A stretch of 64,000 nt of DNA from a phage. The notes beneath the pieces are model-generated. The model was given only the letters and a program-made list of their open reading frames with translations, was not told the DNA's origin and did no database searches. Shown here piece by piece: positions 1-64,000 of this stretch; positions within the stretch are counted from its first letter, which is position 1; each line of letters starts with the position of its first letter. Both the position numbers and the translations under genes were made by a program. The DNA lies in the sequence record PZ674596.1; one strand, given 5' to 3'.

Positions 1-293
1 TGGATGGTGAAAGCATAGCCAGCCTTGCATCGTTATTTTCCGGTCGCTTGGAGGACAGGAAGATCATGCTTGTTCTGAGTGATGGCGCGCCGTGGGCTGT
101 TGGGAGAGGTTTTGACGCTCATTTGCGTTCAGTTGCGAAGCAAATTGAAACGCAGACTGATATTGATTTGATGGCAATTGGCATCATGACTGACGCACCG
201 GAGAGATTTTACTCAAATCATGCCCTGGTAACGAGCGTTGATAGTCTTGGTTCATCTGTAGTTACTGAACTATCTCGTATCATTTTAAAGTGA
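1..293 (+). CDS. vWA-domain protein, C-terminal fragment (CobT-like); 5' end lies outside window
   Basis: Open frame runs from window edge to stop at 293 (table ORF 48..293 is its tail); LVLSDGAP vWA-like motif; followed by an AAA ATPase as in phage cobT/cobS-like pairs. Confidence 0.4.
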   Translation, partial: DGESIASLASLFSGRLEDRKIMLVLSDGAPWAVGRGFDAHLRSVAKQIETQTDIDLMAIGIMTDAPERFYSNHALVTSVDSLGSSVVTELSRIILK

Positions 294-388
294 ACAAAAC
301 AGCCTTAATGATAAGTAACCACTTACGATAGATGATGATATATTTATATAAGAAGTTGAACGCTCATTAGAGAACAAAGGAAAAACGC

Positions 389-1624
389 ATGACGACTACT
401 GCACTGCAAAATGAAAAAAATCCTTCTGATTACCTTGTTTGCAAGTGGTGCGGCAAATCATTTCACTATTTTAAGTCCCATGTAGCCAATGGTAATTGCG
501 AGGGCATTCCTGAGTCAGTAAAAGATGCCGATCCTGACACCGTACTGAAAATGTACACAACGCAGTTTCCAGATGAACCAACGCTATCGAAAAAGGCACT
601 TGATGCAATTCAAGCTAAACGTGCCGAGCAAAAAAGCGAAATGGCCAAATCTTCTGGCTTGACCAGTAGCCCTGGCTACACAGGCACAGTTGAGTACAAG
701 ACAGATCTGGTCGCAGCTCACGAACTGCTAAACGTAACGGTGGAAGAACTCGGAACAAAACGTGGGACGCCGCTCATGGTTAGCGTCAACGTCAATACGC
801 CGTATCCAGAGTTCGTTCCCGAAGTGAAGAAAGGCTACGTATATGGCGACTTCGAACTGATCAAAGATATTTTCATGATGCTTGAACTTGGCATACCTGG
901 CTATTTGTGGGGTCATGCAGGAACAGGCAAATCGTCATTGCCTACACAGCTATGTGCTTTGCTCAATCGTCCGTTGATCCGTGCCCAACATACAGCATCA
1001 ATGGAAGAGGCACATGTTACGGGGCAAATTCTGGCGCGTGATGGCTCTACGTATTTCGAACCTGGCTTGCTTGCGCTCGCAATGAAGCATGGCTGGGTTT
1101 ACCTCGCGGATGAATACGACTTTGCGTTTCCACAAATTCTTGGCGTGTATCAGCCAGTGCTGGAAGGTGAAGCGTTGGTCATCAAAGAGGCAACTCCAGA
1201 ATGGCGTCGCATTACTCCGCATGAACGGTTTGCTTTCATTGGCACTGGCAACACGAACGGATCTGGTGATGAAACCGGCTTGTACCAGGGTACAAACATC
1301 CAGAACGCCGCGAACTTTTCGCGTTTTGGCATCGTTTCGAATGTGAAATACATGAGCAAAGACGCAGAGATCAACATGCTGACAAATGCAGGCATCGTGG
1401 ATGAATACGCTGAAAAGATGGTTAAGTTTGCCGGTATCGTTCGCGATGGATACGAAGAACACCTCATTAGTCAGCCAATTGGCCCTCGTGAACTTTTGTT
1501 GTCGGCCAAGATTGGAATGATGCGAGGCGACTTTGTGACAGGTATTGAGCGTTCTTTCATTAACAAACTCCCTTCAGCTTCTGCACAAGCGGCTCGTGAA
1601 GTTGTTCAAAAAATATTTGGTTAA
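389..1624 (+). CDS. AAA+ ATPase, CobS/MoxR-like
   Basis: 411 aa; ATG after AAAGGAAAAACGC; Walker A GHAGTGKSS; N-terminal CxxC...C zinc-ribbon-like motif. Confidence 0.6.
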   Translation: MTTTALQNEKNPSDYLVCKWCGKSFHYFKSHVANGNCEGIPESVKDADPDTVLKMYTTQFPDEPTLSKKALDAIQAKRAEQKSEMAKSSGLTSSPGYTGTVEYKTDLVAAHELLNVTVEELGTKRGTPLMVSVNVNTPYPEFVPEVKKGYVYGDFELIKDIFMMLELGIPGYLWGHAGTGKSSLPTQLCALLNRPLIRAQHTASMEEAHVTGQILARDGSTYFEPGLLALAMKHGWVYLADEYDFAFPQILGVYQPVLEGEALVIKEATPEWRRITPHERFAFIGTGNTNGSGDETGLYQGTNIQNAANFSRFGIVSNVKYMSKDAEINMLTNAGIVDEYAEKMVKFAGIVRDGYEEHLISQPIGPRELLLSAKIGMMRGDFVTGIERSFINKLPSASAQAAREVVQKIFG

Positions 1625-1804
1625 TCGTGCGTAAAGGATGTTTCGGCTCTCTTATCGCTGCTTCTGAAACTGGTAAGGCTTGTCTGGTGTGTCCAGACAA
1701 GCCCGATTGTCACCAATCAGCAAAAGAAGTTGCGATTTCGATGCATGGGAAGTTCGTAGGCTTCCCCAATGACAAAATCAAAAAAACCAGAAAGGTAAAA
1801 ACAC

Positions 1805-4800
1805 ATGAAGGCACTGATGGTTCGAACTGACTTCTCACTTGGGGAGTCGGCTCTAAAAGCAGAAAACGCGGTGAAGATTGCCAGAGAAGCTGGCTACACC
1901 GCTGTAATTTCAGCAGATAGCATGAATATTGCGAGCGTTATTCCACTACAACGTGCCGCTGGTGACGACATGGCGGTTATTTGTGGTGTGAAACTAAACA
2001 TTGTTGATGATCCCACATACGAGCACCGGGCTAAACTTGCTAAAGAATCTATGAGATGTATGGAATCATTAGAGCGAGGACGTAACTACTCGTTTACCGC
2101 TCTAATTAAAAATGAGAAAGGATATCGCGACATCTGCGAACTAATGACGGCGGCCAACACACGAGAACAGTTCTACTTTGTACCGCGTCTCTCGCTCGAA
2201 CAGTTGGTTTCTACATATGCCAAAGGCAACATCATCCTGCTTACTTCCGACATCGGTAGCGTGTTCCAACGCAACGATTTTGCAAAAATCATAAGCACAC
2301 TGATTACAGCGGGTGGAAAAGACAACTTCTATAGTGTGGTTTATCCGCACCCTACCCCATTCTACGACCAGATTAACGTCCGGGCGATGAAAGTCGCCAG
2401 CGCATTGAAAATAGAGCCAGTGGCGTTCTATCCCGCTTATTACGAATCGATCGACGATGCAGACATTAAAGACATTGCGCACATGGTTACGAACAACATC
2501 AAAATCGACCAGCCGCATCGTCTGCGTATCCCCCACCAGCGAGATAACGCCGTCAATGGTCGCCGCCATCTCCTTGAGGCGCTTAAAGCCTTCTCCGTTC
2601 GCATGGATGTGCCGGTAACAGCTGCAATGGCCTCAACAACGCAGGATACCATTATCGATGCCTGCACATGGCGCTGGCATGAATTGCCGCCAGCACTGCC
2701 AAAGATGGCAGACGACGAGCCTGCAACGCTGATGAAACTGGCTGTTGCAGGGCTGCGTAAACGTCTTACCACAAAAGAGTTTGGATACACACCACCTGCT
2801 TCTGAGAACAGGGTTTATGTTGAGCGGCTAAAGTACGAAATGGACACGCTGACTCGCCTGGGATTCTGTGGTTACTTCCTGATGGTACGCGATCTGATGA
2901 ATCACAGCCGTGAAACTGGCATTCCTGTCGGGCCTGGTCGTGGTTCCTCCGCTGGATCTCTGGTGGCATGGTGCATAGGCATAACCAACGTCGACCCAAT
3001 CCGTCACGGTCTTCTGTTTGAGCGTTTCATCAACCCTGAGCGTCTCGACTTGCCAGATGCGGATTTGGACTTCAGCCAGGCACGTCGCCATGAGGTGATC
3101 GAGTATCTGAATGAACGATACGGCGAAGATTACGTTGCAGGTATTCCTAACTTCACATATCTGGGCGCAGCCTCTGCACTACGTGACACCGCTCGTATTT
3201 ATGGTGTGGAGTCCGCAGATATGGCGGTATCAAAAGAGCTGAGGAACGTCGAGGATGATAGCCTTCCATTGGAAGAGCTGCGCGAACAACTGGCAAGTCT
3301 CGACAAATACGCGACAAAATACCCTGATGCATTCAATGCAGCCTGCAAGTTACAAAGCCTTATGCGTGGCTTTGGTAGACATGCGGCAGGGATGATTGTA
3401 GCAGGTGTTCCTCTGACAGAACGTACACCGGTTGAACGACGTGGTGACGCGCGTTGTATCGCATTTGACAAGCGTTACTGCGAGGCTATGGGCCTAATTA
3501 AGCTGGACGTGCTTGGCCTGGCAACTCTCGATTTGCTCGATAGTGCAAAACGCTACATAAAAGAGAACACAGGTGAAGATATCAATCTTGATGCCATTTC
3601 TCTTGAAGATCGCAAGGTGCTGGATGGTTTTGCTGCTGGGTACACTCAAGGTGTTTTCCAGCTTGAATCAGGCCCAATGCGCAAGCTGCTTAAAGATTTA
3701 GGTGGTGGAATTGAGCCAATGAGCTTTAAAACGGTCGTTGCTACGACTGCGCTCTTCCGGCCGGGGCCAATTCAGTCAGGCATGTTGGATGATTATGTTT
3801 CTGTCGCCAAAGGCTTTATGACGCCGGAATCATTACACCCCGTTCTTGATGAACTTACCGCAGAAACAAATGGCGTGATTCTTTATCAGGAACAGACGAT
3901 GAACGCGACTCGATTGCTTGCTGGCTTCACAATGGCTGAAGCTGACGGCGTTCGTAAAGCGATCGGCAAAAAAGACATGGAGAAAATGAAGAGCATGGGT
4001 GAGAAGTTCATCGTTCAGGCTCAAGCTGGCTGGATAGACGTTGAGCTGGAAGATGGCACTACACAGCGCATTCACCGTGCGGAACATTTTAAATGCGAAG
4101 ACGGAACACTGAAAACTGTCGAAGAGGCACTTGAGTACGGCGCAAAACTACCTATAAACGCAGTACGCGTTACAGCGTCACATCCAGGGCTATCAGAGAT
4201 GAAAGCGAAGGAGATCTGGACCGCATTCGAAAAGAATGGTGCCTACCAGTTCAACAAATCACACTCTGTTGCTTACTCCTTAATCAGTTATCAATCTATG
4301 TGGTTGAAAACTCATTATCCCGCAGAGTTTTTCGCTGCTGCTCTCACTATTCTTGGCGAAGATAAACACCAGGGGCTGGTTAAAGATGCGCTGACCTATG
4401 GTATTCGCGTATTGCCACCAGACGTTAACGTGTCATCTAACCGAATCGAGATCCGCACGCTTGAAGATGGCAGCCAGGTGCTGTATGCGCCCTTCTCTGC
4501 TGTGAAAGGGTGTTCTGAGAATGGCTGCCAAGCCATCATGAGAGCGCGAGAAAAAGTTGGCGGCAAATTCGAGTCACTGGCGCAATTCGAAGAAGCTGTC
4601 GAGAAACGTGCCTGTAATAGTCGAGTGCGCGAATCACTGCAAAAAGTAGGTGCGTTTGCATCCATCGAGCCAGGTAGTCTGCCAGCAACTGATCCAGAGC
4701 GTCTCCGCGACCAGGCTGAATTGATGGGAAACCTTGTCATAGACGCAGTTAAAGCCTCACGTCCGTTTGAGATGAACCCCAAACGTTCGGCTGAAATTAA

Positions 4801-5323
4801 CGCACTCATGACACGGATGGCGGCTGAAATGGGCTTAGGTGATGAACTAATCCGCCCCAGCATTGGTATTAAGCCGAAAATCATGATCATTCTGGACAAT
4901 GCGAACGGCAATGATGCTCGAACCGGTTACTTCATGGAGAACGGATACGACGACTTTAAGGCCAAGCTATTGACGGCTGGAGATTTACGCATGGGCGATC
5001 TCTATGTCACAGGCGTTTGCAAGAAGGTTAAAGACAAAGAAAAAGACTACACCAAAGACGAGATCGGCCAGTTCACCGACTTTATACGTGAAGAGATCAA
5101 TCTGGTGCGTCCGACCTATGTGCTGACGTGTGGCAGCCGGGCAACGGCATTGTTTAACAACAAAAACAAGCCATCCGATTTGGTCGGCAGGAAGGAGTAT
5201 CTTCCAGACCTTGACGTTACTGTCTTTTACGGGTTTAACCCCAACATTCTTTACTTCAGACCTGAAGAGGGAGAACGACTAGAAGCGATATTAGCCGACG
5301 TAGCAGAAACTATTAAGACGTGA
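1805..5323 (+). CDS. dnaE: DNA polymerase III alpha-subunit-like replicative polymerase (DnaE family) with divergent C-terminal ~170 aa
   Basis: 1172 aa; conserved DnaE core GYFLMVRDL...GPGRGSSAGSLVAWCIGIT..DPI..GLLFERFINPER; RBS AAAGGTAAAAACAC before ATG. Confidence 0.9.
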   Translation: MKALMVRTDFSLGESALKAENAVKIAREAGYTAVISADSMNIASVIPLQRAAGDDMAVICGVKLNIVDDPTYEHRAKLAKESMRCMESLERGRNYSFTALIKNEKGYRDICELMTAANTREQFYFVPRLSLEQLVSTYAKGNIILLTSDIGSVFQRNDFAKIISTLITAGGKDNFYSVVYPHPTPFYDQINVRAMKVASALKIEPVAFYPAYYESIDDADIKDIAHMVTNNIKIDQPHRLRIPHQRDNAVNGRRHLLEALKAFSVRMDVPVTAAMASTTQDTIIDACTWRWHELPPALPKMADDEPATLMKLAVAGLRKRLTTKEFGYTPPASENRVYVERLKYEMDTLTRLGFCGYFLMVRDLMNHSRETGIPVGPGRGSSAGSLVAWCIGITNVDPIRHGLLFERFINPERLDLPDADLDFSQARRHEVIEYLNERYGEDYVAGIPNFTYLGAASALRDTARIYGVESADMAVSKELRNVEDDSLPLEELREQLASLDKYATKYPDAFNAACKLQSLMRGFGRHAAGMIVAGVPLTERTPVERRGDARCIAFDKRYCEAMGLIKLDVLGLATLDLLDSAKRYIKENTGEDINLDAISLEDRKVLDGFAAGYTQGVFQLESGPMRKLLKDLGGGIEPMSFKTVVATTALFRPGPIQSGMLDDYVSVAKGFMTPESLHPVLDELTAETNGVILYQEQTMNATRLLAGFTMAEADGVRKAIGKKDMEKMKSMGEKFIVQAQAGWIDVELEDGTTQRIHRAEHFKCEDGTLKTVEEALEYGAKLPINAVRVTASHPGLSEMKAKEIWTAFEKNGAYQFNKSHSVAYSLISYQSMWLKTHYPAEFFAAALTILGEDKHQGLVKDALTYGIRVLPPDVNVSSNRIEIRTLEDGSQVLYAPFSAVKGCSENGCQAIMRAREKVGGKFESLAQFEEAVEKRACNSRVRESLQKVGAFASIEPGSLPATDPERLRDQAELMGNLVIDAVKASRPFEMNPKRSAEINALMTRMAAEMGLGDELIRPSIGIKPKIMIILDNANGNDARTGYFMENGYDDFKAKLLTAGDLRMGDLYVTGVCKKVKDKEKDYTKDEIGQFTDFIREEINLVRPTYVLTCGSRATALFNNKNKPSDLVGRKEYLPDLDVTVFYGFNPNILYFRPEEGERLEAILADVAETIKT

Positions 5324-5448
5324 TCCCATAAACATGGCCTCTATGGCCATGTTTTCCCTTATCCCCTCATATCCCCTATCCTCGAACTCCTTGCCTTATC
5401 ATCACAATGATATAATCAATATAAGATGATAAGTAAAAAGGAAAGCAC

Positions 5449-5880
5449 ATGATCACCGATATTTACGAGAAAATAATGTCTGATCTCGAGTTTGACCGAG
5501 ACAATCTGGAGGAAGTCTGGCGTAGACAACCCCGCCTTTTAATGGAGTATGGCTCAAAACTCGCTCATGCAGAAAGAAGTGTCGCAGAGGCAAAACTTAA
5601 CCTTGAAGCTGTTGAAGCAAAGCTATACGACACAGAGCGTAAGAACTTGAGTATGAACGGCATTAAGTTCAACGAATCTGTACTGGACGCTAAGGTTAAA
5701 ACAAACCCACAGTATCTGTCTAAACGGCAGAAGTTGGATGAAGCACGGCACATCGCAGACATATACAAACATGCTGTCGCCGCCTTTTCGCATCGCCGAG
5801 ACATGATCGTTCAGGCGTCAAAGATGGCCATCGTTGAATTAGAGCGATTAGGCTCTGAACGCTTTATTACTCCCCGTTGA
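5449..5880 (+). CDS. hypothetical protein (possible UvsY-like recombination mediator)
   Basis: 143 aa helical/charged protein; start context AAAAGGAAAGCACATG; lies between polymerase and SSB/RecA-like genes; homology not verifiable here. Confidence 0.45.
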   Translation: MITDIYEKIMSDLEFDRDNLEEVWRRQPRLLMEYGSKLAHAERSVAEAKLNLEAVEAKLYDTERKNLSMNGIKFNESVLDAKVKTNPQYLSKRQKLDEARHIADIYKHAVAAFSHRRDMIVQASKMAIVELERLGSERFITPR

Positions 5881-5997
5881 TTTTTGATAGATAATAAGTA
5901 AGTACTGATCTATCATTTAACAGCTCGAAAGAGCCACGAATGAACGAAAGCCCAACGCGCATAGCGCCATCGGCCAAATCACAACAAGGAGAAACAC

Positions 5998-7026
5998 ATG
6001 TCTAAGACATTACTTGATTTGCTTAACAAAACTCGTGAAGACATTGCCGCCAAACGTGGTAACAACGTTGATCTGACTCGCTTAAAAGACGGCGTCAACT
6101 ATATTCGCATCTTCCCGAATAAAGACGACCCAAACGGTAAGTTCTTCCAGACTTTCGGTATGCACTACGTTAAGTATCAGAACGAGGAAGGTAAAGAAGC
6201 AACCAACGCTTATATTTGTGAGCAACATACTCACGGTCGCGCTTGTCAGCTATGCGAAATGGTGATGGAAGGTCGCGCTCGTCACAAGGGTAACAAAGCA
6301 ATGGAAGAACGCATCGGTCAAATGCGTGCCACTCCTCGCTACCTGGTCAACGGCATTCTTTCTGCTCGTGAGGATTTCGCAGATGCTGAGAAATGCCAGT
6401 TAATCGAGCTGCCGTCTACTGTATTCGATGATATCTGCAAAGCAATCACCGAAGACATCGCTGATGATATCGGCAATCCACTGAGCAAAGAGGAAGGCTA
6501 CGCATTCCTGATTAAACGTACTGGCTCTGGTCGCGATACCAAATATGACGTCTCGCCTAAGCGTAAAGTCTACAAAGGCGATATCGAAGATAAATTCTGG
6601 AATACCCAGCATGATCTGATCGCATACGCAAATCAGGCTGATGAAACTCGTCTTCTGTCGACAGTTCGCACTATGGGTCGTCTGATTGGCATCGCTGCAC
6701 CAACTGCCGCAGCATCTGCACCAGCAATTTCCTCAACCGCGAAAACATCGGCTGCGGCACTACCTGGATTTGGCTCTGTCACTGGTCATACGGAGGGTGC
6801 GACTGCTGTAGCTACCGCTCATACCCCAGCTTCTGAACCAACCAGTCTGGTTGATGAAGAAATCCTCCGTGCCGTTGAAACTGAATTTAAACCAGAAGCA
6901 AGTCCCGCTGCCGTTGCAGTATCAGTCAAAGAGTCTGAAGCAGTCGCAGCGACATCTGTAGCAGCCGCATCTGCGACGGAAGATGAAGGTCTGGATGACC
7001 TACTGAGAGAGCTGGACTCTCTGTAA
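5998..7026 (+). CDS. ssDNA-binding protein, T4 gp32-like
   Basis: 342 aa; His/Cys zinc-site-like cluster CEQHTHGRACQLC; Ala/Ser/Thr-rich linker; acidic C-terminal tail DEGLDDLLRELDSL. Confidence 0.65.
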   Translation: MSKTLLDLLNKTREDIAAKRGNNVDLTRLKDGVNYIRIFPNKDDPNGKFFQTFGMHYVKYQNEEGKEATNAYICEQHTHGRACQLCEMVMEGRARHKGNKAMEERIGQMRATPRYLVNGILSAREDFADAEKCQLIELPSTVFDDICKAITEDIADDIGNPLSKEEGYAFLIKRTGSGRDTKYDVSPKRKVYKGDIEDKFWNTQHDLIAYANQADETRLLSTVRTMGRLIGIAAPTAAASAPAISSTAKTSAAALPGFGSVTGHTEGATAVATAHTPASEPTSLVDEEILRAVETEFKPEASPAAVAVSVKESEAVAATSVAAASATEDEGLDDLLRELDSL

Positions 7027-7043
7027 TCCCATTACGTGACCAG

Positions 7044-7072
7044 TAAGGCGTCTACGGACGCCTTACTTTTTG
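7044..7072 (+). terminator. Rho-independent terminator after SSB gene
   Basis: Hairpin TAAGGCGTC-tac-GGACGCCTTA followed by CTTTTT. Confidence 0.6.
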
Positions 7073-7086
7073 GAAGGAATGTACCG

Positions 7087-8031
7087 GTGAATTATCTCTT
7101 CGTAGATGGCAATAGCCTGGGTTATTACCACCAACAATCTGACAAATTGCACAACGGCGAAATGGAAGTACAGGCTGCTTTCGGCTTTGTTAAGAACGTC
7201 CGTCGTTATGCCTCCATCCTCCATGCCCGACCTATGATTCTTTGGGATGGATTTAGTGACAAGCGCCGCGACTTTTACCCGGACTACAAAGCAAATCGCG
7301 ACGACGATCCTGATATGAAAAAGATGAAGGAAGGCTTTGCTATCCAGAAGCCATACATCCTCAAAATGATGACCGCGCTTGGAGTTACCCAACTCATTGC
7401 AAAAGATGCAGAAGCGGATGATCTGGCCGGGCTGCTGGTAGCCAGCATTGCACCGCAGCCAATCGTTGAACACATCTATCTGTTAACAGGCGATAGCGAC
7501 TGGCTTCAGTTAGTTCGCGAAAACGTAAGCTGGGTAAGCCTGCGCGAAGACGCCAAAAACAAGCAGGTTAATTTTGAGCAATTTGCGGAACTGACAGGAT
7601 TCGCTACTCCTCGCGCATTTTTGGAAGCAAAAGCATTACAAGGCGATAACTCGGACAACATTAGCGGTGTTGGTGGCATTGGTGCTGGCGGTGCGAAAGA
7701 GCTGCTGCATGAATGGGGAAGTGTCGCAACGATGGTACGCGGCATCAACGACGGCTCAATCGTGGTTGACAAAGGACGCCATAAGACCGCCTTCAACAAA
7801 CTAGCGAAGAATGCCTTCAACGAGAAAACAGGCTGTCGAATGCTCGAAGCGTTCAAGAGAAACATCACGCTAATGAACCTGATTGAGACGAAGTTTCCGC
7901 CTACCGAAATCGAAACAATCAAAGGCAATCGTGACGTGAAAGCATTCGAGCAACTGTGCTACGAGCTGAATTTCCGTTCGTTCCTTGAAGACCTTGAAGT
8001 GTTTGTTCTTCCATTCGAAAGGTATTGCTAA
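7087..8031 (+). CDS. 5'-3' exonuclease / flap endonuclease (T4 RNase H / T5 D15-like)
   Basis: FVDGNSLGYY N-terminal nuclease motif and H3TH motif GDNSDNISGVGGIGAGGAKELL; start placed at in-frame GTG 7087 after GGAAGGA, because table start 7036 lies inside the upstream terminator hairpin. Confidence 0.8.
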   Translation: MNYLFVDGNSLGYYHQQSDKLHNGEMEVQAAFGFVKNVRRYASILHARPMILWDGFSDKRRDFYPDYKANRDDDPDMKKMKEGFAIQKPYILKMMTALGVTQLIAKDAEADDLAGLLVASIAPQPIVEHIYLLTGDSDWLQLVRENVSWVSLREDAKNKQVNFEQFAELTGFATPRAFLEAKALQGDNSDNISGVGGIGAGGAKELLHEWGSVATMVRGINDGSIVVDKGRHKTAFNKLAKNAFNEKTGCRMLEAFKRNITLMNLIETKFPPTEIETIKGNRDVKAFEQLCYELNFRSFLEDLEVFVLPFERYC

Positions 8032-8297
8032 TGCTTAAATCGATTATCAATGGCGCTACAACCACCCCTGCCCAACTGGCAAAAGAAATTGTCTTTTATC
8101 ACGGTGAGTACGCTGTCATCGCACTGCCGTCAATTCTAGGCGCTGCCGGAATGAAAGCGACAGATCGCGAGTTTGGATTAGTCAGCGAGCAGGTCGTAAA
8201 AATCCTCGCTCGTGTATCCAGACTCCTTAACCACGATGCGATTGTATTCGACGAATCCGCCGCTTTAAAACGAATCAACGAAACAAAAGGAGCCTGA
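8031..8297 (+). CDS. hypothetical protein
   Basis: 88 aa from ATG overlapping upstream stop (TAATG); table ORF starts 6 nt earlier at TTG. Confidence 0.4.
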   Translation: MLKSIINGATTTPAQLAKEIVFYHGEYAVIALPSILGAAGMKATDREFGLVSEQVVKILARVSRLLNHDAIVFDESAALKRINETKGA

Positions 8298-8299
8298 TC

Positions 8300-9373
8300 A
8301 TGGCAAAAGGAAAATCCGCACTGGCACTTGCTCTGAAAAAGAAAATCGGTAGCAACGACGAAATTCAGAAAGTAACTCATTGGATTGATACAGGCTTTCC
8401 ACCGTTAAACAAAGCTATTTCTGGTCGTTACGATGGCGGCTTCCCATGTGGTCGTATCGTCGAAGTATTCGGTCCTCCAAGTGCAGGGAAAACGTTCCTT
8501 GCAACAGCAGCGATGATCTCCGCTCAAAAACAAGATGGTCTGGCGGTATTCCTCGATCATGAAAACAGTTTTGACGTTGGCCTGGCTGTAGCCAATGGCC
8601 TGAACGCAGATGAGGATGACGGTCAGTGGGTATACAAGCAGCCTGATACCTTCGAAGACTCTGTAGAGTTGATCGGCACAATTCTTAAATTGGTACGTGA
8701 TGAAGAGCTTATTCCTGAATCAGCACCTATCTGTATCGTGGCTGACTCACTTGCGTCTATGGTTCCGAACTCCAAAGCCGAGAAGTTCGAAAAGATGGCT
8801 GAAGGCACTGCCAAAGACAAAGATCAGCTAAACATGAACGACAATACGGCACTGGCTCGTGCGACAAGTGCGAACTTCCCTACTCTGGCTTTGTGGGCAC
8901 GCAAATACAACGCCTGCATCATCTTCTTGAATCAGGTTCGCACAAAAATCGGTGTAATGTTTGGCGACCCTACTACGTCGCCAGGTGGAGATTCACCGAA
9001 GTTCTACGCTTCTGTACGTATCCGTCTTGGTGCATCGGTGATGAAGGATGGTAAAGAGAAGATCGGCCAGGACGTAGGCGCAGAATGCATCAAAAACAAA
9101 GTTGCACCACCGTATGGCAAATGCACCTGGAAATTCTACTTCGATCCTACTCGTGGCCTCGACGTTATCGAATCGCTCGTCGAGTACATGCTGGAAGAAG
9201 GATACCTGCCAAAGAACGCCAGCGGGCGAGTTGAAATTGGTGACAAGAAATACACCAAATCGCAGATCGTCGAGATGTATCGGGAGAAGCCACTGGCTGA
9301 AATCATTGCGGCTTTGCAGGCAATCGACGACCGAAGAGCAAAAGACAACCCCACCGAGTCAGTAGAAGAGTAA
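8300..9373 (+). CDS. RecA-family recombinase (UvsX/RecA-like)
   Basis: 357 aa; RecA-type Walker A VEVFGPPSAGKTFLA; RBS AAAGGAG. Confidence 0.75.
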   Translation: MAKGKSALALALKKKIGSNDEIQKVTHWIDTGFPPLNKAISGRYDGGFPCGRIVEVFGPPSAGKTFLATAAMISAQKQDGLAVFLDHENSFDVGLAVANGLNADEDDGQWVYKQPDTFEDSVELIGTILKLVRDEELIPESAPICIVADSLASMVPNSKAEKFEKMAEGTAKDKDQLNMNDNTALARATSANFPTLALWARKYNACIIFLNQVRTKIGVMFGDPTTSPGGDSPKFYASVRIRLGASVMKDGKEKIGQDVGAECIKNKVAPPYGKCTWKFYFDPTRGLDVIESLVEYMLEEGYLPKNASGRVEIGDKKYTKSQIVEMYREKPLAEIIAALQAIDDRRAKDNPTESVEE

Positions 9374-9377
9374 ACAC

Positions 9378-9402
9378 AAGGCGTCCACAGGACGCCTTTT
9401 TT
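9378..9402 (+). terminator. Rho-independent terminator
   Basis: AAGGCGTCC-aca-GGACGCCTT followed by TTTT. Confidence 0.7.
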
Positions 9403-9465
9403 ATCTCTTGAAAATATATAAGTACTTACTTATTATTTTCGCATAACAACCACATAGGAAAACAC

Positions 9466-9666
9466 ATGATCAAAATCTATCTATTGGCAGTAGCCACAGG
9501 CGTTTCAGTGGCTCTCATCTACGGTTTACTGGTTCCGTCGCTGATTTCTACCAAGAGTGATTTAGCCGTCATGTTTGGAGTTATCGTTGGTTTTGGTGCT
9601 CCTGTAATCGGTCTTATTGCTGGTCGTAAGTTTATCAACTCATTAATCAAAGCAAAGGGGAAATAA
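9466..9666 (+). CDS. small hydrophobic membrane protein (possible NfeD-like partner of SPFH protein)
   Basis: 66 aa, two hydrophobic helices, basic C-terminus; 3 nt upstream of SPFH gene. Confidence 0.45.
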   Translation: MIKIYLLAVATGVSVALIYGLLVPSLISTKSDLAVMFGVIVGFGAPVIGLIAGRKFINSLIKAKGK

Positions 9667-9669
9667 GTA

Positions 9670-10500
9670 ATGAAGAAAGGTTTACTTGCAGTTGCTCTGG
9701 CGGCTATTTGCACAATGGGTCTTACTGGCTGTGATCGCGTGGAGCCTGGATACGTTGGCATCAAAGTAAACAAATTAGGTGAAGACAAAGGGATCGGTGA
9801 AGTGGTTGGCGTTGGTCGCCAATGGACAGGTCTTAACACCGAACTTTACGTATTCCCGACCTTCAAACAAATGAAGACCTACGACGAACCGTTCACATTC
9901 CAGATGAGTGACGGTACTGCTATTGGTCACAAAATTGGCGTTGCGTATCTGGTTAATCGTGACAAGGTAACGACGGTGTTCCAGACCTATCGCAAAGGCG
10001 TAGACGATATCACCGAATCAGATCTGCGTCAGAAAATTGCCGACTCTCTAAACCGTTTGGCCAGCCGTATGACCACTGACTCATTTATCGACGGTGGTAA
10101 GGCGCAATTGCTGGACAACGCACTGAAAGATATTCAGAAAGAGATGTCTCCGGTTGGTATTGAGGTACTGAGCCTGTCATGGGTTGGAAAGCCTGATTAC
10201 CCAAAAACCGTCATTGAATCTATCAACGCCAAAGTAACGGCTAACCAGCGTACTCTGCAACGTCAGCAGGAAGTTGAACAACGTAAAGCTGAGGCGAATA
10301 TGCTACGTGAACAGGCTAATGGTGAAGCTGATGCTATCCGTGCTCGTGCGCAAGCAGAAGCAGACGCCATTCGTCTGCGCGGTGAAGCTCTGCGTCAAAA
10401 CCCGAACGTTATGGAACTGGAAGCCATCAATAAATGGAATGGCCAGTTACCGCAGTACATGACTCAAGGGGCTAACACTCCTTTCATTACAGTGAAATAA
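9670..10500 (+). CDS. SPFH/band-7 (prohibitin/HflC-like) domain lipoprotein
   Basis: 276 aa; signal peptide with lipobox LTGC; C-terminal A/E/R/Q-rich coiled coil typical of SPFH proteins. Confidence 0.6.
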   Translation: MKKGLLAVALAAICTMGLTGCDRVEPGYVGIKVNKLGEDKGIGEVVGVGRQWTGLNTELYVFPTFKQMKTYDEPFTFQMSDGTAIGHKIGVAYLVNRDKVTTVFQTYRKGVDDITESDLRQKIADSLNRLASRMTTDSFIDGGKAQLLDNALKDIQKEMSPVGIEVLSLSWVGKPDYPKTVIESINAKVTANQRTLQRQQEVEQRKAEANMLREQANGEADAIRARAQAEADAIRLRGEALRQNPNVMELEAINKWNGQLPQYMTQGANTPFITVK

Positions 10501-10516
10501 CTCCCCTAAAAAGTTC

Positions 10517-10542
10517 AGGCGTCCAGTTGGACGCCTTTTTTA
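10517..10542 (+). terminator. Rho-independent terminator
   Basis: AGGCGTCC-agtt-GGACGCCT followed by TTTTTT. Confidence 0.7.
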
Positions 10543-10591
10543 TCGCAATTATCTTATTAAGAAAATAATTTGTTTAAAAGGATAAGAAAAC

Positions 10592-11017
10592 ATGACAGCT
10601 ATTAAGAAACTCTACGATGCCGCAAACGTGGCTCTGGATGTTATTGATGATGAAGCAGCAAAAGGCTTTCCTGAACCTGATTGGGCGCATCAGCTACGAA
10701 ACGCTATCGCAGAAATGACCCCACCAGATCCAACCCCCGAGGAGACAGACTGGCAGCGATTCATCCGTATGTACGCTCAGGAAATAGGTCCAACGCCAAC
10801 GGCAGAGCAGGCAATGCTGCTGAAATACTTCAAAGAGGCGGGAGAGGATTTACCAATTGATGACTCAGCATATTGGTTCCACTGCGCATGGCGTAAGTAT
10901 GACGTGATATTCACACAAGGCATGGGAAGCAAAGATATGGTTGTGTGGCATCTACTCCATATAGACACAGCCGTTGACAGAGTTATTGAACAGTTTTTCC
11001 CTAAACAAGAAGATTGA
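10592..11017 (+). CDS. hypothetical protein
   Basis: 141 aa; ATG after GGATAAGAAAAC; no recognisable motif. Confidence 0.45.
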   Translation: MTAIKKLYDAANVALDVIDDEAAKGFPEPDWAHQLRNAIAEMTPPDPTPEETDWQRFIRMYAQEIGPTPTAEQAMLLKYFKEAGEDLPIDDSAYWFHCAWRKYDVIFTQGMGSKDMVVWHLLHIDTAVDRVIEQFFPKQED

Positions 11018-11072
11018 TCGCCTATTCATAACTAACAAAATAAGTAAACACTAACCACAAAAGGAAAAACAC

Positions 11073-11348
11073 ATGAGAGTTTTAGTTCGAATCGTTACCA
11101 CCACTGTCTATGACGTGTTTCCGCTTTTTATGGTCAAAGTCGATGGCCTTAACGATGAAGAAACTGACGCGCTGATCCAGCGTACTCTTGTTGAATATAC
11201 AGGTCATGACGCTGATTCAGTGATGGTTGATGACGATGGTGTTTGTTGGCATAACGGCAACTGTTGGTACGTAGAAGAGACTCAACAAATCAGTAATGAA
11301 GATGCTGAACATCTTGAGCGTATTTTAAGCATCAGCACTTTTGAGTGA
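11073..11348 (+). CDS. hypothetical protein
   Basis: 91 aa; conserved start context AAAAGGAAAAACACATG. Confidence 0.4.
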   Translation: MRVLVRIVTTTVYDVFPLFMVKVDGLNDEETDALIQRTLVEYTGHDADSVMVDDDGVCWHNGNCWYVEETQQISNEDAEHLERILSISTFE

Positions 11349-11563
11349 GTTTACAGTAAAGTTTATATAAGTTAGTATCTACCTATCATGAAGATTTTTA
11401 TTGAATACTTGTTACTCATCGTTTCAATAGCTTTTGTCATCGACTGCATTTTCACTGGTGTCATTCGTAAAGTCTTTTCCCCGGTGCACGACGTAGTCAT
11501 AAACGCTTTGGCTATCGTGCTCGTATTTAATTCAGCATTTGATGTAATCAAAGAGGTGGCAGC

Positions 11564-11899
11564 ATGAAGACCATTCCATTCGCGCTGTTGTTTCTTTCTT
11601 CGATCGTTGTGGCCGACACCACTGTTTATCAGTGTGAAATGTCTGTAGCCGACGTTAAGAATGGCGCTCTTACCGACGTCATAAAAGCACCATATGGAGC
11701 GATGGTCGTAGACAGCGGCGACCAGTTCTATGTTGTGCGTGACGATCGAGTGTTGTCATCCCCATATCTCACAAATCGTAATGGCAAATTAACCGGCGTC
11801 GGAGAAGACCACTTCGTATACAACAAATACAAGGGCTTCTATGGCGTTCACGCTTCTCAGCAAAGCTACCTTTTCGATGACTGCAAGGAGGTTGGGTAA
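11564..11899 (+). CDS. secreted hypothetical protein
   Basis: 111 aa; N-terminal signal peptide MKTIPFALLFLSSIVVA. Confidence 0.45.
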   Translation: MKTIPFALLFLSSIVVADTTVYQCEMSVADVKNGALTDVIKAPYGAMVVDSGDQFYVVRDDRVLSSPYLTNRNGKLTGVGEDHFVYNKYKGFYGVHASQQSYLFDDCKEVG

Positions 11900-12111
11900 T
11901 GGCATTAACACTGGCAGGTCTGGAAATCGAGAAAACAAGCGGCTACTGGCGTGCTAAGGGTTTCAAGCAGCCTGGCATTCTTGAGCGTCTGGAACGTGAA
12001 GATGGGTATATCGTCCACCAGCGGCGTGAATGGCGTATGTACGATCCAGAAACAGGAAAACTGACTACAAAAGCCGGAACACTTTGGGGTCTGTTAAAGA
12101 AAATACACTAA
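11899..12111 (+). CDS. hypothetical protein
   Basis: 70 aa; ATG overlaps upstream stop (TAATG). Confidence 0.35.
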   Translation: MALTLAGLEIEKTSGYWRAKGFKQPGILERLEREDGYIVHQRREWRMYDPETGKLTTKAGTLWGLLKKIH

Positions 12112-12158
12112 ATGCAAACTGACTGCGGCACGTTCCGCAGTCATATTTCATAGTCGTC

Positions 12159-12691
12159 ACCGCTGACAGCATACACAATCAACTACCGCTGATAGCATAT
12201 CGAGAGTCTATCTCACCGCTCACAGCATACTTTACTCGATTTTTTACCGCTGACAGCATACTTAAGAAATTGCATGAATAATGTGTCCCGGTATGGGTAT
12301 AACCAGAACAAAATTACCGCTGGCAGCATACGAATGTCTGACATATACCATTAATTACCGCTGATAGCATATCCAAACAAAAATTCCTCAATAAAACACC
12401 GCTGACAGCATACGTTCTATCAGGGAGTAGCAGGCAATAAATGCCTTTCACTACAAGCAATCAGCGCAATAGCAATAGAATGTTAGTGAGCGCAAACCTA
12501 TATGGAATGCACTCTTCGAGGTTAGTAACCACTGGGGAGGTATGACAGAGCATTGAGTGGTGATAGATGATTTACCGCTCACAGCATACGTTCATCTCAC
12601 TATACCGCTGGTAGCATATCTTTAACCGTTCACAGCATACTTTTCAGAAAAATAGCCGCTGATAGCATACATTTCACCGCTGACAGCATAT
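12159..12691. repeat. iteron array: 12 direct copies of 16-bp ACCGCTGACAGCATAC (incA-like, downstream of repA)
   Basis: Copies start near 12159, 12185, 12215, 12246, 12316, 12357, 12398, 12574, 12604, 12625, 12655, 12676; all in one orientation, 1-2 mismatches each. Confidence 0.85.
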
Positions 12692-13785
12692 CAAAGCAGT
12701 TTGAGACTATTGGAAAGGATCTCAATCATCTTGATATTTTCAGGCGTCAAATTCTGCGAAAGTTCGGTTATCTTGTTGATAATGTTCTGTTTGGCATCAA
12801 TTTCCCCAGCTTTCTCATCTGGTTTTTTGGGTTCGATGTCTTCAGGTTTTGGCGGTGCGACTTTGAGTTTTGGATTGCGGCTGTGAATCTGGATATAGAT
12901 CGACCGCCCACGCTTAATCTCGCTGTATTCGAGATAGCCCAAATCTTGGAGAGCTTTTAAGCCGTTACGTATAGTCTGATTCTGCGAGCTGACATTCCTG
13001 CTACTCAAATTGAGTCGCGCACGCAATCGAGCAAGCGATACCGGCGCAGGCTTGGTTGGAAGACTTTCGATGAAGGTGTACAGAGCCTGTGCTGTTTCTT
13101 TGCGTGGTAGCTTATTGATAACCTTTAACTGCAAAAGAACCTTATGGTCAAAGCGATATAGTTCGGCCAGCTTCGGTTCTGCATAGAACACCACCGTATC
13201 TTTCTGCTCGTTGTAGTCCACGCTATTGATGAGGTGCACCATCAGAAGCGAGATCTTGTTAGAGCCGTCGACGTTCTTTTCTTCATACGTTCTCTGGAAA
13301 GACAGAGTTGTACGCATGATCTTCAAAAGACTGTTTGTAAGCCGGTCGCGGAGTGTTTTGCGGATCTGTGACGATGGATAGCCACAAAACTTAGCAAATT
13401 TCGTGATGCTTAACTCGACACGACCGTTAGGTTCGCCGTATTCTGCCAGCGAACGCACAACGCCCACCCACGTTTTGAAATCATGATCCATGTCGAGACG
13501 AGGACCGGTTATCTTGATATCGGAATAGCCTTCAGAACGGGCTACTTCGAGCTGGACAAGCTCCTTTGAAGCATCGATCTCATTTGGCTTGTTACGTTTA
13601 CTGTATTTTGTTCCCTTAAGCGTGGGGACGAACAACCCCAGTCGCATCAACGCAATTGGTTGGACTGTATTGTTGCTATTAGGGACAAGTTCCCCTGTGT
13701 ACAATTCAAGGGAACCTTCTTCAAAGTTGTCGATGTTATCTTCTACTTCTTTGTTATTTTTACCTTTTTTATTTTTTGTGGACAT
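12691..13785 (-). CDS. repA: plasmid replication initiator RepA (P1 RepA / RepFIB-like)
   Basis: 364 aa from ATG 13785 (the table's N-terminal 40 aa is read-through of the iteron region); motifs SNNTVQPIALMRLG, DIKITGPRLDMD, LYTFIESLP, HSRNPKLK match my recollection of P1 RepA; flanked by iterons on both sides. Confidence 0.8.
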   Translation of the reverse strand: MSTKNKKGKNNKEVEDNIDNFEEGSLELYTGELVPNSNNTVQPIALMRLGLFVPTLKGTKYSKRNKPNEIDASKELVQLEVARSEGYSDIKITGPRLDMDHDFKTWVGVVRSLAEYGEPNGRVELSITKFAKFCGYPSSQIRKTLRDRLTNSLLKIMRTTLSFQRTYEEKNVDGSNKISLLMVHLINSVDYNEQKDTVVFYAEPKLAELYRFDHKVLLQLKVINKLPRKETAQALYTFIESLPTKPAPVSLARLRARLNLSSRNVSSQNQTIRNGLKALQDLGYLEYSEIKRGRSIYIQIHSRNPKLKVAPPKPEDIEPKKPDEKAGEIDAKQNIINKITELSQNLTPENIKMIEILSNSLKLL

Positions 13786-13805
13786 GTGGACACCTTTGTC
13801 ATTCA

Positions 13806-13907
13806 ACCGCTGACAGCATACTTGATTTGCCGCTGACAGAATACCAAAAACAGTTGGCAGCATACGGTGAACCGCTGACAGACTATCAATTACCGCTGAC
13901 AGCATAC
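13806..13907. repeat. upstream iterons (4 full + 1 half copy), incC/origin-like
   Basis: Same 16-bp iteron near 13806, 13829, 13871, 13892 plus half-site GGCAGCATAC near 13856. Confidence 0.75.
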
Positions 13908-13947
13908 ATGAACATGACTTCAGACCAGTCGTGGCGCGGGTTACAGC

Positions 13948-14020
13948 GATCGGGGATCTTATTTGATCTATATAAGGATCTATCTATGGATCTCTTTATT
14001 AGGATCTATCCTGTGGATAT
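13948..14020. promoter_or_regulatory. origin-like region: six GATC sites in ~60 bp plus DnaA-box-like TGTGGATAT
   Basis: GATC at about 13948, 13955, 13965, 13977, 13989, 14003; CCTGTGGATAT at 14010-14020; next to the iterons. Confidence 0.55.
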
Positions 14021-14106
14021 GTGAATAATTAAAACAGGCATTTACTACCTTCGGCGCACCTGGTGGGTTATCGTTGCCTCGGCTAACAATCACAGAAAAA
14101 TGACAT

Positions 14107-14751
14107 ATGGATCTAAAACGCACGCGCTGGGTTCGTCGTCTTGAAGACGGCTCCTACACTATCGAATCAAATTCCAACCTGAATAAGCAGAAGTTGCTTT
14201 GTGACATCTGCGGTATAGCGGCGAAGTGCCCGATCTACGAAACCAGAATTAAACTTGATAAGGCTGGTGTGAATTTTCATTTAAACAGTTGCATCAGGTA
14301 CGTTCCATTACTCGCATTTCGTAAACCGATCATCGGATTGGATGCCCCCTACTTCAACACACTCCGTTCAGGTGTGACGTGGCGAGATCGTTTATCACCA
14401 GACAAGCTGATTTGCCTCGTATCCGCAGACACAGGGAAAATCATCCGTTTTGGGAAAGTAGACAAGGTTTACTCAGGCCCAGTAGACGAAATGTTGCGGA
14501 AACACAGCCGGTTTAATCATCTCTGTATGGGTGGTGAGAAAATCGAGAAGGTAGAAGAAGTGATCCGCAAATCCTACGGACACTTTCTGACCAAAGATAG
14601 CCTGCTCACCGCAATCTACATCAGACATGTAAAACGTGAGTTCGACCTCGAATACCACAGCGAAGAAGAGCTTAACCTTGTTGACCCACGTCCAAAAGCT
14701 GGCGTCATAAGCATAAACGCAGCGCGTAAAAAGCCCACTGACGCGCTGTAA
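14107..14751 (+). CDS. hypothetical protein
   Basis: 214 aa; first gene after replicon; no recognised motif. Confidence 0.45.
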   Translation: MDLKRTRWVRRLEDGSYTIESNSNLNKQKLLCDICGIAAKCPIYETRIKLDKAGVNFHLNSCIRYVPLLAFRKPIIGLDAPYFNTLRSGVTWRDRLSPDKLICLVSADTGKIIRFGKVDKVYSGPVDEMLRKHSRFNHLCMGGEKIEKVEEVIRKSYGHFLTKDSLLTAIYIRHVKREFDLEYHSEEELNLVDPRPKAGVISINAARKKPTDAL

Positions 14752-15005
14752 CCCTCCAGATCGTATATTGGCGTAGATAGAATCTACGCCTCCTCAAAAT
14801 AGCTCTCATAGCGTTCTACAGTGATCCTGTCTTATTTTTAGTCATACAGACAAGCAAAGTTGCGCCACAATAAATAGGTATATACTTACTTATAAATTTT
14901 GTATATTAAGGCGCTCGTTTCATTCATAACATACCGTTATGCATAGTTGTTTACCTTCTCATTGCTCTTAAAATTTGTATCAAAATAACCACAAAGGAAA
15001 AACAC

Positions 15006-16091
15006 ATGACTTTGCCATACGGCGTCATTTCTGACTGCCACTACCACAAATGGGATGCGTTCTCCACGACGAACGCAGAGGGACTTAACTCCAGACTTGA
15101 AATACAGTTGGAAGCAACGAAAGAAGCAGCCATCGCCATGAAGAAGGCCGGTTGTAAGTACATGTTGGTTGCCGGTGATACATTTCACGTCCGAGGAACT
15201 GTGTCCCCTTCTGTTTTGCATTACGTAACTGAAACGTACAAGTGGATTATCAACGAGCTTGATCTGACAGTAGTAATGCTGGCCGGTAATCACGATCTTG
15301 AAACCAACGATTCAGTATATAGCGCCAACGCAGCAGCATCGCTGAGTTCTATCGGCGTGGTAATCGTATGTGGCAAACGCCCACACTCAATAAAAATTGG
15401 TGATGTGACTGTCCACCTGATTAGCTGGCGTAACAATCATGCGGAGCTTATCAGCGATCTGAAAGCATTACGTAAGAGCGTAGAAGGTGATAATCATGAC
15501 GTTGTTATCCATACATCCATTAACAAAGCCATTCCAACAATGCCTGACGTCGGTATCGATGCGCAGGAGTTAAAGGATATCGGCTTTCGTCTCGTGCTTA
15601 GTGGGCATTACCACAACCACAAAGAGGTCATTCCTGGAGTTATCAGTGTCGGTGCGCTGACCCATCAAAATTGGGGAGATGTTGGATCTCTGGCTGGTTA
15701 CATGATCGTAAACCCGGACGGCAGTTTCAGTCACTACGAAACCAGTGCGCCTAAATTCATTAACCTGGAAGATTATGTTGCCGATGACCAAATTCGCGGC
15801 AACTACGTGCGTTTCCGCGCCGTAATTGAGAACGATGAAGAAGGCATTAAGTACCAGAACATCCTCAAAACAATGGGTGCAAAAGGTGTCGTGTGCAACT
15901 TCATCCGTAAGTCATCAATGATGGAAGGGACAGCAAGCACAACGGAAACCAGCAAAATCGATAGCCTGGGAGAGTCGGTATCTGCTTATTGCAAGATTGT
16001 CCACGATACTGACGGCGGATTTGATCTGAGCAAGTTGGATATTTTGTGTCAGGAAATCCTCACCGAAGCGGAGAGTTCGGAGGCTGTGTGA
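15006..16091 (+). CDS. SbcD/Mre11-like nuclease (T4 gp47-like)
   Basis: Calcineurin-like phosphoesterase motifs DCHYH, GDTFH, GNHD, GHYH in order; start context AAAGGAAAAACACATG. Confidence 0.8.
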   Translation: MTLPYGVISDCHYHKWDAFSTTNAEGLNSRLEIQLEATKEAAIAMKKAGCKYMLVAGDTFHVRGTVSPSVLHYVTETYKWIINELDLTVVMLAGNHDLETNDSVYSANAAASLSSIGVVIVCGKRPHSIKIGDVTVHLISWRNNHAELISDLKALRKSVEGDNHDVVIHTSINKAIPTMPDVGIDAQELKDIGFRLVLSGHYHNHKEVIPGVISVGALTHQNWGDVGSLAGYMIVNPDGSFSHYETSAPKFINLEDYVADDQIRGNYVRFRAVIENDEEGIKYQNILKTMGAKGVVCNFIRKSSMMEGTASTTETSKIDSLGESVSAYCKIVHDTDGGFDLSKLDILCQEILTEAESSEAV

Positions 16092-16132
16092 GGCAAAGTC
16101 GTTATGGGAGCTTTCGAGACTTTGCCATCACG

Positions 16133-16324
16133 ATGAAAAGACTTGAACGAGGCCAGACGGTGATGTTTCACAAGCCCTACCCGCCACAAGGAAATCCCGT
16201 AGCGTTTTATCTTGGAAGGTTAACCAGAAAAGGCGTATTGAGGCGCAGATCCTTCCCGGCGCATACGGAGTTCAGATTGAAAGAAGGTCAAAAGCTAACA
16301 CACGGTATCAAAGGTGTTATATGA
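16133..16324 (+). CDS. small hypothetical protein
   Basis: 63 aa from internal ATG of table ORF 16046..16324, which otherwise overlaps the SbcD-like gene. Confidence 0.3.
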   Translation: MKRLERGQTVMFHKPYPPQGNPVAFYLGRLTRKGVLRRRSFPAHTEFRLKEGQKLTHGIKGVI

Positions 16325-18237
16325 AGTTTTTAAAGCTCCAGGTTGAGAATTTTATGGCTATCGCCAGCGCGGAGGTCGAGTTAGATCAGCGTGGTTTAGT
16401 GCTCATTCAGGGTGTTAATAGTGATGATAGTTCCGCATCAAGTAATGGCTCTGGAAAGTCAACGCTAATGAATAGCCTGATGTGGTGTCTTTATGGCGAA
16501 ACAGCTCATGGTGTGAAGGGTGACGATGTGTTGTCTACCGACCATGAAAAGAACTGTCGTGTTGCAGTAACCATCGAGGATGAAGGCAAGAGATATGCGA
16601 TCATTCGTCACCGTAAACACAAAGAGTTCAAAAATCGGCTTATCGTTCGTGGTGAAGACGGCGATATGACGAAAGGCAAAGATGCGCTGACGCAAGAGTT
16701 CGTCGAGCGTCTGATCGGTGCATCTAAAGAGGTTTTCATGGCTTCCATCTATGCGAGCCAAGAAGCTATGCCAGATTTACCTGGAATGTCCGACAAAAAC
16801 CTCAAAACCATCGTAGAAGAAGCCGCTGGCGTTGACAGACTGACACGCGCCTACGCTATTGCTCGTGAGCGAGCTAATGCAGCTGCCGCACGTATGGATG
16901 TGGTTAAAACCAAATTGGAGTCGACAATCTCGACCATTGAGGCAACACAGTCAGAAATTGAGTCAGCGAAAGCCTCCTCTGAATCATGGGAGCAAGAGCG
17001 TTCTAAACGTTATGACGATGCCCTGGCTGGGCTGGCCAGTGCCGAAGTTGAGTTAACGGAAGTTGAACTTGAGATCCGCACTCTTCCCGAACAGATCCGT
17101 GATACCGAGAAGGCAATCGAAAGTGAGCGCAAAAAGTTAGCCTCAAAAGAAGAACATGACGCCAAGTTGCTCAAAGTTCGTGGTGCGATAACTGATATTC
17201 GGGCAAGCATCAAAGCTACAGAAAATAGTCAGGCTGATGCAATGAGCCGCGCGCGTAATTTTAAGACCAAAGCAGAAGAGGTTGGTACTAAAGTGGGATC
17301 ACCATGCCCTACTTGTGGCAAAGCCTACTGCGAAGAAGATCTATCAACGGTGAAGGAGAATTTCATTGAACAAGCACGTCAGGAAATTGGTCAGGCGAAG
17401 ACACTTGCAGAGGCAATGGCTAAACACAAAACGAATCTTGAGAAAGCGTTAAGCATTGAGTCTGCCCTTGTTAAAACGACACCTGATGTAACGGCTATCA
17501 TTGCCCGGATTGAAGAGCTTACGAAACAACTCTCATCTTTGCGTCATCGTGAGAAGGAGGTTGTTGCTATTGAGTCTCTTGTGACTCGTGCTCGTACTGA
17601 GGTCGATCGTATATCAAAAGAGATTAATCCGTTTATTGCTCTTATCGCCAGACACGAAGATAACCTGGTATCCAGTAAGTCTACCTTCAAGTCCTTAAAA
17701 GATGAGTTGAAGGCTATTCAGGAACAAACGTTGCTATTGGAAAAAGCTCGTCAGGTCTACTCTCCTGCCGGGGTGCGTTCTCATATTTTGACGTCTGTTA
17801 CGCCTTTCCTGAATACACGCACTGCCGAGTATCTCAATACGTTGTCTGACGGGAATATTACTGCTGAGTGGTCGACGATGGATGTCACTAAAAAAGGTGA
17901 GTATCGCGACAAATTCAACATTAGTGTGCAGAAGAAAGGTTCAAGTAAGTCGTTCCAGACCCTCTCTGGTAGTGAGAAGCGGAAGGTTCGCATTGCGTGT
18001 TCTTTGGCATTGCAGGATCTGGTTAGTAACCGGGCGAGTAAAAACATCGATTTGTTTATCGGCGACGAAATTGACGATGCACTCGATACAGCCGGTCTTG
18101 AACGCCTCATGGGTATTCTGGAGTCCAAAGCTCGCGAGCGAGGTACTGTGCTGATTATCTCCCATAAAGAGATGAAGTCATGGTTCCGGGAAACTATTAC
18201 GCTGGAAGTTAAAGAGGGGCGCAGCTATGTCGTTTAA
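16321..18237 (+). CDS. SbcC/Rad50-like ATPase (T4 gp46-like)
   Basis: N-terminal Walker A NGSGKST, long coiled coil with central CPTCGK zinc-hook-like motif, C-terminal DEIDD Walker B. Confidence 0.8.
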   Translation: MKFLKLQVENFMAIASAEVELDQRGLVLIQGVNSDDSSASSNGSGKSTLMNSLMWCLYGETAHGVKGDDVLSTDHEKNCRVAVTIEDEGKRYAIIRHRKHKEFKNRLIVRGEDGDMTKGKDALTQEFVERLIGASKEVFMASIYASQEAMPDLPGMSDKNLKTIVEEAAGVDRLTRAYAIARERANAAAARMDVVKTKLESTISTIEATQSEIESAKASSESWEQERSKRYDDALAGLASAEVELTEVELEIRTLPEQIRDTEKAIESERKKLASKEEHDAKLLKVRGAITDIRASIKATENSQADAMSRARNFKTKAEEVGTKVGSPCPTCGKAYCEEDLSTVKENFIEQARQEIGQAKTLAEAMAKHKTNLEKALSIESALVKTTPDVTAIIARIEELTKQLSSLRHREKEVVAIESLVTRARTEVDRISKEINPFIALIARHEDNLVSSKSTFKSLKDELKAIQEQTLLLEKARQVYSPAGVRSHILTSVTPFLNTRTAEYLNTLSDGNITAEWSTMDVTKKGEYRDKFNISVQKKGSSKSFQTLSGSEKRKVRIACSLALQDLVSNRASKNIDLFIGDEIDDALDTAGLERLMGILESKARERGTVLIISHKEMKSWFRETITLEVKEGRSYVV

Positions 18238-18970
18238 ATTAAGCCGCTCGCAGTTTTTGCAGGTATTTGCAGTGATGCAGTCGATAAAACTGATCAATGG
18301 GCATACTTCCAATGGTGCGGCTCCACGTATTCTGTGGAGCAGCAACAATATTGACGGAGTACAATTCGCCGCGTTGCTTGGTCTAATATCCGAGACACCA
18401 TTGATGCAAAGTTTGAAATCACTACCACCTGGATGTATTGCGCCGATCCTGATTAATCCTTTTGTTGAGGGGGGATATCTTCCCAACGTCGGGCCTGGGT
18501 TTATTGCATCCCATGAAACTGAAGATCTTAACATTAATAGCGAAGGGTTCTTTGGGGGAATGGGTGCGCATCACTGTATGGCTTTCACGAACCTTATTCG
18601 ACTTGCCAATAAGCGGGTGGATAGTTTGGCATCGCCAGGTGATGCTTTTACTGGTTTCCTTATCCAAAGGAGGGATAAAAAGTACAGTACGGACAAACTA
18701 CAGTTTGTTGGTAAGTATGGAGAAATGGTAGAAATCGAACTTCAGCTCCCTCATGTTTTAGCAAACGATAGTGCAGACAGTCGGAGGCTGTTGGGCATCA
18801 TGCGTCATTTCATAGCAAGTGGTGTTAAACATGCCGCAGATAAACGTGTCACGCAGGAAAATGAGTATTCAGACTTTGCAAACTATCCCCAACCAACGTT
18901 GCAAACGGCAATAGTAGCCAATTCGTTGGAGGCGAGATTATTGGAAAACCCTATATGGGGAACATGGTAA
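18227..18970 (+). CDS. hypothetical protein
   Basis: 247 aa; start overlaps SbcC-like stop. Confidence 0.45.
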   Translation: MSFKLSRSQFLQVFAVMQSIKLINGHTSNGAAPRILWSSNNIDGVQFAALLGLISETPLMQSLKSLPPGCIAPILINPFVEGGYLPNVGPGFIASHETEDLNINSEGFFGGMGAHHCMAFTNLIRLANKRVDSLASPGDAFTGFLIQRRDKKYSTDKLQFVGKYGEMVEIELQLPHVLANDSADSRRLLGIMRHFIASGVKHAADKRVTQENEYSDFANYPQPTLQTAIVANSLEARLLENPIWGTW

Positions 18971-18979
18971 GGAGACTAT

Positions 18980-19549
18980 ATGAGTAAAAAAATCAGCGTA
19001 GTTGGTGTTGATCCCTCAATGAGCAACTTTGGGCTTGCTGTGGGCACTTTAGACCTTGAGACGGACGAACTTGAGATTCACGGCCTTACTCTTGTTGAGA
19101 CTAAAGCGGGGAGTAACAAAAAGACCGTTCGTGTGAACAGTGACGATCTGCGCCGAGCCAGTGAAATATGGCGTGTTGCGAAGCCAATCATTGATAAGGC
19201 AAATATGGTTTTTTGTGAGCTACCGGTTGGGAGCCAAAACTCTCGTTCGCAGACGTCTTACGGTATTTGTATCGGTGTACTTGCGTGTGTGGATAAGCCA
19301 TTGATCCAGGTTACTCCAAACGAAATCAAGCATTTTGTCGGCAATAAACTTACTACATCGAAAGAAGAGATTATCCAGTGGGCTACGAAAAAACACCCTA
19401 AAGCACCGTGGCTGCGTCGTAAGCAATCTGGACAGGATGTTCTCGTGAACAAAAACGAACATTTGGCTGATGCGGTGGCTGCCATCCATACCGGTATGCA
19501 AACAGATCAGTTCCGCCAGGTGCGCGATGTTCTTAAGTCTCTCATTTGA
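18980..19549 (+). CDS. RuvC-like Holliday junction resolvase
   Basis: 189 aa; N-terminal VVGVDPS..FG acidic motif and later E/H/D residues in RuvC-like order; RBS GGAGACTAT. Confidence 0.55.
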   Translation: MSKKISVVGVDPSMSNFGLAVGTLDLETDELEIHGLTLVETKAGSNKKTVRVNSDDLRRASEIWRVAKPIIDKANMVFCELPVGSQNSRSQTSYGICIGVLACVDKPLIQVTPNEIKHFVGNKLTTSKEEIIQWATKKHPKAPWLRRKQSGQDVLVNKNEHLADAVAAIHTGMQTDQFRQVRDVLKSLI

Positions 19550-19583
19550 TTTCATTGATAGGTAAGTGCTTATCTATTAACAT

Positions 19584-19614
19584 GGGCCACTATATTTAGT
19601 GGCCCTCTTTATTT
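19584..19614 (+). terminator. Rho-independent terminator
   Basis: GGGCCACTA-tatt-TAGTGGCCC followed by T-rich run. Confidence 0.6.
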
Positions 19615-19622
19615 GGTGATAC

Positions 19623-21938
19623 ATGATAAGCATCGTAAAACGTAACGGCCAAACAGAGCCGTTATCCGAAGAAAAATACAACCGCGTCGTAATGTATGGC
19701 GTAGAAGGCATTCGTGGTGTAAGCGCATCCGCTGTAGCAATGGGAGCTGCGGCCAGCATTTTTGATGGGATGACCACCAGCCAGTTGCATGAGGCTTTGG
19801 TTAAATCTGCCGCTGATTTGATCTCACCAGAAGCACCAAATTACTCACAGGTGGCTGCCCGCCTGAACATTTTTAAAATCCGCAAAGATGCCTTCGGTCG
19901 TTACGACTATCCGAACTTCTACCAACACATTGTCAAGAACGTTAACAAGGGCGTTTATGACAAGGATTTGCTGACACATTATTCGTTTGAAGAGATCGAA
20001 GAACTCGGCAATTACATTAAGCCTAAACGTGACGATCTTTTTGGCTATGCAGCTACGGTGCAGTTGCAAAGCAAATACCTCGTTCAAAACCGTGTTACTG
20101 GTGAGATTCATGAGGGGCCGCAACATATCTATATGCTGGTAGGCATGTGTCTGTTCCAGAATTGGGAAGACGACTGCGCTGGCAAAACACGTATGGAGAT
20201 GGTCAAAGGTTTCTATGACGTTACAAGTACGTTCAAACTGTCTCTGCCCACACCAATCATGGCCGGCGTCCGTACTCCAACCCGTCAGTTCTCCAGTTGT
20301 GTGCTGATTGAGTCTGGCGATAGTCTGAAAGGGATTAGTGCAGCTTCAGCCGCAATTATCGACTACGTTTCACGTCGTGCTGGAATTGGTATTGGTTTTG
20401 GCCGTATCCGTGCGCTGGGCAGCGAGATCCGCAATGGTGAAGCCACCCATACCGGAGTTATTCCATTCCTGAAGCATTTCCAGACGGCTGTTAAATCTTG
20501 TTCGCAAGGTGGTGTTCGTGGTGGCGCAGCAACAGCGTTTTACCCGATCTGGCATCTTGAAGTTGAAAGTCTGCTGGTGGTGAAAAATAACCGTGGTATT
20601 GATGAAAACCGCGTTCGCCATCTTGATTACGGCGTCATGAGTAACCGTCTAATGTACCGTCGACTCGTCAGAAGCGAGAACATCACTCTGTTCAGCCCGC
20701 ATGATGTGCCTGATATGTACGAAGCCTTCTTCACAGACCAGGAGCTGTTTGAAAAGCTGTACCATAAATACGAAGCCGATGATTCAATTCGCAAGAAGTC
20801 AGTACCTGCCATTGAGCTGTTCTCATCTCTGATGCAGGAACGAGCGTCCACGGGCCGAATTTATATTGCGAACGTCGATCATATTAATGAGCATGGCGCT
20901 TTCATTCCTGCTCTTGCACCTGTCCGCCAGTCAAACCTGTGTATGGAGATCACCCTACCCACCCGTCCACTGGCATTTACCGACGACCCGAACGGTGAGA
21001 TCGCGCTATGCACTTTATCCGCTTTTAACCTCGGAGCCATCCGTTCACTGGAGTCTCTTAAAGAGGTGGCGTTCTATGCCGTTGCTGCACTGGATTCGTT
21101 ACTGGATTATCAAGACTATCCGATGGAGGCAGCCGAAGTGCCTGCCAAAGCTCGTCGTAGCTTGGGAATTGGTGTAACCAACTTTGCTTATTACCTGGCA
21201 AAGAATGGCGTTCGTTATTCTGATACCGCTGGCAATAAACTGGTGCATGAAACGTTCGAAGCTATCCAGTATTACCTTCTTGATGCCAGCTGCCGACTTG
21301 CTGAAGCAAAAGGTGAGTGTGACTGGTTTGAGCAGACCAAATACGCAATTGGTCAGTTGCCGATCGACCATTACCGTTCTTCATTAGACGAAAGTGGCGA
21401 AACCAACTTTGAGTTAAAGATGCCGTGGGAAGAACTGCGTGAACGTATTGCAAAATACGGCCTTCGCAACTCCACACTGACGGCACAAATGCCATGCGAG
21501 ACTTCCAGCCAGATCACTAATTCCACCAACGGCATCGAACCGCCTCGTGGCCCGGTGTCGGTGAAATCTTCTAAGGACGGCATCGTTAAGATGGTCGTGC
21601 CTGAGTTTGAAAAACTGAAGGAACAGTATGAATACCTGTGGGATATGCCGGACAACCGCGGCTATCTGACAAAGGTGGCGATCATCCAGAAGTTCTTTGA
21701 CCAGGCTATTTCAGCCAATACCAACTATGACCCTTCTCGCTTTGAAGGCGATAAAGTCCCAATGATGACGCTACTGTCAGATTTGCTTCTCGCCTACAAG
21801 ATGGGAGTTAAAACGCTTTACTACCACAACACCAGAGATGGTGCAGGAAAGCGTGATGACGACGAACCGCAGAATCCACTGGCGCAAGCTGTAGCCGTCG
21901 AGCCAGAAGATGAGTGCGACGGAGCCTGCAAAATCTGA
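19623..21938 (+). CDS. nrdA: ribonucleotide reductase class Ia large subunit
   Basis: 771 aa; active-site region SNLCMEITLP and overall NrdA-like sequence. Confidence 0.9.
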   Translation: MISIVKRNGQTEPLSEEKYNRVVMYGVEGIRGVSASAVAMGAAASIFDGMTTSQLHEALVKSAADLISPEAPNYSQVAARLNIFKIRKDAFGRYDYPNFYQHIVKNVNKGVYDKDLLTHYSFEEIEELGNYIKPKRDDLFGYAATVQLQSKYLVQNRVTGEIHEGPQHIYMLVGMCLFQNWEDDCAGKTRMEMVKGFYDVTSTFKLSLPTPIMAGVRTPTRQFSSCVLIESGDSLKGISAASAAIIDYVSRRAGIGIGFGRIRALGSEIRNGEATHTGVIPFLKHFQTAVKSCSQGGVRGGAATAFYPIWHLEVESLLVVKNNRGIDENRVRHLDYGVMSNRLMYRRLVRSENITLFSPHDVPDMYEAFFTDQELFEKLYHKYEADDSIRKKSVPAIELFSSLMQERASTGRIYIANVDHINEHGAFIPALAPVRQSNLCMEITLPTRPLAFTDDPNGEIALCTLSAFNLGAIRSLESLKEVAFYAVAALDSLLDYQDYPMEAAEVPAKARRSLGIGVTNFAYYLAKNGVRYSDTAGNKLVHETFEAIQYYLLDASCRLAEAKGECDWFEQTKYAIGQLPIDHYRSSLDESGETNFELKMPWEELRERIAKYGLRNSTLTAQMPCETSSQITNSTNGIEPPRGPVSVKSSKDGIVKMVVPEFEKLKEQYEYLWDMPDNRGYLTKVAIIQKFFDQAISANTNYDPSRFEGDKVPMMTLLSDLLLAYKMGVKTLYYHNTRDGAGKRDDDEPQNPLAQAVAVEPEDECDGACKI

Positions 21939-22044
21939 CATATGGTGGGGGATATCCCCACCTTCTCTTTGATTTGTAAGCCTTGTTTAAACACATAAGA
22001 TAACAACTTGTTTAAACGCACCAAAAAAGAAAAAGGAAAAACAC

Positions 22045-23187
22045 ATGTCATATTCAACGTTCCGTTTGGGTGCTAATGATGCAACCAAAGAGCCTATGTT
22101 CCTCGGACAATCTGTCAACGTGGCACGTTACGATCAGCAAAAATACCGTGATTTTGAAAAGTTGATTGAACGTCAATTGTCTTTCTTCTGGCGGCCGGAA
22201 GAAGTTGATATTTCGAGCGATCGTATCGACTTCAACACGAAGCTGCGGGACCACGAACGTCACATTTTTCTGAGCAATCTCCGTTATCAAACGTTACTCG
22301 ATTCAGTTCAGGGACGTAGTCCAAATGCAACGCTGCTGCCGCTTATCTCTATTCCTGAACTGGAAACGTGGGTTGAAACGTGGTCTTTCTCTGAGACTAT
22401 CCATAGCCGCAGCTACACCCACATTATTCGTGGCATGGTGGACGATCCGAGCATTGTTTTTGACGGTATTGTTACGGATGAAGAAATCATCAACCGAGCG
22501 ATCAGTATCTCTGCTGAATATGACAGGCTTTATGGGATGACCTGCGAGCGCCAGTCGTTAGGTGAGAAGGAATTTGAGCGTCTGTACGTAAATGAATATG
22601 GCTGGGAGCCATACCCTTTGCATCGTCAGCTTTTCCGCACGTTGGTGTCCATTAATGCGCTTGAGGCGATCCGTTTCTACGTAAGTTTTGCATGTACGTT
22701 TGCCTTTGGTGAACGGAAGTTGCTTGAGGGTAACACCAAAATTATGCGCTTTATTGCCCGTGATGAAGCTCTGCATTGCGAAGGAACTGAACGCATGATC
22801 CGCTTCATGCGTACCGGTCGCGAAGGTTTATTGTGGAAAGAGATTGCTGCTGATGAAGAAAACGTCATTTACGACACCATGAAATCAGTCGCCGAACAAG
22901 AAATGAACTGGGCAGACTATCTCTTCAAAGACGGTTCGATGATTGGTTTAAACGCGGATATTCTCAAAACCTATGTAAAATACCGCACCAATCTGGCTAT
23001 GAATCGTCTTGGCCTGAAGGCTTTATTTCCAGAAGTTACCACTGATCCGCTGGTCTGGATGAACAAGTGGTTGTTAACCGACACACTGCAAATTGCACCA
23101 CAAGAGGCAGAGCAAAGCACATATCTGGTAGGTCAGATCGATTCTACCGTGGATAAGGCTTCTCTAAGCCAGTTTGCAGACCTGTAA
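22045..23187 (+). CDS. nrdB: ribonucleotide reductase class Ia small subunit
   Basis: 380 aa; di-iron ligand motifs SETIHSRSY and DEALHCEG; start context AAAAAGGAAAAACACATG. Confidence 0.85.
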
Positions 23188-23264
23188 ACCGATACAAAGC
23201 ATTATGTGGCCTGGCAACGCTGGGCCACAATGGATCACAAGAATTAAGAAGGAGCAAAACTAGC

Positions 23265-24134
23265 ATGAACTTTACCAAACTGACTGACCACCTGAAACTT
23301 GCCACCGATCGACTCATTGGATTTAAGCCAGAACCATATGAGTTGCATGAAGGCCATGGTGTAGCCACTGAAAGTATTTACAAGATGGTCGATCAGTTTC
23401 ATGAACTCTTCCAGCATCCGAGACGCGTTATGCCGACACCAGAGCTGCTTCGTCTCCGTGCAAGCCTGATTCATGAAGAAGCTGTAGTGGAAGGTATTCC
23501 AGCCGCAATGAATGGGGATATTGAGCAACTGCTGGATGCAATGGCCGACTTTTTATACGTTGGTGTTGGTACGATGGTCGCCATCAAAGGTGGTATTTCT
23601 ACCGGCATGACTTATTACACGCAGGAACAGAGCATTGATCGCTTTATGCAGACAATTTTTGTGCCTGGTAACACTGTTTTCGATGATATGGCAATGCCAT
23701 TTCAGGAAGCTCGTGAGGCGTCATGTATGCTCGAAGAGCTGGCAGATAAACTTGAGAAGAAGACTGTTAAGGATTCTGAGCTGATTCAGGAACTGCGCCG
23801 TGTAATGAACAAAATCTATGTGGCGTGCATGATGACTTATCGACTGGCTGATTTTCTCGGTATCAATGTCGTCGAGCTGGTTGGCGAAATTCATCGGTCC
23901 AACATGACAAAATTATGGCCTGCAGATGCCGAAGAGCGTCGCCATGCTGTGGCCAACTGCAAATACGACTCTTCTGACCTGGGATTTCGCCATGCTGATG
24001 GCACCGATAAGATGATCGGTTTTCGAATTTCCGATGGAAAGATTCTGAAGTCTCCAACCTATAGTGATGTCGATTTATCCTCCTTTGTTGAGCAAGCTAA
24101 AGCCTCAGCAATGTACGGAATGATCAAAAAATAA
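23265..24134 (+). CDS. putative MazG-like all-alpha nucleotide pyrophosphohydrolase
   Basis: 289 aa; EExxE..D-like acidic motifs (HEEAVVEGI..DIEQLLDAMAD; EELADKLEKK); tentative. Confidence 0.35.
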   Translation: MNFTKLTDHLKLATDRLIGFKPEPYELHEGHGVATESIYKMVDQFHELFQHPRRVMPTPELLRLRASLIHEEAVVEGIPAAMNGDIEQLLDAMADFLYVGVGTMVAIKGGISTGMTYYTQEQSIDRFMQTIFVPGNTVFDDMAMPFQEAREASCMLEELADKLEKKTVKDSELIQELRRVMNKIYVACMMTYRLADFLGINVVELVGEIHRSNMTKLWPADAEERRHAVANCKYDSSDLGFRHADGTDKMIGFRISDGKILKSPTYSDVDLSSFVEQAKASAMYGMIKK

Positions 24135-24203
24135 TTGTAGGTAGTTATCTATCTGTGTATATTGCGCTGGCGCGTTAAATTTCTGAAACAACTATTCGTT
24201 TTT

Positions 24204-24228
24204 GGTGGCCTATGGCCACCATTTTTTT
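24204..24228 (+). terminator. Rho-independent terminator
   Basis: GGTGGCC-tat-GGCCACC followed by TTTTTTT. Confidence 0.7.
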
Positions 24229-24305
24229 ATCTGTCTGGTCTTGTTCTCTCAATAAATGTAAACTCACGCAATGAATAAGTGGTTACTTATCTTTGTGAGG
24301 TTTTT

Positions 24306-25409
24306 GTGTCACTCCTTTTGAATCGTGAGCATACGAACGGTCAGGTAACAAACGCATCGTATGCAAAAGTTATTGAGACGGTGCTTAAAAGCGGCGTGCA
24401 GGCTGATGATCGCACAGGCACTGGTACTTTAAGCACCTGTTACGTTCCCTCTTACTACATGCTTACTGGTGGGACTGTGCCGCTTATTTCTGGAAAGGCG
24501 GTAAATCTTAAGCCACTGCTTGTCGAACTTGAGTGGTATCTGAAAGGCACGGGCAACATCCAATTTCTCAAGGATAACGGCGTTAAGATTTGGGATGCAT
24601 GGGCCGATGAGAATGGCGATTTGGGGCCGGTTTACGGTAAGCAGTGGCGTCGATGGGAAGATACCCGCATCGTGAGCCATAGTGAATATCTGAGCAAGAT
24701 CGCTACTTTCCGTGAACGCGGGTACAAAGTCGAGGGATACCTGGGTATCAGTGAAGATCGCGTAGTGCTGTCCCGTGAAATCGATCAGCTACAGCGTATT
24801 GTCGATACACTGCGCACGAACCCTACCGATCGTCGCATCATGCTTAACGCATGGAACGTAGGCGAGCTTGAGGATATGAAACTGCCACCTTGCCACTTTG
24901 TCTTCTCTTTGTGGAGTCGTGAGCTGGATTTTGAAACCCGTTTAACGATGGCAACTGACATTGGTCTTCAACACAGTCGCCTCGGTTACGAGTCTATCTA
25001 CACCAAGATGCTATACGATCTGGAGATAGACGGCAGTGTTACTGAAGCTGAACTGGATGAACTTGGAATCCCCAAACGCATCCTCAACTCCTGCCTCGTA
25101 CAGCGTAGCGTAGACACTTTTGTTGGTATGCCATTCAATATTGCTGGCTATGGCATTCTCACTCATTTTCTCGCGAAGATTACGGGTCACATGGCCGGTG
25201 CATTTGTGCATTTTGGCTTTGACGTGCATTTGTACAACAACCACATGGAAGGTGTGTGTGAGCTAATGCAACGACAGGCTCCAGAGCATTCAGATCCGGT
25301 CGTTATATTCCCTAATGAATGGTCTGAGCTGGATGATTTCAAATGGGACGAGATTCTTATTCTTGGCTATGCCCCTCTACCGTGGATCAAGGTTCCAGTG
25401 GCGGTGTGA
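24306..25409 (+). CDS. thyA: thymidylate synthase (ThyA family, with insertions)
   Basis: ThyA motifs DRTGTGT, DRRIMLNAWNVGEL, PPCH, GMPFNIAGY; start uncertain: placed at in-frame GTG 24306 after GAGG, since table GTG 24279 lies inside an operator-like palindrome. Confidence 0.8.
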   Translation: MSLLLNREHTNGQVTNASYAKVIETVLKSGVQADDRTGTGTLSTCYVPSYYMLTGGTVPLISGKAVNLKPLLVELEWYLKGTGNIQFLKDNGVKIWDAWADENGDLGPVYGKQWRRWEDTRIVSHSEYLSKIATFRERGYKVEGYLGISEDRVVLSREIDQLQRIVDTLRTNPTDRRIMLNAWNVGELEDMKLPPCHFVFSLWSRELDFETRLTMATDIGLQHSRLGYESIYTKMLYDLEIDGSVTEAELDELGIPKRILNSCLVQRSVDTFVGMPFNIAGYGILTHFLAKITGHMAGAFVHFGFDVHLYNNHMEGVCELMQRQAPEHSDPVVIFPNEWSELDDFKWDEILILGYAPLPWIKVPVAV

Positions 25410-25410
25410 T

Positions 25411-25824
25411 ATGGCAAGAGGTATGTATGTCTTATGCGAAATTGAAGGTGTGCTGGCAAATACCAGCCATCGTAAATCTGTATCTGACTCGGATGCAGGC
25501 CAATTCATTGCCGGTGATGAACTCATTTTCCCCACCAGCCGTATGTTGCGTGGTTTTGCTCGCTCAGGGGCTGAAGTGGTGCTTATCAGTAGCCGCTCTG
25601 AAACTCTTGAAGCGCCCACTAAACGATGGCTGAAAGATTTTGGTGTTGATTACGACTGGCTTCACCTCGTACCGAATAGCACCAGTTATGAGAAGCATAT
25701 TAAGCGCACATTAGCGGAGCATAAAGGCGATCTGCTTATCGCTGCGCTGGTGCACGATCCTCGACTCCGTGCCGCTTTAGCTGACTCTCATCATAGACCG
25801 GTCATCTATGAGGTGAGCAAATGA
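25411..25824 (+). CDS. hypothetical protein
   Basis: 137 aa from ATG overlapping thyA stop; upstream part of table ORF overlaps thyA. Confidence 0.4.
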   Translation: MARGMYVLCEIEGVLANTSHRKSVSDSDAGQFIAGDELIFPTSRMLRGFARSGAEVVLISSRSETLEAPTKRWLKDFGVDYDWLHLVPNSTSYEKHIKRTLAEHKGDLLIAALVHDPRLRAALADSHHRPVIYEVSK

Positions 25825-26297
25825 AGATGATAGCTGCTGTTGGCCGTAACTATGAGATCGGCATAGCGAACGAACTGCCCTGGCGTTGTTCTACCGATCT
25901 GAAGCTATTTAAGAGACTCACCAAAAACGCCACTGTCGTTATGGGGCGTAAAACGATGGAAAGTCTCAAACGCCCTCTTCCAGAGCGTCATAACCTCGTT
26001 TTGACGCGCTCTCATGGCTTTGTACCAAATGGATTCTACCCTGCTGGTGTGGATGATGTGTTGCGATTACCAGAGCCTGTGTGGGTGATTGGCGGGGAAC
26101 AAATTTACTCGCTATTCATGCCGCATGTTGAAGAGATTTGGCTCTCCCACATCGGCGTTGATGTGCCAAACGCCGATGCATTCTTCCCGGCAAGCATGAT
26201 GCGTAATTTAGGCTTTGTGCCTGTTGAAACAGCTTATACCCAACGAGCCAGCGAGGAAGAGCCTGGCTTTTCGCAGATCGTATACAGAAGGTCGTAA
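25821..26297 (+). CDS. folA: dihydrofolate reductase
   Basis: 158 aa; DHFR-like N-terminus MIAAVGRNYEIG..LPW and VVMGRKT; adjacent to thyA as in T4 td/frd. Confidence 0.85.
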   Translation: MKMIAAVGRNYEIGIANELPWRCSTDLKLFKRLTKNATVVMGRKTMESLKRPLPERHNLVLTRSHGFVPNGFYPAGVDDVLRLPEPVWVIGGEQIYSLFMPHVEEIWLSHIGVDVPNADAFFPASMMRNLGFVPVETAYTQRASEEEPGFSQIVYRRS

Positions 26298-26941
26298 TGG
26301 ATTACCGGATTGGGATCACTGGTGCTCAGGGCAGTGGGAAAACAACCCTGGCTAAATATATCGACAAACATTACGGAATCCCTTACGTGGATGCTGGTGT
26401 CGGAAGTTTGATGAGCCGCCTCGGTGTTCGAGTAGGTGATTCTATGCCTCTATATGAGCGGCTTCAGATTCAAATGGAAATAGCAAAGCATATAGAGCTA
26501 CTTACGCGTGGTGCTGAAGGCTTTGTTATCGATCGCACACCTGCTGATGTTATGGCCTACACGTTGGATTTGGTCGGCCATACAAATGAAGATCGGTGTA
26601 TTGAGTTAGCCCTCGATATCGAAAAGTTTTGCCACAAAACTGCTATTTCAAACTTTAACGCCATTGCTGGCCTACGCCCGGGGGGCGCTCTCTCAGAGCG
26701 AGATTACTTGCGGTCACAACGAGCATCATTAGACCGTCTGTATGTCGCTCGTATTGATGCGTTGATGTGCGGGGAACTGACAAAAATTCACCTGCATCCG
26801 CAAAGGGGAGATCTGCAAACCTTCGTCGTTTCCAACCGGTATCGCACAGTTGAAGCAAGAGCCAGATCAGTGATGAGAATGCTAGATAACGCTGTAGAAA
26901 AGATAGAAAACCGGTTCTGTGGCCGAGTGACCGTTCATTAG
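26297..26941 (+). CDS. P-loop nucleoside/nucleotide kinase-like protein
   Basis: 214 aa; Walker A GITGAQGSGKTT at N-terminus. Confidence 0.5.
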   Translation: MDYRIGITGAQGSGKTTLAKYIDKHYGIPYVDAGVGSLMSRLGVRVGDSMPLYERLQIQMEIAKHIELLTRGAEGFVIDRTPADVMAYTLDLVGHTNEDRCIELALDIEKFCHKTAISNFNAIAGLRPGGALSERDYLRSQRASLDRLYVARIDALMCGELTKIHLHPQRGDLQTFVVSNRYRTVEARARSVMRMLDNAVEKIENRFCGRVTVH

Positions 26942-27002
26942 AAATTGTTCGCCTCTTCGACATTGCGACAATAAAACTCTCAAAATGGGTTAAGGATAAA
27001 AA

Positions 27003-27422
27003 ATGTTTAGTGAAATGTTGCTTGAAGATGAACTGGATCGGAAAACAACAGAGGCTTTGATTCGTGTAGCGGACGAACATTCCCGGTCGCTTATGAGCGA
27101 TCGAGAGGCTCGTCTGGCTATTCGTGCCATATTCGAAACTGCGCAGGGGCTTGTTGGCGCACAAGTAGGTGAAGCCATTAACATCGCCATGTCTCAGTTC
27201 AGTGAAGACAGTAAAAAGCCTCTGTTTCCTATGCATTTGATGCTGGCTGGTGGCACGGTGCTTTATATCTCTGTTTGTCTGGATAGCAACCAAATCAATA
27301 TTCTCAACACTGCGTCAGGTAAGTGGAAAGATCCGATTGTCTGTGAAACCAGTGAAGAAACTTTGAAAAAAGCGGCTCAATTTGTACGTAGCGCACTACT
27401 TAAGGGCGCTAAGAAGTTGTAA
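27003..27422 (+). CDS. hypothetical protein
   Basis: 139 aa; no recognised motif. Confidence 0.45.
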   Translation: MFSEMLLEDELDRKTTEALIRVADEHSRSLMSDREARLAIRAIFETAQGLVGAQVGEAINIAMSQFSEDSKKPLFPMHLMLAGGTVLYISVCLDSNQINILNTASGKWKDPIVCETSEETLKKAAQFVRSALLKGAKKL

Positions 27423-27431
27423 GGAGTAGTA

Positions 27432-28226
27432 ATGGGACAACCGGTAGACATAACAGGTAAACGTTTTGGAAAGTTGGTTGCACTTAAATATTCCGGTATT
27501 TCAAACAAACAAGGGCGACTTTGGGATTGCATCTGCGATTGCGGCAACACCTGCCTGGTTAGTTACGGGAAGCTAAATCACGGGGCGACAATATCGTGTG
27601 GCTGTGTCTACAACGCACATCGCCGTAGCGTAAAGCCTCATGGTATGAGTAAAACGCCAATTTATCGTATATGGCTGGGTATGCGGGAACGATGTGAAAA
27701 ACCAACCCATCACGCCTATAAGTGGTATGGCGGCCGAGGTATCAAAGTCTGCGAGCGGTGGCAAATATTTGAAAATTTTTATGCTGACATGGGAGAGCGA
27801 CCAGAGGGGATGTCTCTTGATCGCAAAGATGTGAATGGTGACTACGAACCTGAAAATTGCAGATGGGCGACTTTTGAAGAACAGGCCAATAACACGCGTT
27901 CAAACTTAATTTTGGAGCATAAGGGGGAAAAGCTGACTCTCTCACAATGGGCTAAAAGAGCCGGGATTCAGACATCAACTCTTCACTATCGAATCAAGAA
28001 AGGGTGGCCATTAGATCGCGCGCTTAACGCCAGCGTCGACACGTATGCCAACCGAGATAGTAAGCGTCTGATCGAGTGTCGCGGCAGAACTCAGCGAATT
28101 ACCGAATGGGCTAGAGAGGTTGGCTTGACTGCGACCATTATCTCGCAGCGAATTTTGAGGGGGTGGGATGTTGAAGCTGCCATCTTCACACCGTCCAAAC
28201 GACCAGTAAAAGGAGATAAAAAGTGA
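27432..28226 (+). CDS. HNH endonuclease (homing-endonuclease-like)
   Basis: 264 aa; Cys cluster CDCGNTC..SCGC and HNH-like core DRKDVNGDYEPENCRWATFEEQANN. Confidence 0.6.
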   Translation: MGQPVDITGKRFGKLVALKYSGISNKQGRLWDCICDCGNTCLVSYGKLNHGATISCGCVYNAHRRSVKPHGMSKTPIYRIWLGMRERCEKPTHHAYKWYGGRGIKVCERWQIFENFYADMGERPEGMSLDRKDVNGDYEPENCRWATFEEQANNTRSNLILEHKGEKLTLSQWAKRAGIQTSTLHYRIKKGWPLDRALNASVDTYANRDSKRLIECRGRTQRITEWAREVGLTATIISQRILRGWDVEAAIFTPSKRPVKGDKK

Positions 28227-28771
28227 TTGCTACAGGGGTGGACATCGAATCAACAGGTCTTGATTTCCTCTCAGGCCATAAAATCATTGAAATCGCAATG
28301 GTGAAGTACGAAATTGAGACACAGACAATGGTTGATAGTTTTGTAATGCGGTTCAACCCGCGTCGCAGTATCGATCCGAAAGCGCAAGCGGTACACGGCA
28401 TCAGTCTTGAAGATTTAGCCGCCGAGCCGTTACTAGCCGATCACGCTTCATCTGTCGCTTCGTATCTCTCTTCTTCCGATATTTGGATAGCCCACAACGG
28501 CGAAGCGTTCGATATTCCGTTTATTAGGCATGAGCTGAAAAGTTACGGTTTTTCGCTTCCAGACATCCCATTGATTGACACTCTATTTTCCCTGTGGGCC
28601 ACAGAAGACGGTAAACGTCCCCGCCTTGAAGAGTTGGCCTTCTCTCTTGGCTTTATATACGATCATGCCAAAGCACATAGTGCCTTATATGACACAAACT
28701 TAATGATGCAATGCTTCTTTAAGGCACGTAATAAGTACGGATTTTTTAAATTACCCTCTGAAATTGTGTAA
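28223..28771 (+). CDS. DnaQ-like 3'-5' exonuclease (DEDDh)
   Basis: Exo motifs GVDIESTGLD, HNGEAFDIPF, H-x4-D (AHSALYD); GTG start after AAAGGAG. Confidence 0.8.
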   Translation: MIATGVDIESTGLDFLSGHKIIEIAMVKYEIETQTMVDSFVMRFNPRRSIDPKAQAVHGISLEDLAAEPLLADHASSVASYLSSSDIWIAHNGEAFDIPFIRHELKSYGFSLPDIPLIDTLFSLWATEDGKRPRLEELAFSLGFIYDHAKAHSALYDTNLMMQCFFKARNKYGFFKLPSEIV

Positions 28772-28775
28772 AACA

Positions 28776-28814
28776 AAAGCCTACTTTAAAAAGTTTAAAG
28801 TAGGCTTTCTTTTA
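28776..28814 (+). terminator. Rho-independent terminator
   Basis: 15-bp stem AAAGCCTACTTTAAA / TTTAAAGTAGGCTTT followed by T-rich run. Confidence 0.7.
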
Positions 28815-28929
28815 AAGAACAGTCGCCTTTCAATCATTTCCTGCCTGTATTTAATACTTTTCCGCCTGATAGGTTTAGTCAAAATGCAGCCATCGAAACG
28901 CAAATGTAACCAAACAGAAGGAGACTTAC

Positions 28930-29739
28930 ATGAGTTCGGTTGAAAATGTAATGACAAATGATGATCTGGACGAGCTGACAGCCATGTTGCAATCACTTGA
29001 TGAACCAGTAAAAAAAGCTGCACAGGTTGAAAATACTGATGATATTGACGATCTGCTGCTCGGCCTAGATGCTGGCGTAGCCATGAGTTCTGATGATGTT
29101 GCCGAAGAACTGTTCAATGAAGAAAAAGCAGGTGATTTCAGCTCTGCTTTAAATGAGTTGGAGTTAGCGCATGAGCCTATAAACATAATTAACGCTGAAA
29201 GTGTTGAAGCTGCCGAAAACGAGCCAGAACAATTGGGATTTATTGAGGTTGAAGAGTGTGTTGAGGTTAATGATGAATTAAAAGTTCAACAGTCAAATGA
29301 TAGCAATACAAATAAAAAAGCTCGTACTGCAAGAGGTCCTCGTTTTACTTTAAGTGATAAAGATGATTCGTTTTTCAATAAAGCGGGCTTAGAAAAAGAT
29401 ATTTTCTTAGACGCTTACGATAACGCGCCTGTCAAAGCAAAGGATAAGATATTAAACCTTCTTAATTGGTTTAGCGGAGGTCCAGATATTAGTGTTTACA
29501 CGGTAATTTCCATGAGACACCTTCTCACAGAAAAGAAGGCTACAAGTAATAGTATTAAGATTGCTTTAATGAGCAATCCAGAAAAACCGTATCCGCTTAA
29601 TACTGCGTCAACTCAGGCTGGGCAAATGATGGCTGTATTTCCAGCGACAGGAATTGCCGTTAGAGACGGTGGAAATCTAACATTGAACGAAGAATCACCG
29701 ATCGTTAAGAAGTTTGTCGCGGAGTACACTATTGGATGA
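28930..29739 (+). CDS. acidic hypothetical protein (candidate DNA mimic)
   Basis: 269 aa; N-terminal ~120 aa very rich in D/E; RBS AAGGAG. Confidence 0.5.
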   Translation: MSSVENVMTNDDLDELTAMLQSLDEPVKKAAQVENTDDIDDLLLGLDAGVAMSSDDVAEELFNEEKAGDFSSALNELELAHEPINIINAESVEAAENEPEQLGFIEVEECVEVNDELKVQQSNDSNTNKKARTARGPRFTLSDKDDSFFNKAGLEKDIFLDAYDNAPVKAKDKILNLLNWFSGGPDISVYTVISMRHLLTEKKATSNSIKIALMSNPEKPYPLNTASTQAGQMMAVFPATGIAVRDGGNLTLNEESPIVKKFVAEYTIG

Positions 29740-29813
29740 CGTTCCCCTACTTAAAATAAAGCCCATAGAGAGCTTTATAGTACTGGGTAAGCCAATCACA
29801 TACCCAGCACCAC

Positions 29814-29860
29814 AAAAACGCGCCAGAGAGCTTCTCGTTTGCATTTCTGGCGCGTTTTAT
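29814..29860. terminator. bidirectional hairpin terminator
   Basis: AAAACGCGCCAGA...TCTGGCGCGTTTT perfect inverted repeat. Confidence 0.6.
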
Positions 29861-29922
29861 TTGATTGCCAGACATAAAATCAAATGCAAAAATAGGTATA
29901 TACTTACCTATCGAGAAAGAAG

Positions 29923-30516
29923 ATGATTGCAGCCGAAAAAATCAAACAGCGAAAGCGCGACAACTCTCTTCGTGACCTCTGGAGAACACCTGACTGGCTG
30001 TTTTCTGCCATTCAACGTTATCTTGGAGTGACATTTGATGTTGACGTTGCCTGCAACAAGGACAATGCAAAGCTGCCTAATTTCATAGGCGTTGAGCGTG
30101 ATGCTTTGAAATCTGAATGGGGACAGCCAGGTACAATTGCCTTCCTCAATCCACCCTACTCCAAAATCTACCCCTGGATTGATGCGGCTATACGTGAGCA
30201 GGCTCGTGGAGTTACAACAGTGATGCTAATTCCTCAATCCCTAGATACAAAGTGGTATGAGCGTGCAACAGAGTGTGCGAATGAGACGATTATTCTGTCT
30301 GGTGGCCGCGTAGCGTTTGTCGAGCCTGACGTAAATCTGGGTCAGGTAGAAGTAAACATCAACCCAGGTGGCAGTATGCTCGTTGTTTTTCGAGGATTCT
30401 GTCAGGACGCTGGGCACTCTATAAGCAAGATCCCTTTGGACGTCATGAAAAGTCTGGGAGGGTATGATCCTGCGAATGTGATCAGGAAAAAAAGACCATC
30501 AAAGAAGGCTGCTTAG
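29923..30516 (+). CDS. phage-type N6-adenine DNA methyltransferase (Dam-like)
   Basis: 197 aa; catalytic motif FLNPPYS; small size typical of phage Dam family. Confidence 0.75.
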   Translation: MIAAEKIKQRKRDNSLRDLWRTPDWLFSAIQRYLGVTFDVDVACNKDNAKLPNFIGVERDALKSEWGQPGTIAFLNPPYSKIYPWIDAAIREQARGVTTVMLIPQSLDTKWYERATECANETIILSGGRVAFVEPDVNLGQVEVNINPGGSMLVVFRGFCQDAGHSISKIPLDVMKSLGGYDPANVIRKKRPSKKAA

Positions 30517-30537
30517 TTTGTTCTGGCGTCTGTAATT

Positions 30538-30595
30538 AGCCTGCTTCTGTATATATAAATAACTACATATTAATTATTAATATACGGAAGCAGGC
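30538..30595. repeat. large AT-rich palindrome (copy 1 of 2)
   Basis: AGCCTGCTTCTGTATATATAAAT...ATATACGGAAGCAGGC; near-identical arms recur at 63197-63251. Confidence 0.7.
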
Positions 30596-30701
30596 AGCTT
30601 TGTATCAGAGACTCCAGACCTGAACATCACTACAGAATCCACTAGAACCCCTTCCCAGACGCTTTAAAATCGATTTTATGAACCACTTTAAGGAAACCAA
30701 C

Positions 30702-30932
30702 ATGTCATACCCGACTAATGTCGTTGCGCTCGTAGAGAGCGATTTTCTGGCCCAGGCTCGTGAAATGATGAAAGATCGTGAGCAGGCTTTCAACTTGTAC
30801 GAATGGGCAATTAAGTGCTTGCATCTTGGCGAGCATCGCGAACTTGTTGAACAGCTTTTAGGTGAGTTGATCAATGAGGTGTTTGCCTTGAATGTTCAAC
30901 TACATGGTAGAGAAAATAATCAATCACAATGA
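30702..30932 (+). CDS. hypothetical protein
   Basis: 76 aa from ATG after AAGGAAACC; table ORF starts 24 nt earlier. Confidence 0.4.
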   Translation: MSYPTNVVALVESDFLAQAREMMKDREQAFNLYEWAIKCLHLGEHRELVEQLLGELINEVFALNVQLHGRENNQSQ

Positions 30933-31514
30933 TAGATAAGTACAAACTATTCATAAAGTGAATTGTAAGTGCTAAGATCTGATAGTTTCCAGTCGTAGAC
31001 TGGAGACTCGACCTGATGGGTGGGGGTAAGCGTCACTGGCGTCAGGTTTAAAAAAGCTCACTACCAGCGTAGAACTGGTGCCGTTTAGGTGTCGGGGAAG
31101 GGGGAACCAAAGTGAGCAGAGACAAGGGTCACTTTATGATTGTCGAGTCTGGGGTGTTTCGAGAGGTTGAATCCAGTACTCCCCTTCATAAAGTGTGGGA
31201 AGATCTCGGTTCTGGGGTGCTGTCATCCATAACTTCCCAAGTCTAAGCTGGCAGTAGACTTAGACCATAACTTTTCAGGTTATGAAACGACCAGGTTGGT
31301 GAGAGATTTTTATACTCACCTCCCTGGGAGAGTATTACCTGAAAAGACAACCTCTCACTTCGTTCGAGGTGAACTTCACTCACTTCGTTCGTTCAGTTCA
31401 GGTTTATAAAAACCTGTTCTGGGAAGTAATTTGTTTATTTTAATAATTATTAACACGCACGCGTGTGCGCACGCGCGAGGAAAAATCGGCGCGGCGCTTG
31501 ATTCAGGAGTTTAT

Positions 31515-32105
31515 ATGACGACGAAGACACCAGCCCGATCGCAAGCAAAAACTCGCAAAAAAGCCAAAAACAAAAATTCCCCCCGCACCAATCCCACAAC
31601 GCCTGTCGTAGAGTTCAATCCCCAGCTTAAAACCGTGAAAATCTTTAGTGATGGCTCTTGCCTTAAAAATCCGGGTGGCCCGGGCGGTTACGGTATCGTT
31701 CTCCAGTATCGTGGTGAGGAACGCGAGTTCTCAGATGGTTTTCATAGCACCACCAATAACCGCATGGAGATGATGGGGGCACTTATCGGGCTGGAGCGTT
31801 TGAAATATCCATGCAACGTTATTTTGCACTCTGATAGCCAGTATCTGAAAAACGGCATGACACAGTGGATGAAATGGTGGAAACGCAATGGATGGATGAC
31901 TTCTGACAAAAAACCGGTAAAGAATGTTGATCTGTGGAAGCGTCTGGATGAGGCCGCAAGTCGACATAATGTTCGCTGGAAGTGGGTTAAAGGTCACGCC
32001 GGGCATCGTGAAAATGAAATATGTGATCGACTCGCGAAGATCGCAGCTTTTTCAGCAGCAGATATGCCTCACAAGAAAGATATTGGTTTTGTTTATAATA
32101 AATAG
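31515..32105 (+). CDS. rnhA: ribonuclease HI with basic N-terminal extension
   Basis: Near-complete match to RNase HI core ([35 protein letters not shown]); start at ATG 31515 after CAGGAG. Confidence 0.85.
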
Positions 32106-32253
32106 TAAGTAAGTGTTTACCTATCATTTTAAATCATGTATCTTATCGGCGTCAGGATGACAATGTGTCGGTAAGACACAGTTCCAGGATGGAACGAGAA
32201 AGGCGGCTGGCAATCGCCAGCCGCAACTCTTTCTGACACTGGATGGAGTCCAC

Positions 32254-32748
32254 ATGGCACGTCAAACCTATTTCACTTCTGTAACTAAACGCCCTCGTTC
32301 TTTACGTCAAATTTTGGCCGAATTATTTAGCGGTCGTGTTATGTCACGCCTTGAAGAACTAGAGACTACCGTTCGGTTGCTGAATGAACGTTTAGATAAT
32401 CAAGCGTCAGTTGTTGCGAACGTGGGGGCGATTGTTGCCTCTGGCTCTTCACGCGAAGCGAAAAATGCACGGCCTTTAGTGAAGGAGAAAAACAACAAGG
32501 ACAGTTCGAATGGAAAATTTTCAAAGAAAGAGGCTGAAACCAATGGCCTACGTTCTCATTATAGTTTCACTGGCGACGGTAGCCGTTCCAGCCGGTCAGA
32601 GCCTTTTGATGCCGGATTCATCCATCACCACACCTTCGTCGACGACAATTACCACCACTCCAGTGGAGCGTCCTGTCACTCTGGATGGGATGGCGGTGGA
32701 TGCGATACCTCAAGTTCATCCAGTTACTCAGGATCATGCTGTGACTAA
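32254..32748 (+). CDS. hypothetical protein (frame uncertain)
   Basis: 164 aa; 3' part is low-complexity S/G/C-rich and overlaps an alternative frame 32510..32761. Confidence 0.3.
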   Translation: MARQTYFTSVTKRPRSLRQILAELFSGRVMSRLEELETTVRLLNERLDNQASVVANVGAIVASGSSREAKNARPLVKEKNNKDSSNGKFSKKEAETNGLRSHYSFTGDGSRSSRSEPFDAGFIHHHTFVDDNYHHSSGASCHSGWDGGGCDTSSSSSYSGSCCD

Positions 32749-32757
32749 GGCGGTTGT

Positions 32758-32946
32758 ATGAACTGGTTTTCAAATCACTTTGGAAAAATTTGGCTGGCAA
32801 TTCTTGCCCTTATGGCCGCCGGTTGGGTATCGAACATTATAAAACTTGTTTGCTCTGGCGATCTCCAGTTTCAGGCTGGCATGACCTTGGCTCGTGTAGT
32901 TGGGATTTTTGTTTTTCCAGTTGGTTCGGTACTTGGTTATTTCTGA
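32758..32946 (+). CDS. small membrane protein
   Basis: 62 aa with two hydrophobic segments; overlapped by alternative ORF 32754..32984. Confidence 0.35.
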   Translation: MNWFSNHFGKIWLAILALMAAGWVSNIIKLVCSGDLQFQAGMTLARVVGIFVFPVGSVLGYF

Positions 32947-33039
32947 CGGCTGTTAGTGCATATGCATTGACCATCTCTGCGTAAGCAATTTATGTAATTA
33001 GAAAACAACTTGTTTTGACAAATAATAAAAGGAAAGCAC

Positions 33040-33465
33040 ATGTTAGGTTTCTTCAAAAAGAAAACTCGTAAAGCTGTTATCGAAGTCAAAAAAATGGAGA
33101 ACCGTGATGCGGTTGAGGCCACCGTGTGGGGCGCGTACATGATCTCCTATGCCGACGGCACATGTGACGCAAAAGAAATTGCCATTCTTGAGAAGACAAT
33201 TGCAGCTCTGCCTGCGTTTTCTCCGTTTGCTGGTGAAATTGCCCAAATGAGCGCCAATATCCGTGCTCGTTACGAAGCGTCCCCTCGTTCTGCTAATGCA
33301 CAGGCTATTCGTGAGCTGTCTGATATTGCGGGTACTCCAGAGGCGGTCGATGTTCTGTGTCTGTGCCTTGATATTGCCGATCAGGACGGCATTGGTGAAC
33401 AAGAAGAGCAGGCACTGAAAAAGATCGCCCAGGCGCTTCAGTTGTCACTGGATGCTTATCTCTAA
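33040..33465 (+). CDS. TerB-like (tellurite-resistance-type) domain protein
   Basis: 141 aa; size and helical acidic pattern reminiscent of TerB; start context AAAAGGAAAGCACATG. Confidence 0.4.
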   Translation: MLGFFKKKTRKAVIEVKKMENRDAVEATVWGAYMISYADGTCDAKEIAILEKTIAALPAFSPFAGEIAQMSANIRARYEASPRSANAQAIRELSDIAGTPEAVDVLCLCLDIADQDGIGEQEEQALKKIAQALQLSLDAYL

Positions 33466-33623
33466 TGCTTGAGAGATTCCGGCTTGTGATCGTCATTGCT
33501 CTTCTGGTGATGGCGGTGTTGGTGGATTTTACGGGAAAGATGATGTCTGTCATTTCTGATGGCGTCCTCATTGGTCTGGCGATCTACTTCGCTTATCCGT
33601 TAGTTCGTAAAGCAAAGTGTTAA
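33465..33623 (+). CDS. small membrane protein (52 aa, not in ORF table)
   Basis: ATG overlaps upstream stop (TAATG); translation MLERFRLVIVIALLVMAVLVDFTGKMMSVISDGVLIGLAIYFAYPLVRKAKC; followed by a terminator hairpin. Confidence 0.4.
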   Translation: MLERFRLVIVIALLVMAVLVDFTGKMMSVISDGVLIGLAIYFAYPLVRKAKC

Positions 33624-33626
33624 TGA

Positions 33627-33653
33627 CAAGGGCCAAATGGCCCTTGTGTTTCG
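33627..33653 (+). terminator. Rho-independent terminator
   Basis: CAAGGGCC-aaat-GGCCCTTG followed by TGTTTCGTT. Confidence 0.6.
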
Positions 33654-33762
33654 TTGACCGAAATAGAGAGTTTGCACCTTTACGTTTAGCTTGCTCCCCT
33701 TTTATGCCACATCACAATAAAGCCAATAAGAAAACAACTTGTTTAAGCATTAGGAAAAACAC

Positions 33763-34329
33763 ATGTGCAAGAAATGCAAAGCGATAGCTGATGAACAAAA
33801 CGCCTTATTCGAAGAAATGGATGCTAATGAACTGGTCAAAATGTTAGCCATTCTTCGAGGAATAGAAGACGTTTCCATATTTGAGAGACTGTTTACAATA
33901 CTTAATTTTAATTCCACCTTTGAAGAGCCAACTCAGATTGTAGCTTTGGCACACCATTTCGGTGTTCATTACCTTGCTGAAAAAGAGAGAGCTGATAAGT
34001 TGCAAGCGACTTTGGATATGGTGAGCGAGACTCAAGAAACTGATGACGGTAACAAAAGTGAGACGATTATTGCCAGCAAAGATCGTGAAATTGCCGGGCT
34101 TAAATCCTCTCTAACGATGTTGATGTCTGCAATCAACCTTATGTCTTCTAAAGCAGGTTCTAAAATGCCATCACTAAACAGCGACGATCCGATGGCCGTT
34201 CGCCAGCTTTTAGGTGCAATGGCCGACCAGCTCGACGACACAAAGAGTCGCCTTGAAGACATGATGCGGGAGCTCACGCATCGCCATGACTTGAATAAGC
34301 AGCCGCACAAAACGCAATACGCACTCTAA
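33763..34329 (+). CDS. hypothetical protein
   Basis: 188 aa; start context AGGAAAAACACATG. Confidence 0.5.
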   Translation: MCKKCKAIADEQNALFEEMDANELVKMLAILRGIEDVSIFERLFTILNFNSTFEEPTQIVALAHHFGVHYLAEKERADKLQATLDMVSETQETDDGNKSETIIASKDREIAGLKSSLTMLMSAINLMSSKAGSKMPSLNSDDPMAVRQLLGAMADQLDDTKSRLEDMMRELTHRHDLNKQPHKTQYAL

Positions 34330-34346
34330 TACAGCACCAGTCGACA

Positions 34347-34369
34347 GGGGGCGACAGCCCCCATTTTTA
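34347..34369 (+). terminator. Rho-independent terminator
   Basis: GGGGGC-gaca-GCCCCC followed by ATTTTTA. Confidence 0.65.
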
Positions 34370-34470
34370 CGCCTTAAATCTGCTGTAACGCCTATGAATG
34401 CAGCTTTTATGCCTTTTCAAGTTTGCGATAATTACACCAATCAGAAAACAAATTATTTAATGGTGTAATT

Positions 34471-36156
34471 ATGAATACAGCCCTTTCCATCATCGACGAT
34501 GCCAGCTCAAACACGGCTATCGACTATCGTCAGGAAATGAATGTCATCCACGAAATCGTGGCCGAGTGCGAGAAAGAGATCGCCTTCATGTATCAGGTAC
34601 ACGACTTCGTTTATGGCGACGAACGCCACAACATGATTAATCGCCTGCTGAGACTAAACCATCGACCAGATGAAGATCGCTCGCGTTTAAATCGAGGTTG
34701 GTTGGATAAAGTCGATCTGGAATGGGTGAAACAGAATATTTGGGCCGAGTACTGGAGGAAGGTCACGGACATGACTAACGTTTTGCTGATCATGCCAGCT
34801 TCCCGTCGAGATGAGTGGCGCGAGCAGTTTATAGAGGGCAAACAGGAAGTCATCAAAACTGACAGAACCGGCTACCAGATGAAGGTTAAAGAGTTCGTTG
34901 GTGTACCGGAGTTCAAAGCAGAAACGGTCATACCCACGATGCTTAATTTGCTGAATGACAGGCACAAATATCTCTCTGAGCGCGTGTATGGCTTGTTTAA
35001 GGCGCTGAGTCCTGCGCACAAGACAAATAAGACAAACGGTTTCAGCGAGCGGCTGATAATCGCTGACTGCATTTCTGATTTCTGGCGGGACAGCGTTAGC
35101 GTGAACTATCGCAAAGAGGACTACATCGACGATCTGCGTGTCTTGCTTCATTTCTTCGCGCACAAAGAATTTATTACCATCAACCGCACTGCTGAGGTGC
35201 TATCAGCTGCGTATCGGGCAAACGACTGCCAGACCGGTGACTGGATGAACGTCGATGGAAATCTGATGCGCGTGAAGATGTTCAAGAACGGCAACGTTCA
35301 CTTTGAAATACATCCTGACGTGGCCTGGAAGTTGAATGAGGTGCTGGCTTACAGTATGCCTGCTGCAATCCCCGCGCCATGTCGCACCGCGCCAAAAACA
35401 CGGGCACCAAAGCAGTTCGGGTTAATCCAGAAGACGATCTCCGTGCCGGTTCGCACTGCGCTTCGTGACGGGCGATTGAGCAAAGACAAAGGCGTATGGT
35501 ACTTCTCTGATTCAGCTCTCCAGAAGTCGCAGGTGGAAGAGCTTGAGCGCACACTGAGCTTCATTGGCGGCGTGCAGGAGAAAAAACACTGGCAGTTCCC
35601 GTATGACATCGTCCATACGCTAAATACGATTGTGGCTACCGGATTAATACCGGATACAAAATCACACCAGTTCTACCCTACCCCACGCTTGATTGCTGAG
35701 TACGTTGCCAGAGCCACTGAATTGAAGCCTGGTGAGAAGCTGCTGGAGCCTCAAGCCGGACGTGGGGATCTTCTGGCCTATATTAACGCCGATCTGGAAG
35801 ATGTTACCTGCATAGAAATCGCACCTCTCTTCGCTGATATCCTGCGTGGAAAAGGGTATACGAACACGATTTGCTGCGACTTCATAAAGTGGTCTGAGGA
35901 CAACGCAGGTTATCAGTTCGACAAAATCGTTATGAACCCGCCGTACTCGCTTGGTCGTCATAGAGAGCACACTCTGGCTGCGCTTGGGCATCTGAAAGTC
36001 GGCGGGCGTCTTGTAGCAGTATTGCCGGGCACTGCGCCAATACTGGACTGGATGACGATGGATAATTACGTTTATGCCAGAGGGAAGTCGTTTACCAACG
36101 AGTTTGAAGACACAGGGATCACAGTCAGCGTATACGTTTTCAAACGCGTTAAATGA
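34471..36156 (+). CDS. large protein with C-terminal N6-adenine DNA methyltransferase domain
   Basis: 561 aa; SAM-binding-like LEPQAGRGDL then catalytic VMNPPYS near C-terminus; ~400 aa N-terminal region of unknown function. Confidence 0.6.
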   Translation: MNTALSIIDDASSNTAIDYRQEMNVIHEIVAECEKEIAFMYQVHDFVYGDERHNMINRLLRLNHRPDEDRSRLNRGWLDKVDLEWVKQNIWAEYWRKVTDMTNVLLIMPASRRDEWREQFIEGKQEVIKTDRTGYQMKVKEFVGVPEFKAETVIPTMLNLLNDRHKYLSERVYGLFKALSPAHKTNKTNGFSERLIIADCISDFWRDSVSVNYRKEDYIDDLRVLLHFFAHKEFITINRTAEVLSAAYRANDCQTGDWMNVDGNLMRVKMFKNGNVHFEIHPDVAWKLNEVLAYSMPAAIPAPCRTAPKTRAPKQFGLIQKTISVPVRTALRDGRLSKDKGVWYFSDSALQKSQVEELERTLSFIGGVQEKKHWQFPYDIVHTLNTIVATGLIPDTKSHQFYPTPRLIAEYVARATELKPGEKLLEPQAGRGDLLAYINADLEDVTCIEIAPLFADILRGKGYTNTICCDFIKWSEDNAGYQFDKIVMNPPYSLGRHREHTLAALGHLKVGGRLVAVLPGTAPILDWMTMDNYVYARGKSFTNEFEDTGITVSVYVFKRVK

Positions 36157-36217
36157 TAGGTAAATACTTACCTAATTTGTGTAAGAATGTAGTTACTAAA
36201 CGATAAGAGAAAAACAC

Positions 36218-36922
36218 ATGAACAACCTCCAGTTAGAGCATTTTAACGTCACAGGCCATTCTGATTTTCCTTTCAAGTTTACATTGAAAGGTTATGCAGA
36301 GGATGCGGTAGGCCAGATCATTATTGATAAAGGCATCGTTAAGTTTGAGGGGAATTTTGATGAATCCGCGAAAACATTCATAGACTTCGTTGCCAAACGT
36401 TGGAGCGAGCAATGGAAAGACCTGGAAAAGCGCGCTAATGAGTTTGATCGGTTCATGGATGCAATGGATACAGCAAAAGAGGCTCTTGCTGCCGGGACTC
36501 CGTTAGATCTGGAGTCACTTTTCAACGGCGAAGTGGCCTCTGCGATGTTCGCCACCATGTTCGCGGGTGAGTTCGTCCGCAGCGGTGCCAAAAACTACCT
36601 TGAGCTGGATTACAACGTCCCTGCAATTGGCGACTTCGTCGTTACCATCCAACGCAAAGAAGGTAAGACGCCAGGTGAACGCGTCGCAGAGCTTGAGGCC
36701 GTTGTGGATCAGCGTAACGGAGAGTGTGACCGTTTGATCAACGAGCTTCATGCACTTCGGGAAGAAAGAATATGTGCGGGTAGCAATACACGTAATGCTG
36801 CGGATATCTACTTCCAGTTAGTCGAGGAATGCCAGATTCCACCAGGTGGCTCTCTTGTCGATTACGTCAGACATTTAATGGCGGAAGTTAACTCCAGCCA
36901 TAAAGATGGTGAGGTGCGCTGA
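36218..36922 (+). CDS. hypothetical protein (shares C-terminal module with 39406..40098)
   Basis: 234 aa; C-terminal NTRNAADIYFQLVEECQIPPGGSLVDYV also present in a second protein. Confidence 0.5.
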   Translation: MNNLQLEHFNVTGHSDFPFKFTLKGYAEDAVGQIIIDKGIVKFEGNFDESAKTFIDFVAKRWSEQWKDLEKRANEFDRFMDAMDTAKEALAAGTPLDLESLFNGEVASAMFATMFAGEFVRSGAKNYLELDYNVPAIGDFVVTIQRKEGKTPGERVAELEAVVDQRNGECDRLINELHALREERICAGSNTRNAADIYFQLVEECQIPPGGSLVDYVRHLMAEVNSSHKDGEVR

Positions 36923-37302
36923 TGTTTGGCATTGACGCACAGCGTGTAGCCGCTTTTGCAAAAAGCCCTCTTGATAATCCCTTGTCTCGTAGTGAGCAAA
37001 TGGAGCTGGCAAGGCTTTTTCTTCACATTCAAAAACAGGCAGACATTTTCAATAACATGCCTAATCAACCTATTCTGGATGGTCACATCCAGATGGTCAT
37101 TAACAGTCATGAGAAAGGCTGGGCTGCAATCGTCCCCTGCACAATTACATACAAGTTGGCGAAAGAGGTTCAAGAGTTTCGAAAAGCCAGTGTCGAATCG
37201 GAGGCTACCAAAGCCGCAATAAACACTCTTATTCGCATGGGGTTCACATGGAACGGTGGAGCCTACTGGCAAGCACCTCACCCCATTTTATCCGGCAATT
37301 AG
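36922..37302 (+). CDS. hypothetical protein
   Basis: 126 aa; start overlaps upstream stop. Confidence 0.45.
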   Translation: MFGIDAQRVAAFAKSPLDNPLSRSEQMELARLFLHIQKQADIFNNMPNQPILDGHIQMVINSHEKGWAAIVPCTITYKLAKEVQEFRKASVESEATKAAINTLIRMGFTWNGGAYWQAPHPILSGN

Positions 37303-37332
37303 ACGCTACAAATCCTTCGGCATGAATAAATA

Positions 37333-37395
37333 AAGGCCATAAGTTGTGGCCTTAAATAAATTGTTTTCCACCTTTTCTTATTTGTGAAAATAACC
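37333..37395 (+). promoter_or_regulatory. conserved terminator-promoter cassette
   Basis: Hairpin AAGGCCATAAGTTGTGGCCTT followed by AAATAAATTGTTTTCCACCTTTTCTTATTTGTGAAAATAACC; related copies near 42960, 46910, 50971, 51577. Confidence 0.55.
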
Positions 37396-37421
37396 ACAAC
37401 TAGAAAACAACGGAGTTAAGA

Positions 37422-38063
37422 ATGTCTAGTATTTCCGAAGCTCATATGTTCGCCGCTGGCGCTCATGGTGGCGTTGGTCAGAAAAGAAAATATACCGGCG
37501 AAGACTACATCAACCACCCGGTTGCGGTCCGAGAGATTGTTGCATTGCATGACGGAACCGTGGAGATGCAAATCGCGGCGCTTCTGCATGATGTGGTCGA
37601 AGACACCCATGTAACCATAGAGATGGTTCGTGATCACTTCGGTGAGCGCGTAGCTGAAATGGTTCAGGCTCTGACCAACATTGCAAGGCCAGAAGACGGC
37701 AATCGAATACAGCGTTTCATCATCAATGTCCGGGAGCTGGAGCAAAATCTCGACATGCAGACGCGCATGATCAAGCTGGCTGACCTGCTCGACAATACCT
37801 CTTCTATCGTGAGTCGCGATCCCGAGTTTTCAGCTGTCTACCTCGCAGAGAAAGAACTGATGCTGGACGTACTCTTTCACGGCAAAGAGATTGGTGCCAA
37901 CGCTGATGTTGTCGAGTACATGGAGAGGATAGGTATAGAACACCCGTTGCTATTAAGCGCAATGGCGAAAGTCACTGAAGGTATTGCGCTTCTGAAACCG
38001 GTACACATCAAACGTTATGAAAAACACAAATCGCTGATCTGGAGCGCGTGGGAGGCTGCATGA
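37422..38063 (+). CDS. SpoT/RelA-type HD-domain (p)ppGpp hydrolase-like protein (small alarmone hydrolase)
   Basis: 213 aa; aligns to RelA/SpoT hydrolase domain: EDYINHPVAV..IAALLHDVVEDT..FGERVAEMV..IKLADLLDN. Confidence 0.7.
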   Translation: MSSISEAHMFAAGAHGGVGQKRKYTGEDYINHPVAVREIVALHDGTVEMQIAALLHDVVEDTHVTIEMVRDHFGERVAEMVQALTNIARPEDGNRIQRFIINVRELEQNLDMQTRMIKLADLLDNTSSIVSRDPEFSAVYLAEKELMLDVLFHGKEIGANADVVEYMERIGIEHPLLLSAMAKVTEGIALLKPVHIKRYEKHKSLIWSAWEAA

Positions 38064-38602
38064 AGGTCGAAAAAATAGATGTTCTTTCCTTTGTGCTGAC
38101 GGATCTGGAACGCCTCGATCCGGTTCGAGTAATGATTGAAAACTACGAACCTGGTAAGGGAAGAATCACCATCATCTGCTACGGAAAAGCGTGGACTGCG
38201 GCTTGGTTTGCTATGGGCGGTGATGATGTGCAGACGTTCATTAAGCGGGTCAGCAACGAGTATCTAATCGGCTATTTCGACTCTCAACTGCGAAGCACGG
38301 TCGACGATGACAACGATGCAAATCTGCTTTTCGTGAAGTCAGAAATCATAAAGTTACGAAGAGAGAGAGAAATCGACGCCGTACTGGCTCGTGAAATGTG
38401 GGACGAGGCGGAAAACGCCGATGACGTAAAAGAAAGCTGCTGTTGTTTCGGCGTCGGTAACAAACTGCTGAATCTCTTTGGTGATGATCCGTGGTATGCC
38501 GACTGGCCAACGGTACCAAACCCGAAATACCAGTATCTGGAACGCATTGTGAACGCGGTACGTGAAGGGCTGAAAGAGTTAGACAAGTTAGAGGCATCGT
38601 AA
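38060..38602 (+). CDS. hypothetical protein
   Basis: 180 aa from ATG 38060 overlapping upstream stop. Confidence 0.45.
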   Translation: MKVEKIDVLSFVLTDLERLDPVRVMIENYEPGKGRITIICYGKAWTAAWFAMGGDDVQTFIKRVSNEYLIGYFDSQLRSTVDDDNDANLLFVKSEIIKLRREREIDAVLAREMWDEAENADDVKESCCCFGVGNKLLNLFGDDPWYADWPTVPNPKYQYLERIVNAVREGLKELDKLEAS

Positions 38603-39108
38603 TGAGAGAGAAAATCAAGAACCCGGTCGTCGTATTGTATAAACGGGAAACCAGCGATTCTTATGCGGTATCCATCACTGATGGAAGCCAGAACATGCAC
38701 GATGGTCTGCTAATGGCCGCCGTATCTCCTGATGATTCGGACTACCCTTTCGCCACTTTCGCTATGGTTGGTTACTACATGGCTGCCGAAATTGAGAAGT
38801 TGCGGGCGCAGAGAGACGCATTAGCGGCGGAGAATGTGGCATTGCGATCTAAGGCTGCGGAACTGGCACATGAAGCGTCAAAAATTTACTCGGCATATAA
38901 CGCCACTATCACAGAGCCTGACGGGGATTTTATGGACATGCAGACATTGCATGAAATGCAGTGCATAGAAACTCCAGCCACCGACGCTTTTCTGGCTGAA
39001 GTACGTGCGCAGGGCGTGGAGATGTTTGCGGAGTGTGCATACACACTTGAACATCATGATCACGCATTAGCTTTTGCCGCCGAGCTACGTGAAGGAGGCA
39101 ACCAGTGA
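38602..39108 (+). CDS. hypothetical protein
   Basis: 168 aa; start overlaps upstream stop. Confidence 0.45.
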   Translation: MREKIKNPVVVLYKRETSDSYAVSITDGSQNMHDGLLMAAVSPDDSDYPFATFAMVGYYMAAEIEKLRAQRDALAAENVALRSKAAELAHEASKIYSAYNATITEPDGDFMDMQTLHEMQCIETPATDAFLAEVRAQGVEMFAECAYTLEHHDHALAFAAELREGGNQ

Positions 39109-39404
39109 CTGTATGTCTTATTGATAAACGTCGACGTGGGCAACAAATACCATCTGTTGAAATGCCGAATCACACATGGTTTTGCGTACTTGATATCGAT
39201 GGTATCGATACGTTGATCGACACTCGTCATTACTGCGAAACCGCAACAGCTACTCCTGCAAAAGCAAAGAAAATGGCTGCTCTGATAGAAAACTGGACTC
39301 CACCTGATGGTTGGTGCAATGGGAATGATCGAGATTGGCACGAAAAAATGAAGGGCTATATCTGCGATTTTTTACGTAAATGCAACGGATTCAGGGTGAT
39401 GTGA
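39105..39404 (+). CDS. hypothetical protein
   Basis: 99 aa; GTG start after GAAGGAGG. Confidence 0.4.
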   Translation: MTVCLIDKRRRGQQIPSVEMPNHTWFCVLDIDGIDTLIDTRHYCETATATPAKAKKMAALIENWTPPDGWCNGNDRDWHEKMKGYICDFLRKCNGFRVM

Positions 39405-39405
39405 T

Positions 39406-40098
39406 ATGACCAACATTAACTATCAGGCACTGCGTGAAAAGGCAGAAAAAGCAACGTGGGGAGACTGGGACTCATATAAACCACACCGTGGCGCACGTGG
39501 TTATAAGGTCCGACTAAGTGGTCAGGCCATTGCGCAACACGTTCTGAAAAACAACGCTGAATTTATTGCTGCCTTTAATCCAAAGGTTGCTTTGGCATTA
39601 CTGGATGAACTGGAAAGAAACCAGCAATACATCAAACGCCGTGACCAGGAGAACGAGGAAATTGCGCTAACGGTAGGGAGGCTTCGCGTTGAGCTGGAAG
39701 GCAAAGACAGCAAAATAGCCAATCTTACCGCCGAACGCGATGCTCTTCGTGAAGGTGAGATGGGCGACGCTAGGCATAGCAACACACGGGCCGCAGCTGA
39801 TATCTACTTCCAACTGGTCGAGGAGTGCGAAATTCCTGCTGGCGGTTCTCTGGTCGAGTACGTTGACGATATGCGCGAGAAGTTGGAAGCCGCAGAGAAG
39901 CGCATTGCAGAGTTAGAAAGTGGTTCTCAGGCACAAAAGTTAGTTGAAGCAATCATTGTTGCGATAGAAAACGAACAGGAAAGGCTTTTTGATGAAGATT
40001 ACCTAATGGATTCGAAAGAATGCATTGACGTAATTCGTGAAGAAGTAAAGCGATGGAATGATTCCCGTGCCGCTGGCATTCGCATCAAAGGAGAGTGA
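39406..40098 (+). CDS. hypothetical protein (paralogous C-terminal module)
   Basis: 230 aa; NTRAAADIYFQLVEECEIPAGGSLVEYV matches C-terminus of 36218..36922. Confidence 0.5.
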   Translation: MTNINYQALREKAEKATWGDWDSYKPHRGARGYKVRLSGQAIAQHVLKNNAEFIAAFNPKVALALLDELERNQQYIKRRDQENEEIALTVGRLRVELEGKDSKIANLTAERDALREGEMGDARHSNTRAAADIYFQLVEECEIPAGGSLVEYVDDMREKLEAAEKRIAELESGSQAQKLVEAIIVAIENEQERLFDEDYLMDSKECIDVIREEVKRWNDSRAAGIRIKGE

Positions 40099-40099
40099 T

Positions 40100-40363
40100 A
40101 TGGCAACTTTGACAAAAAAAGAACAAGCATGGTTGAGCGAATTACAGGACGTTCTTGATCGCTGCCCATCACCGAAAAAAATTGGTTTTTACACCATTGG
40201 CGATAAAAGCATTTACCTGTATGACCTGCGCCGCATGGATGAAATCATGGAGGCTCTTGATAATCGTTCGTCGATGGATTGGTGTGTTGCTGTCCATGAT
40301 ATGAATGCCGGATTTGATGAAAGGATTTTGTTCCCCTCGTCAGTTGAAAGCACTGCGGGTTAA
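40100..40363 (+). CDS. hypothetical protein
   Basis: 87 aa from ATG 40100 after AAAGGAGAG; table ORF extends into upstream gene. Confidence 0.4.
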   Translation: MATLTKKEQAWLSELQDVLDRCPSPKKIGFYTIGDKSIYLYDLRRMDEIMEALDNRSSMDWCVAVHDMNAGFDERILFPSSVESTAG

Positions 40364-40373
40364 GGAGTAACAC

Positions 40374-41213
40374 ATGACCACTATAACCGATAAGAAACAG
40401 TATCCAGGCGAGCAATATCTTAATGAGCTAATCACCAACATAGAGTTTGCTGCAAGGGCACCAGTTGAAGTCGTGAGAGCGATGGCAGCAGAGCTACAGA
40501 AGCGGCGCGAAGCTGATAGTGCAGAACCTGCAAGTAATCATGAAGAGTTGCCGCTTGATTATCTCCAAGGTCAAAAAGATGGTCTTGAATGGGCTGCGCA
40601 GCTTGCAGAAGCAAATCACCCACAAACTGGCGACTGGCTTTACGATGACCCGCTGGAGCTGGCTAAAGCTATCAGAAAAGGTCCTGACATGCCCGAATTC
40701 GATGGACCAACTCCGGTAACTCCGGATGGTTGGATAAGCTGTAGTGAGCGAATGCCTGTAATTGGCGAGCTAAATTGGAGAACTAGTTTTCCTTTACTGG
40801 TTATGTGTGAGATCGGCGTTATACCTGCTTATTACGGCTTTGTGAGCGTTAATGGTGATAGGCATTATGGCTTTATGGAGAGTCTTAAATACGGAGACGA
40901 TAACGGCAACCATCCTCAAACTAATGAATATGGTCTGATTAGCAATGTCACACACTGGATGCCACTACCAGAACGCCGCAGGAGTCGAACAGTGAATAAA
41001 GCAGAGTTATTTCAGAAAATATCGGCTCTCGCGACTGAATGTCACGCTATAGCATCTGAGCTTGATGTTGGCGGTGAACGAACCGAGATGTTCGAAATAT
41101 ACAGTGTGCTGCGCAATCTCTGTCGGCGTGGCTACGCTACTCAGGTAGGGCGAATGACTAACCCACTACTTTCATTCTGTGATGAGGATGACTCGGATGA
41201 GGATGACGAATGA
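40374..41213 (+). CDS. hypothetical protein with acidic C-terminal tail
   Basis: 279 aa; ends DEDDSDEDDE; central W..C..RMP / THWMPLP segment. Confidence 0.45.
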   Translation: MTTITDKKQYPGEQYLNELITNIEFAARAPVEVVRAMAAELQKRREADSAEPASNHEELPLDYLQGQKDGLEWAAQLAEANHPQTGDWLYDDPLELAKAIRKGPDMPEFDGPTPVTPDGWISCSERMPVIGELNWRTSFPLLVMCEIGVIPAYYGFVSVNGDRHYGFMESLKYGDDNGNHPQTNEYGLISNVTHWMPLPERRRSRTVNKAELFQKISALATECHAIASELDVGGERTEMFEIYSVLRNLCRRGYATQVGRMTNPLLSFCDEDDSDEDDE

Positions 41214-41593
41214 TGCATAAATCAGTAGCCGGTGAGCTTCAGAAGGAAGTCGATAATACCACTGATCTATTGGACGATATTTTAAGCATTCTCGCGCTGC
41301 TTGAGGCTGGTGATTGGTCAGAACATTGCACTAAAACAGAGCTAGGCGGTCGGCTTGAAAGAGAGATTACACGACTGATTAGCGATGCCCAAAATGATTT
41401 GTCACCTGAGCATCTCCCCTGCGATGTAGTTCTTGTGCCAGGGATGAGGATACACGAAGGCGTCAGAACGAAAACATTATTAACCGCATTACAGAGAAGA
41501 GCCGAACTAAGCTCGCGGATAAAGTTGATGCCATCCAAAATATTTGATGTCGTCAAATTTACGCCATCGCAACATACTGAGAGAGATAAATGA
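41210..41593 (+). CDS. hypothetical protein
   Basis: 127 aa; start overlaps upstream stop. Confidence 0.4.
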   Translation: MMHKSVAGELQKEVDNTTDLLDDILSILALLEAGDWSEHCTKTELGGRLEREITRLISDAQNDLSPEHLPCDVVLVPGMRIHEGVRTKTLLTALQRRAELSSRIKLMPSKIFDVVKFTPSQHTERDK

Positions 41594-42405
41594 GCACGGT
41601 AGCGAAAGATCTCACAGAAGATATTCTCAATGAAATTATTGCTGGTGCAAATACCTCGCTTGAGCAACTTCTTGCGTTAGCACTGAGAGCCGAACGTCGA
41701 GACAGAAATCGTTTTTATGAGCGATTACCAGGGAAGCGACCAGATAGATCGGATGAAGAAGGTTGCGATATAGACTACATGGAGCCTTCAGAGATTTATC
41801 AACTTGGTAAAGATGACGGCTGGAACGCTTATCACGATGCTGTGATGAAGTTGGATGAAAAAGTTAAACCTCTTTCTCGACCGGTAGATCACGGTTTCCG
41901 CGATAACTGCGAATGCTCTAGTTGCCAGACCACGGCCCGTATTTGTTCCGAATTGACAGATAAGTCCAGCCTAATCTACGAAGTTAATGTAGGCGGTAAT
42001 ACATGGGTCGAATGCACAAGAGCTGCATACGTAAGAGCAAAAGACAAGGGTGAATTAACCAGAGTTGTTACCCATCACCCAAATAATGAGCTTAAAGATC
42101 ACCAGATTAGAGAACTGGTGAACGAGTTGCGGGATATTGCGGTTACGTATCACGGAACGCAGCAATTGCGGGAGAAAATTGCCAGAGCAGTGAACAACTC
42201 GCTCAAAGGTGGACAATCCCAACCGAAACGTATACGAATTACACATATAGGTGAAAACGGAACAGAAATCCCCCAATTTTCTGTTGGGGACATCTTTGAT
42301 GTACATGGAGAAGAGTTTGGCGAGCCTCACATCACTATGCCTAGTGGCCATGTTTATTGGCTAAGAGCTATGGAGAAATATGGTGATAAATGGGAAGTGT
42401 TATGA
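41590..42405 (+). CDS. hypothetical protein with Cys-rich motif
   Basis: 271 aa; CECSSCQ..C motif; overlaps next gene start. Confidence 0.45.
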   Translation: MSTVAKDLTEDILNEIIAGANTSLEQLLALALRAERRDRNRFYERLPGKRPDRSDEEGCDIDYMEPSEIYQLGKDDGWNAYHDAVMKLDEKVKPLSRPVDHGFRDNCECSSCQTTARICSELTDKSSLIYEVNVGGNTWVECTRAAYVRAKDKGELTRVVTHHPNNELKDHQIRELVNELRDIAVTYHGTQQLREKIARAVNNSLKGGQSQPKRIRITHIGENGTEIPQFSVGDIFDVHGEEFGEPHITMPSGHVYWLRAMEKYGDKWEVL

Positions 42406-42418
42406 GGGATGCGAAGTT

Positions 42419-42943
42419 ATGACTAAATTTGGAAAGCTGGAAGCTCATTTGCTAACTCGTAACTACCGCCATGATGTGCATCCATATAGACAGTGGATCG
42501 ATGAAAGCGAAGGAGTTGTTACATTCCCTCTATACAGGTTTGATGGGATGTTGGCCGGGTATCAGACATACAGACCAGGCGCTCCTAAGCAGCATAGCAA
42601 TCCGAAGATGGCCCGGTATTTCACACGAGCGCACGGCAGACAGCTACTATGGGGAACCTATCTTCCTTTAAAAGATGGACCGATATGGATAACTGAGTCG
42701 ATTTTTAAAAGTGCAGCAGTGCACAACGCGGGCGGAAATTCGTGGGCGCTGTTAGGTTCGACTTTCTCAGCAGGATTACGTCGTCAACTGGCAATGCTGC
42801 CGTATGACTTTCGCGTAATAGGTGACAATGATGCGGCTGGTGAATCACTTGTGAAGTCTTTCGGAAAAGGTTTTGTGGCCCCGGATCTTGACGAGCTACA
42901 ACCAAATGAAGTGTCTCATTTGATTTTTAGCCATAGCCAATAA
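42419..42943 (+). CDS. Toprim-like domain protein (tentative)
   Basis: 174 aa from ATG 42419; acidic motifs ITESIF and GDNDAAGE spaced like Toprim E and DxD. Confidence 0.4.
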   Translation: MTKFGKLEAHLLTRNYRHDVHPYRQWIDESEGVVTFPLYRFDGMLAGYQTYRPGAPKQHSNPKMARYFTRAHGRQLLWGTYLPLKDGPIWITESIFKSAAVHNAGGNSWALLGSTFSAGLRRQLAMLPYDFRVIGDNDAAGESLVKSFGKGFVAPDLDELQPNEVSHLIFSHSQ

Positions 42944-42959
42944 GCATCCCTTCTCCATT

Positions 42960-43022
42960 AAGGCCACTAGTTGTGGCCTTAAACAATTTGTTTTCTACCT
43001 TTTCTTGTTCGAGAAAATAACG
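42960..43022 (+). promoter_or_regulatory. conserved terminator-promoter cassette
   Basis: AAGGCCACTAGTTGTGGCCTT followed by AAACAATTTGTTTTCTACCTTTTCTTGTTCGAGAAAATAAC. Confidence 0.55.
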
Positions 43023-43079
43023 TTCATTTGTCTGGTGCTATGTACCGATCAGTTGCACTGAGTGAGCTTCTTTCATGTA

Positions 43080-43099
43080 TACTGTATAAATGAACAGTA
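43080..43099 (+). promoter_or_regulatory. LexA (SOS) box upstream of humD-like gene
   Basis: TACTGTATAAATGAACAGTA fits CTGT-N8-ACAG; 17 nt upstream of ATG 43116. Confidence 0.7.
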
Positions 43100-43115
43100 T
43101 TGAGGGCAAAACGCT

Positions 43116-43505
43116 ATGGGCTTCCCTTCTCCTGCGGCGGATTATGCTGAGAGCCGTATTTCTCTTGATCAGCAGATAATTAGACATCCTTCAGCGACCT
43201 ACTTCATGAGAGCGGCTGACAGCCATCATCGTGAGGGAATATTGCAGGGCGCATTGCTGGTGGTCGATTCCTCACTTACCCCGGTTGATGGTTCTCTGCT
43301 TGTATGCGCTCTGGATGGGGAATATCGCGTAAAAAGATACCGGAAGTATCCACGTCAGCATCTGGAGGATTTAAGAACTGGTAAGAAGGAAGCATTGCCA
43401 AAGGATGACGATGGATGCACGGGCAGCAATGCCGTGTTTGGTGTGATCACTCACATTATCAACGACGCAAGAAGTGGCGAGTTTGATGATTGTCCCGTGA
43501 TGTAG
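43116..43505 (+). CDS. humD: UmuD'-like protein lacking the N-terminal arm (HumD-like)
   Basis: 129 aa beginning MGFPSPAADY, i.e. at the UmuD Cys24-Gly25 processing site; Ser and Lys of the catalytic dyad alignable (ADSH; VKR); P1 HumD has the same form. Confidence 0.75.
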   Translation: MGFPSPAADYAESRISLDQQIIRHPSATYFMRAADSHHREGILQGALLVVDSSLTPVDGSLLVCALDGEYRVKRYRKYPRQHLEDLRTGKKEALPKDDDGCTGSNAVFGVITHIINDARSGEFDDCPVM

Positions 43506-43516
43506 GAGAACTGATT

Positions 43517-43542
43517 AGGCGGTGCATTGCACCGCCTTTTTA
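43517..43542 (+). terminator. Rho-independent terminator between convergent humD and mrp
   Basis: AGGCGGTGCA-tt-GCACCGCCT followed by TTTTT. Confidence 0.7.
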
Positions 43543-44643
43543 TCACACTGCGCGGAATGCGATTTCGCCAGGTATTACTTCACCTTGCCAATACATTTGG
43601 GCAGCAACGCGATCTGCGAGGTCACGATAAATAGCTGTAAATTCGCTATCTGGACGACTAATAACGGTTGGTGTTCCGTTATCCAGATCTTCACGAAGAG
43701 AGATATGAAGTGGCATTTGGCCTAACAACTGCGTGTTGTATTTCTCGGCCAGTTTCTGTGCGCCACCGGTGCCAAAAATTGGCTCGTGATGACCGCAGTT
43801 ACTGCAAATATGCACACTCATGTTTTCAACGATACCCAGTACCGGCACTTCGACTTTTTCGAACATCACAATGCCTTTCTTCGCATCGATCAGCGCGATG
43901 TCTTGCGGCGTAGTTACCACAACCGCACCAGTTACAGGAATGTTCTGCGCCAGCGTCAACTGAATATCACCAGTGCCCGGCGGCATATCGAGAACAAGAT
44001 AGTCCAGATCAGGCCACAATGTTTCCTGCAACATCTGCATTAACGCCTTGCTCGCCATCGGTCCACGCCACACCATTGCATTGTCGTCGGTGACCAGATA
44101 ACCAATAGAGTTGGTTGCCAGGCCATGAGACATGATAGGTGCCATGTGAGTACCGTCAGGTGAGGTTGGACGTTGGTTTTCCGCGCCCAGCATGGTTGGA
44201 ATTGATGGACCATAGATATCGGCATCCAAAATACCAACTTTCGCACCTTCAGCAGCCAACGCCAGTGCCAGGTTTACCGCCGTGGAGGATTTACCCACGC
44301 CGCCCTTGCCTGAGCTGACGGCGATAATGTTCTTAACGCCATTAATGCCTGGTTGGTTTTTGACGCGCTTAAGCGTGGCAATGTTGTACGACAGCTTCCA
44401 GTCAATAGCCTTTGCGCCAGTGATACGGAGCAGATCACCACTACATTGCTCTTTCAGGTCTTCAAAAGGCTTATTCCACACGAAAGGCATGATTAGTTCG
44501 ACATGCAGTGTGTCATCCATCAACGCAACATGGTGTAACGCTTTAAGCGTAGTCAGGTTGTGTTTCAGGGTTGGGTGCTGAAAATTAGCCAGCGTACCGG
44601 CTACCATTGCTCTCAGGGCATCCGGCGATTTGGACTCGCTCAT
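43543..44643 (-). CDS. mrp: Fe-S cluster carrier ATPase Mrp/ApbC (host-type)
   Basis: 366 aa; deviant Walker A SGKGGVGKSS; matches my recollection of enterobacterial Mrp. Confidence 0.9.
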   Translation of the reverse strand: MSESKSPDALRAMVAGTLANFQHPTLKHNLTTLKALHHVALMDDTLHVELIMPFVWNKPFEDLKEQCSGDLLRITGAKAIDWKLSYNIATLKRVKNQPGINGVKNIIAVSSGKGGVGKSSTAVNLALALAAEGAKVGILDADIYGPSIPTMLGAENQRPTSPDGTHMAPIMSHGLATNSIGYLVTDDNAMVWRGPMASKALMQMLQETLWPDLDYLVLDMPPGTGDIQLTLAQNIPVTGAVVVTTPQDIALIDAKKGIVMFEKVEVPVLGIVENMSVHICSNCGHHEPIFGTGGAQKLAEKYNTQLLGQMPLHISLREDLDNGTPTVISRPDSEFTAIYRDLADRVAAQMYWQGEVIPGEIAFRAV

Positions 44644-44800
44644 CCCGTCTCCTTTATTTTAATTTGCGCAATTGTCGCCTTGTAGTGTACTCCAGCTACG
44701 ACATTTAATCATTTATGAGAAATGCTGTTATCACATGGCAGACATAAGGCCATTTTGTTACTATCAAGCCCCTTTTCACTACAAAGAAGTAATGCCTACT

Positions 44801-46834
44801 ATGACCCAAGTCGCGAAGAAAATTCTGGTGACGTGCGCGCTGCCGTACGCTAACGGCTCAATCCACCTCGGCCATATGCTGGAGCACATCCAGGCTGATG
44901 TCTGGGTTCGTTACCAGCGAATGCGCGGCCACGAGGTTAATTTCATCTGTGCCGACGATGCCCACGGTACGCCGATCATGTTGAAAGCACAGCAGCTTGG
45001 TATCACACCGGAGCAGATGATTGGCGAAATGAGTCAGGAACATCAGACTGATTTCGCAGGCTTTAACATCAGCTATGACAACTATCACTCGACGCACAGC
45101 GAAGAGAACCGTCAGTTGTCCGAGCTTATCTATACTCGCCTGAAAGAGAACGGTTTTATTAAAAACCGCACCATCTCTCAGCTGTACGACCCGGAAAAAG
45201 GCATGTTCCTGCCGGACCGTTTTGTAAAAGGCACATGCCCGAAATGTAAAGCGCCGGATCAATACGGCGATAACTGTGAAGTCTGCGGCGCTACTTACAG
45301 CCCGACTGAACTGATCGAGCCGAAATCGGTAGTTTCTGGTGCTACGCCGGTAATGCGTGATTCCGAACACTTCTTCTTTGATCTGCCTTCTTTCAGCGAA
45401 ATGTTGCAGGCATGGACCCGCAGCGGTGCGTTGCAGGAGCAGGTGGCAAACAAAATGCAGGAGTGGTTTGAATCTGGCCTGCAACAGTGGGATATCTCCC
45501 GCGATGCGCCGTACTTCGGTTTTGAAATTCCGAACGCACCGGGCAAATATTTCTACGTCTGGCTGGACGCGCCGATTGGCTACATGGGTTCCTTCAAGAA
45601 TCTGTGCGACAAACGCGGCGACACTACCAGCTTCGACGAATACTGGAAGAAAGACTCCACCGCCGAGCTGTACCACTTCATCGGTAAAGATATCGTTTAC
45701 TTCCACAGCCTGTTCTGGCCTGCCATGCTGGAAGGCAGCAACTTCCGCAAGCCGACCAACCTGTTTGTTCACGGCTATGTGACGGTGAACGGCGCGAAGA
45801 TGTCCAAGTCTCGCGGCACCTTTATTAAAGCCAGCACCTGGCTGAATCATTTTGACGCCGACAGCCTGCGTTACTACTACACTGCGAAACTCTCTTCGCG
45901 CATTGATGATATCGATCTCAATCTGGAAGATTTCGTTCAGCGTGTGAATGCCGATATCGTTAACAAAGTGGTTAACCTGGCCTCCCGTAATGCAGGCTTT
46001 ATCAACAAGCGTTTTGACGGCGTGCTGGCAAGCGAACTGGCTGACCCGCAACTGTACAAAACCTTTACTGATGCCGCTGAAGTGATTGGCGAAGCATGGG
46101 AAAGCCGCGAATTTGGCAAAGCTATCCGTGAAATCATGGCACTGGCTGACCTGGCTAACCGCTATGTTGATGAACAGGCTCCGTGGGTGGTGGCGAAGCA
46201 GGAAGGACGCGATGCCGATCTGCAGGCGATTTGCTCTATGGGCATTAACCTGTTCCGCGTGCTGATGACGTACCTGAAACCGGTACTGCCGAAACTGACT
46301 GAACGTGCAGAAGCATTCCTGAATACAGAACTGACCTGGGATGGTATCCAGCAACCGCTGCTGGGCCATAAAGTGAATCCGTTCAAGGCACTGTATAACC
46401 GTATCGATATGAAACAGGTGGAAGCACTGGTGGAAGCATCCAAAGAAGAAGTGAAAGCCACAGCTGCACCGGTAACTGGCCCACTGGCTGACGACCCGAT
46501 TCAGGAAACCATCACCTTTGACGACTTCGCCAAAGTTGACCTGCGTGTGGCGCTGATTGAAAACGCGGAGTTTGTCGAAGGTTCTGACAAACTGCTTCGC
46601 CTGACGCTGGATCTCGGTGGTGAAAAGCGTAATGTCTTCTCAGGCATCCGTTCCGCTTATCCAGATCCACAGGCACTGATTGGTCGTCACACCATTATGG
46701 TGGCTAACCTGGCACCACGTAAAATGCGCTTCGGTATCTCTGAAGGCATGGTGATGGCTGCTGGCCCCGGCGGGAAAGATATCTTCCTGTTAAGCCCGGA
46801 TGCTGGTGCTAAACCTGGCCACCAGGTTAAGTAA
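44801..46834 (+). CDS. metG: methionyl-tRNA synthetase (host-type)
   Basis: 677 aa from ATG 44801 (table ORF has spurious 43-aa extension); [16 protein letters not shown], Zn knuckle CPKCK..CEVCG; near-identical to enterobacterial MetG as I recall it. Confidence 0.95.
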
Positions 46835-46856
46835 TTAAACAACCTCTCTTCGCAAT

Positions 46857-46880
46857 GCCCGGCAACACGCCGGGCATTTT
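46857..46880 (+). terminator. Rho-independent terminator after metG
   Basis: GCCCGGC-aacac-GCCGGGC followed by ATTTT. Confidence 0.7.
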
Positions 46881-46995
46881 CATATAGACACAATCCCTCC
46901 TGATTTACACAAGCCCTAAAACAATTTGTTTTCTACCTTTTGTTGATTGAGATAATAAGCCACATAAGAAAACAACTTGTTTTGGAGTAGTTGAA

Positions 46996-47295
46996 ATGTT
47001 GAACATTACCCAAGCCTACCAGGTGGCATTGATCAGTTCATCTCATACATCAGAGGAAGATGCTCGCCGATTCATGATCGCAAGCAATGAGCTGGATTGG
47101 GTTTCACAAATTGATGGCGGTTGTATTGTTCACGCCGGGTTACAGGATGATGTCTGGAAAGACGACTTGCGTCGATATGGTATATCCGAAGGCGCGATTG
47201 CTAACATTCAGAAAGTACTTGATGTAGGCTTTGACTCTGTACATTTTGATTGTGGAGCACCAGTCGTTGAAGGGCTTGAGTGCTGGAACTGGTAA
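46996..47295 (+). CDS. hypothetical protein
   Basis: 99 aa; preceded by AAAACAACTTGTTTT palindrome and GGAG. Confidence 0.45.
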   Translation: MLNITQAYQVALISSSHTSEEDARRFMIASNELDWVSQIDGGCIVHAGLQDDVWKDDLRRYGISEGAIANIQKVLDVGFDSVHFDCGAPVVEGLECWNW

Positions 47296-47340
47296 CAGAT
47301 ATTAAAGCATTGGTAGTTTGTTTTTAGGATTATCAAAGAA

Positions 47341-48075
47341 ATGAAAAAGTTGAAAAGTTTAGAAATCCCTGGGACTGGTTATAAATTCTTTATGGACAAC
47401 GCGGAGTGTGCGCCTAACGCGTTGGAAAAAATACAAAGTCTTATCAACAGCCTTACTGAAGAAGCGAAAGAACTGAAGAGCGAGGCGACAAAGGACAATA
47501 CAGCTAAAATCCAATGCTTAAATCTCGTTTCTTATTGTTTATATCAAGTGTCCAAAACACTGATTAAAGGCAATATCTATTACGACGATGAAGACACCTC
47601 GACACCTGAAGAAAAAGATAGCGATGAAGAACTCTATGAAGATATCTCTACCAGTGCGGGTCACGCTGCCTTCGATGCTATGGGTGAATCGTCAGGCATC
47701 AGATCGTTTGTTGAACAGAACAATTCGACAATAATGATTGAGTACTGTGAACAAACAAGCTCCAAGGCCATACATGTTCTTCACGATGTTGCTGCAGGGG
47801 TTCGCTGTGAGGCTGAAGCGGTCAGAAAAGATGTATTTGGTGCAGACAGTAATACCGTGAAAGCGTTCATCAACAGTGCTCTGCTAAATTCTTACTCAAA
47901 CCTTATCGTCAATGCGGCACTATGCGCAAATTCAGGTGAAGAACACATTGTCATAACTGAAACCAAACATGAGCATCAACAGTCACCAACCATAGAAGAG
48001 GTAACTGCATTGGCTATCAAACAGGCGAGTGAAATTAGTGATGAAATTCTCTCTCTGCTAAACAAAACTATGTAA
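47341..48075 (+). CDS. hypothetical protein
   Basis: 244 aa; acidic central region. Confidence 0.5.
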   Translation: MKKLKSLEIPGTGYKFFMDNAECAPNALEKIQSLINSLTEEAKELKSEATKDNTAKIQCLNLVSYCLYQVSKTLIKGNIYYDDEDTSTPEEKDSDEELYEDISTSAGHAAFDAMGESSGIRSFVEQNNSTIMIEYCEQTSSKAIHVLHDVAAGVRCEAEAVRKDVFGADSNTVKAFINSALLNSYSNLIVNAALCANSGEEHIVITETKHEHQQSPTIEEVTALAIKQASEISDEILSLLNKTM

Positions 48076-48189
48076 AACATTGATAATGGCGGTCAAAATT
48101 TGATTCTTTTCTATAAGAATCCGTTGATCGCCACTACTCCCCTTCCATACCTGCAATCATACCCTTAAATATCAATAGGTTATGGTTGT

Positions 48190-48935
48190 TTATACAAATA
48201 AGAAAACAACTAAATAACAGATCAACGAAACGTCAACGCTTTCACCCGATTTGGTCTAAAAAATTGACGTTTTCACACATCACTTCTTATACCCGTAACT
48301 CTACGCAGCAGACAGCGCCACAGCGTCCAATTTTCACCACAGACGACCCAACACACTACCAACAAAAACACACGCTCAAAATCGCTCCCGTTGCGTTACA
48401 CAACCATATAAACAACTTATTTTCAGGCATAACAAAACAACTAAATAACACACATGCCATTCCCAAAAACAACCAACCTCTTTATGGCAGGCTACCGAAA
48501 AGACCCACCTCTTCTCCCCAGGCTACCGGACAACCAACCTAACTTTCACAGGCAATCCGAAAACATTCATACGCGCGATACCCACGACACGCCATTCCCC
48601 AAACAGCGAAGAAACACCAGAATCACTGAAACCCCAACGAAGCCTGTAACCGCAAGGATTCTCTCAATCCCAAAAGACACGAAACAGAACAATCACGGGA
48701 AACGCCATTACCCAATACACGAATAACTACAAAAGCCTTTCACACACTCCAGACAAACAACTCAAACACAATAACGAAAGGAATCGCCCACCTGCCATTA
48801 CTCCATACACGGAGAAGAACAATCACCAAAACGACGAGAACACCCCATAGAAGAACCACCGCAAAACGAACGAAACCACATACACCGACAGAGAAAACAG
48901 CACACCCAATTCACCAACAGAAATAGTCGCCGTAT
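48190..48935 (+). repeat. G-depleted A/C-rich low-complexity tract with dispersed direct repeats
   Basis: ~750 bp with almost no G on plus strand; 17-mer AAAACAACTAAATAACA twice (near 48199 and 48434); GCCATT(C/A)C(C/T)C-type repeats near 48456, 48591, 48704, 48794. Confidence 0.7.
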
Positions 48936-49127
48936 AGAACATTCTGGAAGGAGTGAGCATTAACGCCTATAGAGAGGTTGAGACAGATAAAACACAACAT
49001 GTATAGCGAAGAAGCCAGGTATGTATAAGTGGGGAGGGAAGGAGGGGTGTCGCCTCCTTTTTCGTATTTATTCAACTCCTGATTTTATCCCCCGTAACAC
49101 CCCTACGGTCAGCCTTCGGTCCATACA

Positions 49128-49266
49128 GGGAAAAGGCTGCATCCCGCTACAGAAACGGCTGGGTTGCCTTCGGGGAACGGCTGGGGATTTTCAGGGAAAC
49201 GGTCGAGTTGCCTGTGTGGATTTCGGGAAAAGGCTCGATGCCGGTTCAGGAACGGTGGCGTACCGG
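49128..49266 (+). repeat. tandem imperfect repeats RGGAAAMGGCT (6 copies, ~21-31 bp period)
   Basis: GGGAAAAGGCTGCATCCCGC, AGAAACGGCTGGG, GGGGAACGGCTGGGG, AGGGAAACGGTCGAG, GGGAAAAGGCTCGATGCCGG, AGGAACGGTGGCG; related 20-mers at 52353-52395. Confidence 0.7.
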
Positions 49267-49616
49267 TATAGCGAGAGGGAGAGTTGCGGCTACCCACCTG
49301 TAATGTGCGGGAAGAAGAGAGGCGCTCACGTAGGCGGACTTGCTTACCGCTGGATTCCCTCTGAATGCCCAGCTACAGCGTAATTGTGCCAGACAGCCAA
49401 CGGGTCACAATCGATTTCAGTAGGTTTTTGGGGAGAGGATTACTCTGCCACCAGCCACTTTCGGCCACTAAATCAGAATAATGTAAAAAGTGTACTCGGT
49501 ACTGAACCTGAAAACTCACTGCCAAAACCACATTCACCGGAATAAAATCCTTTTTCGCCTGTGCGTTATTGCGATAATAACACCATCAAGAAAACATGTT
49601 GTTTAAGGATTGCTTT

Positions 49617-49946
49617 ATGTTTACAAACATCGACATCAACCAAATCAAGAAATTAACTCAAAAAGAGTTTGATCAGTTTTATGAGTTAGAAGGTTGGTCT
49701 TCCACTCTGATCAATTCAAGATGGGTGCTGGAACTGATGACTCGTGATGACGCACCTGCTTTGATGATTTGCGACATGGGTGAAGATGCTGACTTTATGG
49801 ATATGAGCGAATTTTGTGTGGACACATACAACCGCAGCCAGAAGTACTACTTCACATGCGATAGCGAGAATGACGTTATTTCTAAGGTCTATCTTCACCT
49901 TGTCCAGCATTGGGACGTTCAGGAGTTTCTTGAAGTATTCGAGTAA
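49617..49946 (+). CDS. hypothetical protein
   Basis: 109 aa from ATG 49617 after AAGGA; table start 49596 lies in the promoter palindrome. Confidence 0.4.
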   Translation: MFTNIDINQIKKLTQKEFDQFYELEGWSSTLINSRWVLELMTRDDAPALMICDMGEDADFMDMSEFCVDTYNRSQKYYFTCDSENDVISKVYLHLVQHWDVQEFLEVFE

Positions 49947-50099
49947 CCCCAACCAAAGCCAGCATTGCTGGCTTAATTTCTCTATAGCCGCAGGGAAGAA
50001 CCTGCATATCGCTCATGCACCTGATCAATATGCTTTGTAGCCGTTTTCTTACTGGTATTATTTACGCCATTGAGAAAACAAGTTGTTTACGGAGTTGTA

Positions 50100-50411
50100 A
50101 TGAAAAAATCATTGGTTCTTGGTCTGGACAAAGACCAGAAGAGAAAAGAGAAGCCTGCGCTGGTTGCTCAATTAACTTTGCTGGACATCGTTGCCAATGG
50201 AACCTCTATTCGTCTGTTCCGTGAAACAGCGGTGTCTTTCGATAAAAACACCTTTACTCGTTATGTAATGAATGTTCGTCGCCAGCGTGGAAAAGGCTGG
50301 GTGGCATTTCAAAGAATGTGGCCGGAACATCAGCTCGAACTGGCTTTGATGGAAGTTAACCGCGTGGCCCAGCAAGAGATTCAGAGAGCATCAGTGATGG
50401 CAATAGCCTGA
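50100..50411 (+). CDS. hypothetical protein
   Basis: 103 aa from ATG 50100 after ACGGAG. Confidence 0.45.
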   Translation: MKKSLVLGLDKDQKRKEKPALVAQLTLLDIVANGTSIRLFRETAVSFDKNTFTRYVMNVRRQRGKGWVAFQRMWPEHQLELALMEVNRVAQQEIQRASVMAIA

Positions 50412-50446
50412 TAATGTGCAAGTGGCAATTAGTCGACAGTACGACA

Positions 50447-50473
50447 GCCCCGCCATCCTTACGGGGCTTTTTT
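50447..50473 (+). terminator. Rho-independent terminator
   Basis: GCCCCG-ccatccttac-GGGGC followed by TTTTTT. Confidence 0.65.
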
Positions 50474-50537
50474 GTATTGTAAGTACATACTTACGATCAT
50501 AGAATATAAAAATAATCAAAACACTACGGAGAGTGAA

Positions 50538-50933
50538 ATGACCGTTAAACGCGAAAAACTGACAGTTGATGTTTACTATGCCTCTGAAACCGCCGAAGGT
50601 AAGAATGTGGCAAAAATCACCGTTGTTACGTACAACACCGAAACTGGTGCCGAAGTACAGGCCAGTACGATCGTGCGTAAAGGTGATGCCTCCGGCGGCG
50701 AGTACGCGACTCAATACCAGTCCATTCTCGATGCAACTGACCCGCTGCTGCTGAAAATCGAGAACTACTTCCGCCAGGTTGATGAAGAGGTGTTTGAAAC
50801 CATGATGAATATGGTTAACACCGTATTCGCCTCCAGCCTGAATACCAACACTACCTGGATTGGTCAGTACGGCCTGCGCATTACCTCTGGCATTCCTGCC
50901 GACACCTTAATCCCTGAAAGCGTATTCGCTTAA
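50538..50933 (+). CDS. hypothetical protein
   Basis: 131 aa from ATG 50538 after GGAGAG. Confidence 0.5.
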   Translation: MTVKREKLTVDVYYASETAEGKNVAKITVVTYNTETGAEVQASTIVRKGDASGGEYATQYQSILDATDPLLLKIENYFRQVDEEVFETMMNMVNTVFASSLNTNTTWIGQYGLRITSGIPADTLIPESVFA

Positions 50934-50942
50934 TCCTCTTTA

Positions 50943-50970
50943 AATGGCGCGTAAACCGCGCCATTTTATT
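50943..50970 (+). terminator. Rho-independent terminator
   Basis: AATGGCGCG-taaac-CGCGCCATT followed by TTATT. Confidence 0.65.
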
Positions 50971-51050
50971 AAGCCCGATAACAATTTGTTTTCTGCCTTA
51001 TCTGATTTGTGAAAATGATTTCACTGAAGCAAGTTAATAAGGAAACCATC

Positions 51051-51425
51051 ATGGGACTTGATATCTATATCGAGACACAGCCTAAAAACGATCTGAATAA
51101 CGAGGCATCCAGAAAGCAGGTTGCTTACTTCCGTAAGTTCAATGCGCTCGTTGGGTGGATGGAGCGCAACGTAGGTGAAGTCGAAAATTGTGAGCTTTTA
51201 GAATTAACGATGAATGACATTTGTTTTCTGAAGGCTCATTTGATGCACATAAACGAAAGTAATTGCGAAGAGTACTTGCCTACCCGGGAAGGTTTTTTCT
51301 TCGGCAGTCAGGAGTACGATGAAGGTTACTGGCATGATGTGGGGCAGTTGAAAGAGCTTGTGGAAGATCTGATTAAGAACCACGACTTTCACAATAACAG
51401 ACTGACCTTCTGCGCCTGGTGGTAA
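51051..51425 (+). CDS. hypothetical protein
   Basis: 124 aa from ATG 51051 after AAGGAAACC. Confidence 0.45.
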   Translation: MGLDIYIETQPKNDLNNEASRKQVAYFRKFNALVGWMERNVGEVENCELLELTMNDICFLKAHLMHINESNCEEYLPTREGFFFGSQEYDEGYWHDVGQLKELVEDLIKNHDFHNNRLTFCAWW

Positions 51426-51775
51426 ATATGGGCGATTTCAAGAAACGCCTGAAGGAAAGAGCCGAGATGGTCAGAAAGCAAAACGCCTCTTCTGTCATCA
51501 GATACGCAAGGCAGTTTAGTCGCAACAACAAATCAGTTGAGGAAAAGATCCTTAGCGTAATCGTGCGATAATTATTAAGGCCACCAGCATTGGTGGTCTT
51601 AAATGACCATCCTGTTTCCCTCAGGCTAATAACACCAACCTCTTACCTCCAGGCAACCGACAAACCCACCTGTTCCCGTCCGGCTACCGCAACTTTCCAC
51701 TTTGACGCCTTATTCGTACAACGATAATTAACGCCAACAAGAAAACAATTTGTTATTTACGATAAGGAATTAATC

Positions 51776-52258
51776 ATGAATTTTATCGCTACTGTAAACG
51801 CACCCGCACATGGCAATATCGCTGTAACGTTCTCTGACATTGAAAAACGAGTACTTGGTGCATGGCGCGACAATGAGACGGTAGAACTGTCAGCACAAGA
51901 AAAATGCATTATTGCACGCGACATCATTGGCAATCGTCGTTACTCGAGGGTATTTGAGAAAGCATATGTGGTAAATTCTGGATTCGGAACGTTCGTCTTT
52001 CCGGTGCGCTCCGGGCGATTCTGCCAGTCCAAGCTGATTGAGTTCGCTACGCAGATTTCTTTCTGGATTAAAACTCAATCGTCGTTCAAATTTTCCGACG
52101 ATGAAGCAGTATCGCAGGGGATGCGGATCGCCAACAATGCGATTAAATGCAAAAACATTACGTATACCGCTGGCGTTGATACATGGAAACTGTTTTGCGC
52201 TAACTTTATGCTGAATGTATACGCAAGCAACCGCATCCACATCCTTGATGGCGTGTAA
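51776..52258 (+). CDS. hypothetical protein
   Basis: 160 aa; ATG after AAGGAATTAATC. Confidence 0.5.
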   Translation: MNFIATVNAPAHGNIAVTFSDIEKRVLGAWRDNETVELSAQEKCIIARDIIGNRRYSRVFEKAYVVNSGFGTFVFPVRSGRFCQSKLIEFATQISFWIKTQSSFKFSDDEAVSQGMRIANNAIKCKNITYTAGVDTWKLFCANFMLNVYASNRIHILDGV

Positions 52259-52267
52259 CTGAGAAGA

Positions 52268-52288
52268 GGGCCAGAAACGGCCCTTTAT
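52268..52288 (+). terminator. Rho-independent terminator
   Basis: GGGCC-agaaac-GGCCC followed by TTTAT. Confidence 0.6.
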
Positions 52289-52511
52289 CTATAGCCACCA
52301 GCTGCCGCAGGGAAATTTTCAGAAGCGGCGAGGAACGTATTCATGAGCCGACGGGGGAACGGCCAGGATTTTTTCGGGAAACGGCTGCATTCGCCTTTGT
52401 GTAGAAAAAACATCGGGAAGCTGGTGGAATCCAACCAGCGGTTGTCGGACAGGTGAGCGGGGAAAATTATGATGACTTTCGTCACCTGAGACATCCAGAT
52501 TTCTTTCGTAG

Positions 52512-52557
52512 CATAATCACATACGTGATTAAGTGGTGTGATTAAGTGAAAAATCAC
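52512..52557. promoter_or_regulatory. two adjacent operator-like palindromes (GTGATTA / TAATCAC family)
   Basis: TAATCAC-atac-GTGATTA and GTGATT-aagtgaaa-AATCAC, with direct repeat GTGATTAAGTG x2. Confidence 0.45.
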
Positions 52558-52804
52558 GCGCACATAATACGCGAGCGGATACAGAACAAAACAAAATACC
52601 GATCCGCACCGACAAATAAGCGCGGATCACATAGCAAGACTAAAAGCCAATGATTAACCATACTCTATAGCGCAATATAACGCGTTTTAAGCGCGTTAAT
52701 GTGTTAAGTAATGGGCATGTACTGGTAAGGATATAAAAGCGCGTCTATGGCGTTATTTTGGCGCTTATTTTTATGTTGTTGGAGTGAGTTAAAGACAATA
52801 AAAA

Positions 52805-52871
52805 ACGCGCCATCAATGGCGCGTTATTGTGGAAGTATTGGAAACGAAAAAAGCGCCCATAGTGGGCGCTC
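52805..52871 (-). terminator. tandem hairpin terminators downstream of minus-strand island genes
   Basis: AACGCGCCAT-ca-ATGGCGCGTT and AGCGCCCA-tag-TGGGCGCT, each with A-run on plus strand (T-run on minus); second hairpin recurs near 53347. Confidence 0.55.
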
Positions 52872-52875
52872 GATT

Positions 52876-53106
52876 TTATTTGTGTAAACTGATTTTAAAT
52901 CCCATTTCTACGAACGCTTTTAACATTAAAAATATATCAGCGTCGTTCACGTCTGCTTTTTTTCGCTCCTGGTCGCTCAATAAGTCAATTTTGCGCGTCG
53001 TTTCATCTATAAGCTCGACTGCGCGCCCAGCGTAACCAGCGATCCCAGCGATGCGATTAACATAATATTCATTATGGACGTTAACGCCAGCGATAAGAAC
53101 AAACAT
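52876..53106 (-). CDS. small hypothetical protein
   Basis: 76 aa; RBS AAGGAG 6 nt upstream of ATG. Confidence 0.45.
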   Translation of the reverse strand: MFVLIAGVNVHNEYYVNRIAGIAGYAGRAVELIDETTRKIDLLSDQERKKADVNDADIFLMLKAFVEMGFKISLHK

Positions 53107-53126
53107 GATTAAGCTCCTTAAAAAAA

Positions 53127-53330
53127 TTAAATAGAATTTTGAAGTTTTCCGATTAATGCGCTTAAACGTAAGTATTCACGTTTGCGCTTGCAATCTCGCT
53201 TGCTGTTAAGCAAATCAGAAAACGTAAAATTTAATTGGTCGCGTTGCGCGATCAAATCATCGATTAATTCCAGTTTATAAGCGCGATACTTTGCGCGATA
53301 TTCTGCGCGGATCTTGTCATAGCTGACCAT
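53127..53330 (-). CDS. small basic hypothetical protein
   Basis: 67 aa from ATG 53330 with RBS AAAGGAG; table N-terminal extension covers a hairpin. Confidence 0.4.
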   Translation of the reverse strand: MVSYDKIRAEYRAKYRAYKLELIDDLIAQRDQLNFTFSDLLNSKRDCKRKREYLRLSALIGKLQNSI

Positions 53331-53378
53331 TTTTAAAGCTCCTTTAAAGCGCCCATAGTGGGCGCTTGATTCCATTAA

Positions 53379-54029
53379 TTACGCTTTGAAAGCATCAGCT
53401 AAATAATTGTAGAAATCATTTTTAATGAAGCGATATTGCTGAGTACCAGCTTTTGCGCTCCCAGCTCCTTTGACTTTCTCAACAAGTCCGAGACGTTCGC
53501 AAAGATTGATCAACTGGTTGGCTTGAGTATAGCCAGCGTCCAATTTAATTTCGCACGCTTTTTTAGCTTCATTCATTAAATCGAAAACAGCGCCATTAGT
53601 GAACGTGTCGATCTCGTCGTTAATCATATCGATTAAAGCGAATACACGAGATCCTGACATATCAGCGACGGAATAAACGCATTTACCAGCTTTAATGGAT
53701 TTAACCAGATAAACCAGTTTTTCCAGTGAATAACTATTAGTCATTGCATCACGGAAAAATACTTCTGGCGCTTGTTTGCTTGCTTTAATCGCATAGTAGA
53801 AAACAGAGCATAATTTTTCGTCTTCAACAGCGTTTACAACGTTGTTGATGAAGTAAGCAAGTTTAGTGGTAGCAGCTTGCATATTTGCTTTATCTGCTTT
53901 GGTGTGCGTACCATTTTTATAATGTTCGTTATATGTTTGAGTTGCCAGATCTGCTTTTTCTTTTAATTCATTTGTTACAACACGCGCAGCTTCAACGATG
54001 GATTTTTTAGATAAGATAATATTGGTCAT
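53379..54029 (-). CDS. hypothetical protein
   Basis: 216 aa from ATG 54029 with RBS AGGAA; low-GC coding region. Confidence 0.5.
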   Translation of the reverse strand: MTNIILSKKSIVEAARVVTNELKEKADLATQTYNEHYKNGTHTKADKANMQAATTKLAYFINNVVNAVEDEKLCSVFYYAIKASKQAPEVFFRDAMTNSYSLEKLVYLVKSIKAGKCVYSVADMSGSRVFALIDMINDEIDTFTNGAVFDLMNEAKKACEIKLDAGYTQANQLINLCERLGLVEKVKGAGSAKAGTQQYRFIKNDFYNYLADAFKA

Positions 54030-54322
54030 GGTTTTATTCCTTACAAAAATTAAAATGAATTTATTTTTTACTGTCGTTAGCCAGTTCGCTTTCGACGAGT
54101 TCAATTATCGATACGCAAAAAAAGATTGCAAGTGTTTTTTTTAGTTTTTTGCAGGGACGAAAGTCCTAGAAATAAAAGCGAGATCGTCGAAGGTGTTCCC
54201 TAAATAAATAATTAATTCCGGCTTATAACCTTATATGTTTATACGGAGTAGAATTGGAGGTGTATTTAATAAATGGCATTTAAAAAAATAACCGGACTTA
54301 GCCGGTTATTACCCTTATACAT

Positions 54323-54619
54323 TTATCGGACTGATTCTACAGCCTTACGATTGGTGTCAAATAACGCATCAACGAACTGCACAGAAGAGTTGTTCGATTC
54401 ACATGGTTCATAATTTTCCACTTGTTCACATAGTTGAGCGGTCTTACCAATGTTTATCCCTAATTTTACAGCTGCTGAAAGTTTAAACATGCAAACTGGT
54501 ACATTCTGAGACGTTGAGCATACGTCATTCATCAGCGACTGAATAATTGCGATATCATCCTTTGCATTGGCCGAAATTGAGTAAACTAAAAATAAAGATG
54601 TCAATAGTATCGATTTCAT
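54323..54619 (-). CDS. small secreted Cys-rich protein
   Basis: 98 aa; signal peptide MKSILLTSLFLVYSISANA; six Cys in mature part. Confidence 0.5.
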   Translation of the reverse strand: MKSILLTSLFLVYSISANAKDDIAIIQSLMNDVCSTSQNVPVCMFKLSAAVKLGINIGKTAQLCEQVENYEPCESNNSSVQFVDALFDTNRKAVESVR

Positions 54620-54622
54620 AAC

Positions 54623-55144
54623 TCAAAACGGTAAAATTCGTTCAACCCAATCGAAGAATACAAGTGTTTTTCTGCCGTCTTCTAACTTAAGAGTGACCTG
54701 GCAAGCATCAACGCCTCTTGATATCCCTTCTATTTCACGACCGTCTGCCATGTAGACCCTTATAGATTTGCCGTTTTGGTAAGCCTGACGACATATCTTA
54801 AAAAAGTCACGACGTGATGGCTGATTGTCAACATAGTCTGGATGTATTGTTAGCCTACCTTTGAACTCGCGAGCAATGCCATCGATTACACCTGATTCAA
54901 TTGTGCTAATGCGCTCAAGTGGGAGTCTTATACGATTTTCTTTATCATATGGAAGCGGGCATAAATCTAGCTTATTGCGGGAAGGCATTGTCCCCTGAAC
55001 GTACATGCAAAACACCTGACCGTCTTCAAGCGTGACTCTTACAGGAATGTTGTTTTTCCGCCAGAACATAAGTATGTTTTCAGCATGTTCGTAGTCTCGT
55101 GGCCAGACTTCTGCTGGAATGCCGTAGGTGATGTCTTTAACCAT
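54623..55144 (-). CDS. hypothetical protein with internal tandem repeat of ~80-aa domain (weak Sm/Hfq-like signature)
   Basis: 173 aa; halves share R..N.IPVRVTLEDGQV / GKSIRVYMADGREIEG pattern; ends 3 nt before the secreted-protein gene. Confidence 0.45.
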   Translation of the reverse strand: MVKDITYGIPAEVWPRDYEHAENILMFWRKNNIPVRVTLEDGQVFCMYVQGTMPSRNKLDLCPLPYDKENRIRLPLERISTIESGVIDGIAREFKGRLTIHPDYVDNQPSRRDFFKICRQAYQNGKSIRVYMADGREIEGISRGVDACQVTLKLEDGRKTLVFFDWVERILPF

Positions 55145-55246
55145 AGTCTACCTTTTTAAGTCTTTTTTGGTCATTATATACATCTCTATGATGCGTAGAC
55201 AGACTAACCGTACATTCCAACAAAAATTGATTATGGAACAAGTTTC

Positions 55247-56047
55247 ATGAAGAATGGGGTGAATAAAAAATACTCATTAGCATTGTTAATAGCGGCTTTA
55301 CTATTAACAGGTTGTGATTCTGATGAAGAGCGAGCCATAAATCTGGTCGAGAAGGATATTCGCTCTACACTGCTAGATCCTGATGCTGGTCGGTTCACGA
55401 ATATGCGAGCTATTCAGTTAGGTGAAAATAGCTATTCATATATGGTATGTGGAGAGGTGAATGGCAAAAACGTCTTGAACGCCTATACAGGTGCGACCGC
55501 ATTCAATGCACACATCTTTGATGTTCGTGAACGTAACCCGATTGTATTCGTTGCAATGGATAAAAATACCAACTCGGCAAGAGAACGATTACGTTTTGAA
55601 CGCCAAAATCTAGCATGTAAAGAAAATGGTGTGAAACTTTATCTGGAAAACGAATCTAATATCAGGAAGGAAAAAGAGAAAATAGATGATTTAAAAAAAA
55701 CTCCATTAGGTCAGGCTGTGTTTGATGCTGCAAGTGATTCGACATATGTGAGTAGAGAGTTGGGCGAATCGAGAGGTGTTAGTGAAGTGTATGCAAGAGA
55801 AAATGATAAATATGCTCTTGTTAGCGTCACCAATTATGACACTCCTGACTTTTACAAATTTAGGAAAAAAGATAACGGTGAACTAGAACCTGTTAGAGGA
55901 CTGTCTTACACCGGCTATCCATTCGCGGTTACACTGTGCCATTCTGAACAAACAGATTATGACAAATGCATAACAGAAGAAGAAATCAAGTTGCTTCGAG
56001 ACGAAAAGAATAAGCTGGATGATTTTGTCGTGCCACCAGAAGAATAA
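55247..56047 (+). CDS. lipoprotein of unknown function
   Basis: 266 aa; signal peptide with lipobox LLTGC; only plus-strand gene in the low-GC island. Confidence 0.55.
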   Translation: MKNGVNKKYSLALLIAALLLTGCDSDEERAINLVEKDIRSTLLDPDAGRFTNMRAIQLGENSYSYMVCGEVNGKNVLNAYTGATAFNAHIFDVRERNPIVFVAMDKNTNSARERLRFERQNLACKENGVKLYLENESNIRKEKEKIDDLKKTPLGQAVFDAASDSTYVSRELGESRGVSEVYARENDKYALVSVTNYDTPDFYKFRKKDNGELEPVRGLSYTGYPFAVTLCHSEQTDYDKCITEEEIKLLRDEKNKLDDFVVPPEE

Positions 56048-56106
56048 CATATACAAAATATTTAATTGCTGTTAACATTTAATCGTTCAGACATAGGGAA
56101 AGTCCT

Positions 56107-56144
56107 ATGCCCTCGACAAATCTTTCTGGTATTGTCGAGGGCAT
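56107..56144. terminator. bidirectional hairpin between convergent genes
   Basis: ATGCCCTCGACAA...TTGTCGAGGGCAT inverted repeat. Confidence 0.6.
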
Positions 56145-56169
56145 GTTTCACATTTATAGGTAGATAGCG

Positions 56170-57303
56170 TTAATTGGCGTTTTCGTTCTTCTCTTTTTTG
56201 CTAATTTCATCACATGCAAGGTTCATTATGTCTATGTTTTCTTGTTTTTGAAGGTTGCCGACAATTTTTTGGCGCAATTCATAAAATCGCTCGCGTGGTA
56301 TAGCTTCCTTGTTGCCGCTGATGTGAAGTATTGCGTGACAGCTAGGGCAGACGGCAATCAGATCTGTTTTTGGGTTCACGCTTCGTGCACCTTCGCCTTG
56401 TGAAAGTGGGATGATGTGGTGAGCGTGTAGCAGCGTTTTCGTTTCTTTACCGTCAATTTCCTTGCCGTATATTTCCGACATCGTTCTGCAACATAGTTGA
56501 CACCTGTAGTCTGCGTTTGCCAGAACGTCATTCCTTAACCCGGATACGCGGCTACGATGTTGCGACTGGATTAATCTTGTTTCGCCCTCTATATATTCCT
56601 CAACTTCTTCTTTCTGGAGGTCGTAGCTGATTTCTTCTTGAGTTACGTTGTCTTCTGCTTTGGCTGAGACTGCATGAATCTCTTTCTTATTCAACGAGAA
56701 AGGTGATTTGAGAGCATCAGCACTGTTTTGCCCTCTTGAATGTTGTGATTTTAGAGCAAGATTGTAAATCTCTTTTAATTTGACATTTTTTTTGTTTGTT
56801 CTAAAGAACTTTCTGCTCTCTACTTGTGAGATAATCCCTGATTCTATATATTGAATTAACACACGAAGAAAATGTTCTATAGATTTTTTACTTTTGAATG
56901 AAAAGGAATAGCCGACTTTCTTTCTCAACTCGTTTTCGCTAAAGAACTCTTTCAGATTTTCGTCGTCAGTCAGGTTAATGGTTGCACCTGCCCAGGTTGA
57001 AGCTTCTACAATTTCAGGAATAACCTCTTGGTCGCCAAGCTGATTGTTTATTTCATCCAGCATTTTAAAGACTGTCAATATTGGATACGGATTCGTCACC
57101 AGACCGTTAGAGGATTTCGTTCTAGGCCCATTCTTTTTTATAATGATGGGGTGCTGTTGAGAAGTTTTCTTTAATTGTAAATAATAAAGGTTTATATTAT
57201 TATTCGTTGATATACCTGCCGGTTTTATCAAGGATAATTTTTCATCACATGCAATATCATCTATTATATTTCTTAGGTCACACGTTTTTATAAATTGACG
57301 CAT
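56170..57303 (-). CDS. HNH-nuclease-domain protein with unknown N-terminal domain
   Basis: 377 aa; C-terminal CQLCC...HAHHIIPLS...CPSCH HNH signature; low GC; RBS GGAGGA lies in a CCTCCGAA/TTCGGAGG hairpin. Confidence 0.6.
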   Translation of the reverse strand: MRQFIKTCDLRNIIDDIACDEKLSLIKPAGISTNNNINLYYLQLKKTSQQHPIIIKKNGPRTKSSNGLVTNPYPILTVFKMLDEINNQLGDQEVIPEIVEASTWAGATINLTDDENLKEFFSENELRKKVGYSFSFKSKKSIEHFLRVLIQYIESGIISQVESRKFFRTNKKNVKLKEIYNLALKSQHSRGQNSADALKSPFSLNKKEIHAVSAKAEDNVTQEEISYDLQKEEVEEYIEGETRLIQSQHRSRVSGLRNDVLANADYRCQLCCRTMSEIYGKEIDGKETKTLLHAHHIIPLSQGEGARSVNPKTDLIAVCPSCHAILHISGNKEAIPRERFYELRQKIVGNLQKQENIDIMNLACDEISKKEKNENAN

Positions 57304-57443
57304 ATATCCTCCGAATTTCTTCGGAGGCGGAGCCTACAAATATCGTTCAGCCAATCAAGAAATTTTTTCAGCCGGAGGTGTACATTTCAAAAAATGTGAC
57401 GAATGTCACATGCAGGTGCTCTCATACACCTGCATGTAGACTA

Positions 57444-58010
57444 TTAATCATTCAATAATCTATATTTTCTTTTGATTAAATCTTCACCTTTTTTGGTGAA
57501 CACAAAACCAAATTGCGATTTTTTGTTTAGACGAAGGACTCTGTTATCCAACGCATCGGTTGATGGAATCAATGTTTGATCATCTATCCAATTAAGTAGC
57601 GTAAGAAAGTTCAGCAGCCTCAACGTTGTTGTGCGAAGCTCTTTCGATATATTTTCAATGCTGGCAATTCGTCTTTCTTTTTTCTCAGGTGGTACAGATA
57701 ATTGTTCTTGAGGTTTCGTGGATAGATAATCAATTTCGTTTGCTGCATCGAATGATATGTGTGGCGTAATTTTGCTAAAAAAGCCTTTCGCTGACTCACT
57801 TGATAATAAACCAGACCTATTCATATCGTTTGTTATTCTGTACAGGAGTGGACTGTGTTTCATTTCAGGATAACGTTGATAAAAGTTAAGCAATTCAAAA
57901 GCAGCATTAGCGCCAACAAGAAAATCAGAAGGATCGCTGACTTTCCAGAAAGAATGATTTTTCTTAGCGCCAGTGGTGTCAACAAATGATAATTCTTTTA
58001 ACCAACTCAT
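57444..58010 (-). CDS. hypothetical protein
   Basis: 188 aa from ATG 58010 with RBS AAGGAG; inverted repeat GATGTGCTC-N13-GAGCACATC overlaps the RBS. Confidence 0.45.
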   Translation of the reverse strand: MSWLKELSFVDTTGAKKNHSFWKVSDPSDFLVGANAAFELLNFYQRYPEMKHSPLLYRITNDMNRSGLLSSESAKGFFSKITPHISFDAANEIDYLSTKPQEQLSVPPEKKERRIASIENISKELRTTTLRLLNFLTLLNWIDDQTLIPSTDALDNRVLRLNKKSQFGFVFTKKGEDLIKRKYRLLND

Positions 58011-58075
58011 GATGTGCTCCTTTCTAACAAGTGAGCACATCATAGAATTAGTAGATAGGGGGTAAATATGAAATG

Positions 58076-58354
58076 TTACGGCAACCTGCTCAGTATTTCC
58101 TCTAAATCTTTTTTTGTCATATTGGAGTTTTCATAGATGCGCATGATTTTCTCACGCGTCTTAGCGGAAACCCCAACGGCAGATGTGACTTTGTCAAATT
58201 CAGCCATAGTCATCGTCTCCAGAATGGCATTGATAACTTCAGCCTTAGACATCTTGATTTTTTTCTCTTTGAGTTTTATTTGAAATTTTCCAAGTTTTTC
58301 ATTGGCCTTATCAGACAATGCCACTTGGCAATAAGTTGTTTTTTTTTCGCTCAT
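58076..58354 (-). CDS. small hypothetical protein
   Basis: 92 aa, Lys-rich; starts 2 nt after helicase stop. Confidence 0.4.
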   Translation of the reverse strand: MSEKKTTYCQVALSDKANEKLGKFQIKLKEKKIKMSKAEVINAILETMTMAEFDKVTSAVGVSAKTREKIMRIYENSNMTKKDLEEILSRLP

Positions 58355-58356
58355 AA

Positions 58357-59916
58357 CTAATCTCGTTTCAGAATTCCAAAATCGAATGCGCCATCAACAG
58401 GCAATACACCTTCCGCAAAGCCAGGTGTGGTGTCGATGATGTGTTTTCGCTCATAAGAGTGAGACAACAGGTATTTGTTGCTAGTGTCAATGAAATCAGT
58501 GATAAAACACACGTTTGCCTGATTCTTCTTGGCTCGTAAGCCACGACCGACACGCTGCCTCATTTCAACTTCTGCTTTCCCACCACCAGCCAGAATGACC
58601 GCACCAACGCTTGGCACATCAACACCGACATCCAGAATAGTCGAGCCTATTAAAACATCTATGTCGCCAGACGCTAAACTGTTCAGCTTTGCTTGCCTTG
58701 TCGACTGGTTCGATTCCCCATAAATGAAGTCAACTCTAAGGCCGGACTCTTTCATCATTTCCATCAGGATTTGCCCGTGGCGTTTAAGACGAACCAGAGT
58801 CATACAATTGAGAGAATGTTGCTTATAGAGCAATGCTTCGCGAACAATGGCCTCATTACGTCCCAAATTATACACGATCCCCAACTGATAAGCCTTTTGG
58901 TAGGCAGTGCTCATACCTACTCTAAAATTGAGGTATTTGTTGGCAAGTTCTGCCTTGATTCTGGCCTCGTCCGGCTTGTAGGCAACTTTATGATAAAGGA
59001 AGTATGGTTTTGCCAGAATGCCTCTATCAATCAGGTACTTTTCTGTGACTTTAATTTCAATTCGCCCGGCCACCGCCATCAGGCGCATGTTGGCTTCCGT
59101 CGAATCCTTCATGAACGGCGTGGCTGTAAGCGCCAGACGATAGTCTGCGTTCACACATAATCTGGCGATGTCATAGAAATTTGAGCCTGAAGACTCATGC
59201 GCCTCTTCCAGAATAAGAAGAGAGACACTTGAAAGGAAGCGTTTCACCAACTCCCGACGTTTGAGGTGGTAGCTTTTCTTATCTGGTGTTGCATCGCGTG
59301 GTGGTTCTTCGAGGAAACTTGCAAGAGTTTGAACTGTAGCGACGTTGATATGTCGTGATACCTGGAACTCACCCGAGCCAATGACTCCAACCTTTTGGTC
59401 CTTTAACCACGGTTCGCCATTTTCGGCGCGGTAGTCGATGGATCTCTGGAAGTTTTCGGCCATTTGAAACATCAGAACAGAGCGGGTTGTTAAAAATAAT
59501 GTCATTCGACCGATACGTGCAGCTGCTTTGCAGGCAACGTTAGATTTCCCACCACCAGTAGCGATCTGGGCAATCATCATTCCCTCGCGAACTAGTGTTT
59601 CCACAGCCTGATCCTGATATGCATAATCAGGATTGTATGGGAATGGGTTAACCGCCGGATTTGGCTTTCCAAGCGCCGGGGCTTTGTCTTTGCGGATATG
59701 AACACATTTGATGCCCGCCTTGTTCAAGTTCGCCGCTACAGGCTTGGCAAAGCCAGCAGGGAACGAGTTTTTACTCCAGTTGAACATCGTGCTTGTGCCC
59801 TTCCAGTCGCCAGTCTCGACTTCGTAGCTCAACATTTGCTGCACCAGTTGCTTTACCTTGTCATCTGCGCCAGAAATAAGCGCATTTACTGCGTTAGATA
59901 CAATCCGAACAGTCAT
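58357..59916 (-). CDS. SF2 helicase (UvsW-like, tentative)
   Basis: 519 aa; motif I ATGGGKS, motif II ILEEAHE, motif III TATP, motif VI QRVGRGLR; N-terminal region loosely resembles UvsW N-domain. Confidence 0.65.
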   Translation of the reverse strand: MTVRIVSNAVNALISGADDKVKQLVQQMLSYEVETGDWKGTSTMFNWSKNSFPAGFAKPVAANLNKAGIKCVHIRKDKAPALGKPNPAVNPFPYNPDYAYQDQAVETLVREGMMIAQIATGGGKSNVACKAAARIGRMTLFLTTRSVLMFQMAENFQRSIDYRAENGEPWLKDQKVGVIGSGEFQVSRHINVATVQTLASFLEEPPRDATPDKKSYHLKRRELVKRFLSSVSLLILEEAHESSGSNFYDIARLCVNADYRLALTATPFMKDSTEANMRLMAVAGRIEIKVTEKYLIDRGILAKPYFLYHKVAYKPDEARIKAELANKYLNFRVGMSTAYQKAYQLGIVYNLGRNEAIVREALLYKQHSLNCMTLVRLKRHGQILMEMMKESGLRVDFIYGESNQSTRQAKLNSLASGDIDVLIGSTILDVGVDVPSVGAVILAGGGKAEVEMRQRVGRGLRAKKNQANVCFITDFIDTSNKYLLSHSYERKHIIDTTPGFAEGVLPVDGAFDFGILKRD

Positions 59917-59998
59917 AAACCTCTTTCCTTAGTGCCTTTTGTATGTTATTTGGCTATTATAATAAGTAAGTGATTACTTAGTGGATTGTAGCAATAAA

Positions 59999-60679
59999 AT
60001 GGATGTAAAAATCACGATTTTGCAGGTTGATGTTGCCAACCTTCGCCCGAATACCTGGAACACCAATTCGGTTGGTGCGCAGAATTTTGAAAAACTGAAA
60101 GGTTCTATCGAAAAATTGGGCTTTTTTAAGCCAATTTTGGCTCGTGAACTTGAAGATGGATTTTTTGAAATCCTCGGCGGCGAACATCGCTGGCGTGCTG
60201 CTATTGAGCAAGGAATTTCAACGGTTCCGGTGCTTTCTGTGGGCAAAATTAGCGATGTCGTAGCTAAACAGATGTCACTGGTGGACAACGAGCGATACGG
60301 TGAAGACGACCAAATCGCATTGCAACGCTTCATTGAAGAAATTCAGTCAGAACTTGACTATCAACTGTCTGAAATCGCCCCGTATGACGACGAAATCTCG
60401 ATGGTTTTAGCAAAAGAGGCGGCAATCGACCTTGAAGCACTGGAGGCGTTGTCTCGTGGTAGTGATGAGCCTGTCGATACCGACAAACGAGAGAAAACCG
60501 AACGTGTGGGTGCGGAACATCAGACCATGCGCTTCAAAGTAACTTTCGATGCGTCAGATCGTGTTGCAGAAACCATAAAAAACATCATCAAAGAGCAGGC
60601 TATTAACACCGGTAATGAAATGGAGAACGCTGGTGAGGCTCTGGTGTGGCTGGTCGACTACTACAAGGAGCGTATGTAA
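59999..60679 (+). CDS. ParB N-terminal-domain (ParB/Srx-like) protein 1
   Basis: GGEHRWRAA ParB box-II-like motif; start uncertain (ATG 59999 or GTG 59981). Confidence 0.5.
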   Translation: MDVKITILQVDVANLRPNTWNTNSVGAQNFEKLKGSIEKLGFFKPILARELEDGFFEILGGEHRWRAAIEQGISTVPVLSVGKISDVVAKQMSLVDNERYGEDDQIALQRFIEEIQSELDYQLSEIAPYDDEISMVLAKEAAIDLEALEALSRGSDEPVDTDKREKTERVGAEHQTMRFKVTFDASDRVAETIKNIIKEQAINTGNEMENAGEALVWLVDYYKERM

Positions 60680-61347
60680 TGACCAAAAAGTTTGAAATCG
60701 TATATCGCGACCCGGCAGATCTTATTCCCTATGAGATGAATGCCAAAAAGCATGATGAACAGCAGATCCGAGATCTGGCCGCAGCCATTAAAAAGCGCGG
60801 ATTTGACCAGCCAATTACGGTCGATAAGAACGACGTAATTATTACTGGCCACGGCCGCCGTGAGGCTGCAATTTTTGCTGGACTTGAGCGCGTACCGGTT
60901 ATTGTTCGCGATGATCTCAGTGATGACGAGGTTCGTGCGAAGCGCCTTGAAGATAACCGACTTGCCAGCATTGATTACGATGCAATTAAGCTACAGAAAG
61001 AGCTTGAGTCGCTTGTTCTGGACGATATCGAGGTTTTCGGCTTTGAAGAGCGTGAGTTGAATGTTCTCGTTGGCAGTATGACAGAAGAAATGGACACCGA
61101 TTCGCTAGTTATCGATCTTGGCGAAGAAACTAAACGACAGAAGGATGAACACACCGAGATCAGTCGTGAAGTTGCAGCGGAAGAAGTACGTGTTGTCGAC
61201 GTATTGGGCTTTAAAACGCTCCCTGCTGGCTCTGCCATTGTTGTTGGTGATTTGCTTGCCCACATGGAAGAAATGACGGGAGAAAGCGGGGTAGACGCAT
61301 TTGTGGCATATGCGGAGAAGATCTCTTCCGGGGAGATGGCTGCATGA
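60679..61347 (+). CDS. ParB N-terminal-domain (ParB/Srx-like) protein 2
   Basis: 222 aa from ATG overlapping upstream stop; ITGHGRREAA motif; acidic C-terminal half. Confidence 0.5.
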   Translation: MTKKFEIVYRDPADLIPYEMNAKKHDEQQIRDLAAAIKKRGFDQPITVDKNDVIITGHGRREAAIFAGLERVPVIVRDDLSDDEVRAKRLEDNRLASIDYDAIKLQKELESLVLDDIEVFGFEERELNVLVGSMTEEMDTDSLVIDLGEETKRQKDEHTEISREVAAEEVRVVDVLGFKTLPAGSAIVVGDLLAHMEEMTGESGVDAFVAYAEKISSGEMAA

Positions 61348-62009
61348 GCAAATACATCATCAACGTATCGTTTCAGACACGCGTAAATAAAACCACGCGC
61401 ACGTTGGAAATCGCTGAGTCGTTCGGGCTTGGCCTGGACGAAAAAGAGTGGACGCTTTACGACAATCTGGAGCTGGAAGTGAAGCAGGGCGATGTGGTGT
61501 ACATCACCGGCCAATCCGGTTCTGGCAAATCCGTTGTGCTGCGCGAGTTGCAACGCCAGATGAAGGATGAAGGGCTTTCTGTAGCCTCCATCGATGATTT
61601 TACCTTCGATAATGAGGTTAACGTCATCGATCAGTTGGGCAAAACGACCAGTGATGCGCTTGGGTTGTTATCTATGGCTGGTCTGAACGATGCATATCTG
61701 TTTGTTCGCAAGCCTTCTGAAATGTCAGACGGCCAGAAATATCGTCTCAAGATTGCCAAACTGATTGAGTCAGGCGCTAAAGTGTGGGCTGCTGACGAGT
61801 TCGGCGCTGTTCTCGACCGTGTAACCGCTCAGGTTGTGGCGTCTAACCTCCAGCGTGCCGCTCGAAAGGTTGGTGCGACGGTAATGGTGGCGACGACTCA
61901 CGAAGACCTGAAGAACGCGCTGCGCCCGGATATGCAGATCACCAAGCACTACAAAGAACGCGTGAAGGTGGAATATCACAATGGTAGTCACGATGAGGTC
62001 CATTCATGA
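61344..62009 (+). CDS. soluble ABC-type ATPase
   Basis: 221 aa; Walker A GQSGSGKS, signature-like SDGQKYRL, Walker B VWAADEF, H-loop TTHED; no membrane domain. Confidence 0.55.
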   Translation: MSKYIINVSFQTRVNKTTRTLEIAESFGLGLDEKEWTLYDNLELEVKQGDVVYITGQSGSGKSVVLRELQRQMKDEGLSVASIDDFTFDNEVNVIDQLGKTTSDALGLLSMAGLNDAYLFVRKPSEMSDGQKYRLKIAKLIESGAKVWAADEFGAVLDRVTAQVVASNLQRAARKVGATVMVATTHEDLKNALRPDMQITKHYKERVKVEYHNGSHDEVHS

Positions 62010-62896
62010 CGGACATCATCATTAAACGCTACCGCCCTGAAGAGTTTCCGCGTCATCTGGACTTTCTGGAGCGAATGACTGTTACAAAGGGAACTGTAGA
62101 GGACTGGCACGCTCTTAAGTCGCTTCACTACAAAACAGACGGCAAACCTTTCGCGCCAACTTACTATCGCTGCGAACTTGATGACCGTCTGGTGGGCGTC
62201 GTGGTTATGGCTTACCCGAAACTACTGTTGGCACCTCGCCACCGCATGTTTCCTAAGTTGAAACCAACCACTAATACCACCGTGGCTAACCAGTACTGGG
62301 GTCGGTACGTGAATAACAACTTTGCGGTGATCAGTCGCTCAGTTGTGGATACTCAGTATCGTGGCGTAGGCGTCTCTTATCGAATGATTAACCTGGTTAG
62401 CAGGATGCATGACCGGCCAATCATTGAGATCCAGTCCTCGATGAGCAAATACAATCCCTTCGCCATGAAAGCAGGGTTTAAGTTCATCCGCCCTGAGCGA
62501 CCGAAGAGCTATGAAAGTGCACTGCGTGTATTCCAGCGCCATTTCCGTTCTGACCCGGGTAATAACGAGGCGATCGTCAAAGAGTTGTTCGCAATGAGCG
62601 AGTCTCGTCGTCGCCGTGCACTGCGTGATCTGGTGGCGGACTACCACAAGAACAGTTCCCTGGCAAAAGCTGGGCGGAATCGTGGCACGACGATTCAGGA
62701 CATTGCCGACAGTCTGGTGGACGAGGCCAGCATTGTGAAGCTGCTCAAGGACATTCACAACCTGAGCTTTACGTCTCCGTTGTATGGTGTGTACCGAAAC
62801 CCTGACTTTGGCCGTCGACTGCCTGACACGCTGCCACTGCTGGCATTCGACAAACAACCTTTGGATAAACCGTTAGAAATTGCTTTACCGGCATAA
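62006..62896 (+). CDS. hypothetical protein (possible GNAT-like fold)
   Basis: 296 aa; RSVVDTQYRGVGVSYRMINLV resembles acetyl-CoA-binding motif; overlaps ATPase stop. Confidence 0.4.
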   Translation: MTDIIIKRYRPEEFPRHLDFLERMTVTKGTVEDWHALKSLHYKTDGKPFAPTYYRCELDDRLVGVVVMAYPKLLLAPRHRMFPKLKPTTNTTVANQYWGRYVNNNFAVISRSVVDTQYRGVGVSYRMINLVSRMHDRPIIEIQSSMSKYNPFAMKAGFKFIRPERPKSYESALRVFQRHFRSDPGNNEAIVKELFAMSESRRRRALRDLVADYHKNSSLAKAGRNRGTTIQDIADSLVDEASIVKLLKDIHNLSFTSPLYGVYRNPDFGRRLPDTLPLLAFDKQPLDKPLEIALPA

Positions 62897-62905
62897 GGAT
62901 TTGCC

Positions 62906-63172
62906 ATGACGTTAACCGACAAACAAAAGGACATCATCAAAACGCTCAATCTCGGTTATGAGCGAGGTCATCTACTTGATCTGGACGAATTGCTTGAAGT
63001 TTTGCCGTACAAGACAACAAAGCAAAGTATCCAGTTCTCAATTCGCGCTCTGATAAAAAAGGGGCTGGTGGAGAAAGGGCATACGCGCCAACGCAGTGAC
63101 AATCGCTATCACCGCCGGACTCTTGGGTTAACCACTTTAGGTCGAGCCAAAGCGAAGTTACTGGTGATGTAA
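62906..63172 (+). CDS. small basic protein, possible winged-helix DNA-binding
   Basis: 88 aa; helix-turn-wing-like segment; last gene of operon. Confidence 0.4.
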   Translation: MTLTDKQKDIIKTLNLGYERGHLLDLDELLEVLPYKTTKQSIQFSIRALIKKGLVEKGHTRQRSDNRYHRRTLGLTTLGRAKAKLLVM

Positions 63173-63196
63173 TCGGTCTGGGAGCTTATTTAAAGA

Positions 63197-63251
63197 CCTG
63201 CTTCTGTATATATAAATAATAAGTAACTTATTAAATATATACGGAAGCAGG
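63197..63251. repeat. large AT-rich palindrome (copy 2 of 2)
   Basis: CCTGCTTCTGTATATATAAATAATAAGTAACTTATTAAATATATACGGAAGCAGG; centre is ATAAGT-A-ACTTAT. Confidence 0.7.
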
Positions 63252-63368
63252 CTTAGTAAGACATGCCCAGACCTAATTAAACACCCCAGAAAACAAGTTG
63301 GTTAGCATACGCAGTAAACAAGTTGTTTTAGAGCGCATGGACGCGCTCTGTGTGTTTTAGAGGGATCT

Positions 63369-64000
63369 ATGACGGTCGAAAAAGACGAGGTAAAAACTCG
63401 CCTGACACCAGCGGAGTGGGCCGAAGCTGAAGCCAAATGGACGTCAGGCGAATATACACTCTCAAAGCTGGAGGAAGAGTACGGCATTCGTCGTGAAACA
63501 CTCTCCAGACATTTCAAAAAGCGAGGATTAGAGAAAGGCGCGGACTCTGTTGGGAAGATGGTTCGTGAGTCTCTTAAATCTGACGCAGAGCTTCGCGCTA
63601 AAGCTCGTGCGGAAAAGATAGAAGAACGTCGTACACGTTATGACGGCTGGGCGTATGCGTTGGGGCAGATGGTGATGGTCGAAGTCACTACGGCCAAACG
63701 TGAGGGTAAGCCTTTAGGGGCGATTGAGGATTCTCTCAAGAGCTTACAGAGAGCCAGTAATACCCTTGCAAAATGCTTTGAAGTTTCGTCCAAAGCATTG
63801 GGCATGGATCATGCGGAAAATGACGAGGAAGAAATTCCGAACCTGGTATTTGGTGAGCTTACGCCTTCCCAGGTGGCGAAATTACGTCAGGAAGACGACG
63901 AGCCTGAAATCATCGATGACGAATTGCTTGAGACGTTGGAAGAAGAAGCTCTAAGCGAATTTGATGCGACAGATGATGGAAGTGAAGGGGAGGACGAATA
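63369..64000 (+). CDS. hypothetical protein, 3' end outside window (possible DNA-binding / terminase small subunit-like)
   Basis: Open frame from ATG 63369 to window end (not in ORF table); very acidic downstream part; preceded by AAACAAGTTGTTTT motifs. Confidence 0.4.
   Translation, partial: MTVEKDEVKTRLTPAEWAEAEAKWTSGEYTLSKLEEEYGIRRETLSRHFKKRGLEKGADSVGKMVRESLKSDAELRAKARAEKIEERRTRYDGWAYALGQMVMVEVTTAKREGKPLGAIEDSLKSLQRASNTLAKCFEVSSKALGMDHAENDEEEIPNLVFGELTPSQVAKLRQEDDEPEIIDDELLETLEEEALSEFDATDDGSEGEDE

Follow-up and report, generated by a model that had tools for sequence, protein, structure and literature searches.

Dispersed binding sites for a single regulator are known from several phages and plasmids. 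P1 forms a plasmid prophage, in which the master repressor C1 reportedly acts at many scattered operators that lie before replication, methylase and other lytic genes. The C1 operators are asymmetric 17-mers (ATTGCTCTAATAAATTT), and the late genes of P1 are served by a separate, Lpa-dependent promoter class. In phiC31, the repressor binds a 17-bp palindrome, the CIR, which is found at approximately 18 intergenic places; the CIRs occur only in the early region, in association with a special promoter class. The KorB sites (O_B) of the IncP plasmid RK2 and the sites of Noc/ParB proteins are also dispersed palindromes, which lie at variable distances from promoters. The stoperators of the cluster A mycobacteriophages (L5 gp71, Bxb1, TipsytheTRex) comprise approximately 24-30 repressor-binding sites distributed genome-wide, most of them in short gaps between genes but some inside late structural operons, with one operator at the early lytic promoter (PMC9283540, PMC6550527). 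Each stoperator is an asymmetric sequence of 13-14 bp that is bound by a monomeric two-domain repressor, and the stoperators work in one orientation relative to transcription (PMC9283540, PMC6550527).

We analysed a stretch of 64,000 nucleotides of phage DNA (PZ674596.1, hereafter the window) with a recurrent palindrome, of which there are approximately 15 copies in the window and 30 in the whole element. Most likely, these are the sites where one plasmid-encoded repressor silences the virus genes. Like stoperators, the sites of this phage-plasmid number approximately 30, are dispersed and intergenic, and extend into the late operon. Unlike stoperators, each is a palindrome of 18-22 bp, which implies a dimer, and the two kinds of site show no sequence relationship; the Gram-negative host and the plasmid prophage also set this element apart from the stoperator phages. 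Because the site is symmetric to ±11, it is not a strict stoperator and at most works like one. The element resembles P1 in being a plasmid prophage with many scattered candidate repressor operators, and differs from it in that the motif runs through the late operon too. It shares with the phiC31 CIRs a repeated intergenic palindrome, although the sequence and the repressor family are unrelated. As in the KorB and Noc systems, there is a ParB-family gene with a site just upstream; unlike O_B and NBS/parS, however, the motif is least conserved at its centre. The control system is thus of an ordinary, known kind, and it is without an earlier description for an SSU5-type element: searches of the searchable literature with the motif strings, or for SSU5 together with operator, motif or repressor, returned no description of the motif.

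A 5-kb stretch around the copy that was noted first (the index site) matches Escherichia phage CMS-2020a (CP053388.1) at 99.6% identity, phage Cyrano, which is the pLF82 phage-plasmid of E. coli LF82, at 98.3% and Salmonella phage SSU5 at 76.6%. Judged by sequence, the window belongs to an SSU5-like phage-plasmid of E. coli, the whole element being approximately 108 kb. Its gene content, read off the Cyrano annotation, begins at the end of a CobT-like gene, stops just short of the small terminase gene and includes dnaE, recombination genes, repA, sbcCD, nrdAB and the thymidylate synthase gene, a dam-like methylase gene, small accessory genes and a MinD-like/MetRS pair, and finally a low-GC minus-strand block and two parB-like genes. 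A terminase search of phage records showed no intermediate relatives, as identities were either at least 95% or below 60%, and a scan of genome contigs for relatives gave only 3 close loci.

The original prediction described a recurrent TAAGT-N(1-5)-ACTTA palindrome. The recurrence is real, with 6 exact matches in the window against 0.24 expected. The variable spacer did not hold: when each spacer length was counted separately, only N4 was enriched (5 perfect matches in the window against 0.05 expected, and 11 against 1.7 when up to one mismatch was allowed), so that a spacer of 1-5 nt was ruled out as the true form of the motif. Smaller excesses at N0 and N8 are N4 sites read 4 nt out of register. 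Alignment of the sites gave the fixed geometry TAAGTA-NN-TACTTA as the core of an 18-22 bp palindrome. A matrix refined iteratively over Cyrano, SSU5 and a Klebsiella plasmid reads A-TA(A/G)G-TAAG-TA-CTTA-C(T/C)TA-T, which is a palindrome of 18-20 bp with a TA step each 4 nt. The mirror symmetry between the halves reaches ±11 nt, with GATAAGTAAGT as the left and ACTTACTTATC as the right half of the full consensus (GATA(A/G)GTAAGT and ACTTAC(T/C)TATC, respectively). The information content peaks in the outer TA..TA half-site positions and is lowest in the central 4-6 bp; strong outer half-sites around a weak centre are typical of Cro/CI-type HTH dimers.

Taking a weight-matrix score of at least 12 bits as the definition of a site, we found 18 in the window, where 0.17 would be expected by non-coding composition, and 17 of the 18 were non-coding (binomial P = 8e-14 for a non-coding share of 14%). 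The only site scored as coding, at 29891, sits in an over-called ORF. An intergenic frequency no higher than in coding sequence had been named beforehand as the result that would speak against the motif, and the opposite was observed. Eleven of the 12 places listed originally are matrix matches (310/312, 5893, 9413, 14873, 19557, 24270, 29891, 32104, 36155, 50478 and 59961), to which the matrix added sites at 11039, 11366 and 30931. The remaining place, the centre of a palindrome at 63.2 kb, has a spacer of 1 and is part of a separate large inverted repeat (CCTGCTTCTGTATATATAAATAA...ATATACGGAAGCAGGC) with a second copy at 30.54-30.60 kb; it is a different element from the dispersed motif and was removed from the list. 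The distance of 20-60 bp to the next start also had to be revised, as the next start codon was found to follow the 18-mer after 2-162 nt, with a median of approximately 40. The claimed absence from the host (MinD/MetRS) block and from the low-GC minus-strand block was borne out, since there are no sites from 36.2 to 50.4 kb and none from 50.5 to 59.9 kb. The sites of the window are listed below; no strand is assigned to any of them.

310..331, no strand: operator-like site GATAAGTAACCACTTACGATAG, from the CobT-like gene end to a cobS-like gene (start 389), 14.8 bits; it holds a perfect TAAGT-N4-ACTTA at 312-325 and has orthologous sites in SSU5 and Kp617.
5893..5914, no strand: site AATAAGTAAGTACTGATCTATC, between a uvsY-like gene (ends 5880) and a gp32-like SSB gene (start 5998), 26.6 bits; it occupies the spacer of the predicted promoter TAGATA-17-TATCAT (5888-5916).
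9413..9434, no strand: site AATATATAAGTACTTACTTATT, 3' of a terminator at 9378-9398 and before a membrane-protein gene (start 9466), 25.9 bits; it lies within the strong predicted promoter TTGAAA-17-TATTAT (9408-9436), which has 10/12 consensus matches.
11039..11060, no strand: weaker site AATAAGTAAACACTAACCACAA, 12-14 nt 5' of the start at 11073, 14.4 bits.
11366..11387, no strand: site TATAAGTTAGTATCTACCTATC, adjoining the ATG at 11388, 22.3 bits; it overlaps the predicted promoter TTTATA-16-TATCAT (11362-11389).
14873..14894, no strand: site AATAGGTATATACTTACTTATA, 5' of an sbcD-like gene (start 15006), 25.1 bits, with a positional counterpart in Acinetobacter.
19557..19578, no strand: site GATAGGTAAGTGCTTATCTATT, followed by a hairpin at 19584-19605 and then nrdA (start 19623), 27.4 bits; it lies in the spacer of the predicted promoter TTGATA-17-TAACAT (19555-19583).
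24136..24157, no strand: marginal site TGTAGGTAGTTATCTATCTGTG, directly 3' of the mazG-like stop codon, 12.1 bits and 9.6 in rescoring; its membership in the motif family is doubtful.
24270..24291, no strand: the index site AATGAATAAGTGGTTACTTATC, 3' of a terminator at 24203-24221 and 14 nt 5' of the thymidylate synthase GTG start (24306), 19.2 bits.
29891..29912, no strand: site AATAGGTATATACTTACCTATC, 10-12 nt 5' of the dam-like start (29923), 26.3 bits; it lies directly 3' of the conserved predicted promoter TTGCCA-17-(TGc)AAAAAT (29865-29893) and covers approximately -7 to +11.
30931..30952, no strand: weaker site GATAGATAAGTACAAACTATTC, in a long non-coding stretch past the dam-like gene, 19.3 bits and 10.6 with the symmetric matrix, with stronger versions in relatives.
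32104..32125, no strand: site AGTAAGTAAGTGTTTACCTATC, overlapping the stop codon of an RNase H gene (ends 32105) and 130 nt 5' of the start at 32254, 26.3 bits.
36155..36176, no strand: site GATAGGTAAATACTTACCTAAT, overlapping the stop codon of a DUF4942 gene (ends 36156) and 41-43 nt 5' of the start at 36218, 26.5 bits.
50478..50499, no strand: site TGTAAGTACATACTTACGATCA, 3' of a terminator hairpin and before a start at approximately 50538, 12.4 bits; it lies inside the predicted promoter TTGTAA-17-TAGAAT (50477-50505).
59961..59982, no strand: site AATAAGTAAGTGATTACTTAGT, in the divergent region that separates a uvsW-like helicase gene (minus strand, start 59916) from the first parB-like gene (start approximately 59999), 21.7 bits, with a counterpart in Acinetobacter.

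Beyond the site at 310, orthologous regions of the relatives also support those at 5893, 9413, 11039, 11366, 14873, 19557, 24270, 29891, 30931, 32104, 50478 and 59961. Over the whole Cyrano genome there are 33 sites, 30 of which are intergenic, while intergenic sequence makes up 13% of the genome. They are not limited to early genes: several lie at replication-gene junctions, and in the late structural region they are found at TerL/portal, after the major capsid gene, before the tail tube gene, and at the tailM/tailL, tail J/fibre and fibre/holin junctions. Orthologous junctions with the motif are present in SSU5, Klebsiella pKp_SB617_1, Kluyvera, Klebsiella pMB7868_2 and Y. pestis pFra. In pMB7868_2, a more divergent Klebsiella element, the centre is variable and the outer arms ATAAGTAA/TTACTTAT are kept; at one site-bearing junction, a Klebsiella relative instead carries a second motif, AAACAAnTTGTTT. 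In 13 orthologous intergenic regions, the identity of the relatives to the window was 0.77-0.84 within ±10 nt of the motif centre versus approximately 0.6 in the flanks, and by this measure the sites are conserved islands that appear to be under selection. Lytic genes have strong upstream sites, while the genes for plasmid maintenance and those expressed in lysogens (repA, parA, the toxin-antitoxin pairs, the repressor module and the low-GC block) are mostly without them (gene classes according to the expression table of PMC9928086). CYRAN_81, a lysogen-expressed gene, has a weak site 159 nt upstream, which counts against this fit to gene class.

A search with the Cyrano repressor protein led to A. 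baumannii plasmids of approximately 110 kb, which are syntenic phage-plasmids with a dispersed palindrome of their own, attattaGTAAGCGCTTACtaatat (also given in the version ttaGTAAGCGCTTACtaa), at approximately 28 intergenic places. Site-bearing junctions common to Acinetobacter and E. coli are TerL/portal, those around the capsid gene (MCP), tail tube, TMP/tailM, CobT/CobS, 5' of sbcD, 5' of parB and dnaB/primase. The core changes from GTAAG-TA-CTTAC in E. coli to GTAAG-CG-CTTAC in Acinetobacter, with different flanks, and the central dinucleotide of the Acinetobacter palindrome varies. The occupation of the same junctions suggests that the arrangement is old and that the motif was altered along with the element. 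The Acinetobacter repressor is a diverged homologue, in which the recognition-helix pattern N-x-N-x-x-S-x-I, invariant from E. coli to Acinetobacter, is kept; its predicted promoter, TTGGGT-17-TGaTATAAT, carries the spacing variant GTAAA-N6-CTTAC.

Whether the motif acts as a protein site or as a nucleic-acid structure was judged from its arms. Pairing of each half with its own partner (Watson-Crick or wobble) was no better than pairing of halves swapped between sites in each of 3 genomes (P = 0.4-0.8), and the compensatory changes that mark a terminator or structured RNA were not found. Arms without co-variation argue for a protein site, not a hairpin, and the RNA hairpin or terminator was rejected on this ground. 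A symmetric palindrome whose halves vary independently is what is expected for a dimeric DNA-binding protein. It is likely that the palindromes form the operator set of an element-encoded DNA-binding dimer that controls the lytic genes.

In Cyrano, CYRAN_45 is annotated as a putative repressor, and its expression in the lysogen is approximately 10-fold above the prophage background (PMC9928086); ciprofloxacin induces Cyrano 39-fold (PMC9928086). CYRAN_45 is a 128-aa XRE-type HTH protein, and its gene lies beside the integrase gene. The sole sigma-70-like promoter predicted upstream of the repressor gene, on the repressor strand, is TTTACA-16-TAATAT. The sequence GGTAAGTGCTTACC, which is the inner 14 bp of the consensus, begins 2 nt past the -10 of this promoter and covers approximately -5 to +9. 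This layout, with GGTAAGTGCTTACC on the start site, is kept in four lineages (Cyrano, CMS-2020a, Kp617 and Y. pestis pFra). In CMS-2020a, the nearest full-length relative, the repressor-promoter palindrome lies 2347 nt to the left of window position 1 and the gene approximately 2.3 kb to the left. The repressor-promoter copy reaches 10.8 bits in Cyrano and 13.6 in Kp617, which places it within roughly the top 30 matches of each genome, and in pMB7868_2 there are three sites in the intergenic region upstream of the repressor gene. As in a master-repressor operator set, an intergenic sequence is repeated above chance and a copy lies at the repressor promoter; with approximately 30 sites over roughly 60-70 sizeable intergenic regions, one site near the repressor gene is not strongly discriminating, and the Cyrano copy there has a low score.

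From position and co-conservation, we lean towards the XRE-family putative lysogeny repressor (CYRAN_45 in Cyrano) as the binder of the dispersed operators. A heteroimmune covariation of repressor and motif within the Enterobacteriaceae was looked for and rejected: the E. coli and Klebsiella repressors are 56% identical with the same motif in both, and the pMB7868_2 repressor is 47-49% diverged and shorter, yet the outer half-sites there are essentially the same. A PDB sequence search with the repressor gave no matches. Among other small regulators that were considered, none of the 67-aa, 88-aa and Cra-like ORFs, CYRAN_37 and CYRAN_46 received a DNA-binding function from PHROGs or Pfam; the regulator encoded at 54623-55144 is a FljA-like moron, and the S24 protein resembles UmuD.

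SSU5, a plaque-forming phage isolate, has no trace of the integrase-repressor module and has kept the sites. It parallels the lytic derivative D29, in which the repressor gene was lost and the stoperator sites were kept. D29 itself appears to have arisen from a temperate parent by deletion (PMC5712189).

The operator role might instead be served by another protein of the element, ParB1 (59999-60679), possibly together with ParB2, which would load at many palindromes in the manner of RK2 KorB or Noc and silence near or distant promoters. Residues 7-154 of ParB1 align with Spo0J/ParB/Noc structures and cover the N-terminal domain and, judging by the fold of Spo0J, the HTH region, whereas the match of ParB2 is limited to the N-terminal domain. 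Both proteins are conserved from E. coli to Acinetobacter, equally with the repressor, a strong site lies 16-22 nt 5' of parB1 in every lineage, and SSU5, without the XRE repressor, keeps both ParB genes and the sites. The sites of KorB and Noc are dispersed palindromes too, but they and ParB sites have conserved centres, whereas the central 4-6 bp of the present motif are least conserved and are free to vary in pMB7868_2. The element thus encodes a ParB-family protein with an HTH but lacks the strongly conserved centre of a ParB-type site. Moreover, Pfam detects only the ParB_N domain in ParB1, and this reading would not account for an operator at the point where transcription of the repressor gene is predicted to start. 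We therefore regard ParB1, although the main rival, as an improbable binder.

The relation of the sites to promoters bears on the mode of action. By sigma-70 consensus and simple-matrix prediction, in which the AT-rich palindrome is itself -10-like on both strands, promoters lie over 6 of the approximately 15 window sites, with the palindrome in the spacer (5888-5916, 9408-9436, 11362-11389, 19555-19583 and 50477-50505) or at the start site (29865-29893). The last of these ends on the first base of the palindrome and is kept in SSU5 and Kp617. The best promoter score near sites averaged 9.27 bits on the gene strand versus 7.27 on the opposite strand, and 57 of 90 sites on the gene strand reached at least 8 bits versus 31 of 90 on the opposite strand. 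The predicted -10 most often ends at 18-mer position 1 or begins at position 17 or 20. Terminator-like hairpins occur just before 3 sites (at 9378-9398, at 24203-24221 and before 50478), as expected for sites that head transcription units. The junctions that hold several of the late-operon sites measure 26-60 nt and could not accommodate a promoter and a leader; since no plausible promoter accompanies the TerL/portal and tail-junction sites, these cannot act by promoter occlusion.

The second option of the original prediction, a shared promoter element, could take the form of a site for a lytic-cycle activator or a dedicated promoter-recognition factor, the same protein repressing the repressor promoter. 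A -10-like TAnnnT begins at 18-mer position 17 in approximately half of the sites, a good -35 is missing at most of them, the Acinetobacter palindrome is directly followed by TATAAT/TAATAT, and the late promoters of P1 consist of a -10 and an upstream inverted repeat bound by Lpa. However, TAnnnT, seen on the right side as an apparent -10 TATCAT, occurs just as often on the mirror side (46 versus 46 of 90), which makes it a feature of the palindrome rather than a promoter element with a direction; for this reason, we rejected the reading of the downstream CTATC(AT) as a directional -10. The site lies in the spacer of some predicted promoters and at the start site of others, some of these promoters come so close to consensus (TTGAAA-17-TATTAT) that they need no activator, and some junctions, such as the 26-nt TerL/portal, are too short for a promoter and a leader. 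A single activator for early and late genes would also be unusual. The Acinetobacter element encodes a weak Sigma70_r2-like protein, which at 17.9 bits is below the Pfam cut-off; no sigma homologue was found in the enterobacterial elements, tblastn gave no counterpart of this gene in Cyrano, SSU5 or Kp617, and an element-encoded sigma factor was rejected. Variable placement over competent predicted promoters is the behaviour of a repressor operator, not of an activator site or a sigma element, and an activator or sigma role is accordingly unlikely, somewhat more so than binding by ParB1.

A role as RNA or DNA structure, whether as a hairpin between cistrons that serves as a processing site, terminator or translational operator, or as an insulator with stops in all frames, is very unlikely. 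Every site occupies a transcribed position between cistrons, on the gene strand, and in Cyrano many adjoin or overlap the upstream stop codon (gap -5 to +13 nt) and some adjoin the next ribosome-binding site, as such a role would suggest. Sequences of the TAGGTAAGTAA type hold stop codons in several frames, and in IMG/VR the exact 18-mer was found in 30 stretches, mostly as single copies, on approximately 25 distinct, mostly unrelated viral contigs. Against these points, the arm sequence itself is kept and not pairing alone, the stems would be AT-rich and weak, the distance to the start codon is widely spread, and the repressor-promoter copy lies on the other strand, at the predicted transcription start. 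Least probable of all, and likewise graded unlikely, is that the element borrows its regulation from the host, through a transcription factor that binds an AT-rich palindrome: the motif is identical across Escherichia, Salmonella, Klebsiella and Yersinia elements while the repressor diverges to 56-66% identity, but the motif in Acinetobacter changes together with the element proteins, and the consensus is not known to match an E. coli regulator site.

The operator option, that is, the operator set of one element-encoded regulator, fits all of the computational tests, including symmetry, orthologous conservation, the change in Acinetobacter, promoter overlap and the repressor-promoter copy. With the XRE repressor as the binder, we propose the following scheme. 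In the plasmid (lysogenic) state, the repressor would occupy approximately 30 consensus sites. Where these lie in the spacer or over the -10 or start site of sigma-70-type promoters that head transcription units, binding would exclude RNA polymerase, and the promoters blocked in this way would be those of the early replication and nucleotide-metabolism units. At late-operon junctions without a visible promoter, the bound protein may act as a stoperator-like roadblock. The weaker copy on the start site of the strong promoter of the repressor would provide negative autoregulation. The identity of the binder, the repression itself and the roadblock action are what we infer, whereas the motif with its statistics, symmetry and conservation, its overlap with promoter-like sequences and its copy at the repressor promoter were observed. 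Still more tentatively, and with more doubt than confidence, one may envisage a modular network of approximately 30 gene junctions, promoter-less late ones included, silenced by one XRE repressor or a ParB/KorB-like clamp. Such a network would be a palindromic, dimer-bound equivalent of the stoperators, ancient enough to extend from the Enterobacteriaceae, including S. Typhi pHCM2-type and Y. pestis pFra/pMT1 elements, to Acinetobacter, with a motif that co-evolves.

Clinical E. coli, Klebsiella, Salmonella (pHCM2) and Acinetobacter commonly carry SSU5-type phage-plasmids, and pFra/pMT1 of Y. pestis is built in large part from an SSU5-type backbone. How these elements silence their lytic genes has so far been without a description, and an operator consensus with approximately 30 mapped positions makes the lysogeny switch directly testable. 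The consensus also predicts immunity groups and provides a marker for annotating transcription units in SSU5-type plasmids. In addition, the element offers a Gram-negative system for asking whether dispersed repressor sites are transcription roadblocks.

A second recurrent palindrome, AAACAA-N-TTGTTT, distinct from the TAAGTA motif, was found in the window at the following positions.

Window 10563, 22001, 33003, 33732, 34446, 37354, 42981, 46919: AAACAA-N-TTGTTT, first eight copies
Window 46970, 48410, 49592, 50076, 50979, 51743, 63291, 63316: AAACAA-N-TTGTTT, other eight copies

Plus-strand start codons follow the palindrome at a distance of 15-45 nt, and it is usually preceded on its 5' side by an extended -10-like TGcGATAAT and 'cacc...AGA'. 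The accessory block at 37-52 kb is filled by this palindrome and is devoid of the TAAGTA motif, and in Cyrano, the pLF82 phage-plasmid of E. coli LF82, it is also located upstream of parA, dnaB, cobT and terS. In addition, the junction between recA and the membrane-protein gene carries AAACAA-N-TTGTTT in the Klebsiella plasmid pKp_SB617_1, whereas the TAAGTA motif occupies it in E. coli and in Salmonella phage SSU5. The AAACAA-N-TTGTTT set has the appearance of another regulon or class of promoters.

A large inverted repeat whose centre is AT-rich, (G)CCTGCTTCTGTATATATAAATAA...ATATACGGAAGCAGGC, also occurs twice in the window.

Window 30539-30595: large inverted repeat, copy 1, 3' of the dam-like gene
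Window 63196-63252: large inverted repeat, copy 2, directly 5' of terS

This repeat is kept in SSU5, pKp_SB617_1 and the Kluyvera element, and the Cyrano record begins within the centre of its second copy. Candidate roles for the repeat are terminator, recombination or packaging site, and origin. Downstream of the site at 30931, a long stretch (window 30950-31430) lacks convincing ORFs. Its equivalent in Cyrano contains CYRAN_81 (44 aa), the expression of which in lysogens is reported to be 12-fold above background (PMC9928086); the stretch could encode a small RNA or else a short peptide with a regulatory role.

Further regulatory candidates were noted in Cyrano and in the syntenic A. baumannii plasmid pCMCVTAb1-Ab66 (L016).

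Cyrano 42826-43038 (L002 6827-7039): small acidic protein gene, divergent from the XRE repressor
L016 19343-19537: small acidic protein gene, divergent from the XRE repressor
L016 15101-15766: gene with a sigma-70 family annotation

The E. coli and Acinetobacter elements each encode a small acidic protein (64-70 aa) that possesses no known domain; its gene diverges from that of the XRE repressor and occupies the position expected of a Cro-like gene, and the protein may act as an anti-repressor or switch partner. The sigma-70-annotated gene, located between a CobS-like gene and dnaE, matched Sigma70_r2 only below the threshold; in the enterobacterial elements, tblastn revealed no counterpart.

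The SSU5-like backbone of the plague plasmid pFra/pMT1 retains high-scoring copies of the TAAGTA motif, together with the repressor gene, which adjoins the caf1 capsule operon, and its promoter bearing the putative operator.

Y. pestis pFra (L049) 2360, 2687, 4728, 8251, 15297, 16777, 18234, 26152: TAAGTA motif copies

Finally, the low-GC block of the window contains a gene annotated as 'transcriptional regulator'.

Window 54623-55144, minus strand: FljA-type repressor gene

Its product matches Pfam PF03614 at E = 3e-82 and is an FljA-type repressor of phase-1 flagellin, present in full length. This gene is probably a moron, which could affect flagellin expression in the host.

Follow-up and report, generated by a model that had tools for sequence, protein, structure and literature searches.

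A putative free-standing homing gene beside the DnaQ-like exonuclease gene of an SSU5-like phage-plasmid

Phages are known to carry free-standing homing genes whose cleavage site lies some way from the place of insertion (PMC2790892, PMC2988022, PMC12724721). The locus described here lies in a 64,000-nucleotide stretch of phage DNA (PZ674596.1; the window) and resembles the T4-type SegF, SegG and MobE ('intronless homing') in that an intergenic free-standing ORF sits beside a conserved DNA-metabolism gene (PMC2790892, PMC2988022). As with the T4-type genes, the ORF is variably present among close relatives, the inferred cleavage site falls in the neighbouring gene hundreds of bp from the insertion, and one-sided co-conversion of the flank is found together with recombinants that lack the gene; co-conversion by SegG is cited in PMC12724721. 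In contrast to the present case, the T4-type enzymes are GIY-YIG or canonical HNH proteins of lytic phages, and both cleavage and marker exclusion were shown experimentally. The present ORF belongs to a temperate phage-plasmid, and its product has a non-canonical motif and a putative activity.

The nicking enzymes of the I-HmuI/HNH_3 type (PF13392) share with the encoded 264-aa protein the module order of an N-terminal beta module, a beta-beta-alpha motif and a C-terminal helix-turn-helix (HTH). An hhalign comparison placed SLDR..NCRWAT..EQxNN on VVDH..NLRWVT..INVEN of I-HmuI, with 39% of the 33 aligned columns identical and with Asp74 and the structural Asn87 among the matched positions; this likeness is statistically marginal (E 0.002-0.007, probability 5-14%). 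Unlike in I-HmuI, His75 is replaced by an invariant Arg and Asn96 by Gln, the gene is not intron-encoded, and the N-terminal module is Cys-rich rather than NUMOD4.

Comparable genomic signatures were already described for other phage groups (PMC10448857, PMC3706429). IPA-HNH of ICP1-like phages (Barth et al. 2023, PMC10448857) is likewise a putative homing gene with an HNH-like domain too divergent for Pfam HNH_3, and was recognised from its variable presence, its essential or replication-gene neighbours and the boundaries of exchanged DNA. IPA-HNH combines an N-terminal HNH-like domain with a C-terminal AP2 domain, whereas in the protein studied here a central core follows a Cys-rich module and precedes two HTH repeats. 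Free-standing HNH genes in Cluster J mycobacteriophages (PMC3706429) are also precise intergenic insertions in near-identical genomes with the 5' end of the adjacent gene replaced, but in other hosts and contexts (the lysis cassette). A structural neighbour of our core domain is encoded by phage Courthouse and may or may not belong to the phamilies of PMC3706429.

The inserted gene and its operon

Megablast identified the window as an E. coli SSU5-like phage-plasmid; the flanks of the locus were 98-99.5% identical to Escherichia phages CMS-2020a, Cyrano and PhiR41_1, and Salmonella phage SSU5 was more distant. A preliminary description of the window had reported an ORF inserted within a replication and nucleotide operon, and both the coordinates (27432-28226) and the placement in such an operon proved correct; the ORF lies on the + strand, starts with ATG and encodes 264 aa. 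The co-directional genes encode a MazG-like pyrophosphohydrolase, ThyA, a PNK-phosphatase-like protein, DHFR, an AAA_28/kinase-like protein and a hypothetical protein, followed by the 264-aa ORF, a DnaQ/RNase_T-type 3'-5' exonuclease, a hypothetical protein, Dam and RNase H. The claimed overlap with the start of the DnaQ-like exonuclease gene was also found, as a GTGA at 28223-28226 in which the TGA of the ORF (28224-28226) overlaps the GTG start codon of the exonuclease (28223-28225). The proposed position between a kinase-like gene and the exonuclease gene held on the exonuclease side only. On the upstream side, the adjoining gene and left flank of the insertion encodes a 139-aa hypothetical protein (phrog_5373; 27003-27422, + strand), which was 99-100% identical to that of empty-site E. 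coli phage-plasmids and ~68% identical to that of the Klebsiella-type element, and the AAA_28 kinase-like gene (26297-26941) lies one gene further upstream.

Matches of the 264-aa protein to phrog_374 (E 2.1e-79, aa 1-256) and phrog_3377 (E 1.4e-70) excluded a chance ORF; the name 'HNH endonuclease' of these two PHROGs is a database annotation with a putative functional basis. Homologs were found in at least 7,782 clusters. The E. coli and Klebsiella copies differed by 19 synonymous and 9 nonsynonymous changes, which gave a pN/pS of 0.13, and the ORF is under purifying selection. The exonuclease gene (28223-28771, + strand; Pfam RNase_T, 1.3e-22) begins with its GTG codon and is three codons shorter than the versions in empty alleles. 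An AAGGAG ribosome-binding site in the left junction belongs to the exonuclease gene in empty alleles and to the 264-aa ORF in the occupied allele, where a new AAGGAG for the exonuclease is found within the 3' end of the ORF (28210-28215, + strand), 7 nt before the GTG. A scan of 26200-29200 revealed no internal promoter-like or terminator-like site, the ORF included, and the 64-kb window contained no paralog of the ORF. The expression logic of the operon is preserved despite the insertion.

Some features of the neighbouring genes were recorded separately. The DHFR gene (25821-26297), ~1.1 kb upstream of the insertion, is of a type that RefSeq calls dfrA51 (trimethoprim resistance) in close relatives, and dfrA51 has been described from SSU5-like phage-plasmids (PMC12217456). 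The thymidylate synthase ORF (24279-25409) encodes 376 aa and was matched by the 266-position Pfam model in two stretches, which suggests an insertion of ~100 aa relative to a typical ThyA. In relatives, genes near the locus were disrupted by ISEc52 in the hypothetical gene that follows the exonuclease gene, by IS1203 truncating thyA and by a frameshift in Dam (loci L005, 4740-5909; L006, 1-648; L007, 5921-6427).

The preliminary description had also suggested a comparison with relatives free of the insertion. In SSU5, Cyrano, CMS-2020a and PhiR41_1, the upstream stop codon was followed by 9 bp and then by the ATG of the exonuclease gene. Among 5,426 complete E. coli genomes screened, 204 carried the element and eight of these carried the ORF, and a search with the Klebsiella flanks matched 278 Klebsiella plasmids, about 105 of them occupied. 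The empty site is the majority state, and the gene is not present in all relatives. In PLSDB, the ORF was found in 112 plasmids, 105 from Klebsiella (96.5% identity) and seven from E. coli (99.5-99.9%); every one of the 112 copies adjoined a 3'-5' exonuclease gene, and the annotation was invariably 'hypothetical protein'. A tblastn search of PLSDB returned no copies with 60-95% protein identity and no donor lineage for the cassette. One copy at 86% identity, in K. variicola p_AC125, was dropped as it came from an error-rich assembly with fragmented genes. The empty architecture and a 185-aa exonuclease N-terminus are shared by three lineages that are ~68-77% diverged, namely SSU5, naive E. coli and naive Klebsiella elements. 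The insertion in SSU5-like elements is precise, intergenic and operon-preserving. The SSU5 and phage-plasmid papers that were searchable did not mention the gene, HNH or homing.

Cassette boundaries and alleles without the gene

Sliding identity combined with the typing of informative sites delimited a foreign cassette, X, at 27428-28592 (+ strand). Its 1,165 bp comprise the 795-bp ORF and ~370 bp from the 5' end of the exonuclease gene. The cassette was 94-98% identical to Klebsiella phage-plasmids and 65-79% identical to, or absent from, naive E. coli alleles; the sequence on either side was 99-100% CMS-2020a-like and only 65-78% Klebsiella-like. At the left junction, GTAAGGAGT (27419-27427, + strand), which is common to all alleles and includes the upstream stop codon and the AAGGAG, the crossover was confined to this 9-bp block at the edge of the insertion. 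The right crossover fell within 28593-28611 (+ strand), TGTGGGCCACAGAAGACGG, a block conserved in all alleles, and it did so in each of the two lineages, E. coli and Klebsiella. The exonuclease gene is a mosaic, X-type over 28223-28592 and of the E. coli backbone type from 28612 onward, and the X-type tract at 28223-28592 always travels with the gene.

The Klebsiella backbone, too, carries the cassette (the ORF and nt 1 to ~385 of the exonuclease gene) as foreign sequence. In a comparison of occupied with naive Klebsiella alleles, identity was 99.8% on the upstream side and 100% on the downstream side and fell to 50-76% over the 5' part of the exonuclease gene. When the 64-kb window was compared to a whole Klebsiella phage-plasmid, the mean identity was 77% over 64% aligned sequence, and the cassette, at 94.5-97.5%, was the longest and most identical island. 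The gene itself was ~96.5% identical across backbones of ~68-77% identity. The cassette has crossed between Klebsiella-type and E. coli-type lineages, and it is very probably a site-specific insertion that moves laterally together with a conversion tract linked to it.

Three other regions of the window were also distinctive. An intergenic stretch at 31100-31400, between the ORF at 30678-30932 and the RNase H gene at 31431-32105, was 95.5-97% identical to the Klebsiella phage-plasmid compared to the 77% mean. Folded as RNA it had a minimum free energy of -107 kcal/mol (z -3.9; 0 of 100 shuffles as good) and matched no Rfam family, and it is a candidate structured RNA, or else a candidate conserved element that acts in regulation or as an origin. 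The region 48001-49000 showed a strong anomaly in strand composition (GC skew -0.35, AT skew +0.35), held only short ORFs and no tandem repeats, and aligned poorly to the Klebsiella element. The region 53000-58000 had a GC content of 36-40% compared to ~46% elsewhere, aligned only patchily to the Klebsiella phage-plasmid and may be accessory or acquired.

Three independently derived alleles lacked the ORF and yet kept part of the cassette. The E. coli 'type A' allele (e.g. AR_0104 unitig_6) was X-type from nt ~105 of the exonuclease gene, and Klebsiella pRHBSTW-00843_3 was X-type from nt ~140. In E. coli pYLMB53a (MB53), the gene was SSU5-like to nt ~355 and then carried only a short X-type patch. 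The single segment common to all five X-bearing allele types (two with the gene and three mosaics without it) was 28577-28592 (+ strand), a minimal X-type stretch of ~16 bp that reads ACTCTATTTTCC(-3 bp)CTG and carries a 3-bp deletion. At the same position, all three naive allele types had a ACTATGTTATCGGGATTG-like sequence. The X-type site was present in 36 E. coli genomes, of which eight had the ORF, about 27 were type A (as counted with an exonuclease-only query) and one was MB53, and another 156 E. coli genomes matched only from 28593 onward, i.e. in the naive form. We infer that the X-type variant of 28577-28592 is a cleavage-resistant form of the target and marks a candidate cleavage site, which would place the break in naive alleles at around nt 360-390 of the exonuclease gene. 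A second candidate target at nt 82-103, which is conserved in naive alleles and has 10 mismatches to X, was down-weighted because the naive sequence is retained at those positions in all mosaics without the gene.

The 5' ~355 bp of the exonuclease gene in MB53 (L015, 1159-1713, equivalent to 28223-28771 of the window) were 90-97% SSU5-like within an E. coli-type backbone. Thus, the 5' segment of the exonuclease gene has at least four allelic types that have been swapped between lineages.

The 264-aa protein

The protein, labelled 'hypothetical' in RefSeq, matched no HNH-type family of Pfam or NCBIfam even at E<=10, while I-HmuI and T4 MobE, used as positive controls, did match HNH models. It had no sequence relatives in the PDB, where phmmer and a profile hmmsearch gave noise only (gamma-crystallin, mS23). 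In an AlphaFold2 model with a mean pLDDT of 92.3, a Cys-rich beta module at the N-terminus was followed by a helical core that closes with a beta-beta-alpha motif and then by two repeats of a beta-hairpin plus HTH. The Cys-rich module (aa 9-58; 27456-27605, + strand) has the pattern GxRFGxL...WxCxCxCG...SCGC, is duplicated in some homologs and is likely to be a Zn-binding module that contacts DNA. The beta-beta-alpha motif SLDRKDVNGDYEPENCRWATFEEQANN (aa 128-154; 27813-27893, + strand) aligned to the active site of I-HmuI and was modelled as beta 128-131, beta 143-146 and alpha 148-153 with pLDDT >95. The C-terminal repeats (aa 160-199 and 213-252; 27909-28187, + strand) gave a weak match to PVL_ORF50 and were placed by hhalign on the C-terminal HTH of I-HmuI; they probably act as sequence-recognition modules.

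A Foldseek search of the PDB with the full-length model gave no match. With the core domain alone, the two best matches were the HNH nucleases 4h9d and 3ldy, at a non-significant level (E 1.2-2.3, TM 0.3-0.4). An hhalign comparison of the family profile with I-HmuI, with the comparator sequence verified as that of PDB 1U3E, placed SLDRKDVNGDYE-PENCRWATFEEQANN on VVDHKDGNKDNNLSTNLRWVTQKINVEN (E 0.007), and a comparison with a 40-sequence HNH_3 profile gave a marginal match (E 0.002, probability 14%) that extended into the C-terminal HTH. T4 MobE was rejected as the HNH comparator; it belongs to PF01844 rather than HNH_3 and had no similarity to the family, and I-HmuI was therefore used instead. 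In the resulting register, D130 corresponds to the metal ligand Asp74, R131 (codon at 27822-27824) to the general base His75, N142 to the structural Asn87 and Q151 to the metal ligand Asn96, with the roles of the I-HmuI catalytic residues as stated in PMC12724721. Arg131 was invariant in family alignments of 50 and 61 sequences. In the set of I-HmuI homologs it was the His that was invariant, and the His/Asn pair was kept in 88 of 89. The residue equivalent to Asn96 was Gln in 124 of 144 family motifs, as in Q151 here. Across the family, the D130 position was D or E, N142 was invariant, and an invariant Asn154 followed three residues after Gln151.

In canonical HNH enzymes, replacing the catalytic His and Asn with Arg and Gln would abolish catalysis. 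A Gln that serves as a metal ligand is known from R.KpnI, and to our knowledge there is no precedent for an Arg that replaces the general base. By its sequence the protein is at best a remote, His-less relative of HNH_3, and we did not file it as a member. The label 'HNH' given to it in the preliminary description was retained only in part: the relation to I-HmuI/HNH_3 is remote, no HNH model of Pfam or NCBIfam matched, and the His is changed to an invariant Arg and the metal-ligand Asn to Gln.

BFVD matches placed the family in phages of many hosts, sometimes with several copies per genome, under the names HNH endonuclease, HTH homing endonuclease, AP2 domain protein, PVL ORF-50-like and uncharacterized. 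The genomic contexts of two distant homologs were phage-like and uninformative. The literature searched contained no biochemical data on the protein or the family. It is possible that the family derives from an I-HmuI-type beta-beta-alpha-metal nuclease and is an active homing nuclease or nickase with non-canonical catalysis, for example with the near-invariant His70 as the base, and we lean slightly against this possibility.

Explanations for the spread of the cassette

Break-induced homing by the 264-aa protein, encoded by a free-standing homing-type selfish gene, is in our view the probable explanation of the locus. Gene conversion set off by a break would have copied the gene into the 9 bp that separate the hypothetical gene from the exonuclease gene of an SSU5-like phage-plasmid. 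With its Cys-rich module and both HTH repeats, the protein would bind exonuclease alleles of the naive type, most likely around nt 360-390 of the exonuclease gene, about 350-370 bp downstream of its own gene, and would nick or cut the naive allele at the bound site. Repair of the break from a co-resident or co-infecting element that carries the gene would convert the site to the resistant form with the 3-bp deletion, and a long enough tract would also copy the gene. The conversion tracts would run leftward from the break for varied lengths, and the shorter ones would yield mosaics without the gene. The catalytic centre would descend remotely from the beta-beta-alpha-metal motif of I-HmuI/HNH_3 and depart from its canonical form, with Arg in place of His and Gln in place of Asn.

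The alleles compared here displayed a presence/absence polymorphism at a fixed site, a co-conversion tract and an identity above that of the backbone, as would be expected from the hallmarks of homing genes. The homing reading is supported because the insertion is precise, the tract is one-sided, the identity across lineages is high and the recombinants without the gene share a minimal core. The role of the protein as the maker of the break is less secure because its active site is non-canonical, and whether and how it cleaves is the weakest step of the model. The homing-endonuclease insertion proposed in the preliminary description was thus supported as a genomic signature, with cleavage putative and with an HNH identity of the protein that is remote and His-less. 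A counterpoint is that the 5' region of the exonuclease gene also swaps an SSU5-like segment in MB53, so part of the mosaicism could be ordinary recombination.

In a second explanation, the protein is a non-catalytic, HNH-derived protein that binds specific DNA sequences, such as a regulator or accessory factor of the replication operon. Phage-plasmids that share a cell would exchange the cassette by ordinary recombination, homologous or homeologous, and the cassette may hitch-hike with an exonuclease allele under diversifying selection. The family-wide replacement of the catalytic His and Asn by Arg and Gln, the lack of an HNH model match, and the two HTH repeats and Cys-rich module typical of DNA binders would all fit such a protein; purifying selection suits any functional protein, and the exonuclease 5' segment, with at least four allelic types, recombines without the gene too, as in MB53. 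However, the cassette is the single strongest island of cross-lineage identity in 64 kb, its left crossover is restricted to a 9-bp block at the edge of the insertion, and three independent mosaics without the gene converge on one ~16-bp core. The sporadic, multi-copy distribution of the family in phages is typical of homing genes, and about 96% of E. coli elements lack the gene despite 99-100% identity elsewhere, which would be unexpected for a regulator. We therefore regard this second explanation as unlikely, while giving it more weight than the remaining two.

A third explanation, which we consider improbable, draws on the same molecular evidence as homing and treats the gene mainly as a weapon of competition. 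Its product would cut the exonuclease gene in incompatible SSU5-like phage-plasmids that compete with the carrier, or in superinfecting relatives, to the benefit of the carrier and with homing as a by-product. Interference competition was shown experimentally for a homing endonuclease of phage PhiPA3 (PMC11620839) and marker exclusion for expressed HNH enzymes of Skunavirus (PMC12724721), and the target here is a gene of the replication operon. In contrast, the gene was kept in only eight of the 36 E. coli elements with an X-type site, which gives no sign of strong positive selection for its retention. Finally, the gene could be ancestral to SSU5-like elements and repeatedly deleted, with the empty sites as deletions and the mosaics with a partial X tract as deletion or replacement derivatives, but this is very improbable given that SSU5, naive E. 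coli and naive Klebsiella elements share the empty architecture and the 185-aa exonuclease N-terminus, that the gene is ~96.5% identical across ~68-77% backbones, that occupied and naive Klebsiella alleles are 99.8-100% identical on both sides of the cassette, and that PLSDB is without copies at 60-95% identity.

Under the preferred homing reading, the locus provides an unusually clean natural example of intronless homing outside the lytic model phages, with occupied, naive and three partly converted alleles at one site, and the allele series alone confines the probable target to a stretch of about 20 bp in the exonuclease gene. The locus also records recent flow of DNA between Klebsiella-type and E. 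coli-type SSU5-like phage-plasmids, which are clinically widespread, and if homing tracts reach ~1.1 kb upstream, neighbouring alleles such as dfrA51 could move. Modular site-specific nickases or nucleases with readable DNA-binding repeats would be of practical interest. The protein family is huge, inconsistently named, missing from Pfam and NCBIfam, and without the canonical catalytic His. If its members are active, they would represent a new catalytic variant of the His-Me finger nucleases, and if they are inactive, many phage 'HNH endonuclease' annotations would be wrong.

Follow-up and report, generated by a model that had tools for sequence, protein, structure and literature searches.

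An acidic-armed winged-helix protein encoded beside a DnaQ-like exonuclease in SSU5-like phage-plasmids: a candidate accessory factor of phage replication

Genes and Signals of the Locus

The window considered here, a stretch of 64,000 nucleotides from record PZ674596.1, represents an SSU5-like phage-plasmid with 99.8% identity to Escherichia phage CMS-2020a. Elements of the SSU5/pHCM2 type, some with resistance genes, are widespread in Salmonella, E. coli, and Klebsiella (PMC9600943, PMC7969092). The gene for a protein of 269 amino acids is situated there among the following features.

28223..28771, + strand: DnaQ/epsilon-like DEDDh 3′-5′ exonuclease of 182 aa (PF00929 RNase_T, E 1.3e-22), the conserved upstream partner gene
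28776..28808, + strand: terminator-like hairpin 3′ of the exonuclease gene (inverted repeat I2, 20-nt arms; RNA fold -17.9 kcal/mol, z = -4.7), followed by UUUCUUUU
28918..28923, + strand: Shine-Dalgarno sequence AAGGAG, 6 nt 5′ of the ATG of the 269-aa gene, read directly from the sequence
28930..29739, + strand: gene of the 269-aa protein, ATG start, from the ORF listing (acidic arm, basic patch, and winged-helix domain; PHROG 5235)
29815..29858, + strand: terminator-like hairpin 3′ of the 269-aa gene (inverted repeat I15, 13-nt perfect arms; RNA fold -26.2 kcal/mol, z = -5.6), followed by UUUUAUUU
29865..29893, + strand: sigma-70 promoter-like site 5′ of the Dam gene (TTGCCA, 17 nt, AAAAAT, extended TG), a consensus match only
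29923..30516, + strand: orphan phage-type N6-adenine DNA methyltransferase (Dam) of 197 aa (PF05869, TIGR01712, phrog_111)
34471..36156, + strand: protein of 561 aa with DUF4942 and a C-terminal NPPY methyltransferase (PF13708, E 1.3e-20; phrog_6263 “DNA methyltransferase”, E 4e-299)

A first-pass annotation of this DNA had combined the acidic protein with two methyltransferases into an anti-restriction module, and both enzymes proved to be real. The product of the small downstream gene scores 131.6 bits with PF05869 (cut-off 28.1) and 113.2 bits with TIGR01712 phage_N6A_met (cut-off 97.05), carries catalytic motif IV, (D/N)PP(Y/F), as NPPY at residues 76-79, and by the thresholds, the motif, and the size differs in nothing notable from the phage Dam family. 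Its top PADLOC matches are labeled “orphan methyltransferase”, and a partner endonuclease is absent. The second, large enzyme, placed by the same annotation about 4 kb downstream, indeed starts 3,955 bp past the stop codon of Dam and is recognizable by DUF4942, PHROG 6263, and its own NPPY motif. Characterized members of the phage Dam family target GATC, and this site is not avoided in the window, its observed-to-expected ratio of 0.84 being like that of other palindromes.

Co-transcription of the 269-aa gene with Dam finds no backing in the signals around it. Terminator-like hairpins flank the gene on both sides, the one at 29815-29858 with its U-run lying between the 269-aa gene and Dam, and Dam has a promoter-like site of its own, although the total of promoter-like sites in the region is no greater than chance. 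Rfam revealed no RNA elements within 28000-31500, and no iterons, direct-repeat arrays, or palindromes were found in or beside the 269-aa gene. The idea that the gene marks an origin with iterons was discarded for lack of repeat arrays at the gene, the recurrent motif CCGCTGACAGCATAC representing the set of RepA iterons at 12.1-13.9 kb, which has no relation to the 269-aa gene.

Charge and Predicted Structure of the 269-aa Protein

According to charge, conservation, and predicted structure, the protein is divided into four parts.

28930..29169, + strand: residues 1-80, acidic, with three amphipathic repeats (NDDLDELTAML, TDDIDDLLLGL, and SDDVAEELF), predicted as low-confidence helices (pLDDT 53-81)
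29170..29313, + strand: residues 81-128, hypervariable acidic linker, disordered by prediction (pLDDT 31-39)
29314..29346, + strand: residues 129-139, basic patch KKARTARGPRF, in which SSU5-like members keep R138 without exception and F139 nearly so
29347..29736, + strand: residues 140-269, C-terminal helical and winged-helix domain, with K169, K173, N176, T225, and Q232 invariant family-wide

The acidity of the first ~120 residues was borne out: with a net charge of -31 they provide the most acidic 120-aa stretch among the 59 window ORFs of at least 120 aa (runner-up -24), while the phrase “dominated by D/E” appears slightly generous for residues 1-120 with 34 D/E (28%) and 4 K/R. The charge profile, suggested earlier as a check, confirmed a pI of 4.05 for this part vs 9.1 for residues 121-269, where 16 D/E are accompanied by 19 K/R. 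The amphipathic repeats, in segments spanning residues 8-26, 34-48, and 52-64, are underlain at the DNA level by repeat D1 with copies at 28958, 29036, and 29090. Assignment of the protein as a DNA mimic does not agree with this layout, as acidity is restricted to the N-terminal 45%, predicted to be floppy (low-confidence helices and a disordered linker), and the conserved part consists of the basic patch and the winged-helix domain. In the AF2 model, which carries no inter-domain error estimates, confident folding is limited to the non-acidic residues 140-269, pLDDT being 54-67 over residues 21-80 and below 50 over residues 81-132; a rigid whole-protein array of carboxylates resembling B-DNA is absent from this prediction.

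The C-terminal domain is predicted to have the topology of a winged helix, comprising a helix-turn-helix and a wing formed by a beta-hairpin in an ArsR/SmtB-like arrangement, and its structural neighbors are nearly all transcriptional regulators (ArsR, MarR, Fur, PadR, and MecI). Sequence identity to ArsR/SmtB and MarR regulators amounts to 4-15% and does not exceed 17% among the matches listed. Polar invariants are spaced at i, i+4, and i+7 on two helices (K169/K173/N176 and T225/Q229/Q232), and the predicted recognition helix hardly varies among phages of very different hosts. Since residues of the presumed binding surface are almost unchanged in phages of alpha- and gamma-proteobacteria, a host-independent ligand would fit, for example generic DNA or a partner encoded by the phage. 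Winged helices can also serve as protein-binding modules, as in cullin WHB, RPA32C, and kleisins.

The Family and Its Genomic Neighborhood

Only two PHROGs, both of “unknown function”, match the 269-aa protein: phrog_5235 over residues 1-269 (E 2.5e-149) and phrog_3932 over residues 169-265 only (E 4.4e-15). The family comprises 663 representatives at E <= 1e-3, among which no Pfam model, no named member, and no domain fusions were encountered; a family-profile search of a second large database added no names, Pfam domains, or fusions, and members of unusual length, long or short, contained no extra domains. Searches of Pfam, NCBIfam, and PADLOC, and of PDB sequences with either one query sequence or a profile built from 139, returned low-complexity noise only, and comparison of 139 family members with Pfam gave no consistent family. 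Curated winged-helix families (Pfam HTH_5, HTH_20, MarR, PadR, and others) were not matched by the window protein or its 139 relatives at E <= 1. Likewise, the affiliation with anti-restriction families suggested by the first-pass annotation was not recovered, there being no profile match in Pfam, PHROGs, NCBIfam, and PADLOC, with Ocr, ArdA, and ArdB/KlcA included. The literature consulted contained no characterization of the protein and no anti-restriction role at this locus.

Hosts of the family include enterobacteria, Pseudomonas, Stenotrophomonas, and Rhizobium, and nearly all carrying contigs are phages of 100-120 kb. The layout is preserved over this range: net charge of the N-terminal part averages -20 over 134 diverged representatives, such retention arguing that the acidity of the arm is not accidental, and the C-terminal 135 aa are only mildly basic family-wide, with a net charge of about 0, a basic patch (at least 5 K/R in 15 aa) being found in 87% of family representatives. 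Amphipathic motifs of the form (D/E)(D/E)LDxLLxxL(D/E) occur in one to three copies in the N-terminal arm, family-wide about 7-fold above shuffled sequences (0.67 vs 0.10 per protein). Among SSU5-like members, identity is 19% in the linker (residues 81-128) vs 70% in the C-terminal domain.

Genomic neighborhoods were compared for 166 loci carrying the gene family, 85 SSU5-like and 81 distant, and these numbers do not count independent events, as the loci stem from a single broad clade and include redundant contigs. A same-strand homolog of the exonuclease accompanies the 269-aa gene in 157 of the 166 loci, the other 9 being truncated upstream. In the reciprocal comparison, the family was present in 28/28 loci of this exonuclease subfamily and in 0/9 loci with generic DnaQ-like exonucleases, with the reservation that synteny in phages may mirror inheritance of modules rather than physical or functional interaction. 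Catalytic residues D7, E9, D97, H152, and D157 are invariant in the alignment of exonuclease homologs, and in phage Cyrano the gene is annotated as “Exonuclease, PolIII subunit epsilon”. Both genes lie in a phage equipped with a DnaE polymerase, a helicase, a primase, a gp32-like SSB, UvsX/UvsY, and SbcCD of its own, and the 269-aa gene is placed within the replication block rather than in an early or leading region. The role of a “missing SSB” was ruled out, given that a gp32-like SSB is already encoded by the phage.

The relation to Dam is quite different. Dam adjoins the 269-aa gene in 85/85 SSU5-like loci and in 0/81 distant ones, even at E <= 10, whereas the exonuclease is the constant neighbor; the proposed module with methyltransferases does not hold beyond one lineage. 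As judged from these loci, Dam is a lineage-specific neighbor gained in the SSU5 lineage only.

A conserved DNA site common to the loci of the family was searched for and none was found. AACAAnTTGTT, the only strong palindrome between genes, was considered as an operator of the 269-aa protein and rejected because it tracks SSU5-like loci (153 occurrences vs 1.9 expected) and not the family (7 vs 0.65 in distant loci).

Possible Roles of the Protein

We tentatively favor the assumption, at somewhat less than an even chance, that the 269-aa protein assists the replication module of the phage as a DNA-binding accessory factor, its acidic arm being partner-recruiting or self-masking. The gene would belong to the core of a replication and nucleotide-metabolism block that SSU5-like phage-plasmids have in common with relatives of 100-120 kb and would be inherited jointly with the phage DnaQ-like proofreading exonuclease. 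The ligand of the winged helix and the basic patch may be nucleic acid or else a conserved replisome partner encoded by the phage. The tethered polyanionic arm may recruit partner proteins via its amphipathic motifs or, alternatively, fold back and compete for the binding surface from within the molecule. In either case, the protein would act as an accessory or organizer of phage DNA replication or recombination and not as a free DNA decoy. Against this assumption stand the nearly neutral charge of the C-terminal domain across the family, the capacity of winged helices to bind proteins, and the search for a conserved DNA site, which found none. Dam probably forms a transcription unit of its own and may guard against restriction, serve the GATC-rich P1-oriR-like plasmid origin at 13948-14006, or do both.

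An alternative is suggested by the structural neighbors of the C-terminal domain, nearly all of them regulators of transcription: the winged helix might recognize a promoter or operator that members of the clade have in common, and contact with host RNA polymerase might be made by the acidic arm, making the protein an activator similar to T4 MotA or an autoregulated repressor. Resemblance of the acidic amphipathic motifs to activation-domain peptides and the solitary position of the gene between hairpins speak in favor of this possibility, which we nevertheless regard as unlikely, though deserving attention. The predicted recognition helix scarcely varies across hosts, yet a shared DNA motif did not emerge, the enrichment of AACAAnTTGTT being weak in distant loci when set against SSU5-like ones; none of the 139 members matches an HTH or winged-helix model of Pfam; and the surfaces of RNA polymerase to be contacted vary among hosts. 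Another role may be conceived for the same architecture in host takeover or counter-defense, with the winged helix anchored on phage DNA or the replisome and the arm, as a local DNA mimic, stripping or blocking host proteins that bind DNA, for instance nucleases, nucleoid proteins, and the complexes of type I R-M or BREX. Conservation of arm charge (about -30 in the window protein) in the absence of sequence conservation is consistent with a charge-based function, and in SSU5-like elements an orphan methyltransferase is adjacent. We nonetheless hold such a tethered decoy to be improbable, as the scaffolds of known DNA mimics are folded and rigid and the arm is disordered by prediction, as no link to methyltransferases or other counter-defense genes extends beyond one lineage, and as the gene resides inside the replication block rather than in an early or leading region.

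The original proposal of a free anti-restriction mimic of the Ocr/ArdA type, constituting one functional module with the Dam-like and the large methyltransferase, has on its side the acidic N-terminus, two genuine methyltransferases within 5 kb, and the fact that orphan methyltransferases of phages are an established route to escape restriction. Opposed to this, profile similarity to Ocr, ArdA, and annotated anti-restriction families is absent, a basic winged-helix domain makes up half of the molecule, the acidic part is of low confidence or disordered, adjacency of Dam is confined to SSU5-like loci, and a hairpin of -26 kcal/mol with a U-run separates the two genes. Partial acidity, the winged helix, the lack of a family match, the lineage-limited Dam, and the flanking hairpins together leave the mimic module unsupported, and we consider it very improbable; a DNA-mimic role for the 269-aa protein in general is unlikely, and this tempting annotation is removed as unsupported. 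A bolder reading, which we mention as a long shot, is that the family constitutes a new class of “tethered polyanions” for replication or counter-defense, where the winged helix would be anchored on phage DNA or the phage's Pol III alpha-epsilon replisome and the disordered DNA-like arm with its LDxLL-type motifs would hand off components of the host, such as clamp and SSB, or locally keep out DNA-binding proteins of host defense and the nucleoid. If true, DNA mimicry could be achieved by charge and tethering and not by rigid shape.

Whichever role applies, the 269-aa gene is a conserved gene of SSU5/pHCM2-type plasmids, shared with distant relatives of lytic or plasmid type from Pseudomonas, Stenotrophomonas, and Rhizobium, and clinically relevant plasmids of the SSU5 and pHCM2 types fall within the clade of the family. 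A winged helix with an acidic arm, co-inherited with an exonuclease, offers a testable handle on how a phage replisome of the DnaE type is run or regulated.

Comparison with Known Systems

With Ocr (T7 gp0.3) and ArdA, the protein shares strong negative charge, comparable in its acidic stretch (net about -30 over 120 aa), and location on a mobile element. These mimics, however, are acidic throughout and form rigid dimers whose carboxylates trace B-DNA, whereas here an acidic part predicted to be flexible is joined to a basic patch and a winged helix. The predicted fold brings the protein close to ArsR/SmtB and MarR regulators, which differ in lacking an acidic N-terminal extension of ~130 residues; the 269-aa protein, in turn, is devoid of metal- or ligand-binding sites and has an unusually long and conserved alpha3-alpha4 loop (PEKPYP).

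Acidic tails of SSB, T4 gp32, T7 gp2.5, and sigma-70 region 1.1 recruit partners or compete at a binding surface, and by functional analogy the arm may be compared to them as a disordered polyanion tethered to a putative nucleic-acid-binding module, bearing a short and conserved hydrophobic-acidic motif and encoded in a setting of replication genes. Unlike the tails of SSB, gp32, and gp2.5, it is N-terminal rather than C-terminal and is attached to a winged helix instead of an OB fold, and a gp32-type SSB is separately encoded by the same phage. T4 MotA is likewise a small protein conserved in a phage clade, a linker joining its partner-binding N-terminal part to a DNA-binding domain at the C-terminus, but its C-terminal domain is of the “double-wing” type, its N-terminal domain is folded and helical, and no match to the 269-aa protein is detected in sequence or structure. 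The 269-aa family combines a known fold with an architecture that is undescribed.

Architecture of the 269-aa Protein

The product of the ORF at 28930-29739 is best described, judging from structural models, as a putative winged-helix protein with a disordered acidic arm, which belongs to a large uncharacterised phage family tied to the replication module; the predicted fold is of a known kind, and its union with an acidic disordered arm appears to be a novel architecture. The locus comprises the following features.

26297-26941, AAA_28-type ATPase gene (214 aa)
27003-27422, gene of a 139-aa protein (phrog_5373)
27432-28226, plus strand, HNH homing-endonuclease gene (phrog_374, E 2e-79)
28223-28771, plus strand, DnaQ/epsilon-like exonuclease gene
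28776-28808, hairpin with U-run (-17.9 kcal/mol, z = -4.7)
28930-29739, plus strand, gene of the 269-aa protein, with a strong AAGGAG ribosome-binding site
29815-29858, hairpin with U-run (-26.2 kcal/mol, z = -5.6)
29923-30516, plus strand, Dam methyltransferase gene
30539-30595, hairpin just past the Dam stop (16-nt arms, -27 kcal/mol, z = -5.5), with an AT-rich loop and no U-run after it
34471-36156, large methyltransferase gene

The first-pass annotation described the N-terminal ~120 aa as dominated by D/E and proposed a pI and charge profile as a check; this profile bears the description out, residues 1-120 containing 34 D/E and 4 K/R (pI 4.05) and residues 121-269 being slightly basic (pI 9.1). 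With a net charge of -31, this is the most acidic 120-aa stretch in the window (59 ORFs, each 120 aa or longer, compared; runner-up -24). Other acidic 120-aa stretches fall in ORFs 63369-64000, 60646-61347 and 59981-60679 (net -24, -21 and -18).

Alignments with close and distant homologues reveal three parts. The acidic N-terminus bears short conserved amphipathic motifs, here in three copies (NDDLDELTAML, TDDIDDLLLGL and SDDVAEELF) that are also detectable as a DNA-level repeat; the family consensus, (D/E)(D/E)-L-D-A-L-L-x-(D/E)-L-(E/D), occurs 0.67 times per representative protein vs 0.10 in composition-matched shuffles. It is followed by an acidic hypervariable linker terminating in a basic patch (KKARTARGPRF), which is found in 87% of family representatives, and by a strongly conserved C-terminal domain with the signature segments PKKVxEKxxN...LSxYT and PYxxGTAxSQxxQMMxLLPxLGIA. 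Identity to the window protein among SSU5-like members and over the whole family is 43% and 23% for residues 1-80, 19% and 11% for the linker (81-134), and 70% and 33% for the C-terminal domain (135-269). Since the N-terminal part has a mean net charge of -20 in a set of 134 representatives obtained by clustering at 50% identity, and the last 135 residues one of about 0, it is the charge of the arm that is conserved and not its sequence.

In the full-length AlphaFold2 model, residues 140-269 alone are confident, pLDDT being below 50 for residues 81-132 and 53-81 for the N-terminal helices. The domain-only model from an 82-sequence alignment (pLDDT 95.6, pTM 0.89; order H-H-H-H-E-H-H-E-E-H) solidly predicts a winged helix of ArsR-like topology; Foldseek matches are of the same kinds (regulator-type folds), none of them significant. 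Assignment to a particular regulator family finds no support: none of 139 members matches Pfam helix-turn-helix or winged-helix models, and the family profile gave low-complexity matches only against PDB sequences.

Distribution and Genomic Setting

A word-indexed search returned 55 close homologues, all "hypothetical" and most on 100-120 kb contigs, and an exhaustive profile search yielded 663 representatives with E <= 1e-3, of which 276 reach E <= 1e-10. The majority are 220-300 aa long and match over the whole profile; no member of the family carries an added domain. Cultured carriers are SSU5-like elements, Pseudomonas Nickievirus, Stenotrophomonas ANB28 and BUCTxx99, and Rhizobium RHEph10-like phages, with genomes of 103-122 kb and the protein annotated as hypothetical in all. 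This distribution matches the distant relationship of the SSU5 supergroup, AB and pCAV groups, phage Nickie and RHEph10 reported by Pfeifer et al. (PMC7969092).

Around the gene the sequence shares 97-99.8% identity with Escherichia phages CMS-2020a, Cyrano and PhiR41_1, Salmonella phage SSU5 being a relative; these are SSU5-type phage-plasmids of ~105-110 kb. Gene order in Cyrano (ribonucleotide reductase, MazG, ThyX, polynucleotide kinase, DHFR, AAA_28-type ATPase, hypothetical, epsilon-like exonuclease, the hypothetical gene discussed here, adenine methyltransferase, RNase H and, farther on, DUF4942 methyltransferase) places the 269-aa gene within a block of DNA replication and nucleotide metabolism. 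The phage also encodes DnaB-type helicase, primase, ligase, DnaE-type Pol III alpha and gp32-like SSB, as well as UvsY, a RecA/UvsX-like protein, SbcCD and RuvC. The idea of a missing SSB was dropped, since the phage already encodes one.

The HNH gene, lying between the small hypothetical and exonuclease genes, is not present in Cyrano or CMS-2020a, and nucleotide identity to both restarts only at 28593, so that replacement extends into the 5′ part of the exonuclease gene. The exonuclease and acidic-protein genes of one SSU5-like relative are separated by an inserted pair of HigB-like toxin and HTH_3 antitoxin (6246-6850, NCBI GCA_002632585.1 contig NIBV01000004.1); this junction thus tolerates cargo insertion.

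The palindrome AACAAnTTGTT has 10 exact copies in the window (22002, 33004, 33733, 42982, 46920, 46971, 50077, 50980, 51744 and 63317), nearly all intergenic and often 30-45 bp 5′ of a start codon. It was rejected as a site of the 269-aa protein because it is specific to SSU5-like elements (153 copies in their loci vs 1.9 expected, almost none in distant relatives) and does not track the family; probably it is an operator or promoter element of some lineage-specific regulator. Rfam contains no element matching the 269-aa gene region.

Exonuclease and Dam as Neighbors

Six-frame ORFs of 166 homologue-carrying loci (85 SSU5-like and 81 distant, from one broad clade with redundant contigs included) were searched with iterated HMMs. 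A same-strand DnaQ-like exonuclease occurs in 83/85 SSU5-like loci, always upstream (median gap 159 bp), and in 74/81 distant loci (71 upstream, 47 within 1.5 kb); the 9 loci without it are considered truncated because each has <1.2 kb of upstream sequence. Reciprocally, loci retrieved via this exonuclease subfamily had a 269-aa homologue downstream in 28/28 cases, vs 0/9 for generic DnaQ-like exonucleases. The evolutionarily constant companion of the gene is therefore the proofreading exonuclease, bearing in mind that conserved gene order in phages alone does not prove interaction. In a BLAST clustering of all neighbors, wide sharing was limited to the exonuclease, AAA_28 protein and upstream small hypothetical, downstream genes being variable. 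The ATPase and the 139-aa protein precede the exonuclease in 33/81 and 49/81 distant phages, respectively, forming with it and the acidic winged-helix protein a small conserved block.

A Dam-family methyltransferase adjoins the gene in 85/85 SSU5-like loci (median gap 184 bp) and is found in 0/81 distant ones, even at E <= 10, where an ORF with (D/N/S)PP(Y/F/W) lies within 7 kb in only ~12/81 cases at variable positions. Given also the U-run hairpins flanking the 269-aa gene and a promoter-like site of its own, Dam is a lineage-specific neighbor in a separate transcription unit.

Methyltransferases and the Plasmid Origin

Both methyltransferases named by the first-pass annotation are real. The 197-aa N6-adenine enzyme scores above the curated cut-offs for both PF05869 (Dam) and TIGR01712 and carries NPPY; the second, 3,955 bp past the Dam stop, combines DUF4942 with NPPY (PHROG 6263). 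Judged by sequence, Dam is an ordinary phage Dam family member with no partner endonuclease, its best PADLOC matches being "orphan methyltransferase", for which restriction protection is a reasonable role. Another possible role is suggested by the replicon:

12691-13905, minus strand, repA
12160-12691, 13807-13907, 13948-14006 and 14012-14020, plasmid replicon elements

The iteron CCGCTGACAGCATAC is present in 12 copies downstream of repA and 5 upstream (19 matches in all vs 1.06 expected). Beside repA, five iterons are followed by a 56-bp AT-rich stretch with six (G)GATC sites and then by a DnaA-box-like TGTGGATAT; this layout resembles P1 oriR/incA and suggests a Dam-sensitive origin. P1 origin function reportedly depends on Dam methylation (work ascribed to Abeles and Austin, 1987), which by analogy makes it plausible that the element's own Dam acts in replication control, as alternative or addition to restriction protection. 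No iterons lie at the 269-aa gene, so an origin there was discarded, and a recurrent 15-mer proved to be the RepA iteron.

Proposed Function

Our proposal is based on the tripartite protein, with its confidently folded winged helix, conserved basic patch and arm of conserved negative charge but variable sequence with amphipathic motifs, and on co-inheritance of its gene with the phage replication block. The winged helix and basic patch would bind nucleic acid or a conserved component of the phage replisome, and the acidic arm may recruit partners or mask the binding surface. Invariant K/N and T/Q residues occupy positions i, i+4 and i+7 on two helices, and as binding-surface residues are near-invariant in Rhizobium, Pseudomonas and Enterobacteria phages, the ligand is likely host-independent. 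A replication-module factor of this kind is the reading that we tentatively prefer.

A clade-wide transcription factor would share the predicted fold, but we regard this reading as rather unlikely. The conserved charge of the arm would also suit a tethered polyanion, acting at the replisome or, as a decoy for host DNA-binding proteins, against host DNA-binding defences; such a role seems quite improbable. Least credible is the initial interpretation of a free DNA mimic forming an anti-restriction module with the methyltransferases: the enzymes are real, but the mimic and the module are not supported, Dam being absent from the distant loci, U-run hairpins bracketing the gene in the window, and the exonuclease being the constant companion.

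Acidic tails of SSB, gp32, gp2.5 and sigma-70 region 1.1 recruit partners or mask a binding surface, and it is to these, by analogy only, that the acidic arm of the 269-aa protein may be likened.

Follow-up and report, generated by a model that had tools for sequence, protein, structure and literature searches.

Long palindromes with A+T cores recur at three fixed sites in SSU5-type phage-plasmids

Why should a phage carry two near-identical, long, A+T-rich palindromes at sites 32.6 kb apart, each just past an operon end and ahead of a promoter-like motif? The question was raised by a preliminary description of a 64,000-nt stretch of phage DNA (sequence record PZ674596.1), hereafter called the window, in which the palindromes were suggested to be bidirectional terminators, cruciform sites or recombination targets. 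The window derives from an SSU5-like phage-plasmid with nearly all of its genes on the + strand. Its 2-kb identity is 99.9% with Escherichia phage CMS-2020a, 98% with phage Cyrano and 79% with Salmonella phage SSU5. Here we describe the anatomy of the two elements, follow them through related genomes, and weigh the functions that could account for them.

Position and anatomy of the palindromes

Read directly from the + strand, copy A occupies 30540-30594 (CCTGCTTCTGTATATATAAATAACTACATATTAATTATTAATATACGGAAGCAGG), with one more pair added by G30539 and C30595, and copy B occupies 63197-63251 (CCTGCTTCTGTATATATAAATAATAAGTAACTTATTAAATATATACGGAAGCAGG); the coordinates first given for both were right to within 1–2 nt. 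The two copies have an identical 23-nt 5′ arm and an identical 17-nt 3′ arm and differ in the centre, and their ungapped identity is 82% over 56 nt (repeat family D18 of the window). The near-identity originally noticed lies far beyond chance. Allowing up to 3 mismatches, the 23-mer is found at exactly 2 places in the window and at none in 100 shuffles, and 116-nt segments folded as RNA give −38.9 kcal/mol (z = −5.6) for copy A and −50.6 kcal/mol (z = −10.2) for copy B. Neither isolated half-sites nor further copies of the palindrome were found within the 64-kb window. Alignment was used to ask whether the two loci have only a generic AT-rich hairpin in common, and it showed that they also share GC-rich arms, an outer inverted repeat and downstream flanks. 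Chance and a generic AT-rich hairpin are thus both ruled out by the shuffles, the fold z-scores and the shared arms and flanks.

Genes on both sides of each copy are co-directional. The upper palindrome of copy A lies 24 nt past the stop codon of a Dam-family methyltransferase gene (29923-30516, + strand; Pfam Dam, E = 3e-38) and ends 107 nt short of the start codon of a 76-aa gene (ATG at 30702; 30702-30932, + strand; phrog_5343). That of copy B lies 25 nt past the stop codon of an 88-aa gene (62906-63172, + strand; phrog_900) and ends 118 nt before the ATG at 63370 of a small-terminase-like gene on the + strand (terS; phrog_867), which is followed by TerL. Both palindromes are indeed longer than the ordinary terminators of this DNA, as had been claimed: nearby terminator-like hairpins have stems of only 5–10 pairs.

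Throughout the family the upper stem is formed by CCTGCTTCYG pairing with CRGAAGCAGG, followed by (TA)n, and the core is pure A+T, partly palindromic, and often centred on TAAGT-N-ACTTA. In copy A (30540..30594, + strand) the 5′ box CCTGCTTCTG and the 3′ box CGGAAGCAGG enclose 35 nt of pure A+T, and position 9 of the stem is a T:G pair. Copy B (63197..63251, + strand) has GC-rich boxes as in A and a core centred on AATAAGT-A-ACTTATT. Outside the palindrome, 13–22 nt off each side, an outer inverted repeat composed of GTCTGGGAG upstream and CTCCCAGAC downstream supplies a lower stem, and the upper and lower stems together make an extended imperfect hairpin of ~100 nt. The two halves of the outer stem, all on the + strand, are found at 30520..30531 (GTTCTGGCGTCT, starting 4 nt past the Dam stop codon) and 30609..30620 (AGACTCCAGACC, a CTCCCAGAC-type motif) for copy A, and at 63175..63184 (GGTCTGGGAG, starting 3 nt past the stop codon of the 88-aa gene) and 63266..63273 (CCCAGACC) for copy B. 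With its outer stem included, the element begins 0–4 nt past the upstream stop codon.

Similarity extends beyond the hairpins. The 3′ flanks of A, of B and of a third copy, C, located outside the window, are paralogous: CTCCCAGAC leads to a TTTTACAC..CCAGAAC motif, a CCAGWCGCT block and a ribosome-binding site. In the flank of copy A (30621..30701, + strand) these correspond to a degenerate TGAACATCAC..CAGAATCC motif, the block CCAGACGCT..AATCGATTTTATG and a ribosome-binding site, with the gene starting at 30702; a second CCCAGAC lies at 30654-30660. The motifs downstream of copy B (63277..63328, + strand), TTAAACACCCCAGAAAACAAGTTGGTTAG and TAAACAAGTTGTTT, are members of the 'AGAAAACAAnTTGTTT' family, which is found genome-wide. 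The TTTTACAC..CCAGAAC motif family also precedes many other start codons in the window, and CCCAGAC on the + strand is confined to two places there, each beside a hairpin. Judged by eye, the 76-aa, terS and 246-aa genes downstream of A, B and C show no similarity that would make them paralogues. Between hairpin B and terS, beginning 78 nt beyond the hairpin, is a small canonical terminator-like hairpin (63329..63360, + strand; TAGAGCGCATGGACGCGCTCTG followed by TGTGTTTTAG).

A three-copy family and its evolution

The preliminary description had proposed a survey of copy number in related genomes, and this survey gave three copies in complete relatives. SSU5, Cyrano and E. coli plasmid NZ_CP117002.1 have exactly three palindromes each: A after the Dam methylase gene, B before terS, and C before the DnaB/primase replication block. 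The pair first reported is correct as a pair, and what was missed is a conserved three-copy family and its tie to the downstream block. Locus C precedes the 246-aa gene (phrog_2500) that heads a DnaB-helicase/primase/ligase/DnaE block, and it comes after the parA operon, immediately so in some lineages. SSU5, Cyrano, the E. coli plasmid, a plasmid of Providencia and a second lineage of Klebsiella all have their three copies at orthologous sites. In complete relatives the three sites split a circle of ~105 kb into three gene blocks, one for replication and nucleotide metabolism, one accessory and regulatory, and one for packaging, structure, lysis and partition, and the copies are spaced ~25–50 kb apart round the circle. 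In the E. coli and Salmonella lineages copies start 0–25 nt after the upstream gene, and at all three loci the end of the upper hairpin is 107–118 nt from the next ATG.

About 85 copies were recovered from viral contigs, and PLSDB yielded 3122 places in 800 plasmids of ~100–115 kb from Klebsiella, Escherichia, Enterobacter, Yersinia, Salmonella, Citrobacter and Cronobacter. The element is carried by 259 of 5426 complete E. coli genomes (4.8%), where all 404 places are on plasmids, at 1–3 per plasmid, and none is on a chromosome. A scan of one genome per species across bacteria returned SSU5-like contigs only (Kluyvera, Buttiauxella, Y. pestis and one metagenome bin labelled Bacillota), plus two unrelated chance hairpins. 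When a divergent arm was searched as a 14-mer against viral contigs, the matches were swamped by chance. The ends of many metagenome contigs fall close to hairpins, whichever of the three types, which is what assembly breaks at a repeated palindrome would produce. Against Rfam 15 the whole window gave no matches at gathering thresholds; relaxing the E-value limit to 10 brought up nothing but miRNA-precursor noise far under threshold, so that no known RNA family was found. No account of these palindromes emerged from the searchable literature, whether searched by subject or for the sequence as text, and this three-copy family of long stem-loops in SSU5-type phage-plasmids is apparently undescribed so far.

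The GC-rich arms hardly vary within the main lineage; the AT-rich core varies in length. Among 13 distinct B copies, none of the 24 upper-stem pairs shows a compensatory change; one pair alternates between C:G and U:G, and the flanks diverge freely. Across loci this alternating pair occurs as C:G, T:G, C:A and T:A, and other single-arm changes are likewise uncompensated. The lower stem does change on both sides. At B, in one lineage, two adjacent pairs are altered (G:C to A:U and U:A to A:U), and at A, GGGAGTT/AACTCCC is found in some copies versus GGGAGTG/CACTCCC in others.

More distant relatives retain the element in altered form. Providencia plasmid pPROV236-2, with proteins 46–82% identical, has a long hairpin at all three loci, and its arms are a variant of their own common to the three copies (GCCGTGCTCCCATA ... 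TATGGGAGCACGGC); these hairpins are closed by arms of 14–18 bp at an inter-arm distance of up to ~130 nt. In the second Klebsiella lineage another variant, ATATAGGAGCCAGGC, stands at all three loci with ~35 nt of A+T-rich sequence. There the 5′ arm has been lost at A and C, and small canonical GC hairpins with T-runs lie 20–60 nt 3′ of the 3′ arm. Other lineages have intermediate arms, in which the 5′ arm is degenerate to a varying degree and the 3′ arm stays near TA-Y-R-GGRAGC-N-GGY; the 3′ arm is the most conserved part of the element. In a count over 15 arm pairs from five lineages, 91.9% of cells were paired, and 5 of 12 pairs had changed on both sides. Controls in which the arms were slid were 35–48% paired, and the observed covariation score was reached in none of 500 shuffles, a result that counts as support and not as proof, since the sequences are related to one another.

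Two further patterns bear on what is being conserved. At locus C the A+T core has been inverted in place between constant flanks, the reverse complement aligning better than the forward sequence in three comparisons (29 vs 18, 31 vs 17 and 20 vs 13); among orthologues at A and at B core orientation is kept. A core flipped within constant flanks implies that structure or symmetry is what is kept. In one plasmid B and C are 100% identical over 55 nt, and within a lineage core variants are common to B and C, so the copies evolve in concert. Loci A and B have constant flanks. At locus C the downstream flank is constant, but on the other side at least 8 unrelated sequences run up to the 5′ edge of the hairpin and stop exactly there, and in one E. 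coli plasmid the gene upstream of C is divergent; the element therefore belongs to the downstream block. Gene order between copies is alike in every genome examined, and no inversion or deletion between copies was seen in these genomes. Judged from sequence comparison, the palindromes are a real and widespread cis element that bears clear marks of selection and whose three copies co-evolve, and they most likely mark the boundaries of transcription units.

A proposed transcript boundary element and its competitors

The reading we prefer, to which we assign a probability of about 40%, is that of a module-boundary stem-loop, a terminator or insulator within a composite boundary cassette, that is recognised by, or co-evolves with, a specific factor. 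Each palindrome is the top of a ~100-nt imperfect stem-loop heading one of three large co-directional blocks, and its main site of action would be the nascent transcript. The GC-clamped hairpin would stop or pause RNA polymerase arriving from the upstream block; the extended lower stem would form only in read-through RNA, where it would present a double-stranded target for processing, for example by RNase III. The downstream block would thus be insulated and expressed only from its own signals in the 107–118 nt between hairpin and start codon. From the observed anatomy, fixed positions, conservation, compensatory changes and shared lineage-specific variants, we infer termination, processing and the existence of the factor.

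Several features favour such a boundary stem-loop as the best reading. In relatives, T-runs in the forms CTTTTT, TCTTTTT or TCTTTTAAAA follow the 3′ arm at A and C (CTTTTTAAG, TCTTTTTCT, TCTTTTAAAAG) and also at most of the divergent B loci, and purine-rich runs precede the 5′ arm. To these can be added the tight position after the upstream gene, the G+C clamp at the base of the stem, the pairing that is kept through sequence change and the indifference to core orientation. The second Klebsiella lineage also counts in its favour, since small canonical terminators are seen there close behind the 3′ arm that is left of the decayed big hairpin.

The window copies themselves are poor matches to a simple terminator. 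A scan with a terminator consensus found nothing at A or B, where the sequence right after the stem is CAGCTTTGT (A) and CTTAGTAAG (B) and the tails are CAGCTTTGTATC (A) and CTTAGTAAGAC (B). The suggestion of a bidirectional terminator is accordingly borne out in part, by the T-runs and purine runs of relatives, but not by the copies for which it was made. Intrinsic terminators have a G+C-rich stem of ~5–14 bp, a loop of 3–8 nt and a T-run that begins 0–2 nt past the stem; here only the base of the stem is G+C-rich (CCTGCTTC/GAAGCAGG), the paired region is 16–25 bp with an A+T top, and the inter-arm part is 21–35 nt in the window and up to ~130 nt in Providencia. Loops of 25–130 nt, as in some lineages, are atypical of intrinsic terminators and count against the transcript model. 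Because a separate small canonical terminator lies 3′ of B, the big hairpin is not needed for termination there, and the divergent gene upstream of C in one E. coli plasmid leaves no upstream transcript to stop. The strand that folds better is + in 14 of 16 B copies and −, by ~16 kcal/mol, in Salmonella A copies, and a strand-specific RNA signal, sought as G:U versus C:A pairs, was inconsistent between loci.

Structure also leaves unexplained why the sequence of the stem is conserved, and why the 3′ arm is conserved more than the 5′ arm. Conservation of the arms beyond structural need, together with their joint change in all three copies, suggests that a specific phage or host factor probably recognises the stem; if there is no such factor, the excess would point to efficient gene conversion and a second function of the 3′ arm. 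We consider it possible, on a tentative footing and with less weight than the boundary stem-loop, that the three elements are cis sites of a dedicated and so far undescribed factor co-evolving with them in each lineage. This could be a hairpin- or box-specific phage protein that switches all three blocks by antitermination, processing or repression, or alternatively an initiator that fires three lytic origins.

Two models that act on DNA deserve consideration next, although we regard each as unlikely. In one, the elements are origins of lytic replication or DNA-unwinding sites, where an initiator would bind the inverted GC boxes and the A+T core would melt or extrude; the 105-kb genome, with a DnaB-like helicase, a primase and a DnaE polymerase of its own, would then be served by three such origins. 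The 35-nt core of 100% A+T between conserved inverted boxes is what this predicts, a spacer of 21 to ~130 nt suits melting or extrusion better than a rigid dimer site, and arms that are conserved and co-evolve in three copies are expected of a trans-acting DNA-binding protein. Copy C stands directly 5′ of the phrog_2500-DnaB-primase genes, the copies are spread round the circle ~25–50 kb apart, and the elements track the phage core, which is conserved, instead of the plasmid replicon, which is variable and comes with iterons of its own (12153-13906 in the window). However, there is no GC-skew switch at A or B and no iteron array, repeats of the CCAGAC type being few and common genome-wide; no initiator was found, and phrog_2500 is without a Pfam match. 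The degeneration or loss of the 5′ box in several lineages, where the 3′ box stays, would be odd for a symmetric initiator site, and both the T-runs and the constant spacing from the start codon speak for transcription.

The other DNA model, of similarly low probability, takes the elements as double-stranded sites for one conserved regulator that would control the promoters of the three blocks together, the 3′ box overlapping a promoter core or transcription start and the 5′ box acting as a second, weaker inverted site. It would account for an element that stays with its downstream block where the upstream flank changes, for box variants that are lineage-specific and common to three loci, and for a most conserved unit made of the 3′ arm and the adjacent AT-rich stretch, with conservation stopping sharply after ...GGC. 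The Providencia-type 3′ arm, TAYTAT|GGGAGC, resembles what we take to be a −10 hexamer with a GGGA-type discriminator, and matches of the form TTTGCA-17-TATTAT and TTGTAA-17-TATTAT end at this arm. These Providencia promoter matches are nevertheless within shuffle expectation, and neither window copy has a sigma-70-like promoter. In the main lineage the flipping of the core at C, along with the lack of a sigma-70 match, makes a directional promoter inside the core unlikely. A single dimeric regulator is hard to square with spacers varying from 21 to 130 nt, and base pairing accounts no less well for the compensatory changes and the many T:G pairs. Immunity operators usually diversify, whereas these arms are alike in ~800 plasmids.

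Other kinds of promoter or protein site were considered and dropped. A promoter for a T7-like phage RNA polymerase was suggested by TATAGGAGCC and CTATGGGAGC, which resemble T7 and SP6 cores; the window has no ORF of RNA-polymerase size and no phage RNA polymerase is annotated in relatives, so such a promoter is unlikely. A T4-type late promoter, for which TATAAATA is present inside every hairpin, was put down to A+T coincidence, since no sigma-like gene is annotated and the core can flip. A LexA box (CTGTATATATATACAG) is represented by half-sites only, EcoP1I AGACC sites in the outer repeat do not have a conserved last base, and a mini-ORF over the 5′ arm at Providencia A (MKAVLP) is not conserved at other loci. 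A mobile palindrome of the MITE or REP type is contradicted by fixed orthologous sites from Escherichia to Providencia and by the lack of target-site duplications and chromosomal copies. A partition site is unlikely for copies that are scattered, two of them (A and B) at a distance from par genes, in a family that follows the phage core; the par system of pMT1 is of the P1 type and includes a parS.

Recombination as the main role, with the elements as recombinase targets or hot spots for inversion, deletion or module exchange, is improbable. Its case is indirect: the identity of B and C over 55 nt in one plasmid, the core variants that these two copies have in common, the core flipped in place, the at least 8 upstream sequences that abut the edge of hairpin C, where an accessory region ends, and an arm, CTTC(C)GTATA, which loosely resembles the loxP arm ACTTCGTATA. 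Tyrosine-recombinase core sites such as loxP, dif or cer have a different geometry, with inverted arms of 11–13 bp and 6–8 bp between them, as against a variable spacer of at least 35 nt here, and no recombinase is conserved alongside: an integrase gene occurs in some lineages only and is missing from the SSU5 annotation. Gene order between copies is unchanged, crossing-over between direct copies would delete 25–50 kb of essential genes, and any repeated palindrome can be expected to undergo gene conversion and flipping as a side effect. The recombination targets of the preliminary description thus keep only this circumstantial basis, with neither a conserved recombinase nor an inversion or deletion to go with it.

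Least probable is that copy B serves for packaging as a pac or cos site, with the other copies as relics: B does lie 118 nt 5′ of terS, and hairpin B is where both linear GenBank records, that of SSU5 and that of Cyrano, are cut, but the near-identical A and C, not required by a pac or cos site, are equally conserved, and TerL matches the Terminase_6N and Terminase_3 families, presumably of the type that usually packages by the headful mechanism. The Cyrano record starts at the same base as that of SSU5, probably set by homology and not independently, and contigs end at all hairpin types, so the cut is best explained as an assembly break or a record convention.

Known relatives in design, and significance

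Two published phage elements are the closest analogues of this family. PeSLs (promoter-early stem-loops) are cassettes of a small stem-loop and a sigma-70 early promoter, present in many copies in the hyperplastic regions of T4-type phages (PMC2839356, PMC4122927). Like the elements described here, they are short conserved non-coding stem-loop cassettes repeated within one genome between co-directional genes, they lie at the borders of variable gene segments, with recombination between copies invoked for both, and their sequence differs between phage lineages and is common within a genome (PMC2839356, PMC4122927). At hairpin C, as is characteristic of PeSLs, a copy stands at the border of insertions, deletions or replacements. 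The phage-plasmid family differs in having three copies at fixed orthologous sites and a palindrome of 55–170 nt with a pure A+T core; a sigma-70 match is absent at the window copies, those in Providencia are at the shuffle level, and the motif 3′ of the hairpin is not sigma-70-like. In support of the boundary reading, the window contains similar composite cassettes elsewhere, each a small GC hairpin with a AAACAAnTTGTTT motif (repeat families D5/D6), which resemble PeSL cassettes (PMC4122927).

The second analogue, the ESAS of Cluster K mycobacteriophages, consists of 17-bp imperfect inverted repeats with a variable spacer, located 5′ of Start-Associated Sequences, and its function is not known (PMC3203893). 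Both families have conserved inverted repeats and a variable spacer 5′ of a second short motif that precedes start codons, which in the window would be the AGAAAACAAnTTGTTT family; in both, one repeat is nearer the consensus than the other and the consensus differs between lineages. ESAS spacers are 4–13 bp, with about 5–10 copies per genome immediately beside the start-associated motif (PMC3203893), as opposed to a core of 21–130 nt and 3 copies ~115 nt 5′ of the start codon in the phage-plasmids, and the sequences are unrelated. The phage-plasmid family shares the logic of PeSL and ESAS, and is set apart from them by its size, its pure A+T core, its three fixed orthologous copies and its tie to three gene blocks.

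Better-known palindromes offer partial parallels. In the lambda sib/tI retroregulator and the intercistronic RNase III sites of T7, a hairpin with a U-run is nested in a longer stem that forms only upon read-through. The phage-plasmid elements have the same layout of upper stem, internal loop and lower stem, also between co-directional phage genes, and by this likeness their read-through RNA may be processed; RNase III cleavage at these hairpins is proposed on the analogy. The lambda and T7 sites are not sequence-identical, co-evolving repeats, however, and their stem tops are not pure A+T. REP/BIME and ERIC are enterobacterial intergenic palindromes with proposed roles in mRNA stability and termination. 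They too are imperfect palindromes just past stop codons in transcribed intergenic regions, with copies kept similar, but they are chromosomal and number tens to hundreds, compared with no chromosomal places and 1–3 per plasmid for the family described here. HSV oriS and oriL are palindromic origins with an A+T centre between inverted initiator boxes. The resemblance includes inverted conserved boxes round the A+T centre, two to three copies and a possible hairpin form; it stops at the initiator, skew or replication signal, none of which was found, and at the box that is dispensable in some phage-plasmid lineages.

Among clinical Enterobacterales, phage-plasmids of the SSU5 type are common, and resistance genes are found on some of them. 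Relatives of Yersinia pestis pMT1 and of Salmonella Typhi pHCM2 belong to the group, and the element is present on Y. pestis plasmid contigs. The palindromes explain why assemblies and database records of these phage-plasmids tend to break at them, and why accessory regions are exchanged exactly at one of them. If a dedicated factor does exist, the arm would be a lineage-specific address code, which would explain why the E. coli/Salmonella, Providencia and second Klebsiella lineages each have their own three-copy variant. Almost nothing is known of how SSU5-type elements switch between plasmid maintenance and lytic growth. The element offers an obvious way into that control: it lends itself to mutation, to exchange between lineages and to use as bait for its partner.

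Module structure and record ends at the long hairpins

In the lineage of the Klebsiella plasmid NZ_CP032196.1, the CTCCCAGA/TCTGGGG inverted pair surrounds not the big palindrome but a small canonical terminator that lies 3′ of the 3′ arm, as seen at two loci from this plasmid (about 20330-20510 at L341 and about 20330-20660 at L342). Outer repeat and arms are thus modules that can be separated from each other. In GenBank, the linear records for SSU5 (L002/L004) and Cyrano (L125, position 1) have both ends inside hairpin B, and many of the metagenome contigs among L005-L123 terminate within about 50-450 nt of one of the hairpins. Such ends probably reflect assembly breakage at the repeated 55-nt palindrome rather than a true DNA end.

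Start-codon-associated motifs and composite cassettes

All three big palindromes are trailed, at a fixed distance, by a degenerate copy of the motif TTAMRCMA-N3-AGAAAACAAnTTGTTT. This family has 10-20 copies in the window, mostly directly 5′ of ribosome-binding sites and start codons (21987, 33718, 34432, 46905, 46964, 48190, 49578, 50062, 51729, 53206, 63277 and 63316). The motif does not match a sigma-70 promoter. Cluster K mycobacteriophages have 'start-associated sequences' that the family resembles.

Four composite cassettes look like terminator/start cassettes of the PeSL type. In two of them (37330-37394 and 42957-43021), a small G+C hairpin (AAGGCCAC..GTGGCCTT) directly adjoins AAACAAnTTGTTTTC, after which comes a 25-nt tail that is conserved. 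The remaining two (46903-46958 and 50955-51019) retain the motif and tail without the small hairpin. Two further repeats were recorded in the window. The 30-nt repeat ACCAACCTCTTTATGGCAGGCTACCGAAAA forms two tandem pairs, 70-77% alike and 3.1 kb apart (48472-48532 and 51634-51693), and an 87-nt direct repeat with 77% identity and a separation of 3 kb (36781-36867 and 39777-39863) probably lies within paralogous coding sequences.

Small palindromes and a probable plasmid-type replicon

Palindromes of the ATAGGTAAGTACTTACCTAT type are operator-like in character. They occupy intergenic positions in the window (5891, 9414, 14872, 19557, 24276, 29890, 32093, 36151 and 59945) and are found in Cyrano (about 31290-31320) and SSU5 (about 33590-33620); one immediately precedes the start codon of the gene that opens the replication block, and the centre of hairpin B (AATAAGTAACTTATT) is similar to them. 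Separate from the long palindromes is a region of the window in which at least 11 copies of the iteron ACCGCTGACAGCATA (12153-12690 and 13800-13906) stand on both sides of a minus-strand gene for a 404-aa product (ORF 12691-13905), an arrangement that looks like the plasmid-type replicon of the prophage, RepA plus iterons.

Surroundings of hairpin B

Immediately 5′ of hairpin B is a conserved gene set (60646-63172), found in all lineages examined. Its products are a ParB_N-domain protein, an ABC-type ATPase, phrog_886 (296 aa) and phrog_900 (88 aa), the last of which looks by eye like a winged-helix protein. A canonical terminator-like hairpin with a T-run (63329-63360) separates hairpin B from the start codon of terS, which suggests that read-through, an antitermination-type control, is needed for late-gene expression.
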